Positions 1 through 64,000 of a stretch of DNA of 64,000 nucleotides are shown piece after piece (position 1 is the first letter of the stretch; every line of letters starts with the position of its first letter). The stretch covers positions 5,434,314 through 5,498,313 of the forward strand of contig OZ241378.1 of the NCBI GenBank assembly GCA_965200345.1, given 5' to 3'. Source of the DNA: Candidatus Poribacteria bacterium. GTDB taxonomy: Bacteria > Poribacteria > WGA-4E > WGA-3G. The notes below the pieces were generated by a model. The model searched no databases and was not told the DNA's origin. It saw nothing but the letters and a program-made list of their open reading frames with translations. A program made the position numbers and the translations under genes.

Positions 1-391
1 CCGCGGCGGCATCTATATCTGCTGTTGTGAGTGCCATGTTTGCGCGCGGTACAACGATAATACTGTTGTCGCCATCCGGTTCAATCACGATTGTTGCTAC
101 ACCTGTGCCGATGTCTGTACGTCTTGTGACAAACCTACTGTTAATATGTTCGTTTTCTGCTGCGGCGAGGAGCATCTCTCCGAAAGGATCAGCACCGACA
201 CTTCCAACAAGCGTAACTTCGGCACCTAACCGTGCAGCGGCAGTTGCCTGATTGAATCCTTTCCCGCCTGTGAAAATATCGAAGGCATCGCCGATGAGCG
301 TTTCGCCTTTATCGGGTCTCCGAGATGCGTGGCAGACCAGATCGATGTTCAGGCTGCCGACGACAGTAACTTTCGGTGTTGCGCGGTTCAT
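1..391 (-). CDS. rbsK: Ribokinase / PfkB-family sugar kinase, N-terminal part (3' end outside window)
   Basis: Own reverse translation from ATG 389-391: MNRATPKVTVVGSLNIDLVCHASRRPDKGETLIGDAFDIFTGGKGFNQATAAARLGAEVTLVGSVGADPFGE... GSxNxD and GGKGxNQA are the PfkB/ribokinase N-terminal signatures. Missing from the ORF track because the window edge cuts it. Confidence 0.7.
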   Translation of the reverse strand, partial: MNRATPKVTVVGSLNIDLVCHASRRPDKGETLIGDAFDIFTGGKGFNQATAAARLGAEVTLVGSVGADPFGEMLLAAAENEHINSRFVTRRTDIGTGVATIVIEPDGDNSIIVVPRANMALTTADIDAAA

Positions 392-427
392 TACCACTTA
401 TTCCTGTTCTTTTAACGATTTTTGACA

Positions 428-457
428 ATTATAGTTGACATGCAATGCTATTGTCAA
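428..457 (-). promoter_or_regulatory. Candidate sigma70-type promoter of the ribokinase gene
   Basis: Minus strand reads TTGACA (457-452), 18 nt, TATAAT (433-428), about 35 nt upstream of the ATG. The -35 hexamer is one arm of an inverted repeat, TTGACA (435-440) / TGTCAA (452-457). Confidence 0.4.
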
Positions 458-671
458 GGGATTATGGGAATTGGCGGTTAGATCCGTGCGTTGAAATCTG
501 AACTGTGATTTCTGTGATTGGTATGATTTTCGATGAGAAGCGGAAACGTTTCTTTGTATGGGCTACAGAAATGTTGCTTAGCTAACGGGTGGGGTCCCGG
601 TTAGGGAACCTTGCCAGCGAAAGGGGTTGCGTAAGTTTTGTTGATGATGGGGTATCTGCTTCGGACCAGCA

Positions 672-935
672 TCACCGACGCTGAGGGAAACCACAATCTC
701 TGCCGAGTGGCAGCCATCGGTGCATGTCGCGTTCTGGGAGGTGTCCGTGTTCTGAAATCAGGGAAGCTTGGTAGTAGTAGAAGTAGCTATCTGTCTCGGT
801 GAACTGTCCAACGGGGAGGCGTTCGATCCCTTGAATACGTATCCAGAAAGCAAGAAGTAGAAGGCTGCTTAAACCTAAAAGAAGGTAGATATTGCTTTGA
901 AGTTCTGATTTCTCAAAACTTTGGTTCAAATCCAT
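672..935 (-). pseudogene. Truncated copy of the STT3-like gene (first 80 codons) fused to the last codons of a PilP/GspC-like gene copy
   Basis: 71 of the first 80 residues are identical to the N-terminus of ORF 3965..5998 (my count). From about 695 leftward the DNA instead matches the 3' end and downstream region of ORF 3406..3918: cttcggaccagcatcaccgacgctgagggaaac versus ctttggaccagcgtcaccgacgctggaggaaac at 3393-3425. The C-terminus is ..FPQRR* versus ..FLQRR*. Confidence 0.75.
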
Positions 936-1196
936 ACTCGCGAAGTTTCTCTATATATTGCTTTACTCTCTGTTCGTCAGTGGTTCCTAGTACCTCTTGT
1001 TCCATCTGACTGAGGAGTGCCTCCATTTGCTCAGAGTAGCCTTGAGCTGTTCCTTCAGTCCTTGCCTTTTCAAAGAATGCGGACTGGATGAATTCCTTAG
1101 CAGCTGGCAACTGGCTCCGGTATTCTTCAAATTGACCCCTCCCAAACCTAAAGGATTGGGATTCCTTTGACGGAACTCCCAAGTGGTTCTTTTAGG

Positions 1197-1445
1197 TTAT
1201 ACCACGACGTCCATTTGACGTTCTGCGATACTGGCTTCTCTGACTCCCTTCAGCGTCGCAATCGTCCAGACGTTATCCTTGGGAGCTTGTTCGGGTTTAA
1301 TCCGAACCGACACGAGTGTAATCTCGCGGTGCGGGTCATCTGGCACACTACGGAAAATCACTTGAACCTTCGTGACCGACCGATACTTCTGGCAAGTATT
1401 TCTTGCTTCAGAACTTGAAATCTCAACAAAATCTGAACCTCGCAA
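1197..1445 (-). CDS. Hypothetical small ORF carried by the element (may be non-coding)
   Basis: Open frame of about 100 codons on the minus strand with no in-frame ATG (TTG at 1445). Identical in copy 2 (42469..42717). No catalytic motif recognised. The overlapping plus-strand ORF 1167..1418 looks like its antisense shadow. Confidence 0.3.
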   Translation of the reverse strand: MRGSDFVEISSSEARNTCQKYRSVTKVQVIFRSVPDDPHREITLVSVRIKPEQAPKDNVWTIATLKGVREASIAERQMDVVV

Positions 1446-1599
1446 GGTTTCAGGAATATCGTATCTTTCAACGTATTCGGATTTTGTGATGTTCGTTTTT
1501 AATGGATATTAGCCATAGTCATTCTGTCCTTGTAAGAGGGTGATTGAGACCAGTAGCAAGGTAGCTACTGCTTACACGTCTCAATCAATGACTATGTTA

Positions 1600-1628
1600 A
1601 TTATACTACATTTTTGACGAAATGTCAA
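1600..1628 (-). promoter_or_regulatory. Consensus sigma70 promoter inside the element
   Basis: Minus strand reads TTGACA (1628-1623), 17 nt, TATAAT (1605-1600). A long interrupted hairpin follows at 1541-1587. The same sequence is at 42872-42900 in copy 2. Confidence 0.5.
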
Positions 1629-2431
1629 CTCTTTTTTTAACTATAGCCCCATGGTCTAATTCAATAGGGCGGTTCTGTATCCCAAAGCTAAAGCATTGGG
1701 TTTTAGAACCGAAAACGTAGATAAGCCTGTTGTTCCTCAGCCGAGAGCGCATTGAGTTTATCTGCCACTTTATAATATCTCTGTTCGTAATTCCTCTTAA
1801 GTGTATTATGTTTCTCTACTATGCGTGCTAGTGAATTTTGTGTCTCACGCATCGAATCCTCGAGCCTGCGTATTTCAGTCTGAATTTCCTCCTTTTTCTG
1901 TTCGGTTTCTTCTTTTGATGATACTTCATCGTTTTGCTGGAATGTCTTCAAGTCGGAATCTTGTTGACCGAATTCTCCAGATGTGGTACTTGGATCTGAA
2001 GGTGAGATTGACACAGATTTTGGGGAGGGATACGTATCCGCCGTTTCTGTGCCTTTCTGAAAATTTGAATTACTAGGCGTGTCCCTTGAAGGCAAGGCTG
2101 AGGTATTACTAGGAGCATCCTCTTTGACAGGCTCCGTGACACGGTATATCTTAACGGGGTCCTCGTTTTTCCGCATTCCGTCACAACCAAAGTAACATAT
2201 CATGCCACTTATGATTGTAAAAAATAAAAATCTGGAACTAAGAGATAAAAATTTCCGCCATTTCTGTAACATGTTTTCCTTCTTTGTTTTGATGTGCGAA
2301 TTTGAGACGAACGTCCTTCTTTAGAAAAGAGAGACGTTCATCTAAAACAGATTAGAATACTAAGCACTGCAAGGATCGCGACAGTGTATAGGAAGTAGGT
2401 ATCTTTCATGCAATATCCCCCAAGGGGTGCC

Positions 2432-3169
2432 TTAATCGGGAAGTTGAACCCCATGTGTGCGGAGTAATTCTGACATCCGATTCTGTAATTTTTCGGCTTC
2501 CTCTGGGGACTCCGTCTCCGTGGATACTGTTGATAGTAAAAGCGCAGAAAATTCGCGTTGTGTTTCGGTAGGTAGTCCCTTCAACTGTTCCACGATGCGG
2601 GGCATTACCGTGTCGAAATAAATGTCTGTTTGACGACGTAGTTCTTCTTCCGGCATGCCATCTTCCAAGTCTAGCAAAAAATTATCCAGAAATTCTGTGG
2701 CGATACTCTGTCTAGCGAGTGCCCCAGGTATCATTTTTAGGAACCTTTCATTTTCTGCTACTATTCTCTCATACTCTTCTTGCCTTTTGAGTTTTCTCAA
2801 ACGTTCCTGCTCGTCTTGTTCGGAGGACATCTGTTGCGTTTCATCAGGTAAGTTGAGCGAATCACCATTTTCAACACCGGTAGCCGTTTTCTCTGAAGTT
2901 TTGTGGGATGATGCACCATCTGCTTCAACGAAAACGTCCCGATTGGTATCCAGATGAGTACCAGTAGGTGTTGCTGTCTCACCTTTTTCCGCTACCCCGG
3001 TGGCAGTTTTTTGGGTGGGTTGTACAGGTTTATATACTCGGATGGGATCGGCATTTAACCGAGGGCGGACATAGCCAAAGTACCATGTAGCAGCACCTAA
3101 GACAATAAAACATAGTCCGCCAATAATAGGAAAAGTCCACTTCTTTTGGGGTTTTTCTATCTTTAGCAT
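2432..3169 (-). CDS. Single-pass membrane protein with acidic/coiled-coil C-terminal region (divergent paralog of 5976..6734)
   Basis: Start moved to ATG 3169 (MLKIEKPQKKWTFPIIGGLCFIVLGAATWYF...), preceded by GGTGGAG. Shares the post-TM motif DPIRVYKPVQP with DPVKIYRVTEP in the paralogs. The track's upstream extension is a duplicated uORF/promoter region. Confidence 0.6.
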   Translation of the reverse strand: MLKIEKPQKKWTFPIIGGLCFIVLGAATWYFGYVRPRLNADPIRVYKPVQPTQKTATGVAEKGETATPTGTHLDTNRDVFVEADGASSHKTSEKTATGVENGDSLNLPDETQQMSSEQDEQERLRKLKRQEEYERIVAENERFLKMIPGALARQSIATEFLDNFLLDLEDGMPEEELRRQTDIYFDTVMPRIVEQLKGLPTETQREFSALLLSTVSTETESPEEAEKLQNRMSELLRTHGVQLPD

Positions 3170-3210
3170 ACTCCACCTCTTTGATCTATCTTCGGTAACG
3201 CAATGGGCCT

Positions 3211-3320
3211 GATGTCCCAAGTTAGTGTGTTCGTCATTGAATTTTCCTATTATATTGAGTTTAGCAATTGATATCAAGAAAAAATCGTTTTTGATATCAG
3301 GATACAGTTTCTAACCAAAC
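3211..3320 (-). promoter_or_regulatory. 110-bp duplicated promoter/operator block, copy A
   Basis: Differs at only 4 positions from 7203-7312. Minus strand has TTGATA (3277-3272), 17 nt, TATAAT (3254-3249). Two palindromic boxes, TTGATATCAA (3268-3277) and TTGATATCAG (3291-3300), are 23 bp apart centre to centre. Confidence 0.5.
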
Positions 3321-3405
3321 GATTCTTTGGCCGGCTGCTATTAACCGGTGGTGATCCTGATTGGAAATCTCGCCAGCAAAAGGGGATATTCGCTTTGGAC
3401 CAGCG

Positions 3406-3918
3406 TCACCGACGCTGGAGGAAACTGCTCTTGAGTGTGAGCTGCCTCCGCTGTCCGTTCTTTTTCAGCGTGACGTGCTTGGTTTGGATGTCGGTGACGT
3501 GGGTCTCGGTGTCAAGTGTATCACCGGTAGTGACGGTGTATGTCTGATTTCGGACGATGTTTTGGATGATGGCTTTCGGAGGGATCTTTGTGTCTGTGGG
3601 GATGATGGTTCCAAGCAAGCGATAGGGTTCTTGTGGACGTGGTGGTGTCCAACCCAACGGACGGAAGAGATTGTGGTCAATGATGGTGCGGTAGAAATCG
3701 GAGTTCTGGAAGTGCTTTAATTCCACGTCTTCGGTTGGAAAAGTGGAAGATTGGAAGTGGGCACGCGGTGGGGTTGTGCTGACTGTCGGGTGCGTTTGTT
3801 TTTTGATAGTTATCGTTGTATTTTTGGGGTGCGTGTACATGGCGGTGTAGAGTAAAAAGAGTATCGCGAGGGCGAGACTGGCGGCGAGACCGGCAGTGAT
3901 GTATTTTCGGTGTTTCAT
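3406..3918 (-). CDS. Membrane-anchored PilP / GspC-N-like protein
   Basis: N-terminal TM (ITAGLAASLALAILFLLY). Then NLFRPLGW...YRLLGTIIP....KAIIQN.....YTVTTGDTL....VTDIQTKHVTLKKNGQRRQLTL, the pattern of the PilP/GspC small beta-domain (PF-RP, L.G.., A.I, Y..GD.L, V..I....V.L..G....L). Recognised by motif memory only. Confidence 0.4.
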   Translation of the reverse strand: MKHRKYITAGLAASLALAILFLLYTAMYTHPKNTTITIKKQTHPTVSTTPPRAHFQSSTFPTEDVELKHFQNSDFYRTIIDHNLFRPLGWTPPRPQEPYRLLGTIIPTDTKIPPKAIIQNIVRNQTYTVTTGDTLDTETHVTDIQTKHVTLKKNGQRRQLTLKSSFLQRR

Positions 3919-3964
3919 GAGGTTAAGAATAAGTGACAGTGGGTGATGATGTTTGCTAACATTT

Positions 3965-5998
3965 TTATTGAAGGTGTAGAGCCTCGTCTATTTCTGGGAA
4001 GCCGGTTTCAAGGTATTTTGGATCGGTTTTGATGTCCGGTGGATAGTGAATTTCCCAGGCTTTTATTGGGGCATCGTCGAAATCTTTCTTTGGATAGACC
4101 GGTAGAAATGCGTCACTTAGATCCCGATGCAGAAAAGAACGGCTTGGGTCCTTTCCTGTGAGCATAATGTGTGTTGCGCCGTGGGTTTTTAGGTATTCTA
4201 ATACTTCGTTTTCGGAAGTGGCGTTGTGGACATGTTGGTTATAGAGAAGTATCCAGTTTTGGAGATAGGTGTCTTGGTCGATGATAGTTTTGACACCGCC
4301 AAGTACGTTGAGTTGACTGCCATAGCCCCAATGTGCGGCAACAATGGCGGTGTTGGGGAGCGTTGTCTTCATATAGTGTAATGCATTTGTCACGTCAGTT
4401 ATCGGCGTTGCTTTCCGCATGCGGGTTGCAGCGTAAATGGCGCGCGTGGCGTGTGCACCAAGAGGCGGAAAGAATAGGATCCCTGCCAGCAATAGACTCG
4501 CGATACAGGTTTTGAGTAGTCTCTGTTGTTTGCTTTGTTTGACTTTACGGGTCAGAGCATTGGAAAAGAGGTGTATGATTTCTGCGGTAAAGAAGGCGAG
4601 CGGCACGCCGATAAAGAAGTCGTAGCGTTTGGCATCCCGCGAAAGTGCAACCCAGAAAACAAACCATGCTGTAAAGGCGACAATCGTCATCAGACGCGGT
4701 TCGTTGGATTTTTGGAGCCATGCACTGATAAGAAATCCTATTCCTGTACAGATAATAGCAATGGCAAAGAAAAAAGTGCCGTAGGATGCGTTCCAGAGAT
4801 ATGTTTCAAGCGGTTCACGGAAAAAGGTGGTAGCGATGAAAAGGACGAGCGGGACGAGCAGATAGGACTGCTCCCACTGCAGTTGGCTGGCAACGATGAG
4901 CCCGAGACTCCCGAGCATAAAGACACCGCCGTATCTGAAAACCCAATACCCGAAATGTGGGTTTCGGAGTTCTGTCATCGCGGTCATCACTGCGTTTTGG
5001 CTCAGTGGGACGGTGGTATCCGCAAAGGTGTTTTGTTGTGTCCAGACATAGCCGAGGACAAGCGTAGCACTCACAAGTATCAACCCGAATGACACGGTGC
5101 GTGCGTATGGACGTAGGCGGCCTATTTTTGAGATGAGCAGATACCGAATTGCTCGCATTGCCAAAAGGACAATAGGCGGCAGTAACACAAACGCTGCGAG
5201 GTGTTCAGCGAAGCCGTAGCCATTTCTATATGCTGGTGAGGCGAGGTAAAGTGTCGGCACAAAGCAGCACACCCACAGCGCATAAAGACCTAATCCTTCC
5301 TCTGTTTCAGATGTCAAAAACCGCCACAGCTCCACAACGATGATGACGCTCAGGAACACGCCGAAGCCTTCCCAACTGATACCACCGAGAAAGACAGTAA
5401 AGCCACTGATGAGTGTCCAAATCAGGCGTTTTCGTGGTGTTTCCGCTTTGAGCGATACGAGATAAGTGACGACAGCAAGGATACCGAGCATCAGACAGAA
5501 TGCGTCTCGGTCGCCGAAGCCTGCGGTGGAACGTTCTATACTACCGGGCAGTGTAGCCAAAAGTATACCGATAACGCTTGAAAAGAGAAGTCCATAGGTG
5601 TGGTACAGATAAAGACAAAGCACACCGAGACCGATACAGAAGCATAAGACCGGCATGTAGAGACAGACGTGGTAAAGCGTGATATTCGGGGATACCCACG
5701 CGATGGCTTTGTGGATATAAGCGAGGGCGTAGCCGTAAAGGTTTAGGGTTTGTCCTAAATCTCTACCAACAGGCAGCCATCGGTTCATATCTCGGTCTGG
5801 TAACTCTCCGTGTTTAGAAATCAGAGAAGCCTGATAGTAGTAGAAGTATCCATCTGTCTCGGTGAACTGCCCTATGGGGAGGTGTTCAATCCCTTGAATA
5901 CGTATCCAGAAAGCAAGAAGTAGAAGGCTGCCTAAACCCAAAAGAAGGTAGATATTGCTTTGAAGTTCTGATTTCTCAAAACTTTGGTTCAAATCCAT
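3965..5998 (-). CDS. STT3/PglB/AglB-like GT-C oligosaccharyltransferase-family membrane protein
   Basis: 677 aa, about 13 predicted TM segments plus a C-terminal soluble domain. First loop TETDGYFYYYQA resembles PglB ISNDGYAFAEGA. GDRDAF (DxD) resembles PglB YDTDML. AAHWGYGSQLNVLGGVKTIIDQD (4319-4333 encodes HWGYG) resembles PglB [21 protein letters not shown]. Confidence 0.55.
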   Translation of the reverse strand: MDLNQSFEKSELQSNIYLLLGLGSLLLLAFWIRIQGIEHLPIGQFTETDGYFYYYQASLISKHGELPDRDMNRWLPVGRDLGQTLNLYGYALAYIHKAIAWVSPNITLYHVCLYMPVLCFCIGLGVLCLYLYHTYGLLFSSVIGILLATLPGSIERSTAGFGDRDAFCLMLGILAVVTYLVSLKAETPRKRLIWTLISGFTVFLGGISWEGFGVFLSVIIVVELWRFLTSETEEGLGLYALWVCCFVPTLYLASPAYRNGYGFAEHLAAFVLLPPIVLLAMRAIRYLLISKIGRLRPYARTVSFGLILVSATLVLGYVWTQQNTFADTTVPLSQNAVMTAMTELRNPHFGYWVFRYGGVFMLGSLGLIVASQLQWEQSYLLVPLVLFIATTFFREPLETYLWNASYGTFFFAIAIICTGIGFLISAWLQKSNEPRLMTIVAFTAWFVFWVALSRDAKRYDFFIGVPLAFFTAEIIHLFSNALTRKVKQSKQQRLLKTCIASLLLAGILFFPPLGAHATRAIYAATRMRKATPITDVTNALHYMKTTLPNTAIVAAHWGYGSQLNVLGGVKTIIDQDTYLQNWILLYNQHVHNATSENEVLEYLKTHGATHIMLTGKDPSRSFLHRDLSDAFLPVYPKKDFDDAPIKAWEIHYPPDIKTDPKYLETGFPEIDEALHLQ

Positions 5999-6734
5999 AC
6001 TCGCGAAGTTTCTCTATATGCTGCTTTACCCTCTCCTCATCAGTGGTTTCTTGTATAGTTTCTTCAATCTGATTGAGGATTACCTCCATTTGTGCAGAGT
6101 AGCCTTGAACCTCTGCTTCAGTCCTTACCTTTTCAAAAAACGTAGAATTGAGAAATTCCTTAGCATTCACCGTTTCACGTCGGTACTCTTCAAAGTAAGC
6201 GGATTGTTCTTCAACGGAAAGAGAATTGAGTTTCTTTGCCAACGCGTATTGGCGTTGATCATCTTTCTCTATCAGTCTATTGAGACGCCCAAATAGATCG
6301 TCTCTTTGTTGTTGAGTTTCACGTATTAAAGATTGTGCCTCCTCTATTGCCTCCTCTATTTTATGTGGGCGTTCTGATTTTACTCTTGCTGATTCTTCGT
6401 AGGTTTGTTTGGACGCGTCTGTGGTGGAGGGTTGCTGCGCGAATTTGCTTAGTGTCTCAGATGGATTCGCGTTTTTGGAACCTTCATCTTCAGATAGGCT
6501 TGGCACAGGCTTTTCGGAAATATCAACCTCTGCTGTTTCTGGAATTGCCTGATGTAAGAGGGATTCGGCAGAACCAGCAGTGTCTTTTTTAGCGGGTTCC
6601 GTGACACGATATATTTTCACGGGATCCTTGCTTTTCCGCCTGCTGTCAAAACTCAGATAACAGAGCCCACTGAAGACTATCAGGCATAAAATTCCCAGAC
6701 TCAAAACTATACGCTTCCATGATTTCCCGAACAT
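5976..6734 (-). CDS. Single-pass membrane protein with low-complexity linker and coiled-coil C-terminal domain (function unknown)
   Basis: 252 aa. TM at IVLSLGILCLIVFSGLCYL, then the DPVKIYRVTEP motif, an acidic/Ser-Thr linker and a heptad-like C-terminus. Its stop overlaps the STT3-like start by 23 nt (..GFEPKF* / MDLNQSF..), which suggests translational coupling. Confidence 0.6.
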   Translation of the reverse strand: MFGKSWKRIVLSLGILCLIVFSGLCYLSFDSRRKSKDPVKIYRVTEPAKKDTAGSAESLLHQAIPETAEVDISEKPVPSLSEDEGSKNANPSETLSKFAQQPSTTDASKQTYEESARVKSERPHKIEEAIEEAQSLIRETQQQRDDLFGRLNRLIEKDDQRQYALAKKLNSLSVEEQSAYFEEYRRETVNAKEFLNSTFFEKVRTEAEVQGYSAQMEVILNQIEETIQETTDEERVKQHIEKLREYGFEPKF

Positions 6735-6842
6735 ATTTCACCTGTTTATTTTTCTGTATGAATTTGAGATGAACATTCTTCTTTAGGAAGGAGAGACGTT
6801 CATCTCAAAAAAATAAAACTTATTCACAGTCGGTAGTAAGGT

Positions 6843-7229
6843 TTAAGCGCAGCTCCCGCTGTCGCAACCTCCGCTATCTGCTTTCTTGGCTTCGAGACAG
6901 TCCACTAAATTCTGTAGCAGTTGAATAAAACTGTTTGACATTGTCTCATAAAATTCTGCGGCAGCTATAGCAGCCTCCCTTGCAGCATCTATAAGTGCTT
7001 GATCCCCTGTTTGTTCCGCTAAAGCCAATGCTCCTACTGCTGCTAGAGCGGCCAGATATGCTGCTTGCTGTATGAGGTATGCATAAGCTACTTGCTCCTT
7101 TAATTCGTCACAAGCCACAGCAACGGAGTTTGCTGTTACAAAAATTATCGCGCAAAGCACAATAAAACTTATCACGCTGAGCAGATTTGTATTGATTGAT
7201 TTGATGTCCCAAGTTAGTATATTCGTCAT
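6843..7229 (-). CDS. Small secreted/membrane Ala-rich helical protein with Cys-rich C-terminus
   Basis: 128 aa. Hydrophobic N-terminal segment LLSVISFIVLCAIIFVTANSVAVA, an Ala-rich helical core and the tail KKADSGGCDSGSCA. AGGAG lies 6 nt upstream of the ATG. First gene after the sigma factor. Confidence 0.5.
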   Translation of the reverse strand: MTNILTWDIKSINTNLLSVISFIVLCAIIFVTANSVAVACDELKEQVAYAYLIQQAAYLAALAAVGALALAEQTGDQALIDAAREAAIAAAEFYETMSNSFIQLLQNLVDCLEAKKADSGGCDSGSCA

Positions 7230-7312
7230 TGAATTCTCCTATTATATTGAGTTTAGCAATTGATATCAAGAAAAAATCGTTTTTGATATCAGGATACAGT
7301 TTCTATCCAAAC
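7203..7312 (-). promoter_or_regulatory. 110-bp duplicated promoter/operator block, copy B
   Basis: See 3211-3320. TTGATATCAA boxes at 7260-7269 and 7283-7292. The block includes the AGGAG RBS and the first 9 codons of ORF 6843..7229. Confidence 0.5.
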
Positions 7313-7413
7313 AATAGCGTTTGGGTGAACTTCGCAACTGTTGCGAAGTTCCTTAGTTAATTGCCGACACCGACTGAACAGGAGTCAATCTGTGTCAGCA
7401 TTTTAGTGAAAAG

Positions 7414-8261
7414 TTATCTCTCCTTCTTAACCATTGCGGAGACGGGATCCGTGGGATTGTCCTTCGCGGCTTTCTTCCAATCCTTTATCACACGTTTCAC
7501 TGTCTTCTCAATGGTGGAACGAGAGGGACCGAGTGCTTCTGTAATCTCCGAGAACGATTGTCTATCGAAGTACCGTTCCATAATTTTTCTGTCGTTCGCC
7601 TCTGGGAGGCAGTTTATCAACGCTTCTAAGTTGCGTGCGATAGGGAACAACCACTTGCGGACACGTTCCCATGTTTTCTGAACTGATCCAGAGTTCTGTT
7701 CCTTATCCGCTTCAGAGGTAGAGGTTATCACTTCTGCTATCTTTTTCGGCTTTAGCCCATCCAGTAGAAGGTCTACGATTTCTCGGTGCTGATCTTGGAG
7801 GAGACGGAAAAGTTGGGCTTCCAGAACCTCCTTTGCTTCGGCATCGGTTCCGGCGATCAGCGTTTCGCTTTCGCTGTTGGAAAGCGTGTTAAGCGGGACA
7901 ACTTCCAAGTGTCGCTTTTGGCGTGATTTTCTTATCGCGTCAATCATGAGATTTTCCGCGACTCTTTTCAACCACTCCAACAACTTCTCCGGTTCTTGGA
8001 TTTTTTCCGTTTCTTGACGGCTTTAATGAACGTGTCGCTGGTGATTACATCGGGATCTACGACGGTATCTGGATGATTCCATCGCCTTCTTTTAACTGTG
8101 TTGAAGACGGTTTCGTAATACGCGTTGAAGAGTAATCTACATCCCTCCTCTTCATCATCCGTTTCTACAAATCGCCGATTTAAACAAACATCGTTCACTT
8201 TTCTGACTACGCACCCCACCTCTTCGGAAATAAAGTTATGGCTGGCTTCATATATAATCAC
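7414..8261 (-). pseudogene. ECF-like sigma-70 family factor interrupted by a 1-nt frameshift in an A6 run
   Basis: ORF 7968..8261 carries region 2 (LLFNAYYETVFNTVKRR...DVITSDTFIKAVKK). ORF 7414..7983 continues it in another frame (..IQEPEKLLEWLKRVAENLMIDAIRKSRQ) and ends with the region 4 HTH (QSFSEITEALGPSRSTIEKTVKRV). The frames meet at GGAAAAAATCC (T-run 8001-8006 on the plus strand). One extra A would fuse them. Confidence 0.65.
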
Positions 8262-8608
8262 GAAAGTTTTGCTTAAATTCCGACACAGTATGTATTTTTT
8301 TTGAAGATAAAAAGGGAATTCGGTAATTTTCTGACATCTTGTACTCAGTTTGCGTAAGCTCTATTGTATTTCATGTAATGCGAAACAAAAATAGAGGCTT
8401 CATATTACTATAACGCGTATGTTAGGACGAAAGGTTGCATCAAATAAACATTTTGGAAGGAAATGTGTTTCTCTAAAGGAGCAAGGTTCGTAGTCGCGCG
8501 ATCTACAGAAGATAGGTGTATTGACAGACCAAAATTCGTGAAATCTGCGCAATCCACGTCATCCGCGATTCAGACACCTAAAAACTGAGTGCCGCTGGCA
8601 GTTTTGGC

Positions 8609-8637
8609 TTGCAAGCAACACTAAGAACTGCTATGAT
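8609..8637 (+). promoter_or_regulatory. Candidate sigma70 promoter of the NhaC-like transporter gene
   Basis: TTGCAA (8609-8614), 17 nt, TATGAT (8632-8637), about 45 nt upstream of ATG 8681. Confidence 0.35.
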
Positions 8638-8680
8638 GCACATAGGCGAGAACGGATAAATCTTACGAATTCAAAGGGAT

Positions 8681-10378
8681 ATGCCGAGGACGCTGATGAA
8701 TTCTAAATTAAAATATGCGATTGGTTTTTTAATTTTTTTCGGACTTTGCTTCATTTTTCAGTGGCGTGCAGGGCAGGTTAGCGATGCTGAAACGCTTGTC
8801 TGGTACAGCATCATCCCACCGCTGCTTGCTGTCACATTAGCGATCGTAACAACCCGATTGTTTCCGAGTCTCTGTATAGCAGTCGGTGTTGGACTTCTGC
8901 TCTCGTGGTATCAGAACGGTGCTACACCGAGCGGTTTCTTGGCAGAAACTGTCTGGTTCGTCCGTGCTGTGAGTGTCGGAAATGATGGGATAGATCTCTT
9001 CAATTTCTGGGTAGTGTTGTTTGTTTGCCTTATCATGGCGACGATCTCTGTTGTGATCGCCTCCGGGGGCATTGGCGGTGTGGTTGTCTGGCTCTCTCAG
9101 TTTGCGAAGGGGCCGCGTTCGGCGCAATTTATCACGGGTTTGATGGGGATCGTCATCTTTATTGGAGATTATTCCAATGCGATGCTCGTCGGACCGACAA
9201 TGCGTCCGCTCACCGACCACCATCGCGTCAGCCGTGAAAAATTGGCATTCCTTGTGGATTCGACAAGTGCCCCGATTGCCGGTCTCGCGTTTGTTAGCAC
9301 CTGGATCGGTTATGAAGTGGGACTCTTTGAAGATATATCGGGGACACTTGGGCTTGGGCGTGACGGGTATTCCATGTTTTTCGATGCCCTCAGTTTCCGG
9401 TTTTACTGTGTGTTGACCATCATTTTTGTTATCGTCAATGCGATCAGTGGCAGAGATTATGGAGCGATGCACCAAGCCGAGACGCGGGCGCGAGAGACAG
9501 GAGATATTGCTGCCCCGGATGCCGAAGCACTCGGACACGCCGGATCTTTTACCAGTCTACCCAACGCCGTTGTCCAACCCTTTTCGGCGGTTTTACCACT
9601 TTTAACGCTTTTTGGGTTGCTATTGGGTGGTTTTTGGATTGATGGCAACGGTACGGGGTCTATTCTGTCGCTAACATCTTGGCGGAACGCGCTTTCAGAG
9701 GCGAACAATGTGATGGTGCTTGCTTGTGCGGCAGCAAGTGCATTTGTCGTCGCGATCATCTGTGCACGTTGGCTCTCAAAGTTACGATTTTCGGAGATCG
9801 CGCCGGTCGTTTGGAACGGTATAAAGGGGAGCCTCACACCGTTGAGCATTCTGTTATTGGCGTGGGGGCTGAAAGCGAGTTGTGATAGACTCATGACAGG
9901 CGATTTTCTGGCTACGATGCTCAGTGATGTTGTATCGCCACTCTGGTTTCCGATCTTCGTCTTTATCTGCGCATCTGTGACCTCTTTTGCGACCGGTACG
10001 AGTTGGGGCACGATGGCGATCCTGATTCCGACTGCGATTCCAGTGGCGTTTTCGCTTGATGGCGGTAGTTATGGACTCACGACAATCATTTGCCTCGGTG
10101 CGGTGCTGGATGGTGCCATCTTTGGAGATCACTGCTCGCCGCTTTCGGATACAACGATTTTGAGTTCTATCGCCAGCAGTTGCGACCCGCTGCACCATGT
10201 GCGAACCCAATTGCCCTATAGCCTTACTGTCGCAAGTATTGCGCTGTTTTGCGGTTATCTTCCTGCCGCGCTTGGTATCTCTTCAGCAGTCGGGATTGCA
10301 TGTGGGACAGCCGTAATTGTTTTGCTGTTTTATGCGGTTGCAGGCTTTCGTAAAATTCAAGAAAGGAAAATGCTATGA
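8681..10378 (+). CDS. NhaC-family Na+/H+ antiporter-like membrane transporter
   Basis: 565 aa polytopic membrane protein. YSNAMLVGPTMRPLTDHHRVSREKLAFLVDSTSAPIAGL is typical of the NhaC-type antiporter C-terminal domain. Long antisense ORFs in the track are shadows. Confidence 0.6.
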   Translation: MPRTLMNSKLKYAIGFLIFFGLCFIFQWRAGQVSDAETLVWYSIIPPLLAVTLAIVTTRLFPSLCIAVGVGLLLSWYQNGATPSGFLAETVWFVRAVSVGNDGIDLFNFWVVLFVCLIMATISVVIASGGIGGVVVWLSQFAKGPRSAQFITGLMGIVIFIGDYSNAMLVGPTMRPLTDHHRVSREKLAFLVDSTSAPIAGLAFVSTWIGYEVGLFEDISGTLGLGRDGYSMFFDALSFRFYCVLTIIFVIVNAISGRDYGAMHQAETRARETGDIAAPDAEALGHAGSFTSLPNAVVQPFSAVLPLLTLFGLLLGGFWIDGNGTGSILSLTSWRNALSEANNVMVLACAAASAFVVAIICARWLSKLRFSEIAPVVWNGIKGSLTPLSILLLAWGLKASCDRLMTGDFLATMLSDVVSPLWFPIFVFICASVTSFATGTSWGTMAILIPTAIPVAFSLDGGSYGLTTIICLGAVLDGAIFGDHCSPLSDTTILSSIASSCDPLHHVRTQLPYSLTVASIALFCGYLPAALGISSAVGIACGTAVIVLLFYAVAGFRKIQERKML

Positions 10379-11193
10379 AGGTGGCACTTGAAGGAAAGGT
10401 AGCAGTTGTTACGGGTGGTGCGAATGGCATCGGTCGCGCGATTGTAGATCAGTTAATAGATAATGGTGCTTCTGTGGCAATTGTTGATATTGATGTAGAG
10501 GCAGGTAAGGAAACCGTCAAAGAAATTCAGCAAAGCGGTCGGACAGGTCTGTTTGTGGAAGGCGATGTGTCAGACGCAGCGCAGATGGAGATTGTTGCCG
10601 ACCGGATTGCGGGACACTTTGGCAAAATTGAGATTCTGGTGAACAACGCTGGCATAAACACCAAGAGCGATAGGGTACCGATTCATCAGTATACCTTAGC
10701 GGATTGGCATCGTATTTTGCAGATAGACCTCACGGGTGTTTTCACAACGAGTCGTGCTGTTATCCCATATATCCTTAAATCTCATAGCAGGTCTGGCTCA
10801 GAGAATGCGACTGGCCGGATTGTTAACATCAGTTCTATTGCCGGGTTGGTGCCGTTGCGCTTACAGAGTGCCTACGTCGCTGCGAAGGCGGGGGTTGCGA
10901 ATCTGACACGTTCAATGGCATTGGAACTCGGACCGGAAGGAATTCTGGTAAATGCTGTCGCACCGGGTTCGACCTTGACCCGCGGTACGGAGGCACTCTT
11001 CTATGGAGATGACGGGGCCTATACAGAAAACGCTGCCAGCTTGTTATCGCACATTCCGCTTGGGAGACCGGGAAAAACGACGGAGATCGCGGCAGCGGTG
11101 CTCTTTCTCGTTTCGCCGGATGCGAGTTATATCAACGGTAGTGTTCTCGCAGTGGACGGTGGTTGGACTGCTGGCTATACGCGGGATTGGTAG
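10375..11193 (+). CDS. Short-chain dehydrogenase/reductase (SDR)
   Basis: GKVAVVTGGANGIGRAI (TGxxxGIG), NNAG and the S...YxxxK (YVAAK) catalytic motif. ATGA start/stop overlap with the upstream gene. Confidence 0.85.
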   Translation: MKVALEGKVAVVTGGANGIGRAIVDQLIDNGASVAIVDIDVEAGKETVKEIQQSGRTGLFVEGDVSDAAQMEIVADRIAGHFGKIEILVNNAGINTKSDRVPIHQYTLADWHRILQIDLTGVFTTSRAVIPYILKSHSRSGSENATGRIVNISSIAGLVPLRLQSAYVAAKAGVANLTRSMALELGPEGILVNAVAPGSTLTRGTEALFYGDDGAYTENAASLLSHIPLGRPGKTTEIAAAVLFLVSPDASYINGSVLAVDGGWTAGYTRDW

Positions 11194-11210
11194 ATGTGAC
11201 GGTACAAGAT

Positions 11211-11449
11211 GTGGGCCTCGTTACTGGTTTAACGGCACGCGGAGCGTGTCTACTACTATTATGTATTGTCTAACGGCACGCGGAGCGTGTCTACTACTAT
11301 TATGTATTGTCTAACGGCACACGGAGCGTGTTTCGTTACTGGTTTAACGGCACGCGGAGCGTGTCTACTACTATTATGTATTGTCTAACGGCACCTGGAG
11401 CGTGTTTCGTTACTGGTTTAACGGCACGCGGAGCGTGCCTACTACTTTT
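11211..11449. repeat. Intergenic array of six 18-bp repeats (AACGGCACGCGGAGCGTG) with two alternating spacer types
   Basis: Repeat copies at 11231, 11272, 11313, 11346, 11387 and 11420 (spacing 41, 41, 33, 41, 33 bp). Each contains CACGC-GGA-GCGTG. Spacers are either tctactactattatgtattgtct or tttcgttactggttt. Confidence 0.85.
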
Positions 11450-11460
11450 AGGAGATGAAA

Positions 11461-11877
11461 ATGGCAAAGATTACTACGTTTAAAGGGTATCAAGGGGAAC
11501 CGCCTATTCCGAAACCGGCGCATCAGGTGCAAGCGAATGTTGTCACAGTTCAGGACGGGGTGCCTGTAAGGTACTCGGGTTGTGATGGTATTGGTGTGCG
11601 TGTCGTGCATCCAGCGAACCCGAACGCGCCTGCAGAGAACTTAGGCCTCGTCGTGTTTTTTGTGCCGCCACATGTTGTGCTTGAGCCGGGGAGCCATCAC
11701 ACCGAGGAATGCTACGTCATCCTAAAAGGGAAAGGCGTGATGACGCTTGCTGGGGAAAAGGTGCCTGTTGAGGCGGGGATGTTCATCCATCTCCCGCCAT
11801 GGTGTGAGCACGGTATTGAAAATACAGGTGATGAATCGATGGAGGTGCTAATCTGTACGTCTCCACCAAACCCATAA
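11461..11877 (+). CDS. Cupin-domain protein
   Basis: PGSHHTEECYVILKGKGVMTLAGEKVPVEAGMFIHLPPWCEHGIENTG matches the two cupin motifs (G.H.H...E... / G....P....H...N). Start set at the second ATG, 6 nt after AGGAG. Confidence 0.7.
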   Translation: MAKITTFKGYQGEPPIPKPAHQVQANVVTVQDGVPVRYSGCDGIGVRVVHPANPNAPAENLGLVVFFVPPHVVLEPGSHHTEECYVILKGKGVMTLAGEKVPVEAGMFIHLPPWCEHGIENTGDESMEVLICTSPPNP

Positions 11878-11908
11878 ATCAACTCTAACAAGATCGGTTT
11901 TTGCGTTC

Positions 11909-11960
11909 AAATGCCTGATTTGCGGGTGACTCGTACCTGCTTTCAGGCATTTTCCATTTT
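11909..11960 (+). terminator. Candidate intrinsic terminator after the cupin gene
   Basis: Inverted repeat AAATGCCTGA (11909-11918) / TCAGGCATTT (11943-11952) followed by TCCATTTTT. The loop is long (24 nt), so this is weak. Confidence 0.3.
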
Positions 11961-12195
11961 TAATTCAACTTTTTCGCCAGATTTTCGTTAAATAAAGTAT
12001 CTTAACCTAAGTTGCCACCTTATGTTAAATAAACAAGAAATGTAGGGGCAGGACACGATAGGATACCAGAATTAGAGGGAATTTCTTGTATTTTTAATCA
12101 AAAAGGGTAGATGCCTGTCTGAAATATTGTAAGTAGCAATTTGGGTGATCTTAAGTGTTTAGATACCACACGTTTAACCTGTGGGGGATTGATGT

Positions 12196-14649
12196 ATGCG
12201 CGATTCGATGGGCGGTTTTGACAGTGGAAGATCATCTCGGAGACGACGGTCAAGTTCTTATAGTAATGGCGGCGGACGCCTACGGAAGTTAGACCATGAC
12301 CCCTTGTCGACAACGGAAGAGGTGCCTGAACTTTTAAAAGAACAGGCAGAGGCACGGCTTGAAGCAGGTGAAGAGATCAAGGTTTCTGTTTCGACGGATC
12401 TACGCTTTGATGGTACCTACGGCAAGGATTGGCTGTTAGTTACCAATAGGCGGCTCATCGCTTTTAATCAGAATGGTGCTATGGGGCACCATATGCGCGA
12501 AGTGCCTCTTACGTCCGTTGAAGATATCGAAATCCTTGAGATGTACGGGAATAACATTCTTAAGGTAAGTACCGCAGACAACGCTTTTGAAGTGTCGCGT
12601 TACTCAAAGCGGTTAATCCCGAAGTTCAATCTTGTTGTTTCCGAGTTGGAGGAATTAGTTCCACAGAAGGAAAGGGACGCAGATGGAAGACCGCGCGGCA
12701 GGCGTGGACGCGGTCCTGGTGGCAAGGATAAAGGTCGATGTGAGAAGTGTGACCAACCTATTCCCAGTTGGTCAGGGGTTTGTGTCAATTGCGTTCAAAA
12801 TGGGAAACTCATCTTCCGACTTATTAAGTACTCTGTTCCGCTTTTACACGTCGTTGTGCCGGCCTTCCTGTTGATGATGGTCATCCGGTTTGTCGCGGTC
12901 TACCCGCCGATCCTTGGTAAAGAGTTGATTGACAATATTCTGAAACGGGTGGACAGTACTGGTGCTGCCGGGCAGCTGCTTCCCGAAACGACGTGGGGGC
13001 ACCTCCAAGGGACAGTCAATTTTTTGAGCGGGTGGTTTGACAGCATACCGGCTGCTGGCACTTTTGGGCATCTGATAGGGCTTGTTCTGATTATGGTGGG
13101 TGTTTCGGTGTTTACCATGATAACTTCATCCGTGCGTGGCTATATGATGGCCTGGGTGGGTCAGAATATCACGAGACGGCTCCAAAACGAGACGTATGAG
13201 CATTTGAACGCGCTCTCCATTGATTTCTTTCATGAACGGGATACCGGGAACCTAATGTCGCGGATCACGCACGATGTGTCAAGGCTTCGGGACTTCATCG
13301 CAAATGGGTTGCAAGATATAGTCGGTGATTCTCTCACGATCATCTTTATGTGCGCGATTATGGTCCATTACAACTGGAAACTTGCGCTCTGGACATTGAT
13401 ACCTATTCCGTGTCTTATCTTCTTCACAATCTTTTTTGGCAAAAAGATGAGCAAGGTATACCACGTTTTATGGAAACGGTATGCGAACATTAGTACGATT
13501 CTGGCGAGCACCATTCCAGGAGTCCGCGTTGTCAAGGCATTTGCCCGCGAACGCTATGAAATAAACCGGTTTAGTGATTTGACCTATCAGGTATTTAGCG
13601 GTGAGTTGAACGCTGCGAAACTTGGGACGCTTTACCGCCCAATTATGGAGTTTATCGTCTTTACGGGACATACCATCATCTGGTTAGTCGGTGGATGGCA
13701 GATTTTCCAAGGTGATTTGTCCCTTGGCACTCTAATTATGTTTCAATCCTATATGATGGGATTCATCAGACCTGTGCATACGCTCTGTCAGATGAACGAG
13801 CGATTTATCCGAGCAGGTACTTCCGCCGAGCGGGTGTTTGAAATTATGGATACACCACCGAGCGTCGCTGATAAAGCGGATGCGGTGGCTCTTGGGAATA
13901 TTCGCGGTGCTGTGGAATTTAGAGATGTCTATTTCTCCTATGATAACGAGAAAAATGCGCTCAACGGTGTCAGCTTTGAGGTGGAACCCGGTGAGATGAT
14001 AGGGTTGGTTGGACACAGCGGGGCGGGGAAAAGTACGCTCATCAACCTAATCACCCGTTTCTACGACCCAAACGATGGGACAATCATGATTGACGGTCAT
14101 GACAGTCGCGACATTCGGGTAAAGGCGTTACGGCAACAGGTCGGCGTAGTTTTACAGGACCCATTCCTATTCCAAGGCACCATCGCCGAAAATATCGGTT
14201 ACTCGAAACCAGGGGCATCTCGGCATGAGATTATTGCAGCCGCGAGAGCTGCAAATGCCCACGATTTTATTATCAAGTTCCCTGACGGTTATGATACGAT
14301 GGTAGGCGAAAGAGGGGCAAGGGTCTCTGGTGGTGAGCGGCAACGTATCTCGATCGCACGCGCAATTCTAAAAAATCCGCGCGTCCTTATCTTAGACGAA
14401 GCGACCTCTTCCGTTGATACGGAAACGGAATCCAAAATCCAAGAGGCGTTGGAACGGCTCGTTCAAGGCAGAACTGTGTTTGCTATTGCGCACAGGCTGT
14501 CAACCCTTAAATATGCTGACCGCCTTGTCGTGCTGAAAGAGGGGACAGTTGACGAAATCGGGACGCATGAGGAGCTGCTTGCTAAAACGGGGACTTACGC
14601 GGGGCTGTGTGAGAAACAGACTGAACTATCGAAAATTCGCGCATGGTGA
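12196..14649 (+). CDS. ABC exporter (fused permease + ATPase, MsbA-like) with N-terminal bacterial PH-like domain and zinc ribbon
   Basis: 817 aa. N-terminus WLLVTNRRLIAFNQNG...ILKVSTADNAFEVSRYSK (bPH/GRAM-like), then CEKCDQPIPSWSGVCVNC, six TM helices, Walker A GHSGAGKST, signature VSGGERQR and Walker B LILDEATS. Confidence 0.85.
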   Translation: MRDSMGGFDSGRSSRRRRSSSYSNGGGRLRKLDHDPLSTTEEVPELLKEQAEARLEAGEEIKVSVSTDLRFDGTYGKDWLLVTNRRLIAFNQNGAMGHHMREVPLTSVEDIEILEMYGNNILKVSTADNAFEVSRYSKRLIPKFNLVVSELEELVPQKERDADGRPRGRRGRGPGGKDKGRCEKCDQPIPSWSGVCVNCVQNGKLIFRLIKYSVPLLHVVVPAFLLMMVIRFVAVYPPILGKELIDNILKRVDSTGAAGQLLPETTWGHLQGTVNFLSGWFDSIPAAGTFGHLIGLVLIMVGVSVFTMITSSVRGYMMAWVGQNITRRLQNETYEHLNALSIDFFHERDTGNLMSRITHDVSRLRDFIANGLQDIVGDSLTIIFMCAIMVHYNWKLALWTLIPIPCLIFFTIFFGKKMSKVYHVLWKRYANISTILASTIPGVRVVKAFARERYEINRFSDLTYQVFSGELNAAKLGTLYRPIMEFIVFTGHTIIWLVGGWQIFQGDLSLGTLIMFQSYMMGFIRPVHTLCQMNERFIRAGTSAERVFEIMDTPPSVADKADAVALGNIRGAVEFRDVYFSYDNEKNALNGVSFEVEPGEMIGLVGHSGAGKSTLINLITRFYDPNDGTIMIDGHDSRDIRVKALRQQVGVVLQDPFLFQGTIAENIGYSKPGASRHEIIAAARAANAHDFIIKFPDGYDTMVGERGARVSGGERQRISIARAILKNPRVLILDEATSSVDTETESKIQEALERLVQGRTVFAIAHRLSTLKYADRLVVLKEGTVDEIGTHEELLAKTGTYAGLCEKQTELSKIRAW

Positions 14650-14676
14650 TTTGACCATTGCAGAAGGGGGGCGTTG

Positions 14677-15186
14677 ATGAAGGAAGCGATTAAGGTAACA
14701 GATGAATTAGAGTTTCTTGATGCGAGGCATGTTAGAATTGACCGGAACGCATTTGAAGAACTCGTTGTCCAACTTCCGGATGGAACAACCCACACTAAGG
14801 TTGAGCCGATCTGTGCTTTTCCTGTCAGCGAGACGAGCCGATATATTTCCCTCGTAGATGAAGAATCTAATGAAATCGGAATTATTGAGGATATAAAGCA
14901 TCTCCCAAGTGCCTCCCGCGAGGTGCTTGTTGAGGAGTTACAGAAACGGTACTTTATGCCGAAGATTACCAAGATTCATGAGTTGGATGGACAATTCGGG
15001 ATTACGCAGTGGGTGGTTGAAACCTCTCAGGGTGATGTGGAGTTCGGTTTGCGTACCCGATACGATATTGTCACGCTTGAAAACGGACGCGTCCTGATTA
15101 AGGATGCGGACGGTAACCGGTATGAAATTGAGAATTACCATAAGTTGGACCCGAAAAGTCTCGCGCTACTTGAAACCCAATTGTAA
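14677..15186 (+). CDS. DUF1854-like protein (ABC-exporter partner)
   Basis: 170 aa. ...PICAFPVSETSRYISLVDEESNEIGIIEDIKHLPSASREVLVEELQKRYFMPKITKI...WVVETSQGDVEFGL...GRVLIKDADGNRYEIENYHKLDPKS matches my memory of the DUF1854 family that follows such ABC genes. GGGGGG RBS upstream. Confidence 0.55.
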   Translation: MKEAIKVTDELEFLDARHVRIDRNAFEELVVQLPDGTTHTKVEPICAFPVSETSRYISLVDEESNEIGIIEDIKHLPSASREVLVEELQKRYFMPKITKIHELDGQFGITQWVVETSQGDVEFGLRTRYDIVTLENGRVLIKDADGNRYEIENYHKLDPKSLALLETQL

Positions 15187-15459
15187 ATTTTTAAATATTG
15201 GGTTTCTGCTCCGCTTGCGCCGTTGTTGCAAGCGGGCACCTGATGCGTTTCAACGTTCCTAATTCTAATTATAGTAAAGTTTAGAATTAATAGGACACTC
15301 TGCGCCGGTTCGGTTAGGAAACCGAACCTACCGGGGGATGAAAGTGTCTCTTTATTTTTCGGATTCACTATAATCTATCAGAACTGTAGCTCGTAATGAA
15401 ATGGAGAGAGACTTTCAAACCTCAAATCCACCTAACCGAACCGCAAGGAAAGATAAAAA

Positions 15460-16584
15460 ATGGAAAATGTAAGAATTGAACGTATTGAATGGGCACGCTT
15501 AACAGGCGAGCGTCCGCGGAAAGCCGGTTGTAATTCTCGGTTGGGTGAACACGGACTACATGTCCGTCCGCCTATCGCTCGGTTGACAACAACGGATGGT
15601 GTGAGCGGCTTTGGATTTTCATCGATTTCACGTGAAAAAGCGGAGGCTATTGTCGGGTTTCAGCTCGGCGATGCGTTTGACGCAGAGAGTGGTGTCACCG
15701 AAGAATTCAGGATGTTGGAGTATCCGCTTTGGGATTTGGTGGGACAGTTAGCGCAAAAACCGGTGTATGCGCTCCTTTCCGGACAGAACGGTGCGTTTCG
15801 CGTCCCGTGTTATGACACCTCGCTCTATATTGATGATCTACATCTTGAGGATAACGCTGAAGCCGCGGCACTTATCGCTTCCGAGGCATTGGAGGGAAAG
15901 GCACGCGGACATAACGCCTATAAGATCAAAGTAGGTCGTGGTGCGATGCACATGCCTCTTGACAAAGGGACGCAGCGGGATATTGATGTTATCTGTGCTG
16001 TACGTGAGGCTGTTGGCCCCGATGCTACGATATTGATAGATGCAAACAACGGATATAACCTTAACCTTACCAAACAGGTATTAGGTGGGGCTGCGGATGC
16101 AAAAGTTTATTGGATGGAAGAGGCGTTCCACGAGGATGCTCGTGTTTATAGTCTCCTGAAAGAGTGGCTAAATGCCGAAGGTTTGGAAACCCGTATTGCG
16201 GATGGCGAGGGTGGGGCATCACCGCACCTTGTGAATTGGGCAAAAGATGGACTCATTGACATCGTCCAATACGATATTTTTCACCCTGGCTTCTCACGCT
16301 GGCTTGAGTTGGGACCTGAATTAGATGCATCCGGCGTTGGCACGGCACCGCATCACTATGGCGGCTACTACGGCAATTTCGTCACCTGTCACCTTGCAGC
16401 GAAGGTGGAACGGTTTGAGTTCACCGAGTGGGATCATGCGACGACGCCGGGTATAGATGATTCCGATTACTCCGTATCCAACGGTTATGTAAATGTGCCA
16501 CAAAGTCCTGGTTTCGGATTGAATATAGAGGAAGGCCCTTACCAAAACGCGCGTGAAGAGAATGGATTTGATGTTCGGGCGTAG
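15460..16584 (+). CDS. Enolase-superfamily (mandelate racemase/muconate lactonizing enzyme-like) protein
   Basis: 374 aa. YKIKVG, IDANNGY, WMEEA, ADGEG and DIVQYD match the metal-ligand/TIM-barrel pattern of the MR subgroup. Confidence 0.7.
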   Translation: MENVRIERIEWARLTGERPRKAGCNSRLGEHGLHVRPPIARLTTTDGVSGFGFSSISREKAEAIVGFQLGDAFDAESGVTEEFRMLEYPLWDLVGQLAQKPVYALLSGQNGAFRVPCYDTSLYIDDLHLEDNAEAAALIASEALEGKARGHNAYKIKVGRGAMHMPLDKGTQRDIDVICAVREAVGPDATILIDANNGYNLNLTKQVLGGAADAKVYWMEEAFHEDARVYSLLKEWLNAEGLETRIADGEGGASPHLVNWAKDGLIDIVQYDIFHPGFSRWLELGPELDASGVGTAPHHYGGYYGNFVTCHLAAKVERFEFTEWDHATTPGIDDSDYSVSNGYVNVPQSPGFGLNIEEGPYQNAREENGFDVRA

Positions 16585-16866
16585 TAATAATTGATACCGC
16601 CGCGTCGCACAAGCATCGTGCTTTTCACAATGTCGAGTCGGAGTAGGTTTCGGCAGTTGGAGGTCAATTGATGCGCTGGAAGGCATTTTTTAAAACGATG
16701 TTTAGTTGGCGCAAGTTGTCGGTATTTTCGGAATTCCCGGTGGAATCCCTTATATTCTATGTTGGTGCGACGGCAGTGGTGATTCTGATTAAGCAGTGTT
16801 AAGCCTGATTGGGTAAATTTTTTCTAAACGTGGTAGATTGCAAAAGACTACAAGGGAAAGAAAATT

Positions 16867-17607
16867 ATGGCGTATTTAACAGCAGCAGACAAAACATTCT
16901 TTAAAGAAAATGGCTATCTGGTTGTCCGCGGCGCGCTGGAACAGGCAGCAATTGATGCCGCACTTGACAGGCTCTGGGAGGCGCTTGACGAAGATAGGAA
17001 CGACCCAGAGTCCTGGATTCGTAAAGGTTATCGTACGGTGCCTGTCGGTGGTGAAGATGTTATCGCTGGTACAACATACAATAACCGCGTTTTCGCTATG
17101 GCGGAAGAACTTGTCGGCAAGGATAAATTGAATTCGAGTGGTGGTGCCGGTCCGCATATCAACTTTCCGGATCCAGACAGAGAATGGCGCGAACCCGGTG
17201 GCGGACATCTTGATGGTTACCACACCCCTACAAACGGTGTGCCGAAAGGGGTTGTCGGTTCGTTCACGCTCGGTGCAACGGTTTATCTTGACACGGTTGA
17301 AAAACAGGGTGGTGGATTTACCGTTTGGCCCGGGAGCCATCGGATTTGGGCGGAATATTTCAGACATCACGACTTGGATAGTCTCCCCGGTGGGGTCGCA
17401 CCGTTTGATTTGGGACCGAGTTATGAGTTTACCGGCGAAGGCGGTGATGTCTGTTTCTGGCATCATCAGATGAGCCATACGGCTGGTTCAAACTGCGGAC
17501 GCAATGTTAGAATGGCACTCATCAGTCGGTACCGGCGAAAAGATCTCGACGAGATTAAGTTTGAAACCCCTGACGATATGTGGAAATATTGGGACGGGAT
17601 TTCGTAA
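16867..17607 (+). CDS. Phytanoyl-CoA dioxygenase (PhyH)-family Fe(II)/2OG oxygenase
   Basis: FFKENGYLVVRGAL at the N-terminus, HLDGY (HxD), WPGSH and H...SHTAG..N...R late motifs. Confidence 0.65.
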   Translation: MAYLTAADKTFFKENGYLVVRGALEQAAIDAALDRLWEALDEDRNDPESWIRKGYRTVPVGGEDVIAGTTYNNRVFAMAEELVGKDKLNSSGGAGPHINFPDPDREWREPGGGHLDGYHTPTNGVPKGVVGSFTLGATVYLDTVEKQGGGFTVWPGSHRIWAEYFRHHDLDSLPGGVAPFDLGPSYEFTGEGGDVCFWHHQMSHTAGSNCGRNVRMALISRYRRKDLDEIKFETPDDMWKYWDGIS

Positions 17608-17811
17608 ATTAGCGCATTAGCCATCAGCCATCAGCTGTCAGCCATCAGTAAAGAGGCATTAGATTTACCTGGGGAAATCCGCAGAAATACCCAAGCAAAA
17701 ACACCCCAGGTAAAAACACACTTCTTTTTTGACCGCTCTCACTGCGAGGCAAGGTTTTTTCGCAGAAAAAACCGCCCTGATTGCTGATAGCCGACCTAGG
17801 AAAATTTGGGA

Positions 17812-18276
17812 ATGGACCTCTATATGGACCCTTCTGAAGTCTCAGAAATAATAGGCGTGGAGGAAGGGATTATTATTCGAGCATTAGAACGGCAAGATGT
17901 AGAGATTGAGCCGTATCTACGCGTCGTCTCTACGCCGTCTGAAGAACCGGGAAGTTCCACAAAGCCACGCATGCAACTACGCGTTGATGGCCTCGCACCG
18001 TTGATAAAGAAACTCACTTATAATATTCCGACAGACGACATTATTGAAAACCTCAGCTGCCAAATTATTGATATTACTTACCTACGGGAAACTTGCGACA
18101 GGTTGGAAGAGGAAAATCAAGCACTTATCGCCGAAAATGCGCAGCTTCGCGAAGTGATTGAATCTTTCCAAACCGAAAGAGGGGATTGGTCAGCACAAGT
18201 TGAGGATTTAACAAGTCAATTGACGCGGGAGCAATCTAAAAGTTGGGTGACTCGCCTGTTGAAACGGAAAGACTAA
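17812..18276 (+). CDS. Hypothetical coiled-coil protein
   Basis: 155 aa. The C-terminal half has heptad character (LEEENQALIAENAQLREVIESFQTE...). No recognisable domain. Confidence 0.4.
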   Translation: MDLYMDPSEVSEIIGVEEGIIIRALERQDVEIEPYLRVVSTPSEEPGSSTKPRMQLRVDGLAPLIKKLTYNIPTDDIIENLSCQIIDITYLRETCDRLEEENQALIAENAQLREVIESFQTERGDWSAQVEDLTSQLTREQSKSWVTRLLKRKD

Positions 18277-18319
18277 TCAAATTTAGATGGGTGAAGCTGC
18301 AAATTCCTGAAAGGTCGCT

Positions 18320-18940
18320 ATGATGAAAGAAAGACGCAACTATCTAATTGCAATTGGCTTCTTTATAGTTAGTGTTATTTTTCTTTATGTAGAAGGTATC
18401 CCGTTACTACCGGCGATTATCATGCAGCATGCTGTTTTGCTCAAAGGCATCGCGTTGGTGCTGCTGAGTATTGCTGGCATTCTCGGTGGGACTGCCTTTG
18501 AGAACAGACAGCGAATCGCCATTATATCCGGTATCGGTTTGGTGATTGGACTTGGGTTTCTCTATTTGCCTATCCCATCAATTCTACGCGGTTCGGCGTT
18601 TCATATACTATTTGCTTGTGCTATTGCATTCGGTATGACGACAACTGCGAAGCGGATCGCATCTATCGGTTCAGCCCTCTTGATGTGTATTGGGATCGTC
18701 TTCCTTTACCAACCCTTTTTTTCATCGCTTGGTGGTACTGCCCTACACCTGCTTCTACCCGCCATAATCGTTTTTTCGATTGTTTTTTCGCAGCAAACCT
18801 TGTGTGAACGCCTTTCTATTGGTTTAATCGCACTGGGTCTGATTGCGCTCTGTCAACCATTTTTCATGCTGTTTTATCAAACAGGTTTTCAGTTGTTGCT
18901 TGCTGGTTTGACAGGGTTTATTGTCGCAGCACACCGTTAG
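18320..18940 (+). CDS. Polytopic membrane protein with four internal repeats
   Basis: 206 aa, highly hydrophobic. The unit recurs four times: FLYVEGIPLLPAIIMQHAVLL / FLYLPIPSILRGSAFHILF / FLYQPFFSSLGGTALHLLL / ALCQPFFMLFYQTGFQLLL. Confidence 0.5.
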   Translation: MMKERRNYLIAIGFFIVSVIFLYVEGIPLLPAIIMQHAVLLKGIALVLLSIAGILGGTAFENRQRIAIISGIGLVIGLGFLYLPIPSILRGSAFHILFACAIAFGMTTTAKRIASIGSALLMCIGIVFLYQPFFSSLGGTALHLLLPAIIVFSIVFSQQTLCERLSIGLIALGLIALCQPFFMLFYQTGFQLLLAGLTGFIVAAHR

Positions 18941-18946
18941 TAGTAA

Positions 18947-19165
18947 CAGTTGTCAGTCGTCAGTACGATTTTTTTCTCCGAAAAAAATCTTTCAGTTGTC
19001 AGAAAGAGACTTTGTGATTATCAAAACCTCTTTTACAGGTCATCGGTTTTCGGTTAAAGAGGGTATAGTTTAATCAGATACCTCTTTAACTGACAACTGA
19101 TAACTAAAAACTATTCCCTCTGAAAACTGATAACCGATAACTGATAACTATTCCCTCTGAAGACT
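18947..19165. repeat. Dispersed intergenic repeat (CAGNNGT heptamers + A/T-homopolymer hairpin + CTGATAAC motifs)
   Basis: cagttgtcagtcgtcagtac-GATTTTTTTctccGAAAAAAATC-tttcagttgtcagaaaga recurs almost unchanged at 54816-54869. The downstream part shares attatcaaaa / ctgataac motifs. CTATTCCCTCTGAA occurs twice (19120s and 19150s). Confidence 0.7.
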
Positions 19166-19168
19166 ATA

Positions 19169-20320
19169 ATGTCAAACAGAATCCATAATTCCAAGACGAA
19201 AAACGTGGTGATAATAGGAGTTGGCATCATTGGTGCCACACTCGGTTATCATCTGTCCCGATGGAACGGTGTTACTGTGACGCTTCTGGAGCGAGATGTC
19301 CCGGGCGCAGGGGCATCCGGTCACTCTTTTGCATGGGCAAACGCTTTTGGGAAAGATCCACGCGAGTACCACACGCTCAACCGACGTGCGTTAGATATGT
19401 GGTACCGGTTGGCATATCAACTTGATGCGGATATTGGTATCCACTATGGCGGTGAAATGCGGTGGGAGAACGACCCGCAACGTGCAAGGCAGCTGCGTGA
19501 ACGTGTCCAACAGATCCAGACCTGGGGGTACCCGTGTCGTCTTATTACCTCAGACGAGATATTAGCACTTGAACCACGTCTACACCCTGGGACTGTGTTA
19601 GCTGCGTCCTTCTCCGAAGCGGATATCCATATTGAAACCGATACATTTATTGACGTTTGTCTCCGGCGTGCGCGCGAGGCAGAAGCGATTGTGTATGCGC
19701 AAACCAGCGTTACAGGCTTTGTCATTCGTGACGGCAATATCGCCGCTGTGAAAACGACCAATGGAGAGTTTTCGTGTGATGTTGTTGTCTTAGCAAGCGG
19801 TGTTCAAACGACCGAACTGGCTTCTCTGGCGCAGGCCCATATTCCGCAGCAACGGAGTCCTGGTATTGTTATTAAGACAACACCGTGTGCTGAAGTTTTA
19901 CATAATGTGGCAGTCATCCACGCCCCGTCAACGGATGAACATCATCAACACCTCCACCTCCGGCAGCTCTCTGACGGGAGCCTCAGGATCGGGCAGGGAA
20001 CCCAAGAAGGCATCAACCGTGATGACTCGCAACAGCATGCCGATGCCCTTCTTGAACGTGCGAAAACCTATTTGCCAGCGATCGCGGATGCCAAGGCGAT
20101 TCCGATGTCTGTCGGCTATCGTCCGATGCCGCTTGATGGGTTTCCGGTACTTGGGTTCACTAAAGCCGTACCGAACCTGTATATTGCGCTGATGCACAGC
20201 GGTGTGACGCTTGCACCTTTGGTGGGTGAGATGGCGACGTTAGAAATTGCGGACAATGTTCGGGTGGATTGGTTTGCGCCTTATCGTCCAGGGAGGTTTA
20301 GCGCGAGTCCGGAAAGTTAA
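19169..20320 (+). CDS. FAD-dependent oxidoreductase (DAO / glycine-D-amino-acid oxidase family)
   Basis: N-terminal Rossmann motif VVIIGVGIIGATLGYHLS, 383 aa, ...HSGVTLAP near the C-terminus as in the DAO family. Confidence 0.75.
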   Translation: MSNRIHNSKTKNVVIIGVGIIGATLGYHLSRWNGVTVTLLERDVPGAGASGHSFAWANAFGKDPREYHTLNRRALDMWYRLAYQLDADIGIHYGGEMRWENDPQRARQLRERVQQIQTWGYPCRLITSDEILALEPRLHPGTVLAASFSEADIHIETDTFIDVCLRRAREAEAIVYAQTSVTGFVIRDGNIAAVKTTNGEFSCDVVVLASGVQTTELASLAQAHIPQQRSPGIVIKTTPCAEVLHNVAVIHAPSTDEHHQHLHLRQLSDGSLRIGQGTQEGINRDDSQQHADALLERAKTYLPAIADAKAIPMSVGYRPMPLDGFPVLGFTKAVPNLYIALMHSGVTLAPLVGEMATLEIADNVRVDWFAPYRPGRFSASPES

Positions 20321-20613
20321 TAGTATAGGACTTACGTAAATTGGACAGAAAATCGAGACCTATTTTGCTGAAAATGCCTTTTAGTGAGAATATTTGGTTG
20401 TATTAACCCTCTAAATCCCTTTATCAGGGAGACTGTAAGGGGGATGTATAAGTGCAAAAAAAGAAAAATTTTATCTTAACCTATTTTAACACATTTGGTA
20501 TACTTTTATCTATCAAGGAATTGCAGAGGTGCACGGTTGAAAGGGTTTTCGCACGACTGCAATGCCATTATTTAGACAAAACCTCTGAAATTAAAGCAAT
20601 GAAGGGGGCAAAT

Positions 20614-21378
20614 ATGTTAGGTGCAAGAAAGTTTTCGCCGATTCAACTTTTTACGCCAATTGCTATTTCTGTTTCGATCTTAATTTTTCTATCGGTTCTT
20701 CTTAGTTTTGGTGGGGAAATCCTTGATGACTTTGATGATGGCGATACAGAAGGCTGGGAACGCTCCCCACAGAACGAAGATAGCAAGGTCTTCTGGGGTA
20801 TAGAGAAAGGGAACACTTTCGTCACGTTTGATCCAAAGGGACTCGTGTGGAACGAGGCAATTTCCCAGTTCAATTTTACCGGCGAGGGGTTAAAGGTTGG
20901 TGACCCAAATAAATGGACAGACTATGACGTGGAGGTTGACTTGCGGCACCAAGAAATCGCTAACTTCCCGGGTGGTGTTCGTGGGCGCGTTGACCTTGAG
21001 ACAGGTTCACATTATGTTGTCTGGCTATATCCGGGGTCGGCAAAGATGAATCTGTTTAGCAATCCGGGTTGGGATATTAATACCGGCCTGCAAAACCATG
21101 GTGAAGCCCCTTATAAGCCAGAGGTGGATAAATGGCACACGGTCAAATTGAGTTTTTCAGGTACCACCATCAAGGTTTTCTATGACGGGGAAATGATGAT
21201 TGAAGCAAAGGATAATCAGTACAAAAGCGGAACGGTAGCACTGGGTAATCAGGACAAAATTGTGCATTACGATAACGTCCGCATCACGGGGCCCGATATT
21301 CCGAACTTAAATGCGAGTGCTGTCGAACCAGAAGATAAATTGACGATAACTTGGGGGCAGATAAAATCGTCTTTTTAG
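20614..21378 (+). CDS. Secreted LamG/DUF1080-like (concanavalin-type) protein with C-terminal VEPxxKLxTxWGxIK tail
   Basis: Start set at the ATG after AAGGGGG (MLGARKFSPIQLFTPIAISVSILIFLSVLL, a signal anchor). DDFDDGDTEGWE...W.DY...V....., W+.+.+...G..I.V+.DGE, YDNVRI. The upstream GTG-initiated extension in the track is unlikely. Confidence 0.55.
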   Translation: MLGARKFSPIQLFTPIAISVSILIFLSVLLSFGGEILDDFDDGDTEGWERSPQNEDSKVFWGIEKGNTFVTFDPKGLVWNEAISQFNFTGEGLKVGDPNKWTDYDVEVDLRHQEIANFPGGVRGRVDLETGSHYVVWLYPGSAKMNLFSNPGWDINTGLQNHGEAPYKPEVDKWHTVKLSFSGTTIKVFYDGEMMIEAKDNQYKSGTVALGNQDKIVHYDNVRITGPDIPNLNASAVEPEDKLTITWGQIKSSF

Positions 21379-21381
21379 ACG

Positions 21382-22248
21382 CTATTTTCCATAATTTTCT
21401 GTATACGCTTTTACCAAATCGCCCTTCCGAAAGCCGGGGACAGCCGTGGCGCATTCCTGTGCCAGGTGCTTGTAATCAATCTTCATCAAACGTGCTAAGA
21501 CGGCAGGATTTTTTGCTTTTACAAGTATCCACTGCTTGTTCCGTTCACACTGTTTCTCATCTATCTCTCTACGCGAATAATCCTGCCAGCCTTGGCACGG
21601 GACAGCGAAATCGAAAGCGTTCTGAAAGACTTTCAAAGCATCAGGTGTGTTATTGTACTGCCACATCTGAAAATCTTGATGGCGTATCGGTAAGGGTTTA
21701 TATTGCCGCATGTCTTGATGGGTGCTTGCCAAACGTGTCCATATCTGAAATTCGGTGTTTACTGCGTAAGACTTGCCTGTACTGAGGTGGAAGGCATCCC
21801 TTGGAAGCGGCAATTTACTGATAAAGCGCATGCTCGGATCAAGTTGCTTGTGAGTGGTAAATTTGCGGAAATTGACTGGAACAATAAAGGCGATGATGTC
21901 TGCTAAATGGGCTGCGTGATTAAAGAAGGCTATTGCTAATTTGCCGCGTTTACCGAAAGGTGGATTCCCGATGACCACAGTATCTTGCAGTGCGAATGGT
22001 AGATCGGTGACTCTAAAAAAGTCTTGGCGTTTCACATCCTTACATTTCGGCACGAGATCAATGCCGAATCGCTTTTTGGAGGGTAAGAGTTTGTAAAACG
22101 CGCCGGTGCCGGCAGCCGGTTCGACAAAAAAGAGGTCGCTGAGATTCCGGTTTAGCGTTGAGAGCGTGTTTGTGAAATGCGCCCAACATGCTCCCGCTAC
22201 CTCTGATTTAGTGTAAAACTGACCTAATAGATTTTCCAAACCTTCCAC
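21382..22248 (-). CDS. N6-adenine-type (gamma-class) DNA methyltransferase-like protein, solitary
   Basis: Motif I FVEPAAGTGAF, then motif IV VVIGNPPFG. 288 aa. No nuclease or specificity gene adjacent. Confidence 0.55.
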   Translation of the reverse strand: MEGLENLLGQFYTKSEVAGACWAHFTNTLSTLNRNLSDLFFVEPAAGTGAFYKLLPSKKRFGIDLVPKCKDVKRQDFFRVTDLPFALQDTVVIGNPPFGKRGKLAIAFFNHAAHLADIIAFIVPVNFRKFTTHKQLDPSMRFISKLPLPRDAFHLSTGKSYAVNTEFQIWTRLASTHQDMRQYKPLPIRHQDFQMWQYNNTPDALKVFQNAFDFAVPCQGWQDYSRREIDEKQCERNKQWILVKAKNPAVLARLMKIDYKHLAQECATAVPGFRKGDLVKAYTENYGK

Positions 22249-22304
22249 CTTTTAGTATCTCAATACCTGTCAAGGCAGCCCGTCTCAATACATTCAGCCA
22301 AGGA

Positions 22305-23471
22305 TTACTCAAAGGGGACCAATTCGCCATCCTTGACAATCAAGACTTTCTCGTCGTAAATAGCGTCCCCATTAGCATCAAAAGAGAATTTGCCAAAAAT
22401 TGTGTCAAAATCTCTGATACTTGCGAGCGCGTCTCGAATCGCTGCAGCATCGGTTGATTGTGCATTCGCGATCGCCGCCGCCAGAATATGAAGTGTCACA
22501 TACGAACGCGCGGCGGAGTTACTCGGCTCCATGTCGAATTTGGTATTATAATTCTCCACGAAGGCTTGGTTCCCTGGTGTGTCAAGGGCAGCGCTCCACC
22601 CTACAAAAGTCATCGCGCCTTCAGCAGCTGCCCCTGCGGCTTGTACATCTGCTGCAGTCAATGTCCGTACGATAAAGGGAGCGGATATACCGAGTTCATG
22701 CCCTTGCATAAGGATCCCAGGCTTTTCCGGCGATAAACATGAAACAAAGATAACATCGGGATTCAGGGTCTGGATTCGGGTTAATTGTTGAGAGAAGTCG
22801 GTATCGCCACCTTGGAAGGTTTCAGTCGTTATCACTTCAACGCCTTTTGCAGCAAGGACTTCTTGCACGGACGCGTCTCCATCGGTGGAGAAAAGATCGG
22901 TTTCATCATACATTGTCGCGGCGCGTTGATAGCCGAGTTTTGTCTGTGTGACTTCAATGCCAGGGGGAATAAGTTTATCTGTCGTCAGCGCAATGCGAAA
23001 GACGTAATCTCCGAGCGCACTGAGCCCGCGAGCAGAGGATGTTGGACTAATTGCCACGACTTGATTTTCTTGTGCTACCGGAAAAGTCATCTCAGTTTGA
23101 CTTGATGTTGCAGGCCCGAGGATAATAGACAGGTCTTCTTGGTGAATCAGTTTATTGAAGGCTTCAACTGCTCCGTCTATAGTGATCTGATCATCTTCGA
23201 TAATAAATTTGAGTTTTATGCCACTGGGATGTGCAGCGTTAATCTCGCTGCGTGCCAACTCAAAGCCTTGTGAGATTGGGATGCCAAATGAGTCAGCAAG
23301 TCGTCCTGTTTGGGGTAAAACAACACCGATCAAAATTTCTCCGCTTGGTTCTGTCATCTGAGGTGTGGTAGGTTGCGTAATTTGTGAGATCCGTTCACAG
23401 GCAGAGAGTCCTGCAATCAATACGATAATCACGGATAGAAACGCGAAAGTTATGATTTTTCTAATGTACAT
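22305..23471 (-). CDS. ABC-transporter periplasmic substrate-binding protein (LivK / branched-chain amino-acid type)
   Basis: Start at ATG 23471, 5 nt after AGGAG (MYIRKIITFAFLSVIIVLIAGLSAC, lipoprotein-like). IGVVLPQTGRLA...PATSS...Y is typical of Peripla_BP_6 proteins. Confidence 0.7.
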   Translation of the reverse strand: MYIRKIITFAFLSVIIVLIAGLSACERISQITQPTTPQMTEPSGEILIGVVLPQTGRLADSFGIPISQGFELARSEINAAHPSGIKLKFIIEDDQITIDGAVEAFNKLIHQEDLSIILGPATSSQTEMTFPVAQENQVVAISPTSSARGLSALGDYVFRIALTTDKLIPPGIEVTQTKLGYQRAATMYDETDLFSTDGDASVQEVLAAKGVEVITTETFQGGDTDFSQQLTRIQTLNPDVIFVSCLSPEKPGILMQGHELGISAPFIVRTLTAADVQAAGAAAEGAMTFVGWSAALDTPGNQAFVENYNTKFDMEPSNSAARSYVTLHILAAAIANAQSTDAAAIRDALASIRDFDTIFGKFSFDANGDAIYDEKVLIVKDGELVPFE

Positions 23472-23687
23472 AATGCTCCTTTGGTAGCACACAGTGCGTG
23501 CTGATGATTCTGTTATGAAATGGATAGCACATAGTGTGTGCTTCCTATTTTGTGGTTTTATTATACCATTTTCGCTGTGAAAATGAAATTAAAAACAGTT
23601 TCTCTTTGATGCCTATGCGCTTGATTAATTTCCTATTATCGGGTATATTATAGAAAATCGAAACCTCAGAATATGAGATGGAGCGAT

Positions 23688-24689
23688 ATGACGACAGAAG
23701 TAAAATCACCGGTCCATTGGGGCATTCTCAGCACTGCTAATATTGCCACGAAGGTCGCTCGCGCGATTCACCTTGCTGAAAATGCCGATTTAATTGCGAT
23801 TGCGAGCCGGACAGAAGAACGCGCTGCAACATGGGCAAAAGACCACAACATTCGCACGGCTTACGGCACTTACGACGCACTCCTTGCTGATGATTCACTT
23901 GATGCTATTTATATCCCTTTACCCCCTTCACTCCACGCTGAGTGGACAATCAAAGCCGCGGAACGCGGTAAACACGTCCTTTGTGAAAAACCGCTTGCTG
24001 CGAATGCTGCCGAGGCGATCGCTATGGCGGATGCGTGTCGTCAAAACGGTGTACAACTGATGGACGGTGTCATGTGGGTGCACCATGATCGTACAGCGGT
24101 AATGCAGCAGAAAATAGCAGACGACACGCTCGGAAAACTGCGCCGAGTGACAGCGGCGTTCACTTTCAATTGGGATACAATTCCTGTTGGGAATATCCGT
24201 GCGATGAAGGAATTCGCGGGTGGCAGCCTCGGCGATTTAGGGTATTACTGTGTCCGCGCGATTCTCTGGGCATTTGAACAGATGCCGACACAGGTGTTCG
24301 CAACGGCGCGCTACAAGGTCGGTGTCGATTTCAACCTTACCGGTATCCTCTGGTTTGACGATGAACGCATCGCTACTTTGGATTGTGGGTTCGACACAGG
24401 ACTCCGAAAGTGGTTCGAGGTAGCAGGGACGCGCGCCTCGATTGTCTGCGATGATTTCACTGTTCCAACCTCCGAAGATACTGCTCGATTTTGGGTTCAT
24501 GGTTCGGAGGGGAACGAGCAAAACGCTGTTGACGGGTGCATTCAAGAGGTCAAGATGATAGAGCGTTTCTCTCGGATTGTGCAATCTGGAAATCTTGAGG
24601 CAAAATGGTCCGATGTTGCCGTCAACACAATGCGCGTCTGTGACGCGCTTCTGGAATCAGATCGGCGAAAAGAAGTTGTTAAACTATAG
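23688..24689 (+). CDS. Gfo/Idh/MocA-family NAD(P)-dependent oxidoreductase
   Basis: HWGILSTANIA...AIASR.....A..WA....I...Y..Y..LL......DAIYIPLP..LH......A...GKHVLCEKP is the classic family N-terminus. Confidence 0.85.
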   Translation: MTTEVKSPVHWGILSTANIATKVARAIHLAENADLIAIASRTEERAATWAKDHNIRTAYGTYDALLADDSLDAIYIPLPPSLHAEWTIKAAERGKHVLCEKPLAANAAEAIAMADACRQNGVQLMDGVMWVHHDRTAVMQQKIADDTLGKLRRVTAAFTFNWDTIPVGNIRAMKEFAGGSLGDLGYYCVRAILWAFEQMPTQVFATARYKVGVDFNLTGILWFDDERIATLDCGFDTGLRKWFEVAGTRASIVCDDFTVPTSEDTARFWVHGSEGNEQNAVDGCIQEVKMIERFSRIVQSGNLEAKWSDVAVNTMRVCDALLESDRRKEVVKL

Positions 24690-24698
24690 GGAAATAAC

Positions 24699-25886
24699 AT
24701 GAAAATTACAAACATTGAGACGTTTATTGTGGATGCGGGGTGGCGGCCTTGGATTTTTGTGAAGGTGGAAACAGATGAAGGTGTCACCGGCTACGGCGAA
24801 TGTAGCGATGGCAGGAATCCTAACGGCGTGGCGGGGACTATCAAAGACCTCACGCCGCTGCTCATCGGACGCGATCCACGTGCTTATGAGATGCGGTTTT
24901 GGGATATGATTCGCGGTTCTCGACAAAGCCCTGGCGGCATCGCTGCGAAAGGGATCGCTGGTATTGAGTGCGCGTTGGTGGATATTAAGGCGAAAGCGTT
25001 GGGAATCTCTGTTGTGGAACTGTTCGGTGGACCGACACGCGACAGTGTGCGTGTCTACTGGTCACATTGTGGCAGCTCGCGTGCGCGCAACTATGAACTC
25101 ATCGGGGTGCCACCTTTAAGGACGATGGCTGACATCGCCGCGTTGGGTCGCGAGGTTGTTGAGAAGGGTTTCACCGCTCTTAAAACTAACATTGTCATTC
25201 CCGGCGACCCTGCTTCCGTCTATTTCCCCGGTTTCAGCAATGGACCCGGTACCACCGACGGAAACGTAACGTCTCAGCTCCTCCGACACATTGAGACCTT
25301 AATCGGTACCTTTAGAGAGGCAGTTGGTCCTGATGTCGGTATTAATCTTGATTTGAACTTCAATTTCAAACCGGAGGCGTGCATGCGTATCGCCAAGGTG
25401 CTTGAACCGTTTGACATGCTATGGTTAGAAATCGATATGTATGACCATGAGGCACTCCGTCAAATCAAAGATTCCACGACGACGAAGATATGCACCGGCG
25501 AAAATCTCTATTACATGCGCGAATATTTGCCCTATTTTGAGTGCCGTGCTGCCGATGTGTTCATGATAGATGTGCCGTGGAACGGGTTCGCACCGTCAAA
25601 GAAAATCGGAGACTTGGCGAATGTGTTCCAACTCAACGTCGCTCCGCATAATTACTATAGCCACCTCGCTACTTATATGAGTGCGAGTCTTTGTGCTGTC
25701 TTGCCCAATGTGCGGATCATGGAGATTGATATAGATGATGTTCCATGGAAAGACGACTTGACGACACATGTCCCAGAAATTACGGATGGCTACATGAAAA
25801 CCCCGACGCGTCCAGGATGGGGAACTGAATTGAATGAGGAGGTTGTCAAGGCACATCTCTGGGACAATCGGCGCGGCGATTGGTAA
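24699..25886 (+). CDS. Enolase-superfamily dehydratase (D-galactonate / D-mannonate dehydratase-like)
   Basis: MKITNIETFIVDAGWRPWIFVKVETDEGVTGYGEC is the typical N-terminus of this subgroup. LDLNF, WLEID and GEN are the metal-ligand positions. Confidence 0.75.
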   Translation: MKITNIETFIVDAGWRPWIFVKVETDEGVTGYGECSDGRNPNGVAGTIKDLTPLLIGRDPRAYEMRFWDMIRGSRQSPGGIAAKGIAGIECALVDIKAKALGISVVELFGGPTRDSVRVYWSHCGSSRARNYELIGVPPLRTMADIAALGREVVEKGFTALKTNIVIPGDPASVYFPGFSNGPGTTDGNVTSQLLRHIETLIGTFREAVGPDVGINLDLNFNFKPEACMRIAKVLEPFDMLWLEIDMYDHEALRQIKDSTTTKICTGENLYYMREYLPYFECRAADVFMIDVPWNGFAPSKKIGDLANVFQLNVAPHNYYSHLATYMSASLCAVLPNVRIMEIDIDDVPWKDDLTTHVPEITDGYMKTPTRPGWGTELNEEVVKAHLWDNRRGDW

Positions 25887-25924
25887 ATGTGCAAAAACGG
25901 AGTCTTTTTACCTCTTTTACGAGT

Positions 25925-26182
25925 TTAGGGGACAGGTTCTGATCGAATAGGAGTTTCATTGGCGTAGATAACCATCTGTGCTTTTTCTCTGTCCGCCGCG
26001 TATGCCAAGCATGCCCGGATGTCTGTTTCAGTTAAATATGGGAAATCGTCAAGAATTTCTGCGGTTGTCATGCCTGACGCAAGGTACTCAAGCACCTCGT
26101 AAACTGTGATTCGCATTCCCCGAATGCACGGTTTTCCGCTGCGTTTACCGGGTTCAATGGTAATAATGTCTGTGTAGTCCAT
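25925..26182 (-). CDS. DUF433-domain protein (antitoxin-like)
   Basis: ITIEPGKRSGKPCIRGMRITVYEVLEYLASGMTTAEILDDFPYLTETDIRACLAYAA is the DUF433 consensus. Start placed at the ATG after GGAGGAA. Confidence 0.75.
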   Translation of the reverse strand: MDYTDIITIEPGKRSGKPCIRGMRITVYEVLEYLASGMTTAEILDDFPYLTETDIRACLAYAADREKAQMVIYANETPIRSEPVP

Positions 26183-26257
26183 TTCCAGTTCCTCCATCTA
26201 ACATTATATCACTCTTGGGTGTTATGAATCCATGTTTACCTACAAGGTGGGGAGCCG

Positions 26258-27322
26258 TCACTGCAAAATACTTGTATCATCTGCGCTATGGACCGGATGA
26301 GGGTTCAGATTATAGTCGCCATCCCGTGAAATATCGTCAATCAGGACAACCTTTCCTGACCTCGCGGACTGATGCATGGCAAATATCGTCTGGACAACGT
26401 GCAGGTTGCTGCGTCCATTCGTGATCGGTTTTTCACCGGTTTGCAAGCACTCCAAGAAGTGTGCCATCACGTTACCGAAAGCATCTGGGAACCACGTCCC
26501 CTCTATTGACGGTTTAATTTCTCGGGTTTCTGGTTCTGTGAGATGAACCGTCATATCATCACTGTTTCCGTAGATCGCCCCTTTGGTGCCTTGTATTCGG
26601 ATTTCCTCGTGTGGGTGTTGTAAGTTGCGTCCGGGGTTGGCAAGGAATGCCCAGTTACACGAAAGCAAACCCTGTACACCGCTTCGACTTTTGAAGAGCG
26701 CGGTGGAAAGGGTTTCGCCTTCCGCAATTGAGCGGTTATGTCCGTGTGCTTGGCAATAAATGCTTTCATATTCACCAAACCATTTATAGACAAGCCCGAT
26801 GTGGTGTACTTGCATCGCAGGGATCAAGTGGCGTTCAGGGAATTCGGTGTAAAATCCGTTACAGGTTATGGAGACGTGGTAGATTTCGCCGAGGTGTTCG
26901 GCGTTGATGTAGGGTTCAATGGCGAGGAAACCGGGCACAAAGCAGGAGTTTTGGTTCACCATGAGTTGCACATTGTGTCGCTCACAGATGTTGACCATTT
27001 CGACGGCTTGTTGCATTGACATTGCGAACGGTTTTTGGCAGAGGATGTGTTTACCGGCTTCGGCGGCGGCTTTGACAATCGGAGAACGGATCCACGGTTG
27101 TACTGCCATGTCAACTACGTCAACATCGGTATCGGCAATCAGGTCAATGATGCGGGTGTATCTTTTATCAATGCCAAACGTGTCGCCAACTTCGTTGAGG
27201 CGTGTAACATCTTTGTCGCAGATCGCAGCAACTGGCAAGTCTCGGCGTTGGTAGCCGAGCAGGTGCTGCTGTCCGATCCCCAACCCGATTAAACCGATGC
27301 CGAATTCTTGCGTGTTTGCCAT
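26258..27322 (-). CDS. Gfo/Idh/MocA-family oxidoreductase
   Basis: True start MANTQEFGIGLIGLGIGQQH.. at 27322, preceded by AAGGGA. ...GKHILCQKP. The track's 76-codon N-terminal extension (to 27550) reads through the IS end and the tnpB 3' end. Confidence 0.85.
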   Translation of the reverse strand: MANTQEFGIGLIGLGIGQQHLLGYQRRDLPVAAICDKDVTRLNEVGDTFGIDKRYTRIIDLIADTDVDVVDMAVQPWIRSPIVKAAAEAGKHILCQKPFAMSMQQAVEMVNICERHNVQLMVNQNSCFVPGFLAIEPYINAEHLGEIYHVSITCNGFYTEFPERHLIPAMQVHHIGLVYKWFGEYESIYCQAHGHNRSIAEGETLSTALFKSRSGVQGLLSCNWAFLANPGRNLQHPHEEIRIQGTKGAIYGNSDDMTVHLTEPETREIKPSIEGTWFPDAFGNVMAHFLECLQTGEKPITNGRSNLHVVQTIFAMHQSARSGKVVLIDDISRDGDYNLNPHPVHSADDTSILQ

Positions 27323-27334
27323 TGTTTGTCCCTT

Positions 27335-27560
27335 GTGATAGCACCCACACGCTAAAGCGCGGGGCTTCGGCTTCGTAGCGACCGCGGTTTTCTCAAAGAG
27401 ACAACCGTCTGACTGTCGCTCCACCCGCAGGCATTTCCCCCATATCCTCAAAAAGATGGATATGAGGCATATCACGTTTAGGTCGTGGCTATCCCTGCCC
27501 GCAAAATGTTTAGCGCAGCGTTGATGTCGCGGTCGTGGTGAGAACCACATTCAGGACATA
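27335..27560 (-). ncRNA. Putative omega (reRNA) guide-RNA scaffold of TnpB
   Basis: In characterised TnpB systems the RNA spans the 3' end of tnpB to the right end. This interval has stems CATATCC/GGATATG (27441-27447/27458-27464) and the terminal hairpin 27344-27364. Extent not determinable from sequence alone. Confidence 0.35.
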
Positions 27561-28596
27561 TCCACTGCCTATCTGAAAGTGTTAGGGTTTCGTTATGAAA
27601 ACCGCAATCGCTACAAGGTTTCGTTGTAGCTGTCCATTGACCGACTTGACAGAAATCACGCTTATGTTTTTGACACTTATACTTCAATATCTCAACAAAC
27701 TCGTAGAAGGCGAGATCAGAAACCTTACGCCCCCACAAGCGTTTCATACCGTCAAGGTTCAATGTTTCAATAACGATTGTGTCAAACTTCTTACAGAGTT
27801 CAGAGGCAAGTTGCCAGTGAAAGTCTTTGCGTTGGTTGCTAATTTTCCGATAAAGACGGGCGATCTGTCTCACACACCGCCACCAACGGTTAGAACCTTT
27901 TTGTTTGCGGTTTAGGGCTTTGTTGAGTTTGCGAAGTTTCTCCAAGAACTGTTTCAAAGGTTGTGGGTGTTGTTTTTTCTCACCCGTGCTCAGTGTCAAA
28001 TATGCGTCTTTCATGCCGAAGTCTGCCCCAACACTTTGACCTATTGTCGGCAGCGGTCTAAAATCTCTATAGGTTGTTGTGATACAAAGCCAATAGTCTC
28101 CACAACTGTCGCGTTTGATGGTGATACGACTGATCCTCCCATGCCACTGGCGGTGCTTATGAAACGTATACGGCACTTTATCAAACTGCCACTTATGCGT
28201 ATGAGGATGCCATTTACGAAATGTCAATGTGATACGATTGTTCTTCAGAGACCACCCCGCGGTCCCCGGGTAGGTGATAGATTTGAACTTATGTCTCGGC
28301 TTGATATGCGGTCTACCGCCAAGTTTTTTCAAAAAACGATCGTAGGCCTTATGAATACGTTTCAGTTCTTGTTGGATGGCTTGGCTTGGCAAGGCCTTCC
28401 AATGCCGGTGTGTGGTGCGTTTCAATTCAGTCAAGTGGTCGCACATACCCTCAAAGTTCACATACGGCAACCCGTCTTTGTATCGCTGACGTTGCCACTT
28501 ATGGAAATACTCGTGCACTTGCCACATATCGTCAAGCAGGTTGCCAATGCGGATGGTGTTAGATTGTTTTCCCAACGGATATTTATAGGTTTTCAT
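27478..28596 (-). CDS. tnpB: TnpB (IS605 OrfB-type RNA-guided nuclease)
   Basis: 372 aa. SVGADFGMKD (RuvC-I D), TIVIETLNLDGMK (RuvC-II E), CSDCGFHNE..ICPECGSHHDRDINAALNI (CxxC..CxxC zinc ribbon plus RuvC-III D). Confidence 0.85.
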   Translation of the reverse strand: MKTYKYPLGKQSNTIRIGNLLDDMWQVHEYFHKWQRQRYKDGLPYVNFEGMCDHLTELKRTTHRHWKALPSQAIQQELKRIHKAYDRFLKKLGGRPHIKPRHKFKSITYPGTAGWSLKNNRITLTFRKWHPHTHKWQFDKVPYTFHKHRQWHGRISRITIKRDSCGDYWLCITTTYRDFRPLPTIGQSVGADFGMKDAYLTLSTGEKKQHPQPLKQFLEKLRKLNKALNRKQKGSNRWWRCVRQIARLYRKISNQRKDFHWQLASELCKKFDTIVIETLNLDGMKRLWGRKVSDLAFYEFVEILKYKCQKHKRDFCQVGQWTATTKPCSDCGFHNETLTLSDRQWICPECGSHHDRDINAALNILRAGIATT

Positions 28597-28852
28597 GGTG
28601 TATCAAACATCAAGTCTTTAACCCCTGAACAGTGGGTTGGCAGACACGCCACTAAGCAGTGACGCTGTTCATGTCTGCCAACTTGATACTAATATCATGC
28701 CACATTTATAGGTGAATGTCAAATCTGTTTTCAACAACAAAAACTAACGCCCGCCTACATCCCGCAAGCTAAAGCATGGGGCTTTGGCGGGAAGATCGGT
28801 AAGAAGCTAACCCCCCTAACCCCCCTTATCAGGGGGGAATGAGATCGAAAAA

Positions 28853-30109
28853 TCAGATGCCCAAACCTTCGTCAATCTCGCGTTGATAAGTGTTAATGGA
28901 TTCGTTTAGCATCTGATCCATCTGAACGATTTGCCCTGTTGCACCGGACTCAAGGATTGCGTAGGAGACAGCGACCGAACGTGTGCCTTGATAGGCGTTG
29001 ACTTCAACTTCGCGTTTTCCAGCAATAACTTCAGCAAATTCACCATATTCCATGGCGATATTTTTTGCATCCCCTTGCTTAAACGAGTAGTTCCACAATC
29101 GGTCGCCGCCGAAAAGGTCTGCTGTGACAGCGTCTAAGTGAAAGTCTGGCACGAGGTCCAAAATCCGTTGGTCGTTAATCGTTTCCTGTCCGTCAATATT
29201 CAGGGTAATGCTTCCTCCGCCTCGGTCTCCAGGAAGCGTCATAGAACCTCGGGCACCGTGAATTTTTCGGAGCCAGCTGCCTTGTCCCCACGCGCCGTGA
29301 TCTTCAATATATTGCCCGACGGCACCGTTTTTGAAAGTCAGCGTCGCATAAGCGGCATCTTCAGCGGTTGCCTCAAATTCAGCAGGCATCTCGCGTTGCC
29401 ATTTTGTATAGACACCAGCAGGATTAGAGCCGGATTCACCGGTCACTGCGGCAGAATTATGTCGGATAGGTTCATGAAGACGGGTTTGCGCATAGACAGT
29501 GTCAATTTCGCCGAGCAGATACTCCATTATGTCAGCATAGTGGACACCGACATCCAGCAGTACGCCGCTCTGGTCTTTCTGATGTCGCCAGACAGAGATC
29601 AGCATGCGGTTGCTGCCCCCGATGGCATGATGGATAAGGAGGCGAGGTGTGCCGATAACTTCCGTCTCAAGCAGTGCTTTGGCAAGTCGGTTGATCGGAT
29701 CCCGCCGATAGTTCTCTGCGACGCTGAGGATGGCATCAGATGCATCAGCGGCACGCCGAATGAGGTTACACGCACGGACAGTTAACCCCATCGGTTTTTC
29801 GACCATTGTGTGCCAGCCGCGTTCGAGGGTTTCAATAGCAACGGTGTGGTGATACGGGGGTGTAGTTGTCACATCCACAGCATCGACACCGACTTCAGCA
29901 AGTTCTTCCAGATTTCCAACAACAGCGGGTTTTTCACCAAAACGTTCTTCTGCTTGCGCAGCGAGTGACTCGGCATTGGCAAGAACTGGATCGCATGCGC
30001 CGACAAGGCTAAACCGTGTCCATCCTGCCCGATGGAGTTCCGCTAACCCATACATGTGCCGGTGTCCCATCCCGCCACATCCTACGATTGCCAATCTAAT
30101 TTTATTCAT
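28853..30109 (-). CDS. Gfo/Idh/MocA-family oxidoreductase
   Basis: Start MNKIRLAIVGCGGMGHRH after AAGGGGA. ..MVEKP... 419 aa. Confidence 0.8.
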   Translation of the reverse strand: MNKIRLAIVGCGGMGHRHMYGLAELHRAGWTRFSLVGACDPVLANAESLAAQAEERFGEKPAVVGNLEELAEVGVDAVDVTTTPPYHHTVAIETLERGWHTMVEKPMGLTVRACNLIRRAADASDAILSVAENYRRDPINRLAKALLETEVIGTPRLLIHHAIGGSNRMLISVWRHQKDQSGVLLDVGVHYADIMEYLLGEIDTVYAQTRLHEPIRHNSAAVTGESGSNPAGVYTKWQREMPAEFEATAEDAAYATLTFKNGAVGQYIEDHGAWGQGSWLRKIHGARGSMTLPGDRGGGSITLNIDGQETINDQRILDLVPDFHLDAVTADLFGGDRLWNYSFKQGDAKNIAMEYGEFAEVIAGKREVEVNAYQGTRSVAVSYAILESGATGQIVQMDQMLNESINTYQREIDEGLGI

Positions 30110-30141
30110 GTTATCCCCTTTTTTCAAAGCGCGTCCTCTTT

Positions 30142-31653
30142 TTAGTTTAGGAGTGCTTCTAACCGCTTGAGATCCGTTTCCATTTGCGCCACATTGTCAC
30201 GGTAGAGTTGGTAACGGCTGAGTACCCTATTAGCATACTTTTTGGCTCTGCTGGTAAGGGGCCCAGCGACTCTCACCTTACCGGGGCCGACGTTGTAAGC
30301 ACCGAGTGCCAAGGTCAGATTCCCTTTATATTTTTCTCCAAGTCTCATGAAATAAGTTAAACCGGCGTTCAGGTTTTTGTATGGGTTAAATCGTTCATCT
30401 ATATTTGAATTGAGTTTCGGCTTCCGCTTGTCCTGATACTGTGGTACTTTGAGTCCAAGTTCCCGTGCGGTTCCAGGTATCATCTGCATCAATCCGCCTG
30501 CACCGTTCTTTGATACGGCAATGGGGTTAAAGTTAGATTCAGCATGAATGATAGCAAGCATAAGTTCTACTTCAATGTTGTGTTTCTTGGCAATTTGGAC
30601 GCTTTGGTATTCTGGAGCCGTCAGTTCTTGTTGTGTTGGAGTTGCAGGTTGGGATGTTGGTGTCTGTGCTGCTGCAGGTTGGGATGTTAATGTCTGTGCT
30701 GCTGTACTCGGTGCTTGTGTGTGAATCTCAGGCCTTTGTGAAATAGGTGCTTTTCCTCCAAAGGACATGCCTATTGAAACGAGATGTTTGTGCGCGAGAT
30801 TTTCTTGGTTGAGGTAGGTGTAATGGAGCTGCTTTCCCAATGGGTTAAGTGAAAATCCGAGGCTCCATGATTGAGGGGGTGCCTCGTCGCCGAAGGTAAA
30901 TGTCGATCCAACGCGAGCCGCAATTGTATCGCTTCCGATTTCTAAGCTTGTACCAAGGCTTGGATGTGTAATATCTAACCGGTTGTGCCATCGGATAATT
31001 GGGTGGGGTGTAAGAACAGCACCGAGAGCAAGTTGTTGGTCGAAGGTTTGTAGAACCTCTCCGTTTCTATGCCGAATGGTAACTCCAGAAATATCGCGTA
31101 GCCGAATTCCGAAAGCAAAGTGAGCGTTAGGTGCTGTCAACACACCGACATCATAATTTTGTGCCCAAAGGCTGCCGTAATAAGGTGCGCGGCTATACCC
31201 TGTGCTGGCACCGAGTTGCAGAGGACCGAATTTCCTTGCATAAGAGAGGAGTGCTTGATTATTACCGAGTTCAAAGCTACCGATCGGGTTCGCAACGTGA
31301 TCTATCAGAAACCGATCGCCGCGATTTAAGTCGAGGAAATTGACACCGAATGTCCCGATGGATTTGATAGGATAAGCGAGGGAGACAGCACCTTGAGACA
31401 GGTCGTAGATAAGGTTTCCACGCTGCAGCGTTGCAAGCCCCGCAGGATTCCAGAGGGGGCTTGTTGCATCATCTGCAGTGCTGATAAATGCGCCACCCAA
31501 TCCGATACCACGCGTGCCAACTTCGGGTCTGAGGTTGAGTGGATCTGATAATGTGCTTTTTTGACCGAGAAAATACGCGAATAAGAGAAAGATAGTCGCT
31601 ATGAGTAGCAGACCCCGTTTACGGTATGGTAATGTACTTAGTTGGTTTTTCAC
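30142..31653 (-). CDS. Fusion protein: N-terminal outer-membrane beta-barrel-like region (FadL/PorV-like motif) + C-terminal lytic transglycosylase (SLT) domain
   Basis: GIGLGGAFISTADDATSPLWNPAGLA resembles the FadL/TodX/PorV N-terminal motif. The C-terminus IIHAESNFNPIAVSKNGAGGLMQMIPGTAREL and AYNVGPG is the SLT catalytic signature. Start uncertain: GVG... GTG 31653 (KNQLSTLPYRKRGLLLIATIFLLF) or ATG 31725. Either overlaps the upstream gene. Confidence 0.65.
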   Translation of the reverse strand: MKNQLSTLPYRKRGLLLIATIFLLFAYFLGQKSTLSDPLNLRPEVGTRGIGLGGAFISTADDATSPLWNPAGLATLQRGNLIYDLSQGAVSLAYPIKSIGTFGVNFLDLNRGDRFLIDHVANPIGSFELGNNQALLSYARKFGPLQLGASTGYSRAPYYGSLWAQNYDVGVLTAPNAHFAFGIRLRDISGVTIRHRNGEVLQTFDQQLALGAVLTPHPIIRWHNRLDITHPSLGTSLEIGSDTIAARVGSTFTFGDEAPPQSWSLGFSLNPLGKQLHYTYLNQENLAHKHLVSIGMSFGGKAPISQRPEIHTQAPSTAAQTLTSQPAAAQTPTSQPATPTQQELTAPEYQSVQIAKKHNIEVELMLAIIHAESNFNPIAVSKNGAGGLMQMIPGTARELGLKVPQYQDKRKPKLNSNIDERFNPYKNLNAGLTYFMRLGEKYKGNLTLALGAYNVGPGKVRVAGPLTSRAKKYANRVLSRYQLYRDNVAQMETDLKRLEALLN

Positions 31654-32404
31654 TTCTGCCTTTGTACCTAATTTCAAAATGTAAGTGGGGTCCGGTGGAG
31701 ATACCAGTGTTTCCCGACAAGCCAATTACCTTTCCTTGGCTTACAGTTTGCCCGACTTTTACTCTGATGCGTGACAAATGTCCATACCAAGTGGTAAAAT
31801 CATCCGCGTGTTCTATACCGACAAGTTTCCCGTACCCACCTTTCCGCCCGGCGAAGATGACTCTACCTACCTTGGAAGCGTAAACGCGGGTGCCTGTGGC
31901 GGCGCGGAAGTCAATCCCAGCGTGGTGTTGGTAGCGCCCCGTTACGGGGTGAGGTCGGTAGCCGTACTTTGATGTAACGACTAAAGGCACCTTGAGCGGT
32001 TTTGCGAAACCTGGACTATCCTCACTAATCCGTATCATTCTGCCAATCTGGAGGCTGCGCGGCGAGGAGATACCGTTAATCCTTTGAAGATCGCGCCATT
32101 CAATGTTATGGCGGCGACCGACGCTAAACAGGGTATCCCCGGGCTGAACCTTATACCAGATGTCTTCAAATGCGAGAGTTTCTCTGGGGATACGCAGCGT
32201 TCTCCCAGTCCGTATGCGGTGTGCTGACTTAATACTGTTCGCTTGGATAATCGATTTGAGGGGTACTTTGTACTTCTGCGCGATTTCCGACAATGTCTCA
32301 CCTTTCTGAACCAGATGTTGCTGAACACCAGCAGCGAGTGCTGTTCCGAAAAGTGCTACTGCAAACAAAACAACTATAAAAATGTGAATTAACCTTCTCT
32401 TCAT
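31619..32404 (-). CDS. LysM-LysM-M23 peptidoglycan endopeptidase
   Basis: Two LysM motifs (HLVQKGETLSEIAQKYKV.., YKVQPGDTLFSVGRRHNI..). M23 motifs HAGIDFRA, YGHLS and GNTGISTGPHLHFE. Confidence 0.85.
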   Translation of the reverse strand: MKRRLIHIFIVVLFAVALFGTALAAGVQQHLVQKGETLSEIAQKYKVPLKSIIQANSIKSAHRIRTGRTLRIPRETLAFEDIWYKVQPGDTLFSVGRRHNIEWRDLQRINGISSPRSLQIGRMIRISEDSPGFAKPLKVPLVVTSKYGYRPHPVTGRYQHHAGIDFRAATGTRVYASKVGRVIFAGRKGGYGKLVGIEHADDFTTWYGHLSRIRVKVGQTVSQGKVIGLSGNTGISTGPHLHFEIRYKGRSEKPTKYITIP

Positions 32405-32503
32405 TTGTTACCCTGACAAAAGAAAATAAAACAAAACTGAGGCAAACTCTGTCAAAGCCTGAGCCAAGTAGATATTGCTCATTTCGACAGAATCTACTCC
32501 TAA

Positions 32504-33049
32504 CTAATCTCTAACAGTCAGCAAGACATTTTTTGTGTCTGTGAAAATTTGCGTGTCGGTTTCAATGCCGGAAGATCCGACTGAAACGACTTCACTGATC
32601 ACAGTCACAACAAGTTGAATAACTTCAACTTGAACGTTCTCCCCGTCAAGTGTTTGGGGAGCAGTCCAGGTGACTGGGTTTTCGGTGGATGCGGAAAGTT
32701 CGCCAAACTGGGTAATGTTCAGCCAGTTCAACGTGACGCTGGTCCCTCTAACCCCTTTCACCGAAGCAGTTAATTCGACATCTTCACCAGGTTGCACCGT
32801 TTTCTTGGTAACGGTGATTTTTACGTCAAGATCGGTAACCTGCTCTGGCTCCGCTACGTCCGGGATTTGTGTAAGTTCAACAATATGGTCTGTGGCTTCG
32901 CTATCTTCTGCTGTTGTCCTCTCTTCTGAGACAGGATTTTTTAGATTGCTACCACCGCAGCCTACGAAACTTAATACGAGACCTGCTACGAGAATGTAAA
33001 TGCCGGCTAAGGACATGTAGAATAACATGTCGCGTTGAGATACTCTCAT
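32504..33049 (-). CDS. Lipoprotein with Ig-like beta-sandwich region
   Basis: Signal peptide with lipobox LVLSFVGC. The remainder is beta-rich (TVTKKTVQPGEDVELTASVKG...). Confidence 0.45.
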   Translation of the reverse strand: MRVSQRDMLFYMSLAGIYILVAGLVLSFVGCGGSNLKNPVSEERTTAEDSEATDHIVELTQIPDVAEPEQVTDLDVKITVTKKTVQPGEDVELTASVKGVRGTSVTLNWLNITQFGELSASTENPVTWTAPQTLDGENVQVEVIQLVVTVISEVVSVGSSGIETDTQIFTDTKNVLLTVRD

Positions 33050-33342
33050 GATACCGTCCTCTCTTCATACTTCGGATCGGGTGAAACACTGATGTGTTAC
33101 AAAGGCATAGATTTACTGTTTTACCAACCTGTGGACTTTTGGACTGAGGCGAATCGTTATTTCGTATTTTTCACAGTACTTAAACGGACACGAAACAAAT
33201 GAGTACGCAAATTATACCCTAATCGTTCAAGTCAAGAAACTTGTTGGTTTGTTAGCAGTAACGAGTAGTGAAGAGAGTCAGTTACAAAATTAGTGGGTTT
33301 AGCCATAAAAGTTTGGCTGGGAGGATTAATCCCTACCTGCGC

Positions 33343-34128
33343 TTAATTTCCGGCATTTTCTAACTCTTGACGCAGAAATGCGAGAATATCAGCGACATTT
33401 TGATCGCTGAGGATGTCCGGTGCATAGAACGGCATCAAGACCCCGCCTCCGCGAATTTTAGTAGCCCAACGTACCAACGTCGCATCTATGTTGCGAGGAG
33501 GTCTCGTGCGGATGAGTTGAGGACCAATTCCGGCTTTATAAGGTGTCGGATGGCAGACGACACAAGCGCGTCCGAAAAGTTGCCATCCATTCTCTGCATC
33601 GCCGCTCATCGCAGCAAGTTTTTCACCGGCAGCCTTTTTGGCATCGTCATCTAACATAGCTATTTCAAACTGGGGCCCCTTGTTATCACCAGAGATCGCT
33701 TCAAAATAAGCCATGAGTGCTTCGGCGTGTTCCTCTGGGATCGCAGTCGGATTGACTTCGGTACCTGGGATTCGCTGTAAGAAGTGTTGGTAACAGAAGC
33801 CACCGCCACCAGCGGCGCGGGCAAAGTTTTCAGCTGGAATCATTCCACCTTTTGCCTGTCCACGGTGTGGGACACCGACGACACTATGCCCCGCGCGAAT
33901 AACACCGTCTGGGTTGGCTGTATCGTCAAAATCTGCGTGGCAGTTTGCGCAGGTAAGCCCAGTCGCGTGCCCTTTTGTCTTACCTGGTTTAATTGTTCCT
34001 TTAAAAGTCGCATCGTGAAAAAGTTCGCGCCCCAGTTGCGCTTTGTCCGACATTTGTGCATGTGTGAAAAGGATGAATGCCGTGATCAAAACGCCACATA
34101 GGGCAAACGAAACGAATTTACGCATCAT
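33343..34128 (-). CDS. Di-haem c-type cytochrome
   Basis: Signal peptide and two CxxCH motifs (CANCH, CVVCH). Confidence 0.75.
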   Translation of the reverse strand: MMRKFVSFALCGVLITAFILFTHAQMSDKAQLGRELFHDATFKGTIKPGKTKGHATGLTCANCHADFDDTANPDGVIRAGHSVVGVPHRGQAKGGMIPAENFARAAGGGGFCYQHFLQRIPGTEVNPTAIPEEHAEALMAYFEAISGDNKGPQFEIAMLDDDAKKAAGEKLAAMSGDAENGWQLFGRACVVCHPTPYKAGIGPQLIRTRPPRNIDATLVRWATKIRGGGVLMPFYAPDILSDQNVADILAFLRQELENAGN

Positions 34129-34233
34129 AAATCTCCCTTTTAATGATGTATTATCTAAGTATTATACCAAATATGCAATTTATTGTCAATTAAATTGTTT
34201 AGAATAAAGCGTTTTCATTAGATATTGAGGCAC

Positions 34234-34797
34234 TTAAATCGCTTCCAACCGTGCAATATAGGGCAAATTCCGATATTGCTGTGCGTAATCAAGTCCATAG
34301 CCGACTACGAACGCGTCTGGGATCTCAAAACCGATATAGTCGATAGCGACGGGTACTTGGTGTTGAGAAGGTTTGTCAAGTAATGTGCATACCTTAACGG
34401 TTTTCGGATTCAGCGTTCGGAGGTGTTCACGAAGAAACTTCACAGTGTGCCCGGTATCAACAATATCCTCAACAATGAGGACGTGTCGTTGTTGAAGATA
34501 ATCACTGCCCCCGCGAATGAGTTGGACCCTCGATGGTTTTGTGCGGTTATGGTAACTCGTGAGTTGCACGAATTCAAAGCGGACCCGGACGTCTCTGTCT
34601 GAATCAGTAAGTTGTGCGCTAAAAATGGCACGCGCGAGATCCGCGAAAAATAACACACTCCCCCTGAGTACGCCGAGGAGGATTAACTCTTGATTTTCGT
34701 AATCGGTGGCAATCTGCGCTCCAAGTTCACGAATGCGGTTTTGAAGACAGGATTCAGAGATGAGAACGGATTCAGGAAGAGGTTTCGTGGTTGACAT
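34234..34797 (-). CDS. hpt: Hypoxanthine-guanine phosphoribosyltransferase
   Basis: Start MSTTKPLPES.. at 34797. LILLGVLRGSVLFFADLARAI and the PRPP motif VLIVEDIVDTGHT. The track's N-terminal extension overlaps tilS and is rejected. Confidence 0.85.
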   Translation of the reverse strand: MSTTKPLPESVLISESCLQNRIRELGAQIATDYENQELILLGVLRGSVLFFADLARAIFSAQLTDSDRDVRVRFEFVQLTSYHNRTKPSRVQLIRGGSDYLQQRHVLIVEDIVDTGHTVKFLREHLRTLNPKTVKVCTLLDKPSQHQVPVAIDYIGFEIPDAFVVGYGLDYAQQYRNLPYIARLEAI

Positions 34798-36214
34798 AAC
34801 GTAAGTAAAGATATTGCTGTGTGTCAGATTCGATCTTGAAAGTGTCGCTGGTCGTGTAACCGATGACCCACAAAATCTCGTCGCCACAAACAAGCAATGG
34901 AATGCTATCGCGTTCGGAGCGAGGCACCTTGGCATCTATCAAAAAGTCCTTAATCTTTTTCGTTCCGCGCATACCATAAGGCTGAAACCGGTCGCCTTGC
35001 TGCCGATTACGCACTGTAAGCGGAACTGTTTCTGAAGACGGTTTTGCAAACACCTTCCTTAATTTCTCATAGTCAAATATTGCTTCAAACTTGCCATCAG
35101 GTAATGTAAGTGTTCCAGGAGACTCAACACCACCCAATTCAGCAGTGATTTCTGTATTTAAAATTGCTATAGACGTTTTACCAACAGTAGTGACCGGATA
35201 AGCGAAACTTTCCATTTCAACCGGTTTGCTTTCAAAGATGAGCTGCTGATATGCGCGTCGAAATCGCAAATCGTTCGGAAGTGCCAACACGGTGTTCGGG
35301 GCATCACCTTCAACAAGGTTTAGCATCGCTTCACAATGTGCGAAATAGAGATCACTCATATCACCCAACATTTCAAAGACACTCTGCCGGAGCATCCGTC
35401 TCTGTAATGCGATGTGATATTGTCGGAATTTCACCCTGTCCAGTACAATGTTCTTGTGAGTACCTTGTATCTGACACGTCTCAAATGCCTCCCGCGCTGC
35501 TGTATCGAGGTATTCTGATTCAGCATGCAACACGTCGGCAGTACGACTTAATCCGGTCTTGATATTCGGATTATAATCACGCTCAAGTTGCGGTATCAAT
35601 TCGCCACGGATACGGTTACGAAGATAGTCTGTATCCGTGTTAGTTGCGTCATGTCTCGGTACAATACCAATGGATGTAAGAAACGTTTCAATTTTTTGAC
35701 GTGTAAACCTCGCGAGCGGTCTGATAAATTTCATATCCCTGACAGGTGGGATGCCTTTCAAACCAGCCGCGCCGCTCCCGCGGATGAGGTGCATCAAAAC
35801 CGTTTCAGCGATATCATCCTGATGGTGTCCTAAGGCTACTTTAGTGGCACTAACTTCCCTACAGACGGCTTCGTAAAATTGATAGCGCGCCTTCCGACCT
35901 GCCGCCTCTACAGACAGTTTCCACTGTTTTACGAAACGAGGCACTTCCGCACTTTGAATAGTGCAAGGCAATTCCAAGCGTGCTGCGTGCTGTTGAACGA
36001 ATTCCGCGTCTGCATCTGCATCCGGGCGAAGACAATGATTCAAGTGCACAACGTGAAGTTTGCAGTTAAGTTGTGTGCGTAAAGCATGCAGCCCGTACAG
36101 AAGTGCAAGCGAATCCGCGCCGCCAGAGACCGCCACAAGCACAGTCTCACCGTCTTCAATCATCTTGTGTTGTGCAATGAGGCGGTGCATCTGTCGCACA
36201 AAGTCGATTGTCAT
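34772..36214 (-). CDS. tilS: tRNA(Ile)-lysidine synthetase
   Basis: PP-loop VLVAVSGGADSLALL, HLNHCLR, and a C-terminal domain ..RNRQQGDRFQPYGM.G.KKIKDFLID.KVP...R. The conserved tilS-hpt order supports the call. Confidence 0.85.
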   Translation of the reverse strand: MTIDFVRQMHRLIAQHKMIEDGETVLVAVSGGADSLALLYGLHALRTQLNCKLHVVHLNHCLRPDADADAEFVQQHAARLELPCTIQSAEVPRFVKQWKLSVEAAGRKARYQFYEAVCREVSATKVALGHHQDDIAETVLMHLIRGSGAAGLKGIPPVRDMKFIRPLARFTRQKIETFLTSIGIVPRHDATNTDTDYLRNRIRGELIPQLERDYNPNIKTGLSRTADVLHAESEYLDTAAREAFETCQIQGTHKNIVLDRVKFRQYHIALQRRMLRQSVFEMLGDMSDLYFAHCEAMLNLVEGDAPNTVLALPNDLRFRRAYQQLIFESKPVEMESFAYPVTTVGKTSIAILNTEITAELGGVESPGTLTLPDGKFEAIFDYEKLRKVFAKPSSETVPLTVRNRQQGDRFQPYGMRGTKKIKDFLIDAKVPRSERDSIPLLVCGDEILWVIGYTTSDTFKIESDTQQYLYLRYVNHETSS

Positions 36215-36279
36215 GAGGTGTGCCAACTTTTAACAGCGAGTTTGCCGTTTGAATATTAACTGGGCTGCAAAGTGCCCTA

Positions 36280-36353
36280 AAAAGAACAATGCCGGTGCGG
36301 AGAGTCGAACTCCGGACAGCACGATTATGAGTCGTGTGCTCTAAACCACTGAG
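36280..36353 (-). tRNA. tRNA with CAT anticodon (elongator Met-like; Ile2/lysidine substrate not excluded)
   Basis: Minus strand reads GCCGGTG-TA-GCTC-AGTGGTTTA-GAGC-A-CACGA-CTCATAA-TCGTG-CTGTC-CGGAG-TTCGACT-CTCCG-CACCGGC-A. Full cloverleaf, G1-C72, no GGG/CCC anticodon stem, so not an initiator. Confidence 0.85.
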
Positions 36354-36536
36354 CTACACCGGCGCTTGTCTGGGTCAAGTTAGTAAATTCTACCCAGCAT
36401 TTTATTTTAAGTATAACACACATTATAAAAAAAGTCAAATGTTTTTGTCAGGTTTACCCGCTAAAACCGTTGCTTTGATGGCGGATAATCGTGCTTTCAG
36501 GTGTTCAAAACATTTGCGGGTTAAGTCAAATTGAAG

Positions 36537-37385
36537 TTAAAGGAAATAATACTTTGACCGTTCCGCTTCTGGCGTACGATCTGGACGGGTTCGATACCAG
36601 CGGAAGTGTTCATAGTGGGCGGTGTAGTGTTCGCCATCTCGACTGTCATTGTAGCTGAGGAACAACATTCGCCGAGCACTATTAGATTTATTGGATGCCG
36701 CTGCGTGTGGTGTAAAACAGGTAAAGATCGCCATGTCCCCCGGCTCTAAGTCCACATAGATGTGTTCCTCGTTCGCGAGATGTTCGGGGTCAATCGAGCC
36801 TTTATCAAGCGAACCGGGTTCATGTAAAAACCCTTGATGATGCCCCGTCCAGAGTTCTGTGCATCCGTTCTCTTTCGTGCTGGCATCAAGCGCGAGTGAA
36901 ACGGTAAGGAGACTGTGCGGGAAGCCTTGCCACCAATTGTAATCCTGGTGCAGTCCGTTACCGTGGCTGTCCGGTGGTTTGAAGATGAGTTTGTCTTTGA
37001 ACAGTACGGCTTCGTAGCCATCATATAGGGATGCCAATCGATCCATAATCCGTCTGTCCCGAGCGAGTACAGAAAATAGCGGCGAGATGCTCACAAACGG
37101 ATCAATTTTCCATGGCTGCCCATCTGCTAACATCTCAAAGCGGAGATTGTATTTCGGTTCAAGTTGAAATTCACAGCTCAACGCAAGCACACGCTCAACA
37201 ATCTGTTCTGCTTCTTGACGATAGATCTCAAGCTCTTCAGGTTGGAACACATCACGAAGAATGAGGAATCCTTTCTCGTGATACGTCTCAACTTCAGCGG
37301 TATCAAGTGCGAAATGGAGTGGTCGTTGCTGTGGACCGTTCCATTGCGGCGTGCCTATTTCAGATGGGCGTTCAACACTTACCAT
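36537..37385 (-). CDS. PhyH-family Fe(II)/2OG dioxygenase
   Basis: YHEKGFLILRDVF, HQDYNWW (HxD) and FTPHAAASN..N..R. Start set at the ATG after AGGAG (MVSVERPSE..), which removes the overlap with the upstream gene. Confidence 0.65.
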   Translation of the reverse strand: MVSVERPSEIGTPQWNGPQQRPLHFALDTAEVETYHEKGFLILRDVFQPEELEIYRQEAEQIVERVLALSCEFQLEPKYNLRFEMLADGQPWKIDPFVSISPLFSVLARDRRIMDRLASLYDGYEAVLFKDKLIFKPPDSHGNGLHQDYNWWQGFPHSLLTVSLALDASTKENGCTELWTGHHQGFLHEPGSLDKGSIDPEHLANEEHIYVDLEPGDMAIFTCFTPHAAASNKSNSARRMLFLSYNDSRDGEHYTAHYEHFRWYRTRPDRTPEAERSKYYFL

Positions 37386-37401
37386 TGTTATCTCCTGTCC
37401 A

Positions 37402-38070
37402 TTACTGAACTCGAACATCTGTTTTCAACTGTCCCCAGCGAGTTGTAAGTTTGCCATTTGGCTCAACTGCGAAGGAAGGGATGTCTGCTCCGTCAATGAC
37501 CAGATTATCAAAATGGACGTTTGCTTCGTACGTAATAAAGCCGATGCGTCCACTGTCACGGAATTTCGCATCATCGTCTCCCTCGAACAGAAGTTCATCA
37601 TTGACGAAACACTGATAATTTTGACCCTCTGCGACAACTTTAAGGCGATAGGTTTCGCCAACTTCTGGTTCAACAGGTAAAGGCGTTACAATGTGCTCAA
37701 ATTGATTCTCTCTCCATCGGGAGAATTGGCATTTATGCTGGTCTGTGCGAATCCAGTATCGCATGCCGTTGTCCCCGTCTGCATCAGCACGAATTAACAC
37801 ACCCGCCGCATTGACGTTCACGTTTTTCACCAACGTTACATCCACTTCAAGGGTGTAATCCGTCCAATTTTCATCGCCAAACATGGTCTTGGCGTACTGT
37901 CCACCGGAGGTTTCGGCGTAGGTATCCTTTACGATCTTCCATTCGCCTTTGACTGCGTTCCATCCGTCGGGAAGCCCTCTGTCAAAGTTTTCTTGCCATA
38001 TCCCTGCTGATACAATGGGAGTTAATATGGCAACCATAAATATAACAGTTACTACATTGGAATAACGCAT
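37402..38070 (-). CDS. Secreted LamG/DUF1080-like protein with C-terminal VEPxGKLxTxWGxLK tail
   Basis: Signal peptide MRYSNVVTVIFMVAILTPIVSAG. WQENFDRGLPDGWNAVKGEWKI.., NWTDYTLEVDV, GVLIRA, FDNLVI. Tail AVEPNGKLTTRWGQLKTDVRVQ. Confidence 0.6.
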   Translation of the reverse strand: MRYSNVVTVIFMVAILTPIVSAGIWQENFDRGLPDGWNAVKGEWKIVKDTYAETSGGQYAKTMFGDENWTDYTLEVDVTLVKNVNVNAAGVLIRADADGDNGMRYWIRTDQHKCQFSRWRENQFEHIVTPLPVEPEVGETYRLKVVAEGQNYQCFVNDELLFEGDDDAKFRDSGRIGFITYEANVHFDNLVIDGADIPSFAVEPNGKLTTRWGQLKTDVRVQ

Positions 38071-38263
38071 GGGTTCCTCCATTCTTTGATTCGTTGATAC
38101 GAGTTATTTGATGGCTGCCCGAATCATTATCAATTTGCTGTGACGGCATCACTTACTTAGCACGTGTTTGGAAGTGTTCGTTGGAAAGACAAATATCGAT
38201 TGATATCTTACCAAAGGAGCGGAAAAAAGTTCAAGGGAATTGTAATGGGAAGGTTGAAAAGGA

Positions 38264-38337
38264 TTGCAGGGGGGGGATTTGAACCCCCGTCCTCCGGGTT
38301 ATGAGCCCGACGAGCTACCTGGCTGCTCTACCCTGCG
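38264..38337 (-). tRNA. Initiator tRNA-fMet (CAT)
   Basis: Minus strand reads CGCAGGGTAGAGCAGCCAGGTAGCTCGTCGGGCTCATAACCCGGAGGACGGGGGTTCAAATCCCCCCCCTGCAA. C1:A72 mismatch and three G-C pairs closing the anticodon stem, nearly colinear with E. coli tRNA-fMet. Confidence 0.9.
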
Positions 38338-38360
38338 GCAAGAACTATTATCCTAAATCA

Positions 38361-38446
38361 TGGTCGAGGAGGGACTTGAACCCTCACACCTTTTTACGGG
38401 CGACGGATTTTAAGTCCGTTGTGTCTACCGATTCCACCACTCGACC
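38361..38446 (-). tRNA. tRNA-Leu (TAA)
   Basis: Minus strand reads GGTCGAG-TG-GTGGAATCGGTAGACAC-...-ACTTAAAAT-...long variable arm...-GAGGG-TTCAAGT-CCCTC-CTCGACC-A. 86 nt class II tRNA. Confidence 0.85.
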
Positions 38447-38578
38447 GCAAATAGTGTTAATAGTATACACCATCGGTAGATGTTTGTCAACTTTTTTTGA
38501 TTTTATTTTCCTAAAAGTCCTGTAGAGGGTTTTCTTAGCACTTGACTTTTTTTTCGGAATCGCATATCATAGGGTATT

Positions 38579-39352
38579 ATGAAAAACATCAAACTTTCAT
38601 CAGGCCATGAAATACCGATACTGGGTTTAGGAACGTGGCAGCTCAAAGGCAGGCAGTGCCGGCGCATCGTCAAAGAAGCCATTGCGTTAGGCTACACCCA
38701 TATTGACACAGCGTGGATGTACCAGAACCAGCGCGAGATCGGGAAAGCACTTCGCGACGTTCACATCGACCGCGAAGCTATTTTTCTGACCACTAAAATT
38801 TGGCACACCCATCTCAAGTATGCCGAGGTCCTCGCTCAATTTGAGGAGTGCCTCAGCGATTTGCAAATGGATTACGTTGATCTGCTATTGATTCACCATC
38901 CGAGCGGTTCTGTTCCGGTTGCTGAAACTTTTGATGCATTCCAAAAACTGTACGACGCGGGTCAGGTGAAAAGCATCGGTATCAGTAACTTTAGCATCGC
39001 CCAGGTTGAAGAGGCGTGTGAGGTCTCGGAACTTCCGATTTGTACGAATCAGGTGGAGTATCATGTTCGGAGAAACCGTGCAGAATTACGGGATTATTGC
39101 CATGCCCGTGACATTGTGATGACCGCGCATCGTCCTCTCGCTGTTGGGGATCTTGCCGGTGATGCGGTGTTGGGCGAGATCGGCGAGAAGCATGGAAAGA
39201 CTGCAGCACAAGTTGCCTTGAAGTGGTTAGTCCAGCAGGAAATCATCACAATTCCGAAATCGGGTTCGGTGCCACATTTACAAGAGAATCTGGATGTCTT
39301 TGAATGGGAGTTAACCGACGAAGAGATGCGAATACTTGATACTGTAACGTAG
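38579..39352 (+). CDS. Aldo/keto reductase (2,5-diketo-D-gluconate reductase-like)
   Basis: IPILGLGTWQL...GY.HIDTA..Y.NE..IG, LLIHHP, NQVEYH. 257 aa. Confidence 0.85.
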   Translation: MKNIKLSSGHEIPILGLGTWQLKGRQCRRIVKEAIALGYTHIDTAWMYQNQREIGKALRDVHIDREAIFLTTKIWHTHLKYAEVLAQFEECLSDLQMDYVDLLLIHHPSGSVPVAETFDAFQKLYDAGQVKSIGISNFSIAQVEEACEVSELPICTNQVEYHVRRNRAELRDYCHARDIVMTAHRPLAVGDLAGDAVLGEIGEKHGKTAAQVALKWLVQQEIITIPKSGSVPHLQENLDVFEWELTDEEMRILDTVT

Positions 39353-39591
39353 GAGCAGATAGAAGTGGTTTCGTGGCACTTGTAGCATAACCTGTTAGGT
39401 TGTGCGTTTTCATGGATTTCTTCAGGGTCGTAGTTCGTAATGAAGCAGATCGCTTATGGGGTTTTTGCAAACGCTAAAATCCAATGCGAAGCAAGTGTTT
39501 CTTCAAGTACGCCGCAAAATGGAAAGCGGATTTGAGAAAGGGACGTTGAGTTTCAAATCCGCGTTATTTAACCGCAAGGTAAAATTAAAAA

Positions 39592-40881
39592 ATGAAATTT
39601 GGACTGTTTTATGAACATCAGATTCCGCGTCCGTGGCATGAGGGCGCGGAACATCAACTTTTTCAAGATGCGTTGGCGCAGGTAGAACTCGCTGACACAC
39701 TTGGTTTCGACTATATCTGGGAGGTAGAACACCATTTCCTTGAAGAGTATTCACATTCTTCTGCGCCGGAGGTATTCCTTGCGGCTTGTAGCCAGCGGAC
39801 GACACAGATTCGGTTAGGACACGGGATTGTGTTGATGCCCCCAGCGTACAACCATCCGGCACGTGTCGCTGAACGGATTTCGACGCTTGATTTAGTATCA
39901 AATGGACGTGTAGAATGGGGAACAGGAGAGTCTGCTTCGCATATAGAACTCGGTGGCTTCAATGTTGATCCGAAACATAAACGCGAGATGTGGGCAGAAT
40001 GCACACGCGAGACAGCGAAAATGATGACGCAATCGCCTTATGCCGGGTATAAGGGACAGTATTTTTCGATGCCGACGCGTAATGTCGTTCCAAAACCGTT
40101 GCAGACACCGCATCCACCACCGTGGGTGGCGTGTTCCAGTCGCGATAGCCTTCGTTACGCCGCCAGATATGGACTTGGTGCGTTAACCTTTGCTTTTGTC
40201 GATGCGAGCGAAGCCAAATTTTGGGTGGAAGAGTATTACGAGATTTTTGAGAAGGAATGCGAACCGCTGACGCAGCGCGTAAACCCTAACATCGCCATGG
40301 TATCGGGATTTTCGTGCCATAATAATGAGGAGACGGCTGTTGCGCGTGGGTTGGATGGGTTACGTTTCTTCCGATTCGCGCTTGCACACTACTATCACAA
40401 CGGTTCACAGATACCGGGGCAAACAGACATTTGGCAGTTATACAGACAGACAACGCAGGAGCCTGCAGGGGGTAGAGCAGGCATTGGAACGCCAGATCAG
40501 GTGCGTGAACATCTTGAGGTGATGGAGAATGCTGGCGTGGACCAAGTCGTTTTCATTCAACAGGCTGGTGCGAACCGCCATGAAGATATATGCGAATCGC
40601 TGGAACTGTTTGCAAAACGTGTGCTCCCAGATTTCAAGGCACGCGACGCAGCACAGGTTGAGAAAAAAAATCAACGGCTTACCGAAGCCATTGAGAGCGC
40701 GGAAAAACAAAAACCGGCATTGAGGCCTCTCAGCGAGGTACCCGTTGTGGATGCCTATCCGGTTCTCAAGCGGAAGTTGGAAGAAAAAACAGAAGAAGTT
40801 GGTGCTACTGAGATGAGCGATGATGGCGAAAAGTTTCTGTTGTCTATAGAAGGTGGAAAGCGGACTGAGAAGGACACGTAG
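39592..40881 (+). CDS. LLM-class (luciferase-like) flavin-dependent oxidoreductase
   Basis: MKFGLFYEHQIPRPW........A..LGFDYIWEVEHHFLEEYS is the typical LLM N-terminus. 429 aa with an acidic C-terminal extension. Confidence 0.75.
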   Translation: MKFGLFYEHQIPRPWHEGAEHQLFQDALAQVELADTLGFDYIWEVEHHFLEEYSHSSAPEVFLAACSQRTTQIRLGHGIVLMPPAYNHPARVAERISTLDLVSNGRVEWGTGESASHIELGGFNVDPKHKREMWAECTRETAKMMTQSPYAGYKGQYFSMPTRNVVPKPLQTPHPPPWVACSSRDSLRYAARYGLGALTFAFVDASEAKFWVEEYYEIFEKECEPLTQRVNPNIAMVSGFSCHNNEETAVARGLDGLRFFRFALAHYYHNGSQIPGQTDIWQLYRQTTQEPAGGRAGIGTPDQVREHLEVMENAGVDQVVFIQQAGANRHEDICESLELFAKRVLPDFKARDAAQVEKKNQRLTEAIESAEKQKPALRPLSEVPVVDAYPVLKRKLEEKTEEVGATEMSDDGEKFLLSIEGGKRTEKDT

Positions 40882-40909
40882 ACACAGGCGCGCTTGTGCG
40901 GGGTTCAAA

Positions 40910-42352
40910 ATGAGAAATGTATTGGTCGTTGACGACGATGAGAAGATATGTTGGGCATTTGAGCAGTTCTTAGAAGGCGAAGGCTACGCCGCCGGTATCG
41001 CGAACAGTGCTGAGGAAGGCTTACGCCGTATCGCAGCTGACAAGCCAGATGTCGTTTTACTCGATGTGAACCTACCGGGTATGAGTGGTTTGGAGGCGTT
41101 AGGAGAGATAAAAGTGAATCACCCGTGGGTGATTGTGATTATCATCACGGCTTATGACGATGTAGAAACGACAATAGAGGCGATGCGCTTACAGGCGTTC
41201 GACTTTGTTCCGAAACCGATTGATCTGGATATCGTCAAAAGTGTACTGGAGCGCGCCTTCCGAACACAATCCGTTCGCAGCACCTTACCTGTCGGAACAG
41301 CAGACGAATCACTAACGGCACAGATTGGTGGACACCGACTGGTTGGAAAAAGCAGCCAGATGCGCGAGATTTACAAACTCATCGGGCTTATGGCAAGCAA
41401 TACTGTAACAGTCCTGATTGACGGTGAAACGGGAACAGGCAAAGACCTTGTTGCCCGCGCAATCCACGCCGGTAGTGAACGCAAAGAGAAACCGTTTATT
41501 CCTGTTGATTGTGGTGCCCTCCCTGATGAACTTTTGGAGAGCGAACTCTTCGGCTATGAAGCGGGAGCGTTCACAGGCGCGAAAGCGGAGGGGAAACCGG
41601 GGCGATTTGAGTTGGCAGATGGTGGAACTCTTTTTCTTGATGAAGTTGGTAACATGACCCCGGCGTTACAGGTGAAGCTGCTTCGCGCACTACAGACCCA
41701 AGAAATAGAGCGATTGGGTGGAACCCGTACACTTAAAGTAGATGTCCGCGTCGTTGCTGCGACAAACCAAGATCTCGGGGCCATGGTGAAGCGCGGGCAA
41801 TTTCGCGAGGATCTTTACTATCGTTTCAGACGTATTGCGCTCCATCTTCCACCCTTGCGGGATCGCCAAGAAGATATTCCGTTGCTCGTTACACATTTTC
41901 TGCAACTTATCCAAGAGGAGCTTGGCAAGCCGATTCGTGGTATCTCCGAAGACGGAATGAAACTGCTACAAGATTACACATGGCCCGGCAACGTTCGAGA
42001 ATTGGAGAATTGCCTCAGAAGCGCGGCGGCACTCTGTCGGTCGGATGTGATCCTTCCAGACGACCTACCTCCAGAAATTCGTACAGGATCCATTGCGGAT
42101 CCTACAAACACATCGCAACTACTTACTTCTCTCAAATCCGTTTTACAGGACGCTACAAAAACGGCTGTTGCTGAAGGAAAACAAGGGCTTTACGAGGAAA
42201 TCATTGCTCAGTTGGATAAGGCGTTGATTGAGTTGGTGTTAGATGAGTTTTCAGGGAATCACAGTAAAACAGCCGAATTGCTCGGTATGAGTCGGACCAC
42301 GCTTTTAAAGAAGATTAAACAGAGCGGTGGTCCTGATATTGAAGGGACTTAA
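40910..42352 (+). CDS. Sigma-54-dependent response regulator (NtrC family)
   Basis: Receiver domain (VLVVDDDE...[13 protein letters not shown]), AAA+ ([36 protein letters not shown]) and C-terminal Fis-type HTH ([18 protein letters not shown]). Start at MRNVLVV.. (40910). Confidence 0.9.
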
Positions 42353-42403
42353 TTACCACTCCCACTGCTTTGGCTGCGGGAGTGTCAATAGACACAATAG
42401 GAG

Positions 42404-42992
42404 TTGACCCCTCCCAAACCTAAAGGATTGGGATTCCTTTGACGGAACTCCCAAGTGGTTCTTTTAGGTTATACCACGACGTCCATTTGACGTTCTGCGA
42501 TACTGGCTTCTCTGACTCCCTTCAGCGTCGCAATCGTCCAGACGTTATCCTTGGGAGCTTGTTCGGGTTTAATCCGAACCGACACGAGTGTAATCTCGCG
42601 GTGCGGGTCATCTGGCACACTACGGAAAATCACTTGAACCTTCGTGACCGACCGATACTTCTGGCAAGTATTTCTTGCTTCAGAACTTGAAATCTCAACA
42701 AAATCTGAACCTCGCAAGGTTTCAGGAATATCGTATCTTTCAACGTATTCGGATTTTGTGATGTTCGTTTTTAATGGATATTAGCCATAGTCATTCTGTC
42801 CTTGTAAGAGGGTGATTGAGACCAGTAGCAAGGTAGCTACTGCTTACACGTCTCAATCAATGACTATGTTAATTATACTACATTTTTGACGAAATGTCAA
42901 CTCTTTTTTTAACTATAGCCCCATGGTCTAATTCAATAGGGCGGTTCTGTATCCCAAAGCTAAAGCATTGGGTTTTAGAACCGAAAACGTAG
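42404..42992 (-). mobile_element. Non-autonomous IS200/IS605-like element, copy 2
   Basis: Identical to 1132-1720. The same CTTAT flank sits at 42997-42993 (minus strand). Contains the same promoter (42872-42900) and small ORF (42469..42717). Confidence 0.65.
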
Positions 42993-43002
42993 ATAAGACA
43001 TC

Positions 43003-43719
43003 ATGTGCTCGTGGATTCGGATTGCGCACCGTGGTGCATCTGGAAGCGCGCCGGAAAATACGCTTGCGGCATTCAAGAAGGCACTTGAAATCGGTGTGGA
43101 TGCCGTTGAACTTGATTTGCACGGCACTGCTGATGGTGAGATTGTCGTGATACACGACTCTACCTTGGATCGGACGACGGACCTCCGTGGGCATATCAAC
43201 GAAACTACTTTAGGAACGATTCAAAATGCCGATGCTGGCGGATGGTTTGATACCGAATTTGCGGGTGAACCAATACCGACGCTTACAGCGGCATTAGCAG
43301 GCATCGGCAAAGAGACAATTGCTGTTCTCGAAATCAAAGATCCGCTGATAGCTGAGGCGGTTGTCGCAAAGATTCATGAGACACATACGCTGGATCTCGT
43401 CGTTGTTATCTCCTTTTACACTGCAGTTTTACAGACTATCCGGGCATTAGAACCTCGTATTGCAACGGGCTGGCTCATTGGGAACAGCGATAAACACGTG
43501 TCTCCTATCCAGTTGTGCCAGCAATTAGGTGAGCTTGGTAGCAGTCTGCTGAATGTCAATCACGAGTTAATCACGGCGGAATTTGCTTATGAAGTCCTGC
43601 GGCGCGGTGTTGCGCTGTGGTGTTGGACCGTAGATGACATCGCTCGCATGCGCGAGATGCAGCGGTTCGGGGTACAAGGTATCACGTCAAATTACCCGGA
43701 ACGCTTTGCTATCGTTTAG
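43003..43719 (+). CDS. Glycerophosphodiester phosphodiesterase (GDPD)
   Basis: IAHRGASGSAPENTLAAFKKALEIGVDAVELDLHGTADGEIVVIHDSTLDRTT is the GDPD signature. Confidence 0.85.
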   Translation: MCSWIRIAHRGASGSAPENTLAAFKKALEIGVDAVELDLHGTADGEIVVIHDSTLDRTTDLRGHINETTLGTIQNADAGGWFDTEFAGEPIPTLTAALAGIGKETIAVLEIKDPLIAEAVVAKIHETHTLDLVVVISFYTAVLQTIRALEPRIATGWLIGNSDKHVSPIQLCQQLGELGSSLLNVNHELITAEFAYEVLRRGVALWCWTVDDIARMREMQRFGVQGITSNYPERFAIV

Positions 43720-45070
43720 TTTGCCTCCCTTGCCCCCGCCAAAACGTGATTGCGATATACGCGAGAATCGGATAAGACAACAGTGCTGTTGACCAAGCGA
43801 CCCCCTCTAATCCCCAATGCTGCATGAACAACCAATTAAGGGCCGGATTTAGGATAAGTCTGATGAAGGTTGCTGTGACAACAGTTCTGTGTGTTTGACG
43901 CGCCAGATGCGCTCGAATTAGCAGCCTACTAATTAAACGCGGAAGCATCCCTAATAGATAGATGCCAAGCAATGAAGCGATGTGGGACTGCCCCGCCTCG
44001 GACAATTCACCGTGTCCATACGAAACCGAAACGATATTTTCCCGCAAAAGATAAAAGCCTGTGAGGAATGGCACCATCAGCACCAAAAGTGCGACAACGC
44101 CTTGCCAGACACTTCGCTGTAATTGCGTGCCGTTGGTGGTTAATCCGTTTTCTGATTGCGACTCTGACGAAGAGATCTTTGCCCAATGCGATAATAGGAC
44201 CGGGTGCGTTACACCTGTGAGCGTTTCAGGGATTGCGCACAAGCGGAGTGCGTAATCAAGTTTCGAGACGGAACTTGTCGCTAATGTGCTTGCCATGCCC
44301 CTATCGACGACTGGGTTGATTCCATCGGCAACCGCTGCGCCCATCATGAGTAGGCATTGGTGTCGGAACTGTTTGGTGTATGGTGTTTCATGTAAATTTA
44401 GTTTCAGATGCCGCGTTTGCAGGTTCAGGATGGTACAGCATCGCGGGAACAAGACGATCACTTGAAAAAGTTCACCAAGGATGAGCGCGAGTGGTATACT
44501 GAACCAAGTTAGAGACGGTTGGCATAGGTAGATAGTCGCGATGACGATGGCAGCACGGAGTCCTTGTAGAATGACTGGGAGTTGAAATGCTTGGTAAGTG
44601 TCTAATATCGCCTTAAGCATCCAACGGACTGATGCAATAATCGAGAAGCAGAGGAACCCACACACAATACCGATTTTGGTAGTGGGCGCGAGTCCGGCGT
44701 TTGGAAAAAAAAGTTGGGAAATTGCCCAGGAAATGACAACGAGGAGACAGCAGAGCCACGGCATTGTCGTGATATAATGGGAAAAGATGGATTGTACGCA
44801 GCGTTGTGCATCAGTTTCACCTTTCGCACGGGCTTTCGCTAACAGAGGGACGAGGACGGAATAGGCGGAGGCGGCACTGAGCAGCTCAATAAGGAAGCTG
44901 GCAATGCCCCAATAGTAGTAGATAAAATCCATTTCCGCTGGATCGCCGAACCAATTGGCCAGGGCGATGTAGATAAGAAATGTGCCGGCACGTCCGATTA
45001 GACTCAGCGGTGCGACGACGAGAACATTTTTGAGAATAGAAGGTTCTGTTTGGGCGGCGTTATTCGGCAT
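43709..45070 (-). CDS. MurJ/MviN-like MOP-superfamily flippase
   Basis: 453 aa with about 12-14 TM segments. The N-terminus ..LSLIGRAGTFLIYIALANWFGDPAEMDFIYYYWGIASFLIELL...VLVPLL parallels MurJ (R..GF.R....A..FG....DAF..AF.IP). Confidence 0.5.
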   Translation of the reverse strand: MPNNAAQTEPSILKNVLVVAPLSLIGRAGTFLIYIALANWFGDPAEMDFIYYYWGIASFLIELLSAASAYSVLVPLLAKARAKGETDAQRCVQSIFSHYITTMPWLCCLLVVISWAISQLFFPNAGLAPTTKIGIVCGFLCFSIIASVRWMLKAILDTYQAFQLPVILQGLRAAIVIATIYLCQPSLTWFSIPLALILGELFQVIVLFPRCCTILNLQTRHLKLNLHETPYTKQFRHQCLLMMGAAVADGINPVVDRGMASTLATSSVSKLDYALRLCAIPETLTGVTHPVLLSHWAKISSSESQSENGLTTNGTQLQRSVWQGVVALLVLMVPFLTGFYLLRENIVSVSYGHGELSEAGQSHIASLLGIYLLGMLPRLISRLLIRAHLARQTHRTVVTATFIRLILNPALNWLFMQHWGLEGVAWSTALLSYPILAYIAITFWRGQGRQTKR

Positions 45071-45341
45071 GCAATGTTTGAACGGTGTGCTTGATGTAGA
45101 CAGAGTTGAGACCCTGTTTTCGTAGGTGTCCCAACTCTATTACTTCGTTCGCTTTACGGGACCCTGTGTGTCAATGATCAAACTGTCACCGGCATCGGCG
45201 ATGTTGTCACTATTGAGGACGATAAACCAAGACTGCCCGCCACCCCTGAAATCTGCGACCCGTCCCCAGATGTATGCCTTGCCTGTTTTCGTTGAAGTTT
45301 TGTTTAGGCCATAATAGGGACATAACCTCTACATGGCAGCT

Positions 45342-45959
45342 TTAATCAGGAAATGTGACGCGTTCGTAGATTTCCTGTAAGGGCAGTTCGCATTGGATGG
45401 CGGTGAGTGGCAAAATATCCTCAAGTGCTTGGAAAGCGGTGAAAATCCAGTCTTGCGCAGTAACGGGTGCGGTCTCATGTTTTTTGGGACGGCGGTAACG
45501 TTCAACAAGTACCTTGTCTTGGGAAACGAGGACGTATTCCTGCAACGACGCAAGGTGTCGGTAATGGCTGAATTTTTCGCCACGATCATAAGCCTCAGTT
45601 GAAGGGGAGAGGACTTCTACGAGGGTAACGGGGTTAAGGAGTATATCAAAAACATCATCTTCAAAGCGAGGTTCTTCACAAACGACAACGACATCAGGGT
45701 AGAAGTAGGAAGAAGTGATCGGGGAACTCACGCGCATATCGCTTGCATAGGTTTCACATCCGCTGCTTTTTAATAGGTTGTGGAGCTCACCAACGATATT
45801 ACCTGTAATCAGATTATGCGCTCGACTCGCGCCGGACATCGCTATCAGTTCACCGTTTAAGTACTCATACCTAACTATCTCTGAGTCTGGAGGTGCTTTG
45901 CGTTCAAAAGCGATGTATTCTTCCGGTGTAAGGCGTGTTTGTGCTGCGCGAGCTGCCAT
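45342..45959 (-). CDS. Uma2-family (DUF820) restriction-endonuclease-fold protein
   Basis: TPEEYIAFER......YEYLNGELIAMSGASRAHNLI.GNI...L........Y.SDMRV......YPDVVVVC......D.....PV.LVEVLSPST..YDRGEKF..Y is the Uma2 consensus. Confidence 0.75.
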   Translation of the reverse strand: MAARAAQTRLTPEEYIAFERKAPPDSEIVRYEYLNGELIAMSGASRAHNLITGNIVGELHNLLKSSGCETYASDMRVSSPITSSYFYPDVVVVCEEPRFEDDVFDILLNPVTLVEVLSPSTEAYDRGEKFSHYRHLASLQEYVLVSQDKVLVERYRRPKKHETAPVTAQDWIFTAFQALEDILPLTAIQCELPLQEIYERVTFPD

Positions 45960-46004
45960 GATTTTCCTCCAGTAATGGACTGCGTTAGGAGCGTGTAGTG
46001 TTCC

Positions 46005-47267
46005 CTATTCACGGACTTGGCCGTTTCCGTAGACGATATATTTATAAGTTGTTAACCCTTCAAGTCCCATGGGACCGCGGGAATGGAGTTTCTGCGTGCT
46101 AATCCCGACCTCGGCCCCCAAACCGAATTCGTAGCCGTCGGTAAAGACAGTGCTGGCGTTGACGTAGACCGCTGCGGAATCCACCTCTTTGAGGAAGCGT
46201 TGTGCTGTGCTGTAGCTTTCGGTGATAATCGCATCGGAATGGTGTGATCCGTAGGTTTCTATGTGGTCAATCGCTGTTTCTATGTCGTTTACGACGCGGA
46301 TGGATAAGATGTAGTCAAGGTATTCTGTGTGCCAATCTTCTTCAGTTGCGGGTTTGGCAGCAGGATAAAGCTGCTGTGTCCGTTCGCATCCGCGGATTTC
46401 GACATCCGAATCCTGTAGCGTCTCACAGAAAGCGGGGAGGAATTTCTCGGCAGTATCGGCATGGACAAGGAGCGTTTCTAAGGCGTTGCAGACGGCGACT
46501 TTGTACCCAACCTTCGCATTCATACAGATGTTGTTTGCCATTTTGAGGTCGGCGGCTTTATCGACATAGATATGGCAGATGCCGTCGGCATGTCCGAGTA
46601 CGGGTACATCGGATTCTTTCATCAAAAACTGGACGAATTCGTTACTACCGCGCGGAATGACGAGGTCAACATAGTCTGGTAGACGGATGAGTTCGTAGAC
46701 TGCCTGCCGATCGGTGGTATCAACGAATTGGATTGCGTCTGGGACACCTTCTGCGGCGGCGGTATCGCTGAGTATACGTGCAAGCGTTGCGTTGGAGTGG
46801 ATTGCCTCGGAACCACCGCGAAGGATGACTCCGTTCCCGGATTTGATACAGAGTGCTGAAACTTCAACGGTCACATCGGGTCGAGATTCATATACCACGG
46901 CGACGACCCCGATAGGCACGCGGACTGTACCAATCTTGAGTCCGTTCGGACGTTCTCCCATACTGATAACCGCACCGATTGGGTCGGGGAGTGCAGCGAC
47001 TTGGCGGAGATTGTCCACCATCCTTTCGATTTTTTTATCGTCTATCAAGAGGCGTTGCATAAGAGGGGCGGGGACTCCGGTTTTTTCGCCGTTATCAAGA
47101 TCAATGCGGTTTGCGGTCTGGATTTTATCTTTGGAATTCTGTAGACTCTCTGCCATTGCTAAAAGCGCGTGGTTTCGTACGTCAGCGGAGCTCCGCGATA
47201 AAACACGCATCGCCGATTTTGCTTTTTTCGCTTGTGATTGGATTAGTTCTTGGATATTTTCGCTCAT
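46005..47267 (-). CDS. proA: Gamma-glutamyl phosphate reductase
   Basis: Start MSENIQELIQSQAKKAKSA.. after AAGGAA. ..VVYESRPDVT.., ..GGSEAIHSN.., ..ALETLLVH.., ..HIETYGSHHSD.., ..NASTVFTDG. Confidence 0.9.
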   Translation of the reverse strand: MSENIQELIQSQAKKAKSAMRVLSRSSADVRNHALLAMAESLQNSKDKIQTANRIDLDNGEKTGVPAPLMQRLLIDDKKIERMVDNLRQVAALPDPIGAVISMGERPNGLKIGTVRVPIGVVAVVYESRPDVTVEVSALCIKSGNGVILRGGSEAIHSNATLARILSDTAAAEGVPDAIQFVDTTDRQAVYELIRLPDYVDLVIPRGSNEFVQFLMKESDVPVLGHADGICHIYVDKAADLKMANNICMNAKVGYKVAVCNALETLLVHADTAEKFLPAFCETLQDSDVEIRGCERTQQLYPAAKPATEEDWHTEYLDYILSIRVVNDIETAIDHIETYGSHHSDAIITESYSTAQRFLKEVDSAAVYVNASTVFTDGYEFGLGAEVGISTQKLHSRGPMGLEGLTTYKYIVYGNGQVRE

Positions 47268-47406
47268 AATATTCCTTTGAAGTTTGCGATAAATGAATTG
47301 TAGGTGAAAATAAGCATGAGTATTATAGCATGTCGATTGGAAAATTTTCAAGGGCTTATCTTTCATTTGAAGATAGACAAAGTGTTAGACAGTGGATAGG
47401 ACGGCA

Positions 47407-48510
47407 TCAATCAAGCAGGACCAGGTTATCGCGATGTATGATTTCGTCGTAATCGCGGTAACCGAGGATGTTTTCAATGTCTTTGGTATGTTTGCCAGCG
47501 AGTTTAGCAGTATTTACGGCGTTGTAGTTCACCAAACCGCGTGCGAATTCTACGCCGTTTTCGGTGAGGCATGAGACGGTGTCGCTGTAGTCGAAATTAC
47601 CTTCCACGCGTCGGATGCCGGCAGGGAGTAGACTTTTACCGCCTTGCACGAGTGCATCGCGTGCGCCGTTATCTACAATGAGCCTGCCTTTCGGTGGACG
47701 GGAATAAGCGATCCACCGCTTTCGTCCAGAGATACGAGATTGCGGGAGGAAGAGAGTTCCGAGCAATTCGCCCTTCAAGAGCCTCGTAACGACAAGCGGT
47801 TCTTGTCCGTGTGCCATCACCATCATCTCTCCTGAGTTGGTGACGATTTCTGCTGCTCGTAACTTTGTCACCATCCCACCGGTGCCGCTTGTTGTGCCAG
47901 CTGCGCCAGCGGCTTGCCAGATTTCATCTGAAATAGTGGTAACAGTGTGAATCAGTTCTGGGTTAGGGGCGTGCCTCGGGTCGGCGGTGTAGAACCCTGT
48001 TTGGTCGGAGAGGATAACGAGAAGTTGTGCTTGAGCGAGGTTTGTCACGTAAGCGGAGAGGGTATCATTATCACCAACTTTGATTTCGTCAACTGCGACG
48101 GTGTCGTTTTCGTTGATGATAGGGATCACGCCAAAATGAAGGAGGGCCCGCATCGTGTCGTTCATGCGGGTATAGCGTTCCCGATTCGAGAAATCGTCGC
48201 GTGTGAGCAGCATGCTCGCGGCGCGTTGTTCATAGTTTGAAAAGCGATCCTTATAAGCTGCCATCAATCGTATCTGCCCTACAGCGGCGGCAGCTTGTAA
48301 ATGTGGTAGCGTATTCGGACGCTGCTTCAGACCGAGTTGGGGCCACCCGGCAGCGATTGCGCCAGATGTGACAAGGATGACCTCCACACCGTCCTGTTTG
48401 ACAAGTGCTAAATCGTGGACTAAGCCATCAAGGGCAGCTTCGTTGAGGTGTGCCCCGTCCGAAATAGTACTGCTGCCAACCTTCACAACGATACGTTGTA
48501 CGTCCCTCAA
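47407..48510 (-). CDS. proB: Glutamate 5-kinase with C-terminal PUA domain
   Basis: RIVVKVGSSTISDG.., VILVTSGAIAAG.., GDNDTLSA.., with a PUA-like C-terminus. Start uncertain: TTG 48510 (14 nt after the obg stop), or ATG 48570/48618, both of which overlap obg. Confidence 0.85.
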   Translation of the reverse strand: MRDVQRIVVKVGSSTISDGAHLNEAALDGLVHDLALVKQDGVEVILVTSGAIAAGWPQLGLKQRPNTLPHLQAAAAVGQIRLMAAYKDRFSNYEQRAASMLLTRDDFSNRERYTRMNDTMRALLHFGVIPIINENDTVAVDEIKVGDNDTLSAYVTNLAQAQLLVILSDQTGFYTADPRHAPNPELIHTVTTISDEIWQAAGAAGTTSGTGGMVTKLRAAEIVTNSGEMMVMAHGQEPLVVTRLLKGELLGTLFLPQSRISGRKRWIAYSRPPKGRLIVDNGARDALVQGGKSLLPAGIRRVEGNFDYSDTVSCLTENGVEFARGLVNYNAVNTAKLAGKHTKDIENILGYRDYDEIIHRDNLVLLD

Positions 48511-48523
48511 ACAGGTGCGCTGT

Positions 48524-49813
48524 TCAGCTGGATTGCATCGCTTTTGGGCTGTAGGTGAACTCGAATTCATCAATCTGGACTGTGTCTCCTTCCACCGCGC
48601 CTGCGCGGGCGAGGGCATTGATCACGCCCATGTTTTTCAGTTTCCGATACAACAAAATCACTGCCTGTTCATTTTCCATATCGGTCATGAGGACAGCACG
48701 GCGTGGTTCAGCACCAGTGACAAGGAACCCTTCCTGGGTTTCGAGGAGTTCAAACCGTGCTGAGGGTTCCGGTGGTAGTTCTTGTTCTAAGGTGATGGTT
48801 GTCTCTGCTTCCTTTCGGGCGCGTGTTTCCAAGTATTGTAAGGAACGATAGGCTTGCTGCATGAGTGGGTTCAGGCCGTCGCCAGTAATTGCGGAGATAG
48901 GGAAAACTTTCCGTTTACCGAAATATGTCTGCACACGCTCCAAATTCACCTCAGCTTCGGGCATGTCAATCTTGTTGAGTGCGATAATTTGTGGCAGTTT
49001 CGTTAGTAATGTGTCGTAATGGTCCAATTCAAGGTTAAGTTGCTCATAATCCTCAAGCGGGTCGCGTCCGTCCGTGGCACTTAGGTCGATAACATGAATG
49101 AGCATTTTGGTGCGCTCAATGTGCCGCAGAAATTGGTGTCCTAAACCTGCGCCTTTGTGGGCACCTTCTATCAGGCCAGGGATATCGGCAAGCACGAAAT
49201 TCTGTTCTCGGTTGATGCGAACGACACCGAGGTTTGGACGGAGCGTTGTGAACGGATAGGCGGCGATTTTCGGAGTTGCGGCAGAGGTGCGCGCCAGCAG
49301 TGTTGATTTACCGGCGTTGGGATAGCCGACCAACCCGATATCGGCGATGAGTTTGATTTCGAGGCTGATCTCGCGCGCTTCTCCCGGTTCGCCTTTCTCT
49401 GCGACGCGCGGTGCTTGGAAGGTGCTGCTTTTAAAGCGCGCATTCCCTTTGCCACCGATACCGCCGCGTGCGACAACGACGCTTTCGTCAGGTTCCGTCA
49501 GATCCGCAAGTGTCTCGGTTGTATTATAGTCTCTAACAATGGTGCCAGCAGGGACCTTAACAACACAATCTACGCCATCAGCACCGTCTCGTTTTTTGCC
49601 GATACCGTGTCCGCCGTTCTCTGCAACTTGGCGCGGGTTATGGTGCAGGTCGATGAGGGTGCTCATTCCCAGAGTTGCAATGAGGATGACATTTCCACCG
49701 CTCCCGCCGTCACCACCATCGGGACCTCCGCGCGGAACGAATTTCTCTCGGCGGAAACTGATGCATCCGTTTCCACCGTTGCCTGCTTTGACTTGAATTC
49801 TTGCTGTGTCCAT
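48524..49813 (-). CDS. obg: GTPase Obg/CgtA
   Basis: Gly-rich Obg fold (KAGNGGNGCISFRREKFVPRGGPDGGDGGSGGNV), G1 GYPNAGKST, G3 DIPG, G4 NKID and a C-terminal OCT-like domain. Confidence 0.95.
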   Translation of the reverse strand: MDTARIQVKAGNGGNGCISFRREKFVPRGGPDGGDGGSGGNVILIATLGMSTLIDLHHNPRQVAENGGHGIGKKRDGADGVDCVVKVPAGTIVRDYNTTETLADLTEPDESVVVARGGIGGKGNARFKSSTFQAPRVAEKGEPGEAREISLEIKLIADIGLVGYPNAGKSTLLARTSAATPKIAAYPFTTLRPNLGVVRINREQNFVLADIPGLIEGAHKGAGLGHQFLRHIERTKMLIHVIDLSATDGRDPLEDYEQLNLELDHYDTLLTKLPQIIALNKIDMPEAEVNLERVQTYFGKRKVFPISAITGDGLNPLMQQAYRSLQYLETRARKEAETTITLEQELPPEPSARFELLETQEGFLVTGAEPRRAVLMTDMENEQAVILLYRKLKNMGVINALARAGAVEGDTVQIDEFEFTYSPKAMQSS

Positions 49814-49949
49814 AGGCTACACGCTTTAGAGAGTAAGGGTTCAATTGCAATAGCATTCCGTTTTGATGCAAATATTTTGTTGCTGGAGCACTTCTGAATT
49901 GGGTGCTGAATAAAAAATCGCGCCTCTACATAGCAAACATTCTACAAGT

Positions 49950-51434
49950 TTATGGACAATTCTCTTGCGTGTCTTGGTCAAATTCTGTGATAATAATGGG
50001 TCCTGTTACCCCTTGAATCTTAAGATAATGCGTATTAGGTCCTACATCGCAGGTTAATGCTGGATGCATATACAAAAAAATAGTAATAACATTATCGGTA
50101 TTGTCCTTGCATGCGGCCCAATGTTGATGGTCCCTCACCTGATTCAGTCCAGTATCGGTGTAGGCGGTTACCGTTAGCGATTGAAGACCTGTTGGACAGC
50201 TAAAAGCATCGTGCGGTCCTGTGCGTAGTCTTAAATCTATAAGGTCCCCCGTCCCAAAAAGTCCCTCACTTCCGCCTTTAACTCTAATCGTAATGTTCCG
50301 ACCGTTTTGACCGCCGTTGTTTCCTTGCCCATTATTCCCTTGCCCGTTGTTTCCTTGCCCATTGTTCCCTTGTCCGTTATTCTGTTGCCCGTTGTTTCCT
50401 TGCCCATTATTCCCTTGTCCGTTGTTTCCTTGCCCGTTATTTCCTTGCCCATTATTCCCTTGTCCGTTGTTTCCTTGTCCGTTGTTTCCTTGTCCGTTGT
50501 TTCCTTGCCCATTATTCCCTTGTCCGTTGTTTCCTTGTCCGTTATTTCCTTGTCCGTTATTTCCTTGCCCGTTATTTCCTTGCCCGTTGTTTCCTTGCCC
50601 GTTGTTTCCTTGTCCGTTGTTTCCTTGTCCGTTATTCCCTTGTCCGTTGTTTCCACCGCCGTTTTGATTGCCACCATTTGAAGGAGGAGGTGGCTGCTGG
50701 GTGCCGCCATTACCGCCATCGGAGCGTGGAATGCTGCCATCACCGGGTTGTTGCGTGCCACCATCGGGTTTCTGGGTGCTGCCATCACCAGGTTGCTGTA
50801 TGGCACCGCCGCCATTGATAATGTCATCTCCGTCGTCATCAGAACTGTCATCGCGAACACCACCGTCCCCACTTGGTGGCTGATCATCTTCTCCCAGACC
50901 TCTTACTTGTTCCATAATCTCGGTGGTGTCTGTTACTATTTCTGCACGCATAATTTGCACGCCTTTATAATAGAACACATAGATGAGTTTCCTTGGATGG
51001 ATGTAGATGACAGGTCTACTGTCGTCTTCCGTTTCGGGTATAAGTGTTATGCAGGCAGATTCATCTCCGCTCAGGAGGCAAGCAGAACCTTCACCTATCG
51101 TAACATACCGATCAACGTCTTCAGCTGTCAGCATTGAACCTGTATAAGGCATATCCGAACAACCGGCTATACTGAGAAGCGTGATTAGGATGCTACCTAT
51201 TAATCTTAACGATAAGGGTTTGGAATTCGTTACCATTTCAAAACCGACTTCTGTTATTGCCTTTGCGAGGTTGGCATCGGTAATGTAGGATGCGTCATAG
51301 CGGACTATCACCTCACCTTTACGTAGGTTCACCTTTACGCGCTGCACTCCTTCAAGAGTTGTTAAGGCATCTGTCACGGTTTTGACGCAGTGCTGGCAAG
51401 ACATACCACGAATTTCTAATCTTGTTTTTGCCAT
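49950..51434 (-). CDS. HMA-domain / lipoprotein-signal fusion protein with (NNGQG)n low-complexity region
   Basis: Residues 1-68 form a heavy-metal-associated domain (GMSCQHC). Then K/R plus a hydrophobic segment ending in the lipobox LLSIAGC, a conserved domain shared with 51456..52385, an Asp/Gly-rich stretch, about 23 NNGQG repeats and a Cys-containing C-terminal domain. Confidence 0.7.
   Translation of the reverse strand: MAKTRLEIRGMSCQHCVKTVTDALTTLEGVQRVKVNLRKGEVIVRYDASYITDANLAKAITEVGFEMVTNSKPLSLRLIGSILITLLSIAGCSDMPYTGSMLTAEDVDRYVTIGEGSACLLSGDESACITLIPETEDDSRPVIYIHPRKLIYVFYYKGVQIMRAEIVTDTTEIMEQVRGLGEDDQPPSGDGGVRDDSSDDDGDDIINGGGAIQQPGDGSTQKPDGGTQQPGDGSIPRSDGGNGGTQQPPPPSNGGNQNGGGNNGQGNNGQGNNGQGNNGQGNNGQGNNGQGNNGQGNNGQGNNGQGNNGQGNNGQGNNGQGNNGQGNNGQGNNGQGNNGQGNNGQGNNGQQNNGQGNNGQGNNGQGNNGQGNNGGQNGRNITIRVKGGSEGLFGTGDLIDLRLRTGPHDAFSCPTGLQSLTVTAYTDTGLNQVRDHQHWAACKDNTDNVITIFLYMHPALTCDVGPNTHYLKIQGVTGPIIITEFDQDTQENCP
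50300..50670 (-). repeat. In-frame 15-bp tandem repeat encoding about 23 NNGQG units
   Basis: Units such as ttgcccgttgtttcc / ttgtccgttatttcc / ttgcccattattccc. Variation is mostly at synonymous positions. One unit encodes NNGQQ. Confidence 0.9.
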
Positions 51435-51455
51435 GAGGTTACTCCTTCATAGCGG

Positions 51456-52385
51456 CTATTGTAAAGGCTGTAATTGAAGGGAACTGGTGTCTTCATTCGA
51501 TCCCACACTATCTGCGTTGATGTAGAATGTTGCGGTATGCTCGGTGACTAACCCATCCACTTGGATCGTTATTTTCTGTGCCTCCGTTTCAATGGTGAAT
51601 TGAGCGATACGACTGTTGTCAAGTCCGTTGATTTGTATAAAGTTCATTATCTGAAGGTCTTTTTTTTTGTCAGTTCCTATTTTCATGCCTTCGACAACTC
51701 TGAGGTCGAGTCCGCTGGTTTCGGGTGTTGCACCGCGATCTGCTTCTGGGAATGCATCTGGGTAGTATATCTGGATAATCCAGTCTTTCAGGATAGTGAT
51801 ATCAATACCTTGCGTGCTGCCATTTGCTGTGCGTGTGTCGGTCAATTCCTGTGTAATCTGGGTGGTGTCCATTACCCTTTCTGCTCGCAAAATGGGTTGG
51901 TCTTCGTAGTAGAACATGTAAATGAGGCTTGTTGGGTGAACGTAGATGATAGGGATGTTGTCGTCTGCACCGTCTCTTTTTTCCGGCACGACTTTTATGC
52001 AGATAGAATCAAACCCATCTTGTAAACAGATTGTATCTTCACCAAGGGAGTTCAGATAGCGGTCTACGTGGTCAACTGTTAGCATAGGACCGGTATAGGG
52101 GACATCGGTGCAGCCGATTAGGCTGGAAAGTACGATTAGAGTTGTGCCGATTGATTTTAATGATAAAGGTGTGGTTTTCGCTACCGCTTCAAAACCGGCA
52201 TCTGTTATTGCTTCTGTGAGGTTGCTGGTGGTGGTGCGAGAGGCATCAAAATGTACAATTGCTTCACCTTTGCGAAGGTTGACTTTTGCGCGCTGAACGC
52301 CTTCGAGTTCTGTCAACACGTCTGTGACCGTTTTGACGCAGTGTTGACAGGACATACCGCTAATTTTTAGTTTCGTTTTTTGCAT
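51456..52385 (-). CDS. HMA-domain / lipoprotein-signal fusion protein (paralog of 49950..51434)
   Basis: MQKTKLKISGMSCQHCVKTVTDVL.. (HMA), then ..TTPLSLKSIGTTLIVLSSLIGC (lipobox) and the shared domain CTDVPYTGPMLTVDHVDRY...IIYVHP.SLIYMFYY. Start set at the second ATG (52385), which is colinear with the paralog. Confidence 0.7.
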   Translation of the reverse strand: MQKTKLKISGMSCQHCVKTVTDVLTELEGVQRAKVNLRKGEAIVHFDASRTTTSNLTEAITDAGFEAVAKTTPLSLKSIGTTLIVLSSLIGCTDVPYTGPMLTVDHVDRYLNSLGEDTICLQDGFDSICIKVVPEKRDGADDNIPIIYVHPTSLIYMFYYEDQPILRAERVMDTTQITQELTDTRTANGSTQGIDITILKDWIIQIYYPDAFPEADRGATPETSGLDLRVVEGMKIGTDKKKDLQIMNFIQINGLDNSRIAQFTIETEAQKITIQVDGLVTEHTATFYINADSVGSNEDTSSLQLQPLQ

Positions 52386-52427
52386 GATATTATTCCTTAG
52401 TTTCGTTTTTTGCATGGTATTATTCCT
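52368..52427. repeat. 30-bp tandem duplication spanning RBS and first codons of the HMA paralog
   Basis: tagtttcgttttttgcatgAtattattcct (52368-52397) and tagtttcgttttttgcatgGtattattcct (52398-52427). This creates two RBS-ATG-MQKTKL starts. Confidence 0.9.
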
Positions 52428-52614
52428 TTCCGCCTTTACTCTTTGTCAGAAAATTGCGTTTACACGATGGACAGGTCGATGTATGTGTCCAAATTGCCAA
52501 GCCGCACTCTGGGCAGATGCGTTTCGTCCGAAAGCGTTCGACGAGGCGAGCCACGATGATAATTCCGAAAAAAAGGGTGATGAGAAAGGTAACTTCCCAA
52601 AAACCGATAGACAC
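52420..52614 (-). CDS. Small membrane-anchored zinc-ribbon protein
   Basis: 64 aa. N-terminal TM FWEVTFLITLFFGIIIVARLV, then CPECGLAIWTHTSTCPSC (CxxC-N11-CxxC). Sits directly upstream of the HMA paralogs on the same strand. Confidence 0.45.
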   Translation of the reverse strand: MSIGFWEVTFLITLFFGIIIVARLVERFRTKRICPECGLAIWTHTSTCPSCKRNFLTKSKGGKE

Positions 52615-52663
52615 GCTTTCAACCTCCGGTGCTTTCTACACGCCGATATGGAAAATCTGCAAG

Positions 52664-64000: not shown

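Follow-up and report, generated by a model that had tools for sequence, protein, structure and literature searches.

The locus described here is one member of a multi-copy cassette family, found here only in Candidatus Poribacteria, and its gene content points tentatively, with a probability of roughly 0.45, to a sigma-driven, sequon-independent glycosylation of co-encoded exported proteins by an OST-type enzyme, with a partial second unit as the putative remains of further cassettes. The source DNA is a window of 64,000 nt from Candidatus Poribacteria bacterium GCA_965200345.1 (contig OZ241378.1, positions 5,434,314-5,498,313 of the forward strand); the host lineage is a sponge symbiont. Unit 1 comprises, in order on the minus strand, the genes for an ECF-type sigma factor, a 128-aa exported Cys protein, a bitopic TM/helical protein (TMCC1), an STT3-family enzyme and a GspC/PilP-like protein, and the partial unit 2 lies downstream of it on the same strand as colinear direct repeats. 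The original prediction described a five-gene module followed by a second copy, and every element that it listed is in place. Four colinear repeat blocks of 71-96% are present, pairing 695-1102 with 5758-6165 (85.5% over 408 nt), 2130-2347 with 6595-6809 (71%), 3210-3323 with 7202-7315 (95.6% over 114 nt) and 649-691 with 3383-3425 (84%). Its domain calls also hold, with PF02516 (STT3), TIGR02937 (ECF sigma) and PilP, GspC and PulC fold matches of an HR-type domain, and no published description of the gene set was found in the literature searched, in agreement with its remark that the combination is not one known as a described system. Two other assemblies of the same strain (L001 and L002) carry an arrangement identical to that of the window.

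Relatives of the locus were sought in 185,579 species genomes (one genome per species), where 163 were found and 80 loci were kept. All 80 kept loci belong to Candidatus Poribacteria, with several paralogous loci in one genome and up to five per genome. The five genes form a conserved neighbourhood with shared gene order at the orthologous Poribacteria loci L004-L009 and L088-L090. In the cassette, the Cys gene is followed by one or two genes for bitopic TM/helical proteins, of which the last runs into the start of the enzyme gene. In the wider paralog family, the GspC-like partner is present in just 9 of 56 loci. Of the 56 fully flanked loci, 35 have a bitopic membrane protein gene directly upstream of the enzyme gene, compared with 11 of 136 control genes (8%), an association about eight-fold over control. 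In 14 loci the enzyme gene shares 4-56 nt with the gene upstream of it. Upstream of the enzyme, 40 of the 56 loci carry a gene for a small TM+Cys protein; a sigma gene lies at most 7 kb away in 29, and a CDP-alcohol phosphatidyltransferase gene occurs in 22. The gene association is kept among paralogs of only 52-65% identity in unrelated genomic contexts, and partner content differs widely between paralog loci. In some of these, genes for an SDR and a small GT2 adjoin the enzyme gene, which fits a polyprenyl-phosphate-sugar donor.

The enzyme (677 aa, 3965..5998, minus strand) belongs to the STT3/AglB/PglB family of GT-C enzymes, with a PF02516 score of 47.1 bits (cut-off 24.5, E 3.2e-12) and a PDB profile match to the C-terminal domain of yeast STT3 that places AAHW(s)YG opposite AAWWDYG. 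The best 16 Foldseek matches of its structure model are all STT3, AglB or PglB; the model itself is poor (pLDDT 61.8), and equivalence of the catalytic site therefore rests on motif alignment. Acidic residues D49, D163-x-D165 and E343 remain conserved to 90% or more down to an identity of about 20%, and the WWDYG motif is degenerate in the clade (HWGYG in the window copy) and retained in distant relatives of about 900 aa. Motif conservation thus shows an enzyme that retains the predicted catalytic metal- and donor-binding acidic residues without the WWDYG acceptor motif, and its dN/dS of 0.15-0.20 against orthologs indicates purifying selection. Between the STT3-like and GspC-like genes, loci L004, L009, L011 and L088-L090 carry an intact 183-aa phosphatidyltransferase (PF01066, 4.9e-19), of which the window keeps a remnant of the first 15 codons (MLANIITHCHLFLTS*, 3915..3962, minus strand); the same deletion is found in L005. 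As the sigma gene is frameshifted and the phosphatidyltransferase gene deleted, the window copy may be partly inactive. Genes for glycan assembly, a flippase or an initiating transferase are absent from the window locus.

Loss of the sequon-binding WWDYG motif would also fit an enzyme that built or decorated a membrane glycolipid or envelope polymer and did not modify proteins, the phosphatidyltransferase making the lipid acceptor or head group and the small and HR-domain proteins serving as assembly or regulatory factors. Other GT-C enzymes, including ArnT, PimE and EmbC, act on lipids and polymers and provide a precedent. The phosphatidyltransferase is moreover the commonest enzymatic neighbour, directly before or after the enzyme gene in its 22 loci, and SAM methyltransferase, SDR and GT2 genes occur in several paralog loci. 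Such an acceptor is nevertheless unlikely, as the STT3-type C-terminal domain is kept and the nearest structural matches are enzymes of protein N-glycosylation, the enzyme remains under purifying selection in the window and L005 where the phosphatidyltransferase is gone, and exported proteins form the tightest linkage of the enzyme gene.

The sigma gene (7414..8261, minus strand) is confirmed as ECF-type by profile search (TIGR02937, 49.1 bits with a cut-off of 42.9; Sigma70_r4_2, 26.0), but the gene as first called does not form one reading frame. A reading-frame shift of 1 nt within an A6 run near 7985-7990 splits it into ORFs 7968-8261 and 7414-7983, whereas each ortholog in L005, L006, L007, L009 and L088 is one uninterrupted ORF of 264-276 aa continuing across KRK(E/K)IQEPEKLLEWL. 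The frameshift may be an assembly error, and the true start is likely near 8219. An intact ortholog contains region 2 and two region-4-like HTHs; an anti-sigma factor was not found. The region separating the sigma and Cys genes is a regulatory block (7230..7413, minus strand) that is conserved across species and contains a hairpin, an ECF-promoter-like GGAACTT-N14-GTTCAC at 7325-7352, a second hairpin (CCAAACG..CGTTTGG), a sigma-70-like TTGATA-17-TATAAT (7269-7241) with an overlapping palindrome, and a ribosome-binding site (AGGAG). The GGAACTT..GTTCAC motif occurs once in the window against 0.02 expected, and GGAACTT-N13/14-GTTCAC stands directly 3′ of a sigma gene of about 270 aa in 15 loci, with 17 matches in 1.33 Mb. 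The motif marks a putative ECF promoter, assigned from its sequence. The conserved sigma-70-like promoter lies 60 nt downstream of it and is the only one of the two kept in unit 2.

The exported Cys protein (6843..7229, minus strand) has a conserved leader, MTN(I/T)LTW(D/N)(I/F)K.., a hydrophobic segment that ends in AVA|C, a variable core that is helical and rich in Ala, and the C-terminal tail SGGCDSGSCA. Only 15 homologs were found among 5.8 billion proteins, and their identities (100/86/83/81, then 49 or lower) form discrete classes. The motif SG[GS]C / G[GS]C[DNS]S is present in 7 of 8 Cys-family and 3 of 10 c16-family proteins compared with 6 of 1164 other genes. The N-x-S/T sequon is absent from the Cys protein, as is a conserved sequon from all co-encoded partner proteins. 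TMCC1 (252 aa, 5976..6734, minus strand) consists of an 8-aa cytoplasmic N-terminus, one TM helix, DPVKIYR, a linker rich in S/T/P/E and a helical C-terminal part that ends in EKLREYGFEPKF, and matches no Pfam family at its cut-off. The signature DP[VI][KR][IV]Y[RK] described for the TM proteins is found just past the helix in all three, and the 23-nt overlap of a TM gene end (that of TMCC1 in unit 1) with the STT3-like start, GFEPKF*/MDLNQSF, recurs in both units as reported. The TMCC1 position in orthologous loci is occupied by members of 24-51% identity or by the non-homologous family c4, with the exception of L090 at 71%. The Cys and TM partners come in markedly distinct types that seem to pass from one lineage to another, and the genes that flank them are about 80% identical between species.

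Unit 2, originally read as a decayed tandem copy, is indeed a second partial unit, but it is a mosaic in which similarity to unit 1 is limited to the 3′ half. Its 5′ half (promoter block, Cys leader, TMCC2 and small-TM stub) is colinear with the main cassette of another species (L007) at 89-93% nt identity with the Cys body deleted. It begins with a copy of the promoter block and a Cys-gene remnant (3163..3340, minus strand), where 3210-3323 is the 95.6% match to unit 1 without the GGAACTT..GTTCAC motif, and the predicted 24-codon uORF MTNTLTWDIRPIALPKIDQRGGVC* (3163-3237), the Cys-gene remnant, has a stop overlapping the ATG at 3169; this remnant is colinear with L007 3032-3170 (92.8%). TMCC2 (245 aa, 2432..3169, minus strand) was taken to be decaying but is an intact bitopic paralog whose type is shared between species, with 86-89.5% nt and 81-83% aa identity to genes in the four genomes of L004, L006, L007 and L088 and a dN/dS of 0.24-0.46. 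It is probably still expressed. Its dS is lower than that of STT3 in the same genome pairs. It is followed by a 23-codon remnant (MKDTYFLYTVAILAVLSILICFR*, 2338..2409, minus strand) of a family c2 gene for a small TM/CxCC protein, which sits between the TM protein and STT3-like genes in L007 and many other loci.

The third paralog, TMCC3 (913..2347, minus strand), comprises an upstream region (2273-2347), an N part (1721-2272) and a C part (913-1131), with minus-strand ORFs 1703-2272 and 913-1182, and is broken between ...EEQQAY and FEEYR... by a 594-bp element (1132..1725, minus strand). An identical copy of the element lies at 42404-42997; it follows CTTAT at both sites and carries subterminal hairpins, an internal consensus promoter and an 82-aa ORF with no Pfam or PADLOC match. 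The unit closes with STT3′ codons 1-80 (695-935) fused to a GspC-like tail (649-691) as ORF 672-935 (together 649..935, minus strand). As predicted, 71 of the first 80 residues are identical to the intact enzyme (88% nt). At about 695 the sequence ...GRD|CGFPQRR* marks an in-frame join to the last 6 codons, with the 3′ flank, of a copy of the GspC-like gene. In L005 and L007, the region 300-691 is the genuine flank downstream of that gene. Because STT3′ has diverged from the intact gene under purifying selection (dN/dS 0.18, dS 0.36), it is by this measure derived from an old or imported functional copy and not a recent duplicate. Unit 1 is itself eroded by the sigma frameshift, possibly an assembly artefact, and the loss of the phosphatidyltransferase. 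A fuller array in L088 carries a truncated sigma′, a Cys′, a TM′, a 303-codon STT3′ and a full GspC′, and beyond these a promoter block, a Cys gene with an internal deletion and a gene of the TMCC2 type.

Such partial downstream units could in principle be a store of alternative partner genes, from which homologous recombination would swap a variable core into the expressed site. The conserved arms, the same for stored and expressed cassettes, would be the promoter block and Cys leader at one end and, at the opposite end, the TM-gene 3′ end with the enzyme gene's first 240 nt. In support of this, TMCC1 and TMCC3 are alike only at their two ends (71% and 85.5% nt) and about 35% identical in the N-terminal two-thirds of the protein, including the core, though functional constraint on the TM helix and enzyme-docking tail would alone predict conserved ends. 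The TMCC2 type occupies the main position in L007 and the downstream position in L004, L006, L088 and the window; Cys homologs group into separate classes of identity; and the Cys body was lost independently in the window and L088 with promoter block and TMCC2 retained. Within one type, the dS of Cys, TMCC1 and TMCC2 (0.18-0.37) is below that of the enzyme gene in the same genome pairs (0.50-0.68), a difference that could also stem from gene conversion or from constraints on codon use where genes are short. No switching event is seen, L001 and L002 being arranged alike, the arms at 71-88% identity are poorly matched for efficient recombination, TMCC3 is broken and the window Cys remnant is too short as a core donor, and we regard such a store as improbable.

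The GspC/PilP-like protein (170 aa, 3406..3918, minus strand) has a TM helix at the N-terminus, a linker rich in Thr and Pro, and at the C-terminus an HR-type beta domain (AF2 pLDDT >90) whose best Foldseek matches are PilP 3jc8_Pa, GspC HR 3oss_C (TMt 0.79), PulC HR and LspC; Pfam T2SSC (1.8e-5, 25.1 bits) is slightly under its cut-off of 27. Few of its 364 homologs carry an organism name, and all but one of these are Poribacteria. As its gene is found in only 9 of the 56 loci and also accompanies sigma and bitopic genes at loci without the enzyme, the enzyme may be accessory to another system. These fold matches, together with a bitopic topology with a short cytoplasmic tail like that of PilN/PilO, could suggest an envelope-spanning fibre or secretion-like apparatus in which the Ala-rich exported protein is a pilin-like subunit glycosylated by the STT3-like enzyme, the bitopic proteins correspond to PilN/PilO or GspL/GspM and the HR-domain protein to PilP/GspC. 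The Cys protein weakly matches Pfam CagC (VirB2-like pilin, E 0.022), but far under cut-off, and some family members have very hydrophobic helical cores. An ATPase, platform protein, prepilin peptidase and secretin are absent from the window locus and all related loci, a class III signal peptide motif is absent and the helical C-terminal regions of the TM proteins find no counterpart among PilN/PilO families, which makes such an apparatus very unlikely. Least probable of all is that shared descent alone keeps the genes together and that unit 2 is duplication debris without present function, for although every function is inferred, partner content is highly variable and three genes of unit 2 are truncated and a fourth is broken by the element, the eight-fold bitopic association and its persistence among distant paralogs, the recurrent overlaps, the cross-species conservation of the regulatory block and purifying selection on TMCC2 speak against it.

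Under the favoured reading of sequon-independent protein glycosylation, the sigma factor would drive the downstream operon from the GGAAC..GTTC-type promoter, and the enzyme, at the periplasmic face, would take sugar from a polyprenyl-phosphate-linked donor and glycosylate the exported proteins encoded beside it, with no need of an N-x-S/T sequon. The bitopic protein from the overlapping gene would be its partner or substrate and the HR-domain protein a periplasmic scaffold. Unit 2 would be the remains of further cassettes at a recombination-prone locus, where an L007-type front half with the Cys gene deleted and the TM gene intact was joined to a unit-1-like TM gene, later broken by the mobile element, and then to the 80-codon enzyme stub and GspC-like tail. 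Among known systems, glycosylation of a fibre subunit would be likened to the action of AglB on archaeal pilins and archaellins. Archaeal AglB glycosylates pilins (PMC5131992). A store of partner genes in partial downstream units would resemble the silent pilS copies in Neisseria and the orphan toxin/immunity modules in CDI and Rhs loci.

The six-frame ORF listing and repeat finding that define the anatomy of the window bear out the five-gene minus-strand module of the original prediction. The sigma gene (7414-8261) is followed on the minus strand by the genes for a 128-aa Cys protein (6843-7229), the 252-aa bitopic protein TMCC1 (5976-6734), a 677-aa STT3-like enzyme (3965-5998) whose start is overlapped by 23 nt by TMCC1, and a 170-aa GspC/PilP-like protein (3406-3918). 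Colinear duplicated blocks had also been proposed, and four colinear direct repeats join this first unit to a second, partial unit at 590-3340: 7202-7315 with 3210-3323 (95.6% identity), 6595-6809 with 2130-2347 (71%), 5758-6165 with 695-1102 (85.5%) and 3383-3425 with 649-691 (84%), the last comprising the tail of the GspC-like gene and its flank. The finer points of the prediction were verified as well, including the uORF of the second unit, an enzyme-gene stub that is 71/80 identical to the intact enzyme and fused in frame to the tail of the GspC-like gene, the DP[VI][KR][IV]Y[RK] motif common to the TM proteins, and the 23-nt overlap of TM and enzyme genes that is kept in both units. A CDP-alcohol phosphatidyltransferase gene, which relatives keep between the enzyme and GspC-like genes, is cut to 15 codons in the window (MLANIITHCHLFLTS and a stop, 3915-3962), and the related locus L005 has the same deletion junction.

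The enzyme has a predicted layout of many TM helices and a C-terminal periplasmic domain and matches PF02516 over residues 45-345 at 47.1 bits (cut-off 24.5). The TIGR04154 archaeo_STT3 model scores only 43.4 against a threshold of 450, so that by profile score the enzyme is not a member of that subfamily. The family profile matches the yeast STT3 C-terminal domain (2lgz, E 3.8e-4), with AAHW(s)YG aligned with AAWWDYG. The AlphaFold2 model built from 48 sequences is weak (mean pLDDT 61.8, Foldseek TM-scores of about 0.4), and because of this pLDDT no residue-level structural conclusions are drawn from it; its top 16 Foldseek matches in the PDB, at E 1e-8 to 1e-4, are STT3 of human and yeast, AglB of A. 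fulgidus and PglB of C. lari, with DPY19 and Pmt4 ranking next. In 48 close relatives the acidic residues of TETD49GYFYY, GFGD163RD165A and MTE343LR do not vary, and across 31 representatives reaching down to about 20% identity D49, D163/D165 and E343 remain conserved at 90% or more. They match by motif the acidic catalytic set (the D of the first external loop, DxD and the E of EL5 TIxE/SVSE), and we take D49, D163-R-D165 and E343, by motif resemblance and not by structural superposition, to be the metal and donor-binding residues of PglB/AglB. The WWDYG motif, which binds the +2 Ser/Thr of the sequon, is replaced in the window enzyme by AAHWGYG. Close clusters read AWSYG, NWSYG, DWRFG, AWNYG, HWAYG and HWTYG at this site, with the first and third positions variable within the clade of the window enzyme, and distant relatives of about 900 aa retain AAWWDYGS. 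These longer proteins form a sister group (P0283, P0288, P0300, P0309 and others) that is 25-31% identical with the motif intact. The enzyme gene is under purifying selection (dN/dS 0.15-0.20). From its sequence, the enzyme is read as an active GT-C glycosyltransferase of OST ancestry in which sequon reading has probably been lost, and it represents a new branch of the OST family with a diverged motif.

Relatives of the enzyme number 907 in a collection of 5.8 billion proteins, and the best 120 of these are all at least 60% identical, every named one being from Candidatus Poribacteria. A search of 1.84 billion cluster representatives gives 702 clusters matching at E <= 1e-3, and a one-genome-per-species scan gives 163 relatives, of which the 80 kept are all from Poribacteria and reach up to 5 enzyme loci per genome. 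Co-occurrence of the genes across genomes, the check attached to the original prediction, was assessed by clustering ORFs from 82 loci, and the same gene order recurs in orthologous Poribacteria loci. These are flanked by a Na+/H+ antiporter gene on one side and a PfkB-family gene on the other, and run from the sigma gene through a small exported protein (the Cys-protein family c18, or c16 in locus L009), a bitopic protein (c6 or c4) and an optional small TM/CxCC protein (c2) to the enzyme, which is usually followed by a CDP-alcohol phosphatidyltransferase (PF01066) and then by the GspC-like gene.

Neighbours were also counted over 56 paralog loci with full flanks. A bitopic gene lies immediately 5' of the enzyme gene in 35 of them, compared with 11/136 control genes, and in 14 the gene ahead of the enzyme gene overlaps it by 4-56 nt. 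Small TM+Cys proteins are encoded upstream in 40/56 loci, sigma genes lie within 7 kb in 29/56, and the CDP-alcohol phosphatidyltransferase and GspC-like genes are present in 22/56 and 9/56, respectively. Other paralog classes carry sigma-54 activators, DUF6785 membrane proteins, ABC permeases, an SDR with a small GT2, or ECF-sigma/TM/BNR fusion proteins of about 980 aa. The fusions, which combine an ECF sigma domain, a TM segment and BNR/Sortilin-like repeats, flank STT3-like paralogs in L026-L053 (e.g., L028 1433-4363), often in 2-3 copies and accompanied by a small SNase-like protein and an 85-aa exported protein with six Cys. GspC-like genes are also found with sigma and bitopic genes in enzyme-free loci. 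In three such loci without an STT3-like gene (L085 8001-9127, L086 and L087), the GspC-like gene lies directly 5' of a 194-aa sigma gene with a 4-nt overlap, bitopic proteins are encoded nearby, and IS605-type TnpB and Y1 transposase genes are found near the GspC-like genes.

The GspC-like ORF is a real gene, with 364 homologs and a strongly conserved C-terminal domain. An HR-type beta domain follows its membrane anchor, is modelled by AF2 at pLDDT >90, and matches in Foldseek the PilP entry 3jc8_Pa (E 1.6e-3), the GspC HR domain 3oss_C (E 5e-3, TMt 0.79), the PulC HR domain 6hcg_e (TMt 0.70) and LspC. The Pfam T2SSC model reaches 25.1 bits, just below its cut-off of 27, and NF041515 GspC_delta scores 19 against 150, indicating that the protein is not an equivalog. 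Public gene calls on identical DNA in two other assemblies of the strain (L001, L002) chose an antisense 119-aa ORF (3361-3720, plus strand) over the GspC-like gene, and the exact GspC-like protein of the strain is missing from the protein collection because the antisense ORF was annotated instead. GC skew reaches 0.45 across the Thr/Pro-rich GspC-like coding region. Both the HR-domain protein and the sigma factor add new members to folds already known.

In the Cys protein, a conserved leader of 17-20 aa and a hydrophobic segment precede an Ala-rich helical core that varies, and the tail, SG[GS]C[DN]SG[GS]C, is conserved. The TM proteins are built alike: a short cytoplasmic tail leads into a single helix, a juxtamembrane (D/E)P[VI]x[VI]Y[KR] motif comes next, and an S/T/P-rich linker connects to a helical C-terminus with a terminal (Y/H)G(F/Y/V)xP-like motif. 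Pfam and NCBIfam give no match above cut-off for the TM/helical proteins, the Cys protein or families c2, c4, c16 and c11, and PADLOC gives no credible defence-system match for the module proteins or for the ORF of a 594-bp element inserted in the second unit. The Rfam scan of 1-9000 returns only a chance-level ARRPOF match (18.5 vs 127 bits). A glycocin/RiPP-like role for the Cys protein was set aside, as the cassette encodes no cytoplasmic GT2, SunS-type enzyme, peptidase or ABC exporter.

The sigma gene encodes, by its domain matches, an ECF-type (group IV) factor with regions 2 and 4. The window copy is broken inside region 2 by a 1-nt shift at an A6 run (7985-7990); at this site orthologs read KRK(E/K)IQEPEK, and they are intact ORFs of about 270 aa. 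The frameshift may be a homopolymer error of assembly, since all three assemblies with the locus are long-read, and the A6 run could also be a slippage site. The downstream ORF of the window gene matches TIGR02937 (49.1 vs 42.9) and PF07638 (23.3 vs 21.1), and an intact ortholog scores 44.6 with PF07638, 50.2 with Sigma70_r4_2 and 22.2 with Sigma70_r2 (below 24). The intact ortholog of L005 (5724-6539, about 270 aa) has region 2 followed by region-4-like HTHs at 141-188 and 210-246, an unusual layout for an ECF sigma factor. Pfam and NCBIfam models detect no anti-sigma domain in any neighbouring protein, and a CnrYXH-like anti-sigma role for the Cys or TM proteins was rejected, their cytoplasmic parts being only 8-15 residues.

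The intergenic block between the sigma and Cys genes is conserved between species and contains GGAACTT-N13/14-GTTCAC (AAC-N16-GTTC), which resembles an ECF promoter. This motif lies just 3' of the ~270-aa sigma gene in 15 loci and has 17 matches in 1.33 Mb, with one observed in the window against 0.02 expected. A conserved sigma-70-like promoter, TTGA(T/C)A-17-TA(T/C)AAT, is found 60 nt past the ECF-like motif, and its -35 is overlapped by the palindrome TGATATCAAAAA ... TTCTTGATATCA (7241-7300 and 3249-3308 in the window, with equivalents in L003, L088 and L090). The palindrome arms covary between species (GATATC to GATGTC/GACATC), as might be expected of a hairpin, or of an operator bound by a dimeric regulator. 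An AGGAG ribosome-binding site closes the block. A separate perfect consensus promoter, TTGACA-18-TATAAT, is present at 428-457 (minus strand), just 3' of the remnants of the second unit and facing the PfkB-family gene, which runs off the window start.

Conservation differs sharply among the components. Across loci, the enzyme is 78-87% and the GspC-like protein 72-85% identical to the window, and the values for the Cys protein are 35-52% (81% in L090) and for the bitopic protein 24-51% (71% in L090). L009 has non-homologous families at the Cys and bitopic positions, though its enzyme is 78% identical. The whole 5.8-billion-protein collection holds 15 Cys homologs, with identities of 100, 86, 83 and 81% and then at most 49%. 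In comparison with L090, dS is 0.18 for the Cys gene, 0.26 for TMCC1 and 0.50 for STT3; for TMCC2, the bitopic gene of the second unit, dS against L004, L007 and L088 is 0.37, 0.19 and 0.25, with STT3 values of 0.68, 0.56 and 0.56. Partners of a shared type thus have lower dS than the flanking enzyme gene, which suggests that cassettes have been exchanged between lineages.

The description of the second unit as a decayed tandem copy holds in part. The four colinear repeats and the truncated Cys, c2 and STT3 genes within it support duplication with decay, but the unit is a mosaic, with a 5' half that is L007-like and a TMCC2 gene that is intact. Regions 3323-3188 and 3182-2343 are colinear with the L007 main cassette at 92.8% and 89.5%. 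This promoter-TMCC2 half is nearest to L007 overall (89-93%), and its counterpart in the first unit is the 114-nt block only. The Cys gene body of about 430 bp is absent, the promoter copy has no ECF-like motif, and the c2 gene ends after 22 codons (MKDTYFLYTVAILAVLSILICFR and a stop, 2338-2409). TMCC2 (2432-3169) has orthologs in L004, L006, L007 and L088 with dN/dS of 0.24-0.46. The stop codon of the leader uORF overlaps the ATG of TMCC2, so that translation could be coupled behind the sigma-70-like promoter that this copy retains. From about 2347 onward the unit is similar to the first one. TMCC3, the third bitopic paralog, resembles TMCC1 at its two ends only and is split by the 594-bp element between ...QQAY and FEEYR.... 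The 80 codons of the enzyme-gene fragment have dN/dS of 0.18 and dS of 0.36 against the intact gene, with nucleotide identity of 88% to the window STT3 and at most 83% to any ortholog, and are followed by the last six codons and flank of a GspC-like gene; beyond them, 691-300 corresponds to the sequence that normally lies downstream in L005 and L007.

A fuller array is present in L088 (646x coverage, enzyme 87% identical). Its first unit is complete, its second has a truncated sigma gene, intact Cys and TM genes, a frameshifted enzyme fragment of 303 codons and a full GspC-like gene, and a third promoter block precedes a Cys gene that has lost another internal stretch (MTNTL...DDDSGGCDSGSCG and a stop) and then a TMCC2-type gene. 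The TMCC2 type has been retained repeatedly and the Cys partner lost twice. Taken together, the mosaic second unit and the L088 array indicate that cassettes have long been duplicated, recombined and, in particular lineages, degraded at this locus.

The 594-bp element is present at 1132-1725 and 42404-42997 as 100% identical copies, both directly after CTTAT. It has subterminal CCCAA-N9/10-TTGGG hairpins, one long hairpin, an internal consensus promoter (TTGACA-17-TATAAT, 1628-1600, minus strand) and an ORF of 82 aa (1197-1445, minus strand) without a Pfam match. Its ends and target preference resemble those of non-autonomous IS200/IS605-type elements, and a 96-nt piece of it is 77% identical to L031 13373-13467. 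The 2x-coverage contig L002 of the same strain has at 8590-8660 an uninterrupted junction, GCTTAT/TTTGAAGAATACCG, after which the contig continues into the interior of the element (window position 1406 onward). This junction reflects either variation or rearrangement in the population or a chimera of the low-coverage assembly, and hints that an element-free site exists in the population. With its partial element and 2x coverage, L002 is weak evidence for an empty site.

In the favoured reading, held tentatively, the sigma factor would transcribe the downstream genes, the enzyme would glycosylate the co-encoded exported proteins at the periplasmic face without a sequon, the overlapping bitopic protein would be its partner or substrate, and the HR-domain protein would act as a scaffold. 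A bolder and less probable reading, at a probability of about 15%, is an undescribed envelope glycosylation system of Poribacteria, in which a sequon-independent STT3-type enzyme would modify small exported proteins of many discrete, laterally exchanged types, and downstream orphan cassettes could be swapped into the expressed site. On this bolder reading the locus would provide programmable surface-glycoprotein variation in a sponge symbiont, each copy having its own sigma factor. N-x-S/T sequons are absent from the Cys protein and TMCC2, with one or two non-conserved ones in the other partners. The SG[GS]C-type tail is a candidate pointer to the acceptor site; it occurs in 7/8 c18 and 3/10 c16 members compared with 6/1164 other genes, the two families being otherwise unrelated. 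The juxtamembrane motif and the S/T/P-rich linkers are further candidate acceptor sites.

Four less probable rivals compete with the favoured reading. The locus may be a store for cassette switching; the acceptor may be a lipid or a polymer; the genes may build a secretion-like apparatus or a fibre; or they may form no system at all. Neither the window locus nor any fetched related locus contains a secretin, ATPase or platform gene.

Partners glycosylated by the enzyme would represent a new acceptor specificity for the OST family, of interest for glycoengineering, and would point to variable surface glycoproteins as a feature of sponge-symbiont biology. Whatever its function, the locus is a clear natural example of cassette duplication, recombination, inter-lineage exchange of parts and decay. 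As the original prediction suggested, the gene combination seems to be undescribed: literature searches on Poribacteria STT3, oligosaccharyltransferase, sigma factor and WWDYG homologs gave no paper describing the family, and the combination, its multiplicity and its variable partners are described in no paper or family library searched.

We rate the locus as belonging among bacterial periplasmic glycosylation loci. Its gene content and conservation, the family assignments, the loss of the motif, the types of the partners and the anatomy of the second unit are established, and what is said of function is inferred. Bacterial STT3-type enzymes are known mainly from Campylobacterota and some Desulfobacterota, with one PglB per general N-glycosylation pathway. 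In contrast, an uncultured sponge-symbiont phylum here has several enzyme paralogs per genome, every one of them tied to a separate sigma factor and a separate set of rapidly changing exported proteins, and the sequon-reading WWDYG has been lost. In comparison with PglB (Campylobacter, Desulfovibrio), archaeal AglB and eukaryotic STT3, the enzyme is alike in PF02516, predicted layout and acidic residues matching the EL1 D, DxD and EL5 E, and its C-terminal domain aligns with yeast STT3 around the WWDYG position. It differs in having HWGYG for WWDYG, in the absence of adjacent pgl/agl-type glycan assembly genes, in candidate substrates without conserved sequons, and in occurring several times per genome, with a sigma-linked cassette for each paralog. 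The GtrA/GtrB/Gtr, ArnC/ArnT and Ppm/Pmt systems likewise place a GT-C enzyme at the outer face of the inner membrane, and some paralog loci adjoin a small GT2 that is a candidate maker of polyprenyl-phosphate sugar; the GT-C here, however, is of STT3 type with an STT3 C-terminal domain, no GtrA-like flippase was seen, and the window locus is without a GT2. The GspC-like protein shares a membrane anchor, linker and small beta domain with GspC (T2SS) and PilP (T4aP), but has no PDZ or coiled-coil domain and no secretion or pilus genes nearby, its genomic partners being the STT3-like enzyme, sigma factors and bitopic proteins. As in ECF sigma operons, a group IV sigma gene and then a GGAAC...GTTC-type motif precede envelope protein genes; unlike them, the locus has no recognisable anti-sigma domain, a sigma factor of about 270 aa with a second region-4-like HTH, and a sigma-70-like promoter and covarying palindrome in the same block. 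In common with CDI/Rhs orphan modules and Neisseria pilE/pilS, truncated downstream copies pair conserved pieces with divergent cores, and the same core types appear at different positions in different genomes, whereas toxin, immunity and pilin homology are lacking, no recombination event was observed, and among the copies stored here is an intact gene preceded by a promoter.

What the first reader, a model, noticed from the sequence alone, without database searches (positions are those of the whole stretch)
37402..38082. Shared C-terminal tail VEPxGKLxTxWGxxK on five otherwise different secreted proteins: a candidate sorting tag
Five proteins end in the same short tail: AVEPNGKLTTRWGQLKTDVRVQ (37405-37470), AVEPEDKLTITWGQIKSSF (21319-21375), SVEAAGKFFTTWGSLKTK (58281-58334), PVEPARKLATQWAEVKRSY (59738-59794) and SVEPTGKLITKWGELKRAR (60916-60972). 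The first two are on LamG/DUF1080-type proteins, where GxDIP also precedes the tail. The other three are on the GPWLWMI repeat proteins. All five have N-terminal signal peptides. A conserved 15-residue motif within 1-7 residues of the C-terminus, on unrelated passenger domains, is the signature of C-terminal sorting or anchoring signals such as PEP-CTERM, LPXTG and T9SS CTDs. This one is far shorter than a T9SS CTD and has no hydrophobic helix. I do not recognise it as a named signal.
Basis: seen in the sequence. Interest (0 to 1): 0.7.

Follow-up and report, generated by a model that had tools for sequence, protein, structure and literature searches.

The report
Unnamed C-terminal sorting-like tail in Poribacteria
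Many exported proteins of the uncultured bacterial phylum Poribacteria, most of them small and sugar-binding, end in the same roughly 20-residue peptide (…VEPxGKLxTTWGxIKxxx), which behaves like an address label that no database names and whose reading machinery is unknown.

Summary
All five window proteins end in [APS]VEPxxKLxTxWGx[LIV]K, 2-6 residues before the stop.

The window comes from Candidatus Poribacteria.
- 111 are labelled Poribacteria.
- 7 are labelled 'uncultured bacterium'.
- 1 is a chance hit.

In these loci:
- 180 of 184 profile hits lie within 10 residues of a stop, most often 3.
- 103 of 104 full-length carriers have a signal-peptide-like N-terminus.
- The passengers fall into at least 17 unrelated families, including LamG, DUF1080, CBM9, NPCBM, discoidin, cohesin and beta-propellers.

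The tail is as conserved as the folded domain. AlphaFold2 nevertheless leaves it detached and at low confidence. It has no transmembrane helix and no amphipathic moment. It matches no Pfam, NCBIfam or PDB entry.

Within the GPWLWMI-domain family, the same C-terminal slot holds this tail, a T9SS type-A CTD or a dockerin. T4-like phage contigs carry a LamG gene with a consensus tail.

My best reading is a new, phylum-restricted localisation or anchoring tag that acts after Sec export. Neither its function nor its receptor has been shown.

The parts
37402..37470 (-). Tail 1 with stop codon: AVEPNGKLTTRWGQLKTDVRVQ*
   Evidence: Translation. It lies outside the PF06439 match. AF2 pLDDT is below 30 for residues 200-222 of the 222-aa form, which starts at MRY. 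It is conserved in orthologues down to 47% identity.
37402..38070 (-). Protein 1: a 222-aa DUF1080 / 3-keto-disaccharide-hydrolase-like lectin-fold protein. The start is at MRYSNVV, as in the orthologues.
   Evidence: The exact protein is found on ENA contig ctg152332.
38002..38070 (-). Predicted Sec signal peptide of protein 1 (MRYSNVVTVIFMVAILTPIVSAG)
   Evidence: Hydropathy heuristic. The sequence is conserved in the orthologues.
21319..21378 (+). Tail 2 with stop codon: AVEPEDKLTITWGQIKSSF*
20599..21378 (+). Protein 2: a DUF1080/LamG-like protein with an N-terminal hydrophobic segment. The start codon is uncertain; the ORF is open from 20452.
58278..58334 (-). Tail 3 with stop codon: SVEAAGKFFTTWGSLKTK* (a VEA and KF variant)
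   Evidence: The tail profile scores it at 28.4 bits.
58278..59534 (-). Protein 3: two GPWLWMI-domain repeats. Only the last repeat is followed by the tail.
   Evidence: Representative P0138 has the same architecture and tail.
59735..59794 (-). Tail 4 with stop codon: PVEPARKLATQWAEVKRSY* (a WA variant)
   Evidence: The profile scores it at 29.2 bits.
59735..60436 (-). Protein 4: a signal peptide, a single GPWLWMI domain and the tail
   Evidence: The domain family has 1325 representative clusters.
60913..60972 (-). Tail 5 with stop codon: SVEPTGKLITKWGELKRAR*
60913..62214 (-). Protein 5: a signal peptide, two GPWLWMI-domain repeats and the tail

Best explanation
The tail is a linear C-terminal localisation tag specific to the phylum Poribacteria. 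Its consensus is [LTF][APS]-V-E-P-x-[GDN]-K-L-[ATS]-[TV]-T-W-G-x-[LI]-K, followed by about 3 variable polar or basic residues and the stop.

Proposed mechanism:
1. The carrier is exported across the inner membrane by Sec through its N-terminal signal peptide. This step is inferred from sequence.
2. The flexible tail, which does not pack on the passenger, is bound by a conserved envelope component that has not been identified. This could be a receptor, an outer-membrane translocon or a sortase-like enzyme.
3. That binding fixes the protein's final place, most likely display or retention on the cell surface, or export across the outer membrane.

The carriers are mostly small (about 220-300 aa), often lectin-like or otherwise non-catalytic proteins. 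The tail sits in the same architectural slot as T9SS type-A CTDs and dockerins on homologous passengers, but it is unrelated to both.

Shown here: the motif, its strict C-terminal position, its co-occurrence with signal-peptide-like N-termini, the diversity of passengers, protein-level selection, the phylum restriction and the module swapping. Inferred: recognition by a partner and an effect on localisation.
For: Position.
- 129 of 133 strict matches have the final K 1-8 residues from the stop. The mode is 3 residues (68 cases).
- 180 of 184 profile hits lie within 10 residues of a stop.

Export.
- 103 of 104 full-length carriers have an N-terminal hydrophobic segment.
- 1 of 107 has a lipobox.
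- In the window, lipoproteins, an M23 peptidase and a cytochrome c lack the tail.

Portability across folds.
- Carriers form 17 BLAST clusters with at least 9 Pfam families.
- A family with no Pfam match has a ConA-like fold.

Independence from the passenger.
- AF2 pLDDT is below 30 and below 50 in the tail, while the domains score 80-97.

Selection.
- In distant orthologues the tail core is 51% identical to the window protein, the domain 53% and the trailing residues 0%.
- Conserved residues use all synonymous codons, and the lineages span 37-63% GC.

Module swapping.
- Among the 150 best representatives of the GPWLWMI domain, 12 end in the tail (186-433 aa), 90 in a T9SS-like CTD (median 917 aa) and 10 in dockerin-like repeats.
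- TIGR04183 and Dockerin_1 were confirmed on sampled members.

Other support.
- A protein with two cohesin domains carries the tail. By analogy, cellulosome scaffoldins carry cell-surface anchors.
- 118 of 119 genome stretches are from Poribacteria or unlabelled MAGs, and the one outsider is an internal chance hit.
- T4-like phage contigs encode a LamG protein only about 24% identical to host LamGs but with a consensus tail 1-3 residues from the stop.
Against: - There is no experimental or direct computational evidence for localisation, cleavage or a binding partner.
- No gene family is consistently linked to tail genes. The neighbours are families that are simply abundant in the phylum: Gfo/Idh/MocA, PhyH, sulfatases and TPR proteins.
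- In one low-GC lineage, many members of one family carry a conserved extension of about 32 aa after the motif. A free C-terminus close to the motif is therefore not strictly required.
- Signal peptides were judged by a hydropathy heuristic only.
Confidence: 0.55

Rival explanations
1. The tail is a self-sufficient envelope anchor. It would bind a general envelope component (a membrane surface, LPS or peptidoglycan) directly, like the C-terminal amphipathic helices of PBP5/6 or MinD, with no dedicated machinery.
For: - It is short, sits at the extreme C-terminus, is flanked by two invariant lysines and has an invariant Trp, a typical interfacial residue.
- AF2 draws a low-confidence helix over KLSTIWGKVKISNSI in one family.
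- Phage-borne copies would work in any host if the ligand were generic.
Against: - The helical hydrophobic moment of the 10-residue core is 0.29, the same as shuffled sequences (0.30 +/- 0.15). Mean hydrophobicity is about 0.
- No 15-residue window in the last 30 aa approaches transmembrane hydropathy; the mean maximum is 0.41.
- Generic lipid anchors tolerate sequence drift. Here V, P, K, W, G and K are near-invariant across lineages of 37-63% GC, which points to recognition by a specific protein.
Confidence: 0.12
2. The tail is a protein-protein assembly or modification motif unrelated to sorting. Options include a strand or helix that docks lectin modules to each other or to a scaffold, a degron read by a periplasmic protease, or a site for a Lys/Trp modification.
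For: - The invariant K...W...K spacing could be a modification or cross-link site.
- Tail genes are often in tandem arrays, with at least 2 tails in 51 of 112 sequence stretches with at least one tail (111 tiles plus the window).
- Cohesin and dockerin modules occur in the same protein families, so scaffold-type assemblies exist in the phylum.
Against: - No modifying enzyme or protease gene recurs next to tail genes.
- The motif is absent from periplasmic housekeeping proteins and lipoproteins of the window.
- It replaces known sorting or anchoring modules, not oligomerisation modules, in homologues.
- Docking to a surface scaffold would itself be a form of anchoring, so part of this rival merges with the best explanation.
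Confidence: 0.18
3. The tail is only the last beta-strand of a common C-terminal domain shared by descent, or a truncated T9SS CTD.
For: Many carriers are ConA-like jelly rolls: LamG, DUF1080 and the P0291 family. CTDs sit in the same position in homologues.
Against: - Carriers also include beta-propellers, cohesins, CBM9, NPCBM and discoidin domains.
- The linkers before the tail are variable and unalignable.
- AF2 does not pack the tail on the domain.
- Internal GPWLWMI repeats lack it.
- hhalign of the tail profile against the Poribacteria-type CTD profile gives a probability of 0.24% over 2 columns.
- TIGR04183 and PF18962 do not hit the window proteins.
Confidence: 0.03
4. The motif is a chance resemblance or a repeated DNA element at gene 3' ends, not a selected peptide.
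For: None beyond the shortness of the motif.
Against: - 0.00 matches are expected in window shuffles against 3 found.
- All synonymous codons are used at conserved residues. Third-position identity is 0.41 at identical amino acids, against 0.64 protein identity.
- The strict pattern hits only 2 of 2.9 million viral contigs, and both hits are genuine C-terminal tails.
Confidence: 0.01

Closest known systems
T9SS type-A C-terminal domain (TIGR04183 / PF18962)
   Same: Both sit at the C-terminus of Sec-exported proteins with unrelated passengers. Both are abundant in each genome. In the GPWLWMI family the tail and the CTD occupy the same slot.
   Different: - The CTD is a folded Ig-like domain of about 70-100 aa; the tail is about 20 aa and unstructured.
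- There is no HMM or profile-profile similarity.
- In the GPWLWMI family the CTD marks long multidomain proteins (median 917 aa) and the tail marks shorter ones (median about 414 aa there; about 264 aa over all carriers).
- T9SS genes were reported absent from Poribacteria single-cell genomes (PMC3909097).
PEP-CTERM / exosortase and other tripartite signals (LPXTG, GlyGly-CTERM, MYXO-CTERM, PGF-CTERM)
   Same: All have a short signature motif near the C-terminus of signal-peptide-bearing proteins. 'VEP' superficially recalls 'PEP', and basic residues follow the motif.
   Different: Tripartite signals need a transmembrane helix after the motif. Here the maximum 15-residue hydropathy in the last 30 aa averages 0.41. 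No NCBIfam sorting-signal model hits, even at E up to 10.
Type I dockerin (PF00404)
   Same: Dockerin is a C-terminal module that attaches diverse passengers non-covalently to a partner. It alternates with the tail in the same protein family. One protein has a dockerin followed by a partial tail (P0228).
   Different: A dockerin is about 60 aa, with duplicated Ca-binding loops and a known cohesin partner. The tail has neither, and gets no Pfam hit.
Linear secretion or targeting peptides (CsgA N22 for CsgG; BMC encapsulation peptides and encapsulin cargo-loading peptides)
   Same: These are short, flexible, portable peptides of about 20 residues, joined by a variable linker and read by a specific protein partner.
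   Different: N22 is N-terminal. Encapsulation peptides act in the cytoplasm on cargo without a signal peptide and are amphipathic helices. The tail is on exported proteins and is not amphipathic.
C-terminal amphipathic membrane anchors (PBP5/PBP6, MinD MTS)
   Same: Both are short peptides at the extreme C-terminus, disordered until bound.
   Different: The tail has no hydrophobic moment above shuffled controls. Its sequence conservation is far higher than is usual for lipid-binding helices.

Membership tests
T9SS type-A CTD (TIGR04183/PF18962) | HMM match to a C-terminal Ig-like domain of about 70-100 aa | tested here: not met
   The five window proteins get no hit, at E up to 1 in Pfam and up to 10 in NCBIfam. 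As positive controls, homologues P0141, P0151, P0216 and P0220 score 26-37 bits against a cutoff of 23. hhalign of the tail against the CTD gives a probability of 0.24%.
T9SS type-A CTD (TIGR04183/PF18962) | T9SS machinery (SprA, PorV, PorU, GldKLMN) present in the genome | not testable with these tools
   The only evidence is from the literature: not found in Poribacteria single-cell genomes (PMC3909097). Complete genomes could not be scanned here.
PEP-CTERM / exosortase and other tripartite sorting signals | Signature motif followed by a hydrophobic transmembrane helix and a basic cluster | tested here: not met
   The maximum 15-residue Kyte-Doolittle mean in the last 30 aa averages 0.41 and peaks at 1.47 over 134 tails. 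No NCBIfam hit.
Dockerin type I | Match to PF00404 with duplicated Ca-binding repeats | tested here: not met
   No hit in the window proteins. Dockerin_1 is detected in homologues P0196, P0216, P0228, P0259 and P0283.
Outer-membrane-protein beta-signal | C-terminal residue aromatic (usually Phe), with alternating hydrophobic residues in the last strand of a beta-barrel | tested here: not met
   The last residue is variable (for 3-residue trailers: R 31, K 14, Y 11, Q 8, F 8). The passengers are soluble lectin or propeller folds.
Amphipathic C-terminal membrane anchor | High helical hydrophobic moment | tested here: not met
   The moment at 100 degrees is 0.29, against 0.30 +/- 0.15 for shuffles.
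Generic 'C-terminal sorting signal' (operational definition) | Restricted to the C-terminus, found on signal-peptide proteins, on unrelated passengers, in many copies per genome, and limited to a lineage | tested here: met
   The window has 5 carriers among about 55 genes.
Generic 'C-terminal sorting signal' (operational definition) | A co-occurring processing or export gene, and a demonstrated effect on localisation | not testable with these tools
   The neighbourhood analysis found no consistent partner. Phylogenetic profiling and experiments were not possible.

The most novel reading that the evidence does not exclude
Poribacteria have an undescribed protein-sorting pathway. A roughly 20-residue linear C-terminal signal, with no transmembrane helix and no folded domain, is read by a novel envelope machine. 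That machine moves or anchors a large share of the secretome, possibly a hundred or more small glycan-binding proteins per genome, to the cell surface. It works alongside T9SS-type CTDs in a phylum reported to lack T9SS, and phages exploit it.
Probability: 0.4. Interest if true: 0.85.

Novelty: new variant of a known kind. Interest (0 to 1): 0.68.

Why it matters
C-terminal sorting signals such as LPXTG, PEP-CTERM and the T9SS CTD have each led to the discovery of a dedicated secretion or anchoring machine. This tail has the same genomic signature but a different build: it is short, polar and unstructured, with no membrane helix.

It marks a large and coherent set of exported, mostly small proteins, many of them lectin-like, in Poribacteria. 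This phylum is a dominant, uncultured group of sponge symbionts, and how its cells interact with the host's sugar-rich matrix is an open question.

The tail gives three practical things:
- a one-line rule for predicting the tagged secretome from metagenomes;
- a handle, in the form of a peptide bait or a phylogenetic profile, for finding the machinery;
- a way to revisit the puzzle that Poribacteria carry T9SS-type CTDs although no T9SS genes were reported (PMC3909097).

The phage-encoded copies suggest the tag can move between genomes and still be useful.

Tried and rejected
- Tail profile against the 5.8-billion-protein index. With 47-aa C-terminal stretches the tool returned only 44-84-aa fragments, so nothing was learned about passenger diversity or taxonomy beyond 'Poribacteria'.
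- PDB sequence search with the tail profile. It found only an internal chance match in yeast Ku70, E = 0.2.
- Literature. Four full-text searches, including literal motif strings, found no description of the tail. Kamke 2014 mentions only TIGR04183-like domains.
- 'The tail is the last strand of the T9SS CTD'. A by-eye resemblance (GDFTATRKMLIRK against GKLATTWGxIKxxR) was tested with hhalign and rejected, at a probability of 0.24%.
- Amphipathic-helix anchor. Rejected on the hydrophobic moment.
- Partner gene by neighbourhood. All ORFs of 119 loci were clustered. The recurrent neighbours without tails are families abundant across the phylum. TPR proteins with signal peptides lie next to tail genes of several families, but they are heterogeneous and may be there by chance.
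- Cluster look-up to name the CTD-bearing homologues. It returned no names. That CTD and tail coexist in one Poribacteria genome rests on locus L106.
- Per-genome count. This could not be measured. The only figures are biased: 5 tails in the 64-kb window, and at least 2 tails in 51 of 112 tail-containing stretches.

Full report
**Observation.** In all six frames of the window, W[GAS]x[LIVM]K occurs seven times. Five of these are the tails, each 2-6 residues before a stop. A degenerate DNA pattern for V-E-P-x2-K-L-x3-W-G-x-[LIV]-K matches three times against 0.00 expected from shuffles.

Pfam places proteins 1 and 2 in PF06439 (DUF1080 / 3-keto-disaccharide hydrolase, a ConA-like fold). In protein 1 the match covers residues 29-196 of the 226-aa ORF, so the tail lies outside it. 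Proteins 3-5 are built from one or two copies of an unnamed domain that begins GPWLWMI. In the two-copy proteins only the last copy is followed by the tail. No Pfam or NCBIfam model touches the tail, even at permissive thresholds.

**Origin.** Orthologues of protein 1 are annotated Candidatus Poribacteria. The exact protein lies on a 448-kb ENA metagenome contig. Orthologues down to 47% identity keep the tail.

**How widespread and how C-terminal.** One scan of 185,579 species-representative genomes with a slightly relaxed DNA pattern was expected to give about 25 chance hits over the whole collection (my estimate from information content). Of these, 111 are titled Poribacteria, 7 come from four MAGs titled only 'uncultured bacterium', and one is from Paenibacillus. 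The Paenibacillus hit is an internal match in a 44-codon ORF, so it is the chance hit.

The 134 matches put the final lysine 1-8 residues from the stop in 129 of 133 scorable cases. The mode is sharp at 3 residues (68 cases). A profile built from the tails finds 184 hits of at least 10 bits in all ORFs of these loci plus the window, and 180 of them end within 10 residues of a stop. The profile also picks up variants that the pattern missed: VDP, VEA, WA, and a degenerate ...TLWGxLKQ form.

The lineages span 37-63% GC. Judging from their names, some MAGs come from outside sponges, for example the Caspian Sea and a coral. So the tail is a trait of the phylum, not of sponge association.

**Who carries it.** Of 104 full-length carriers, 103 start with a hydrophobic, signal-peptide-like segment. 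Only 1 of 107 has a lipobox. Lengths are narrow, with the 5th-95th percentile at 222-298 aa.

With the tail removed, the carriers fall into 17 BLAST-unrelated clusters. Their Pfam domains are Laminin_G_3, DUF1080, CBM9, NPCBM, F5/8 type C, DUF3108-like, two cohesins, and PD40 and BNR beta-propellers. Six clusters have no Pfam match. One further family without a Pfam match folds as a ConA-like lectin jelly roll.

In the window, 5 of about 14 proteins with a hydrophobic N-terminus have the tail. Two lipoproteins, an M23 peptidase and a cytochrome c do not. Tail genes often sit in tandem: at least 2 tails occur in 51 of 112 sequence stretches with at least one tail (111 tiles plus the window).

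**Nature of the peptide.** The logo is [LTF][APS]-V-E-P-x-[GDN]-K-L-[ATS]-[TV]-T-W-G-x-[LI]-K, then about three polar or basic residues.

Among orthologues of protein 1 at about 50% identity, the tail core is as conserved as the folded domain (0.51 against 0.53). The trailing residues are not conserved at all (0.00). Conserved residues use all synonymous codons, so selection acts on the peptide and not on a DNA element.

AlphaFold2 with family alignments gives confident lectin domains. It leaves the tail detached at pLDDT below 30 for protein 1. For the P0291 family the tail is below 50, with a low-confidence helix starting at K-L.

The core has no helical hydrophobic moment beyond shuffled controls, and nothing near the C-terminus approaches transmembrane hydropathy. 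The tail profile matches nothing meaningful in the PDB.

**Module swapping.** An exhaustive phmmer search with protein 4 finds 1325 representative clusters. Among the best 150:
- 12 end in the tail (186-433 aa);
- 90 end in ...NYPNPFNPETW...YWDGRN...ATRKMLIRK (median 917 aa);
- 10 end in dockerin-like repeats;
- 38 end otherwise or are truncated.

Sampled members confirm TIGR04183 above its cutoff and PF00404. A Poribacteria locus that holds tails also holds an ORF with such a CTD. Kamke et al. reported TIGR04183-like domains but no T9SS genes in Poribacteria single-cell genomes (PMC3909097). The tail is not a remnant of that CTD, since hhalign gives a probability of 0.24%.

So, in one homologous family, the C-terminal slot holds one of three alternatives: a known secretion and anchoring domain, a known docking module, or this tail.

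**Phages.** The strict pattern hits only two of 2.9 million IMG/VR contigs, and both hits are true C-terminal tails on LamG proteins. A shorter core pattern gives 18 loci. Twelve are internal chance hits. Six lie within 3 residues of a stop, and four of those six belong to one LamG family on contigs of 31-35% GC.

One of those contigs carries a T4-like replication module: DNA polymerase, clamp, clamp loader, UvsX, DnaB-like helicase, Hsp20 and a 2OG oxygenase. The phage LamG is only about 24% identical to Poribacteria LamGs, but its tail is the consensus.

**Interpretation.** The data fit a portable linear tag that a conserved protein partner reads after Sec export, and that decides where these mostly small, often lectin-like proteins end up. 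My leading guess is surface display or anchoring, for two reasons. The tail replaces dockerin and CTD modules, and a protein with two cohesin domains carries it, as anchoring scaffoldins carry surface anchors. Translocation across the outer membrane is equally compatible with the data.

None of this is shown directly. I found no partner gene. In one low-GC lineage, many members of one family have a conserved extension of about 32 residues (YPxGH[KR]GTRFE[KR]G...) after the motif. This argues against strict dependence on a nearby free C-terminus.

The rivals are listed with their tests: a generic lipid, LPS or peptidoglycan anchor; an assembly, degron or modification motif; a shared last strand; and chance. 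The last two are effectively excluded.

**Novelty and score.** No domain library, structure or paper I could search names this motif. The concept of a C-terminal sorting signal is known. This build, about 20 polar unstructured residues with no helix and no domain, is not known, and neither is its restriction to this phylum. I class it as a new variant of a known kind. There is a substantial chance that the machinery behind it is new. Interest: 0.68.

Noticed in passing
L122:12770-13696(+); also L123, L130 and L137 (IMG/VR contigs): Contigs filed as viral in IMG/VR (31-35% GC) encode a roughly 308-aa LamG protein with an N-terminal hydrophobic segment and a consensus tail (KVEPKLKLTTTWGEVKK*). 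One contig, L122, carries T4-like DNA polymerase, clamp loader, UvsX and helicase genes. The passenger is only about 24% identical to Poribacteria LamGs. This looks like a phage using its host's tag.
   Followed up: partly
L068:3552-6162 (three tandem genes); P0291-P0346: In a low-GC Poribacteria lineage, one ConA-like family splits in two. Some members end right after the tail. Others carry a conserved extension of about 32 aa after it (YPxGH[KR]GTRFE[KR]GL...). The role of the extension is unknown.
   Followed up: partly
window 58278-62214(-); P0138-P0287: The GPWLWMI domain is a large unnamed family, with 1325 representative clusters and only weak PA14/RhaB_D2-like hits. Most homologues are long multidomain proteins ending in a T9SS type-A CTD. 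Poribacteria were reported to lack T9SS genes (PMC3909097), which leaves an orphan-signal puzzle.
   Followed up: partly
L095 and L079 (tandem arrays): Arrays of PD40-like beta-propeller genes of about 340 aa end in degenerate tails that lack VEP and the first K (PQPQLLTTQWGEIKKE; xEKQxTLWGxLKQxExxxK). This suggests the minimal core is [TL]-x-W-G-x-[LI]-K.
   Followed up: no
L056 (520-aa protein); P0259; P0228: Cohesin and dockerin modules are mixed with the tail. One protein has two cohesins plus the tail. Another has cohesin, dockerin and a GPWLWMI domain. A third has a dockerin followed by a partial tail (KKITTWGALKHK). These hint at cellulosome-like surface assemblies in Poribacteria.
   Followed up: no
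L088, L089, L109, L015, L006, L108, L022 and others: TPR-repeat proteins with signal peptides lie next to tail genes of several different passenger families. They are heterogeneous, and TPR proteins are abundant in the phylum, so this may be chance. TPR domains do bind extended peptides, so they are worth including in a receptor screen.
   Followed up: partly
window 27478-28596(-): An IS605 OrfB/TnpB (Cas12f1-like TNB) gene, seen in the precomputed Pfam annotation of the matching contig.
   Followed up: no
window 1703-2272, 2432-3169 and 5976-6734 (all -): Three paralogous small proteins, each with an N-terminal membrane segment followed by a shared '...DP[VI][KR][IV]YRV' motif. No tail. Function unknown.
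   Followed up: no
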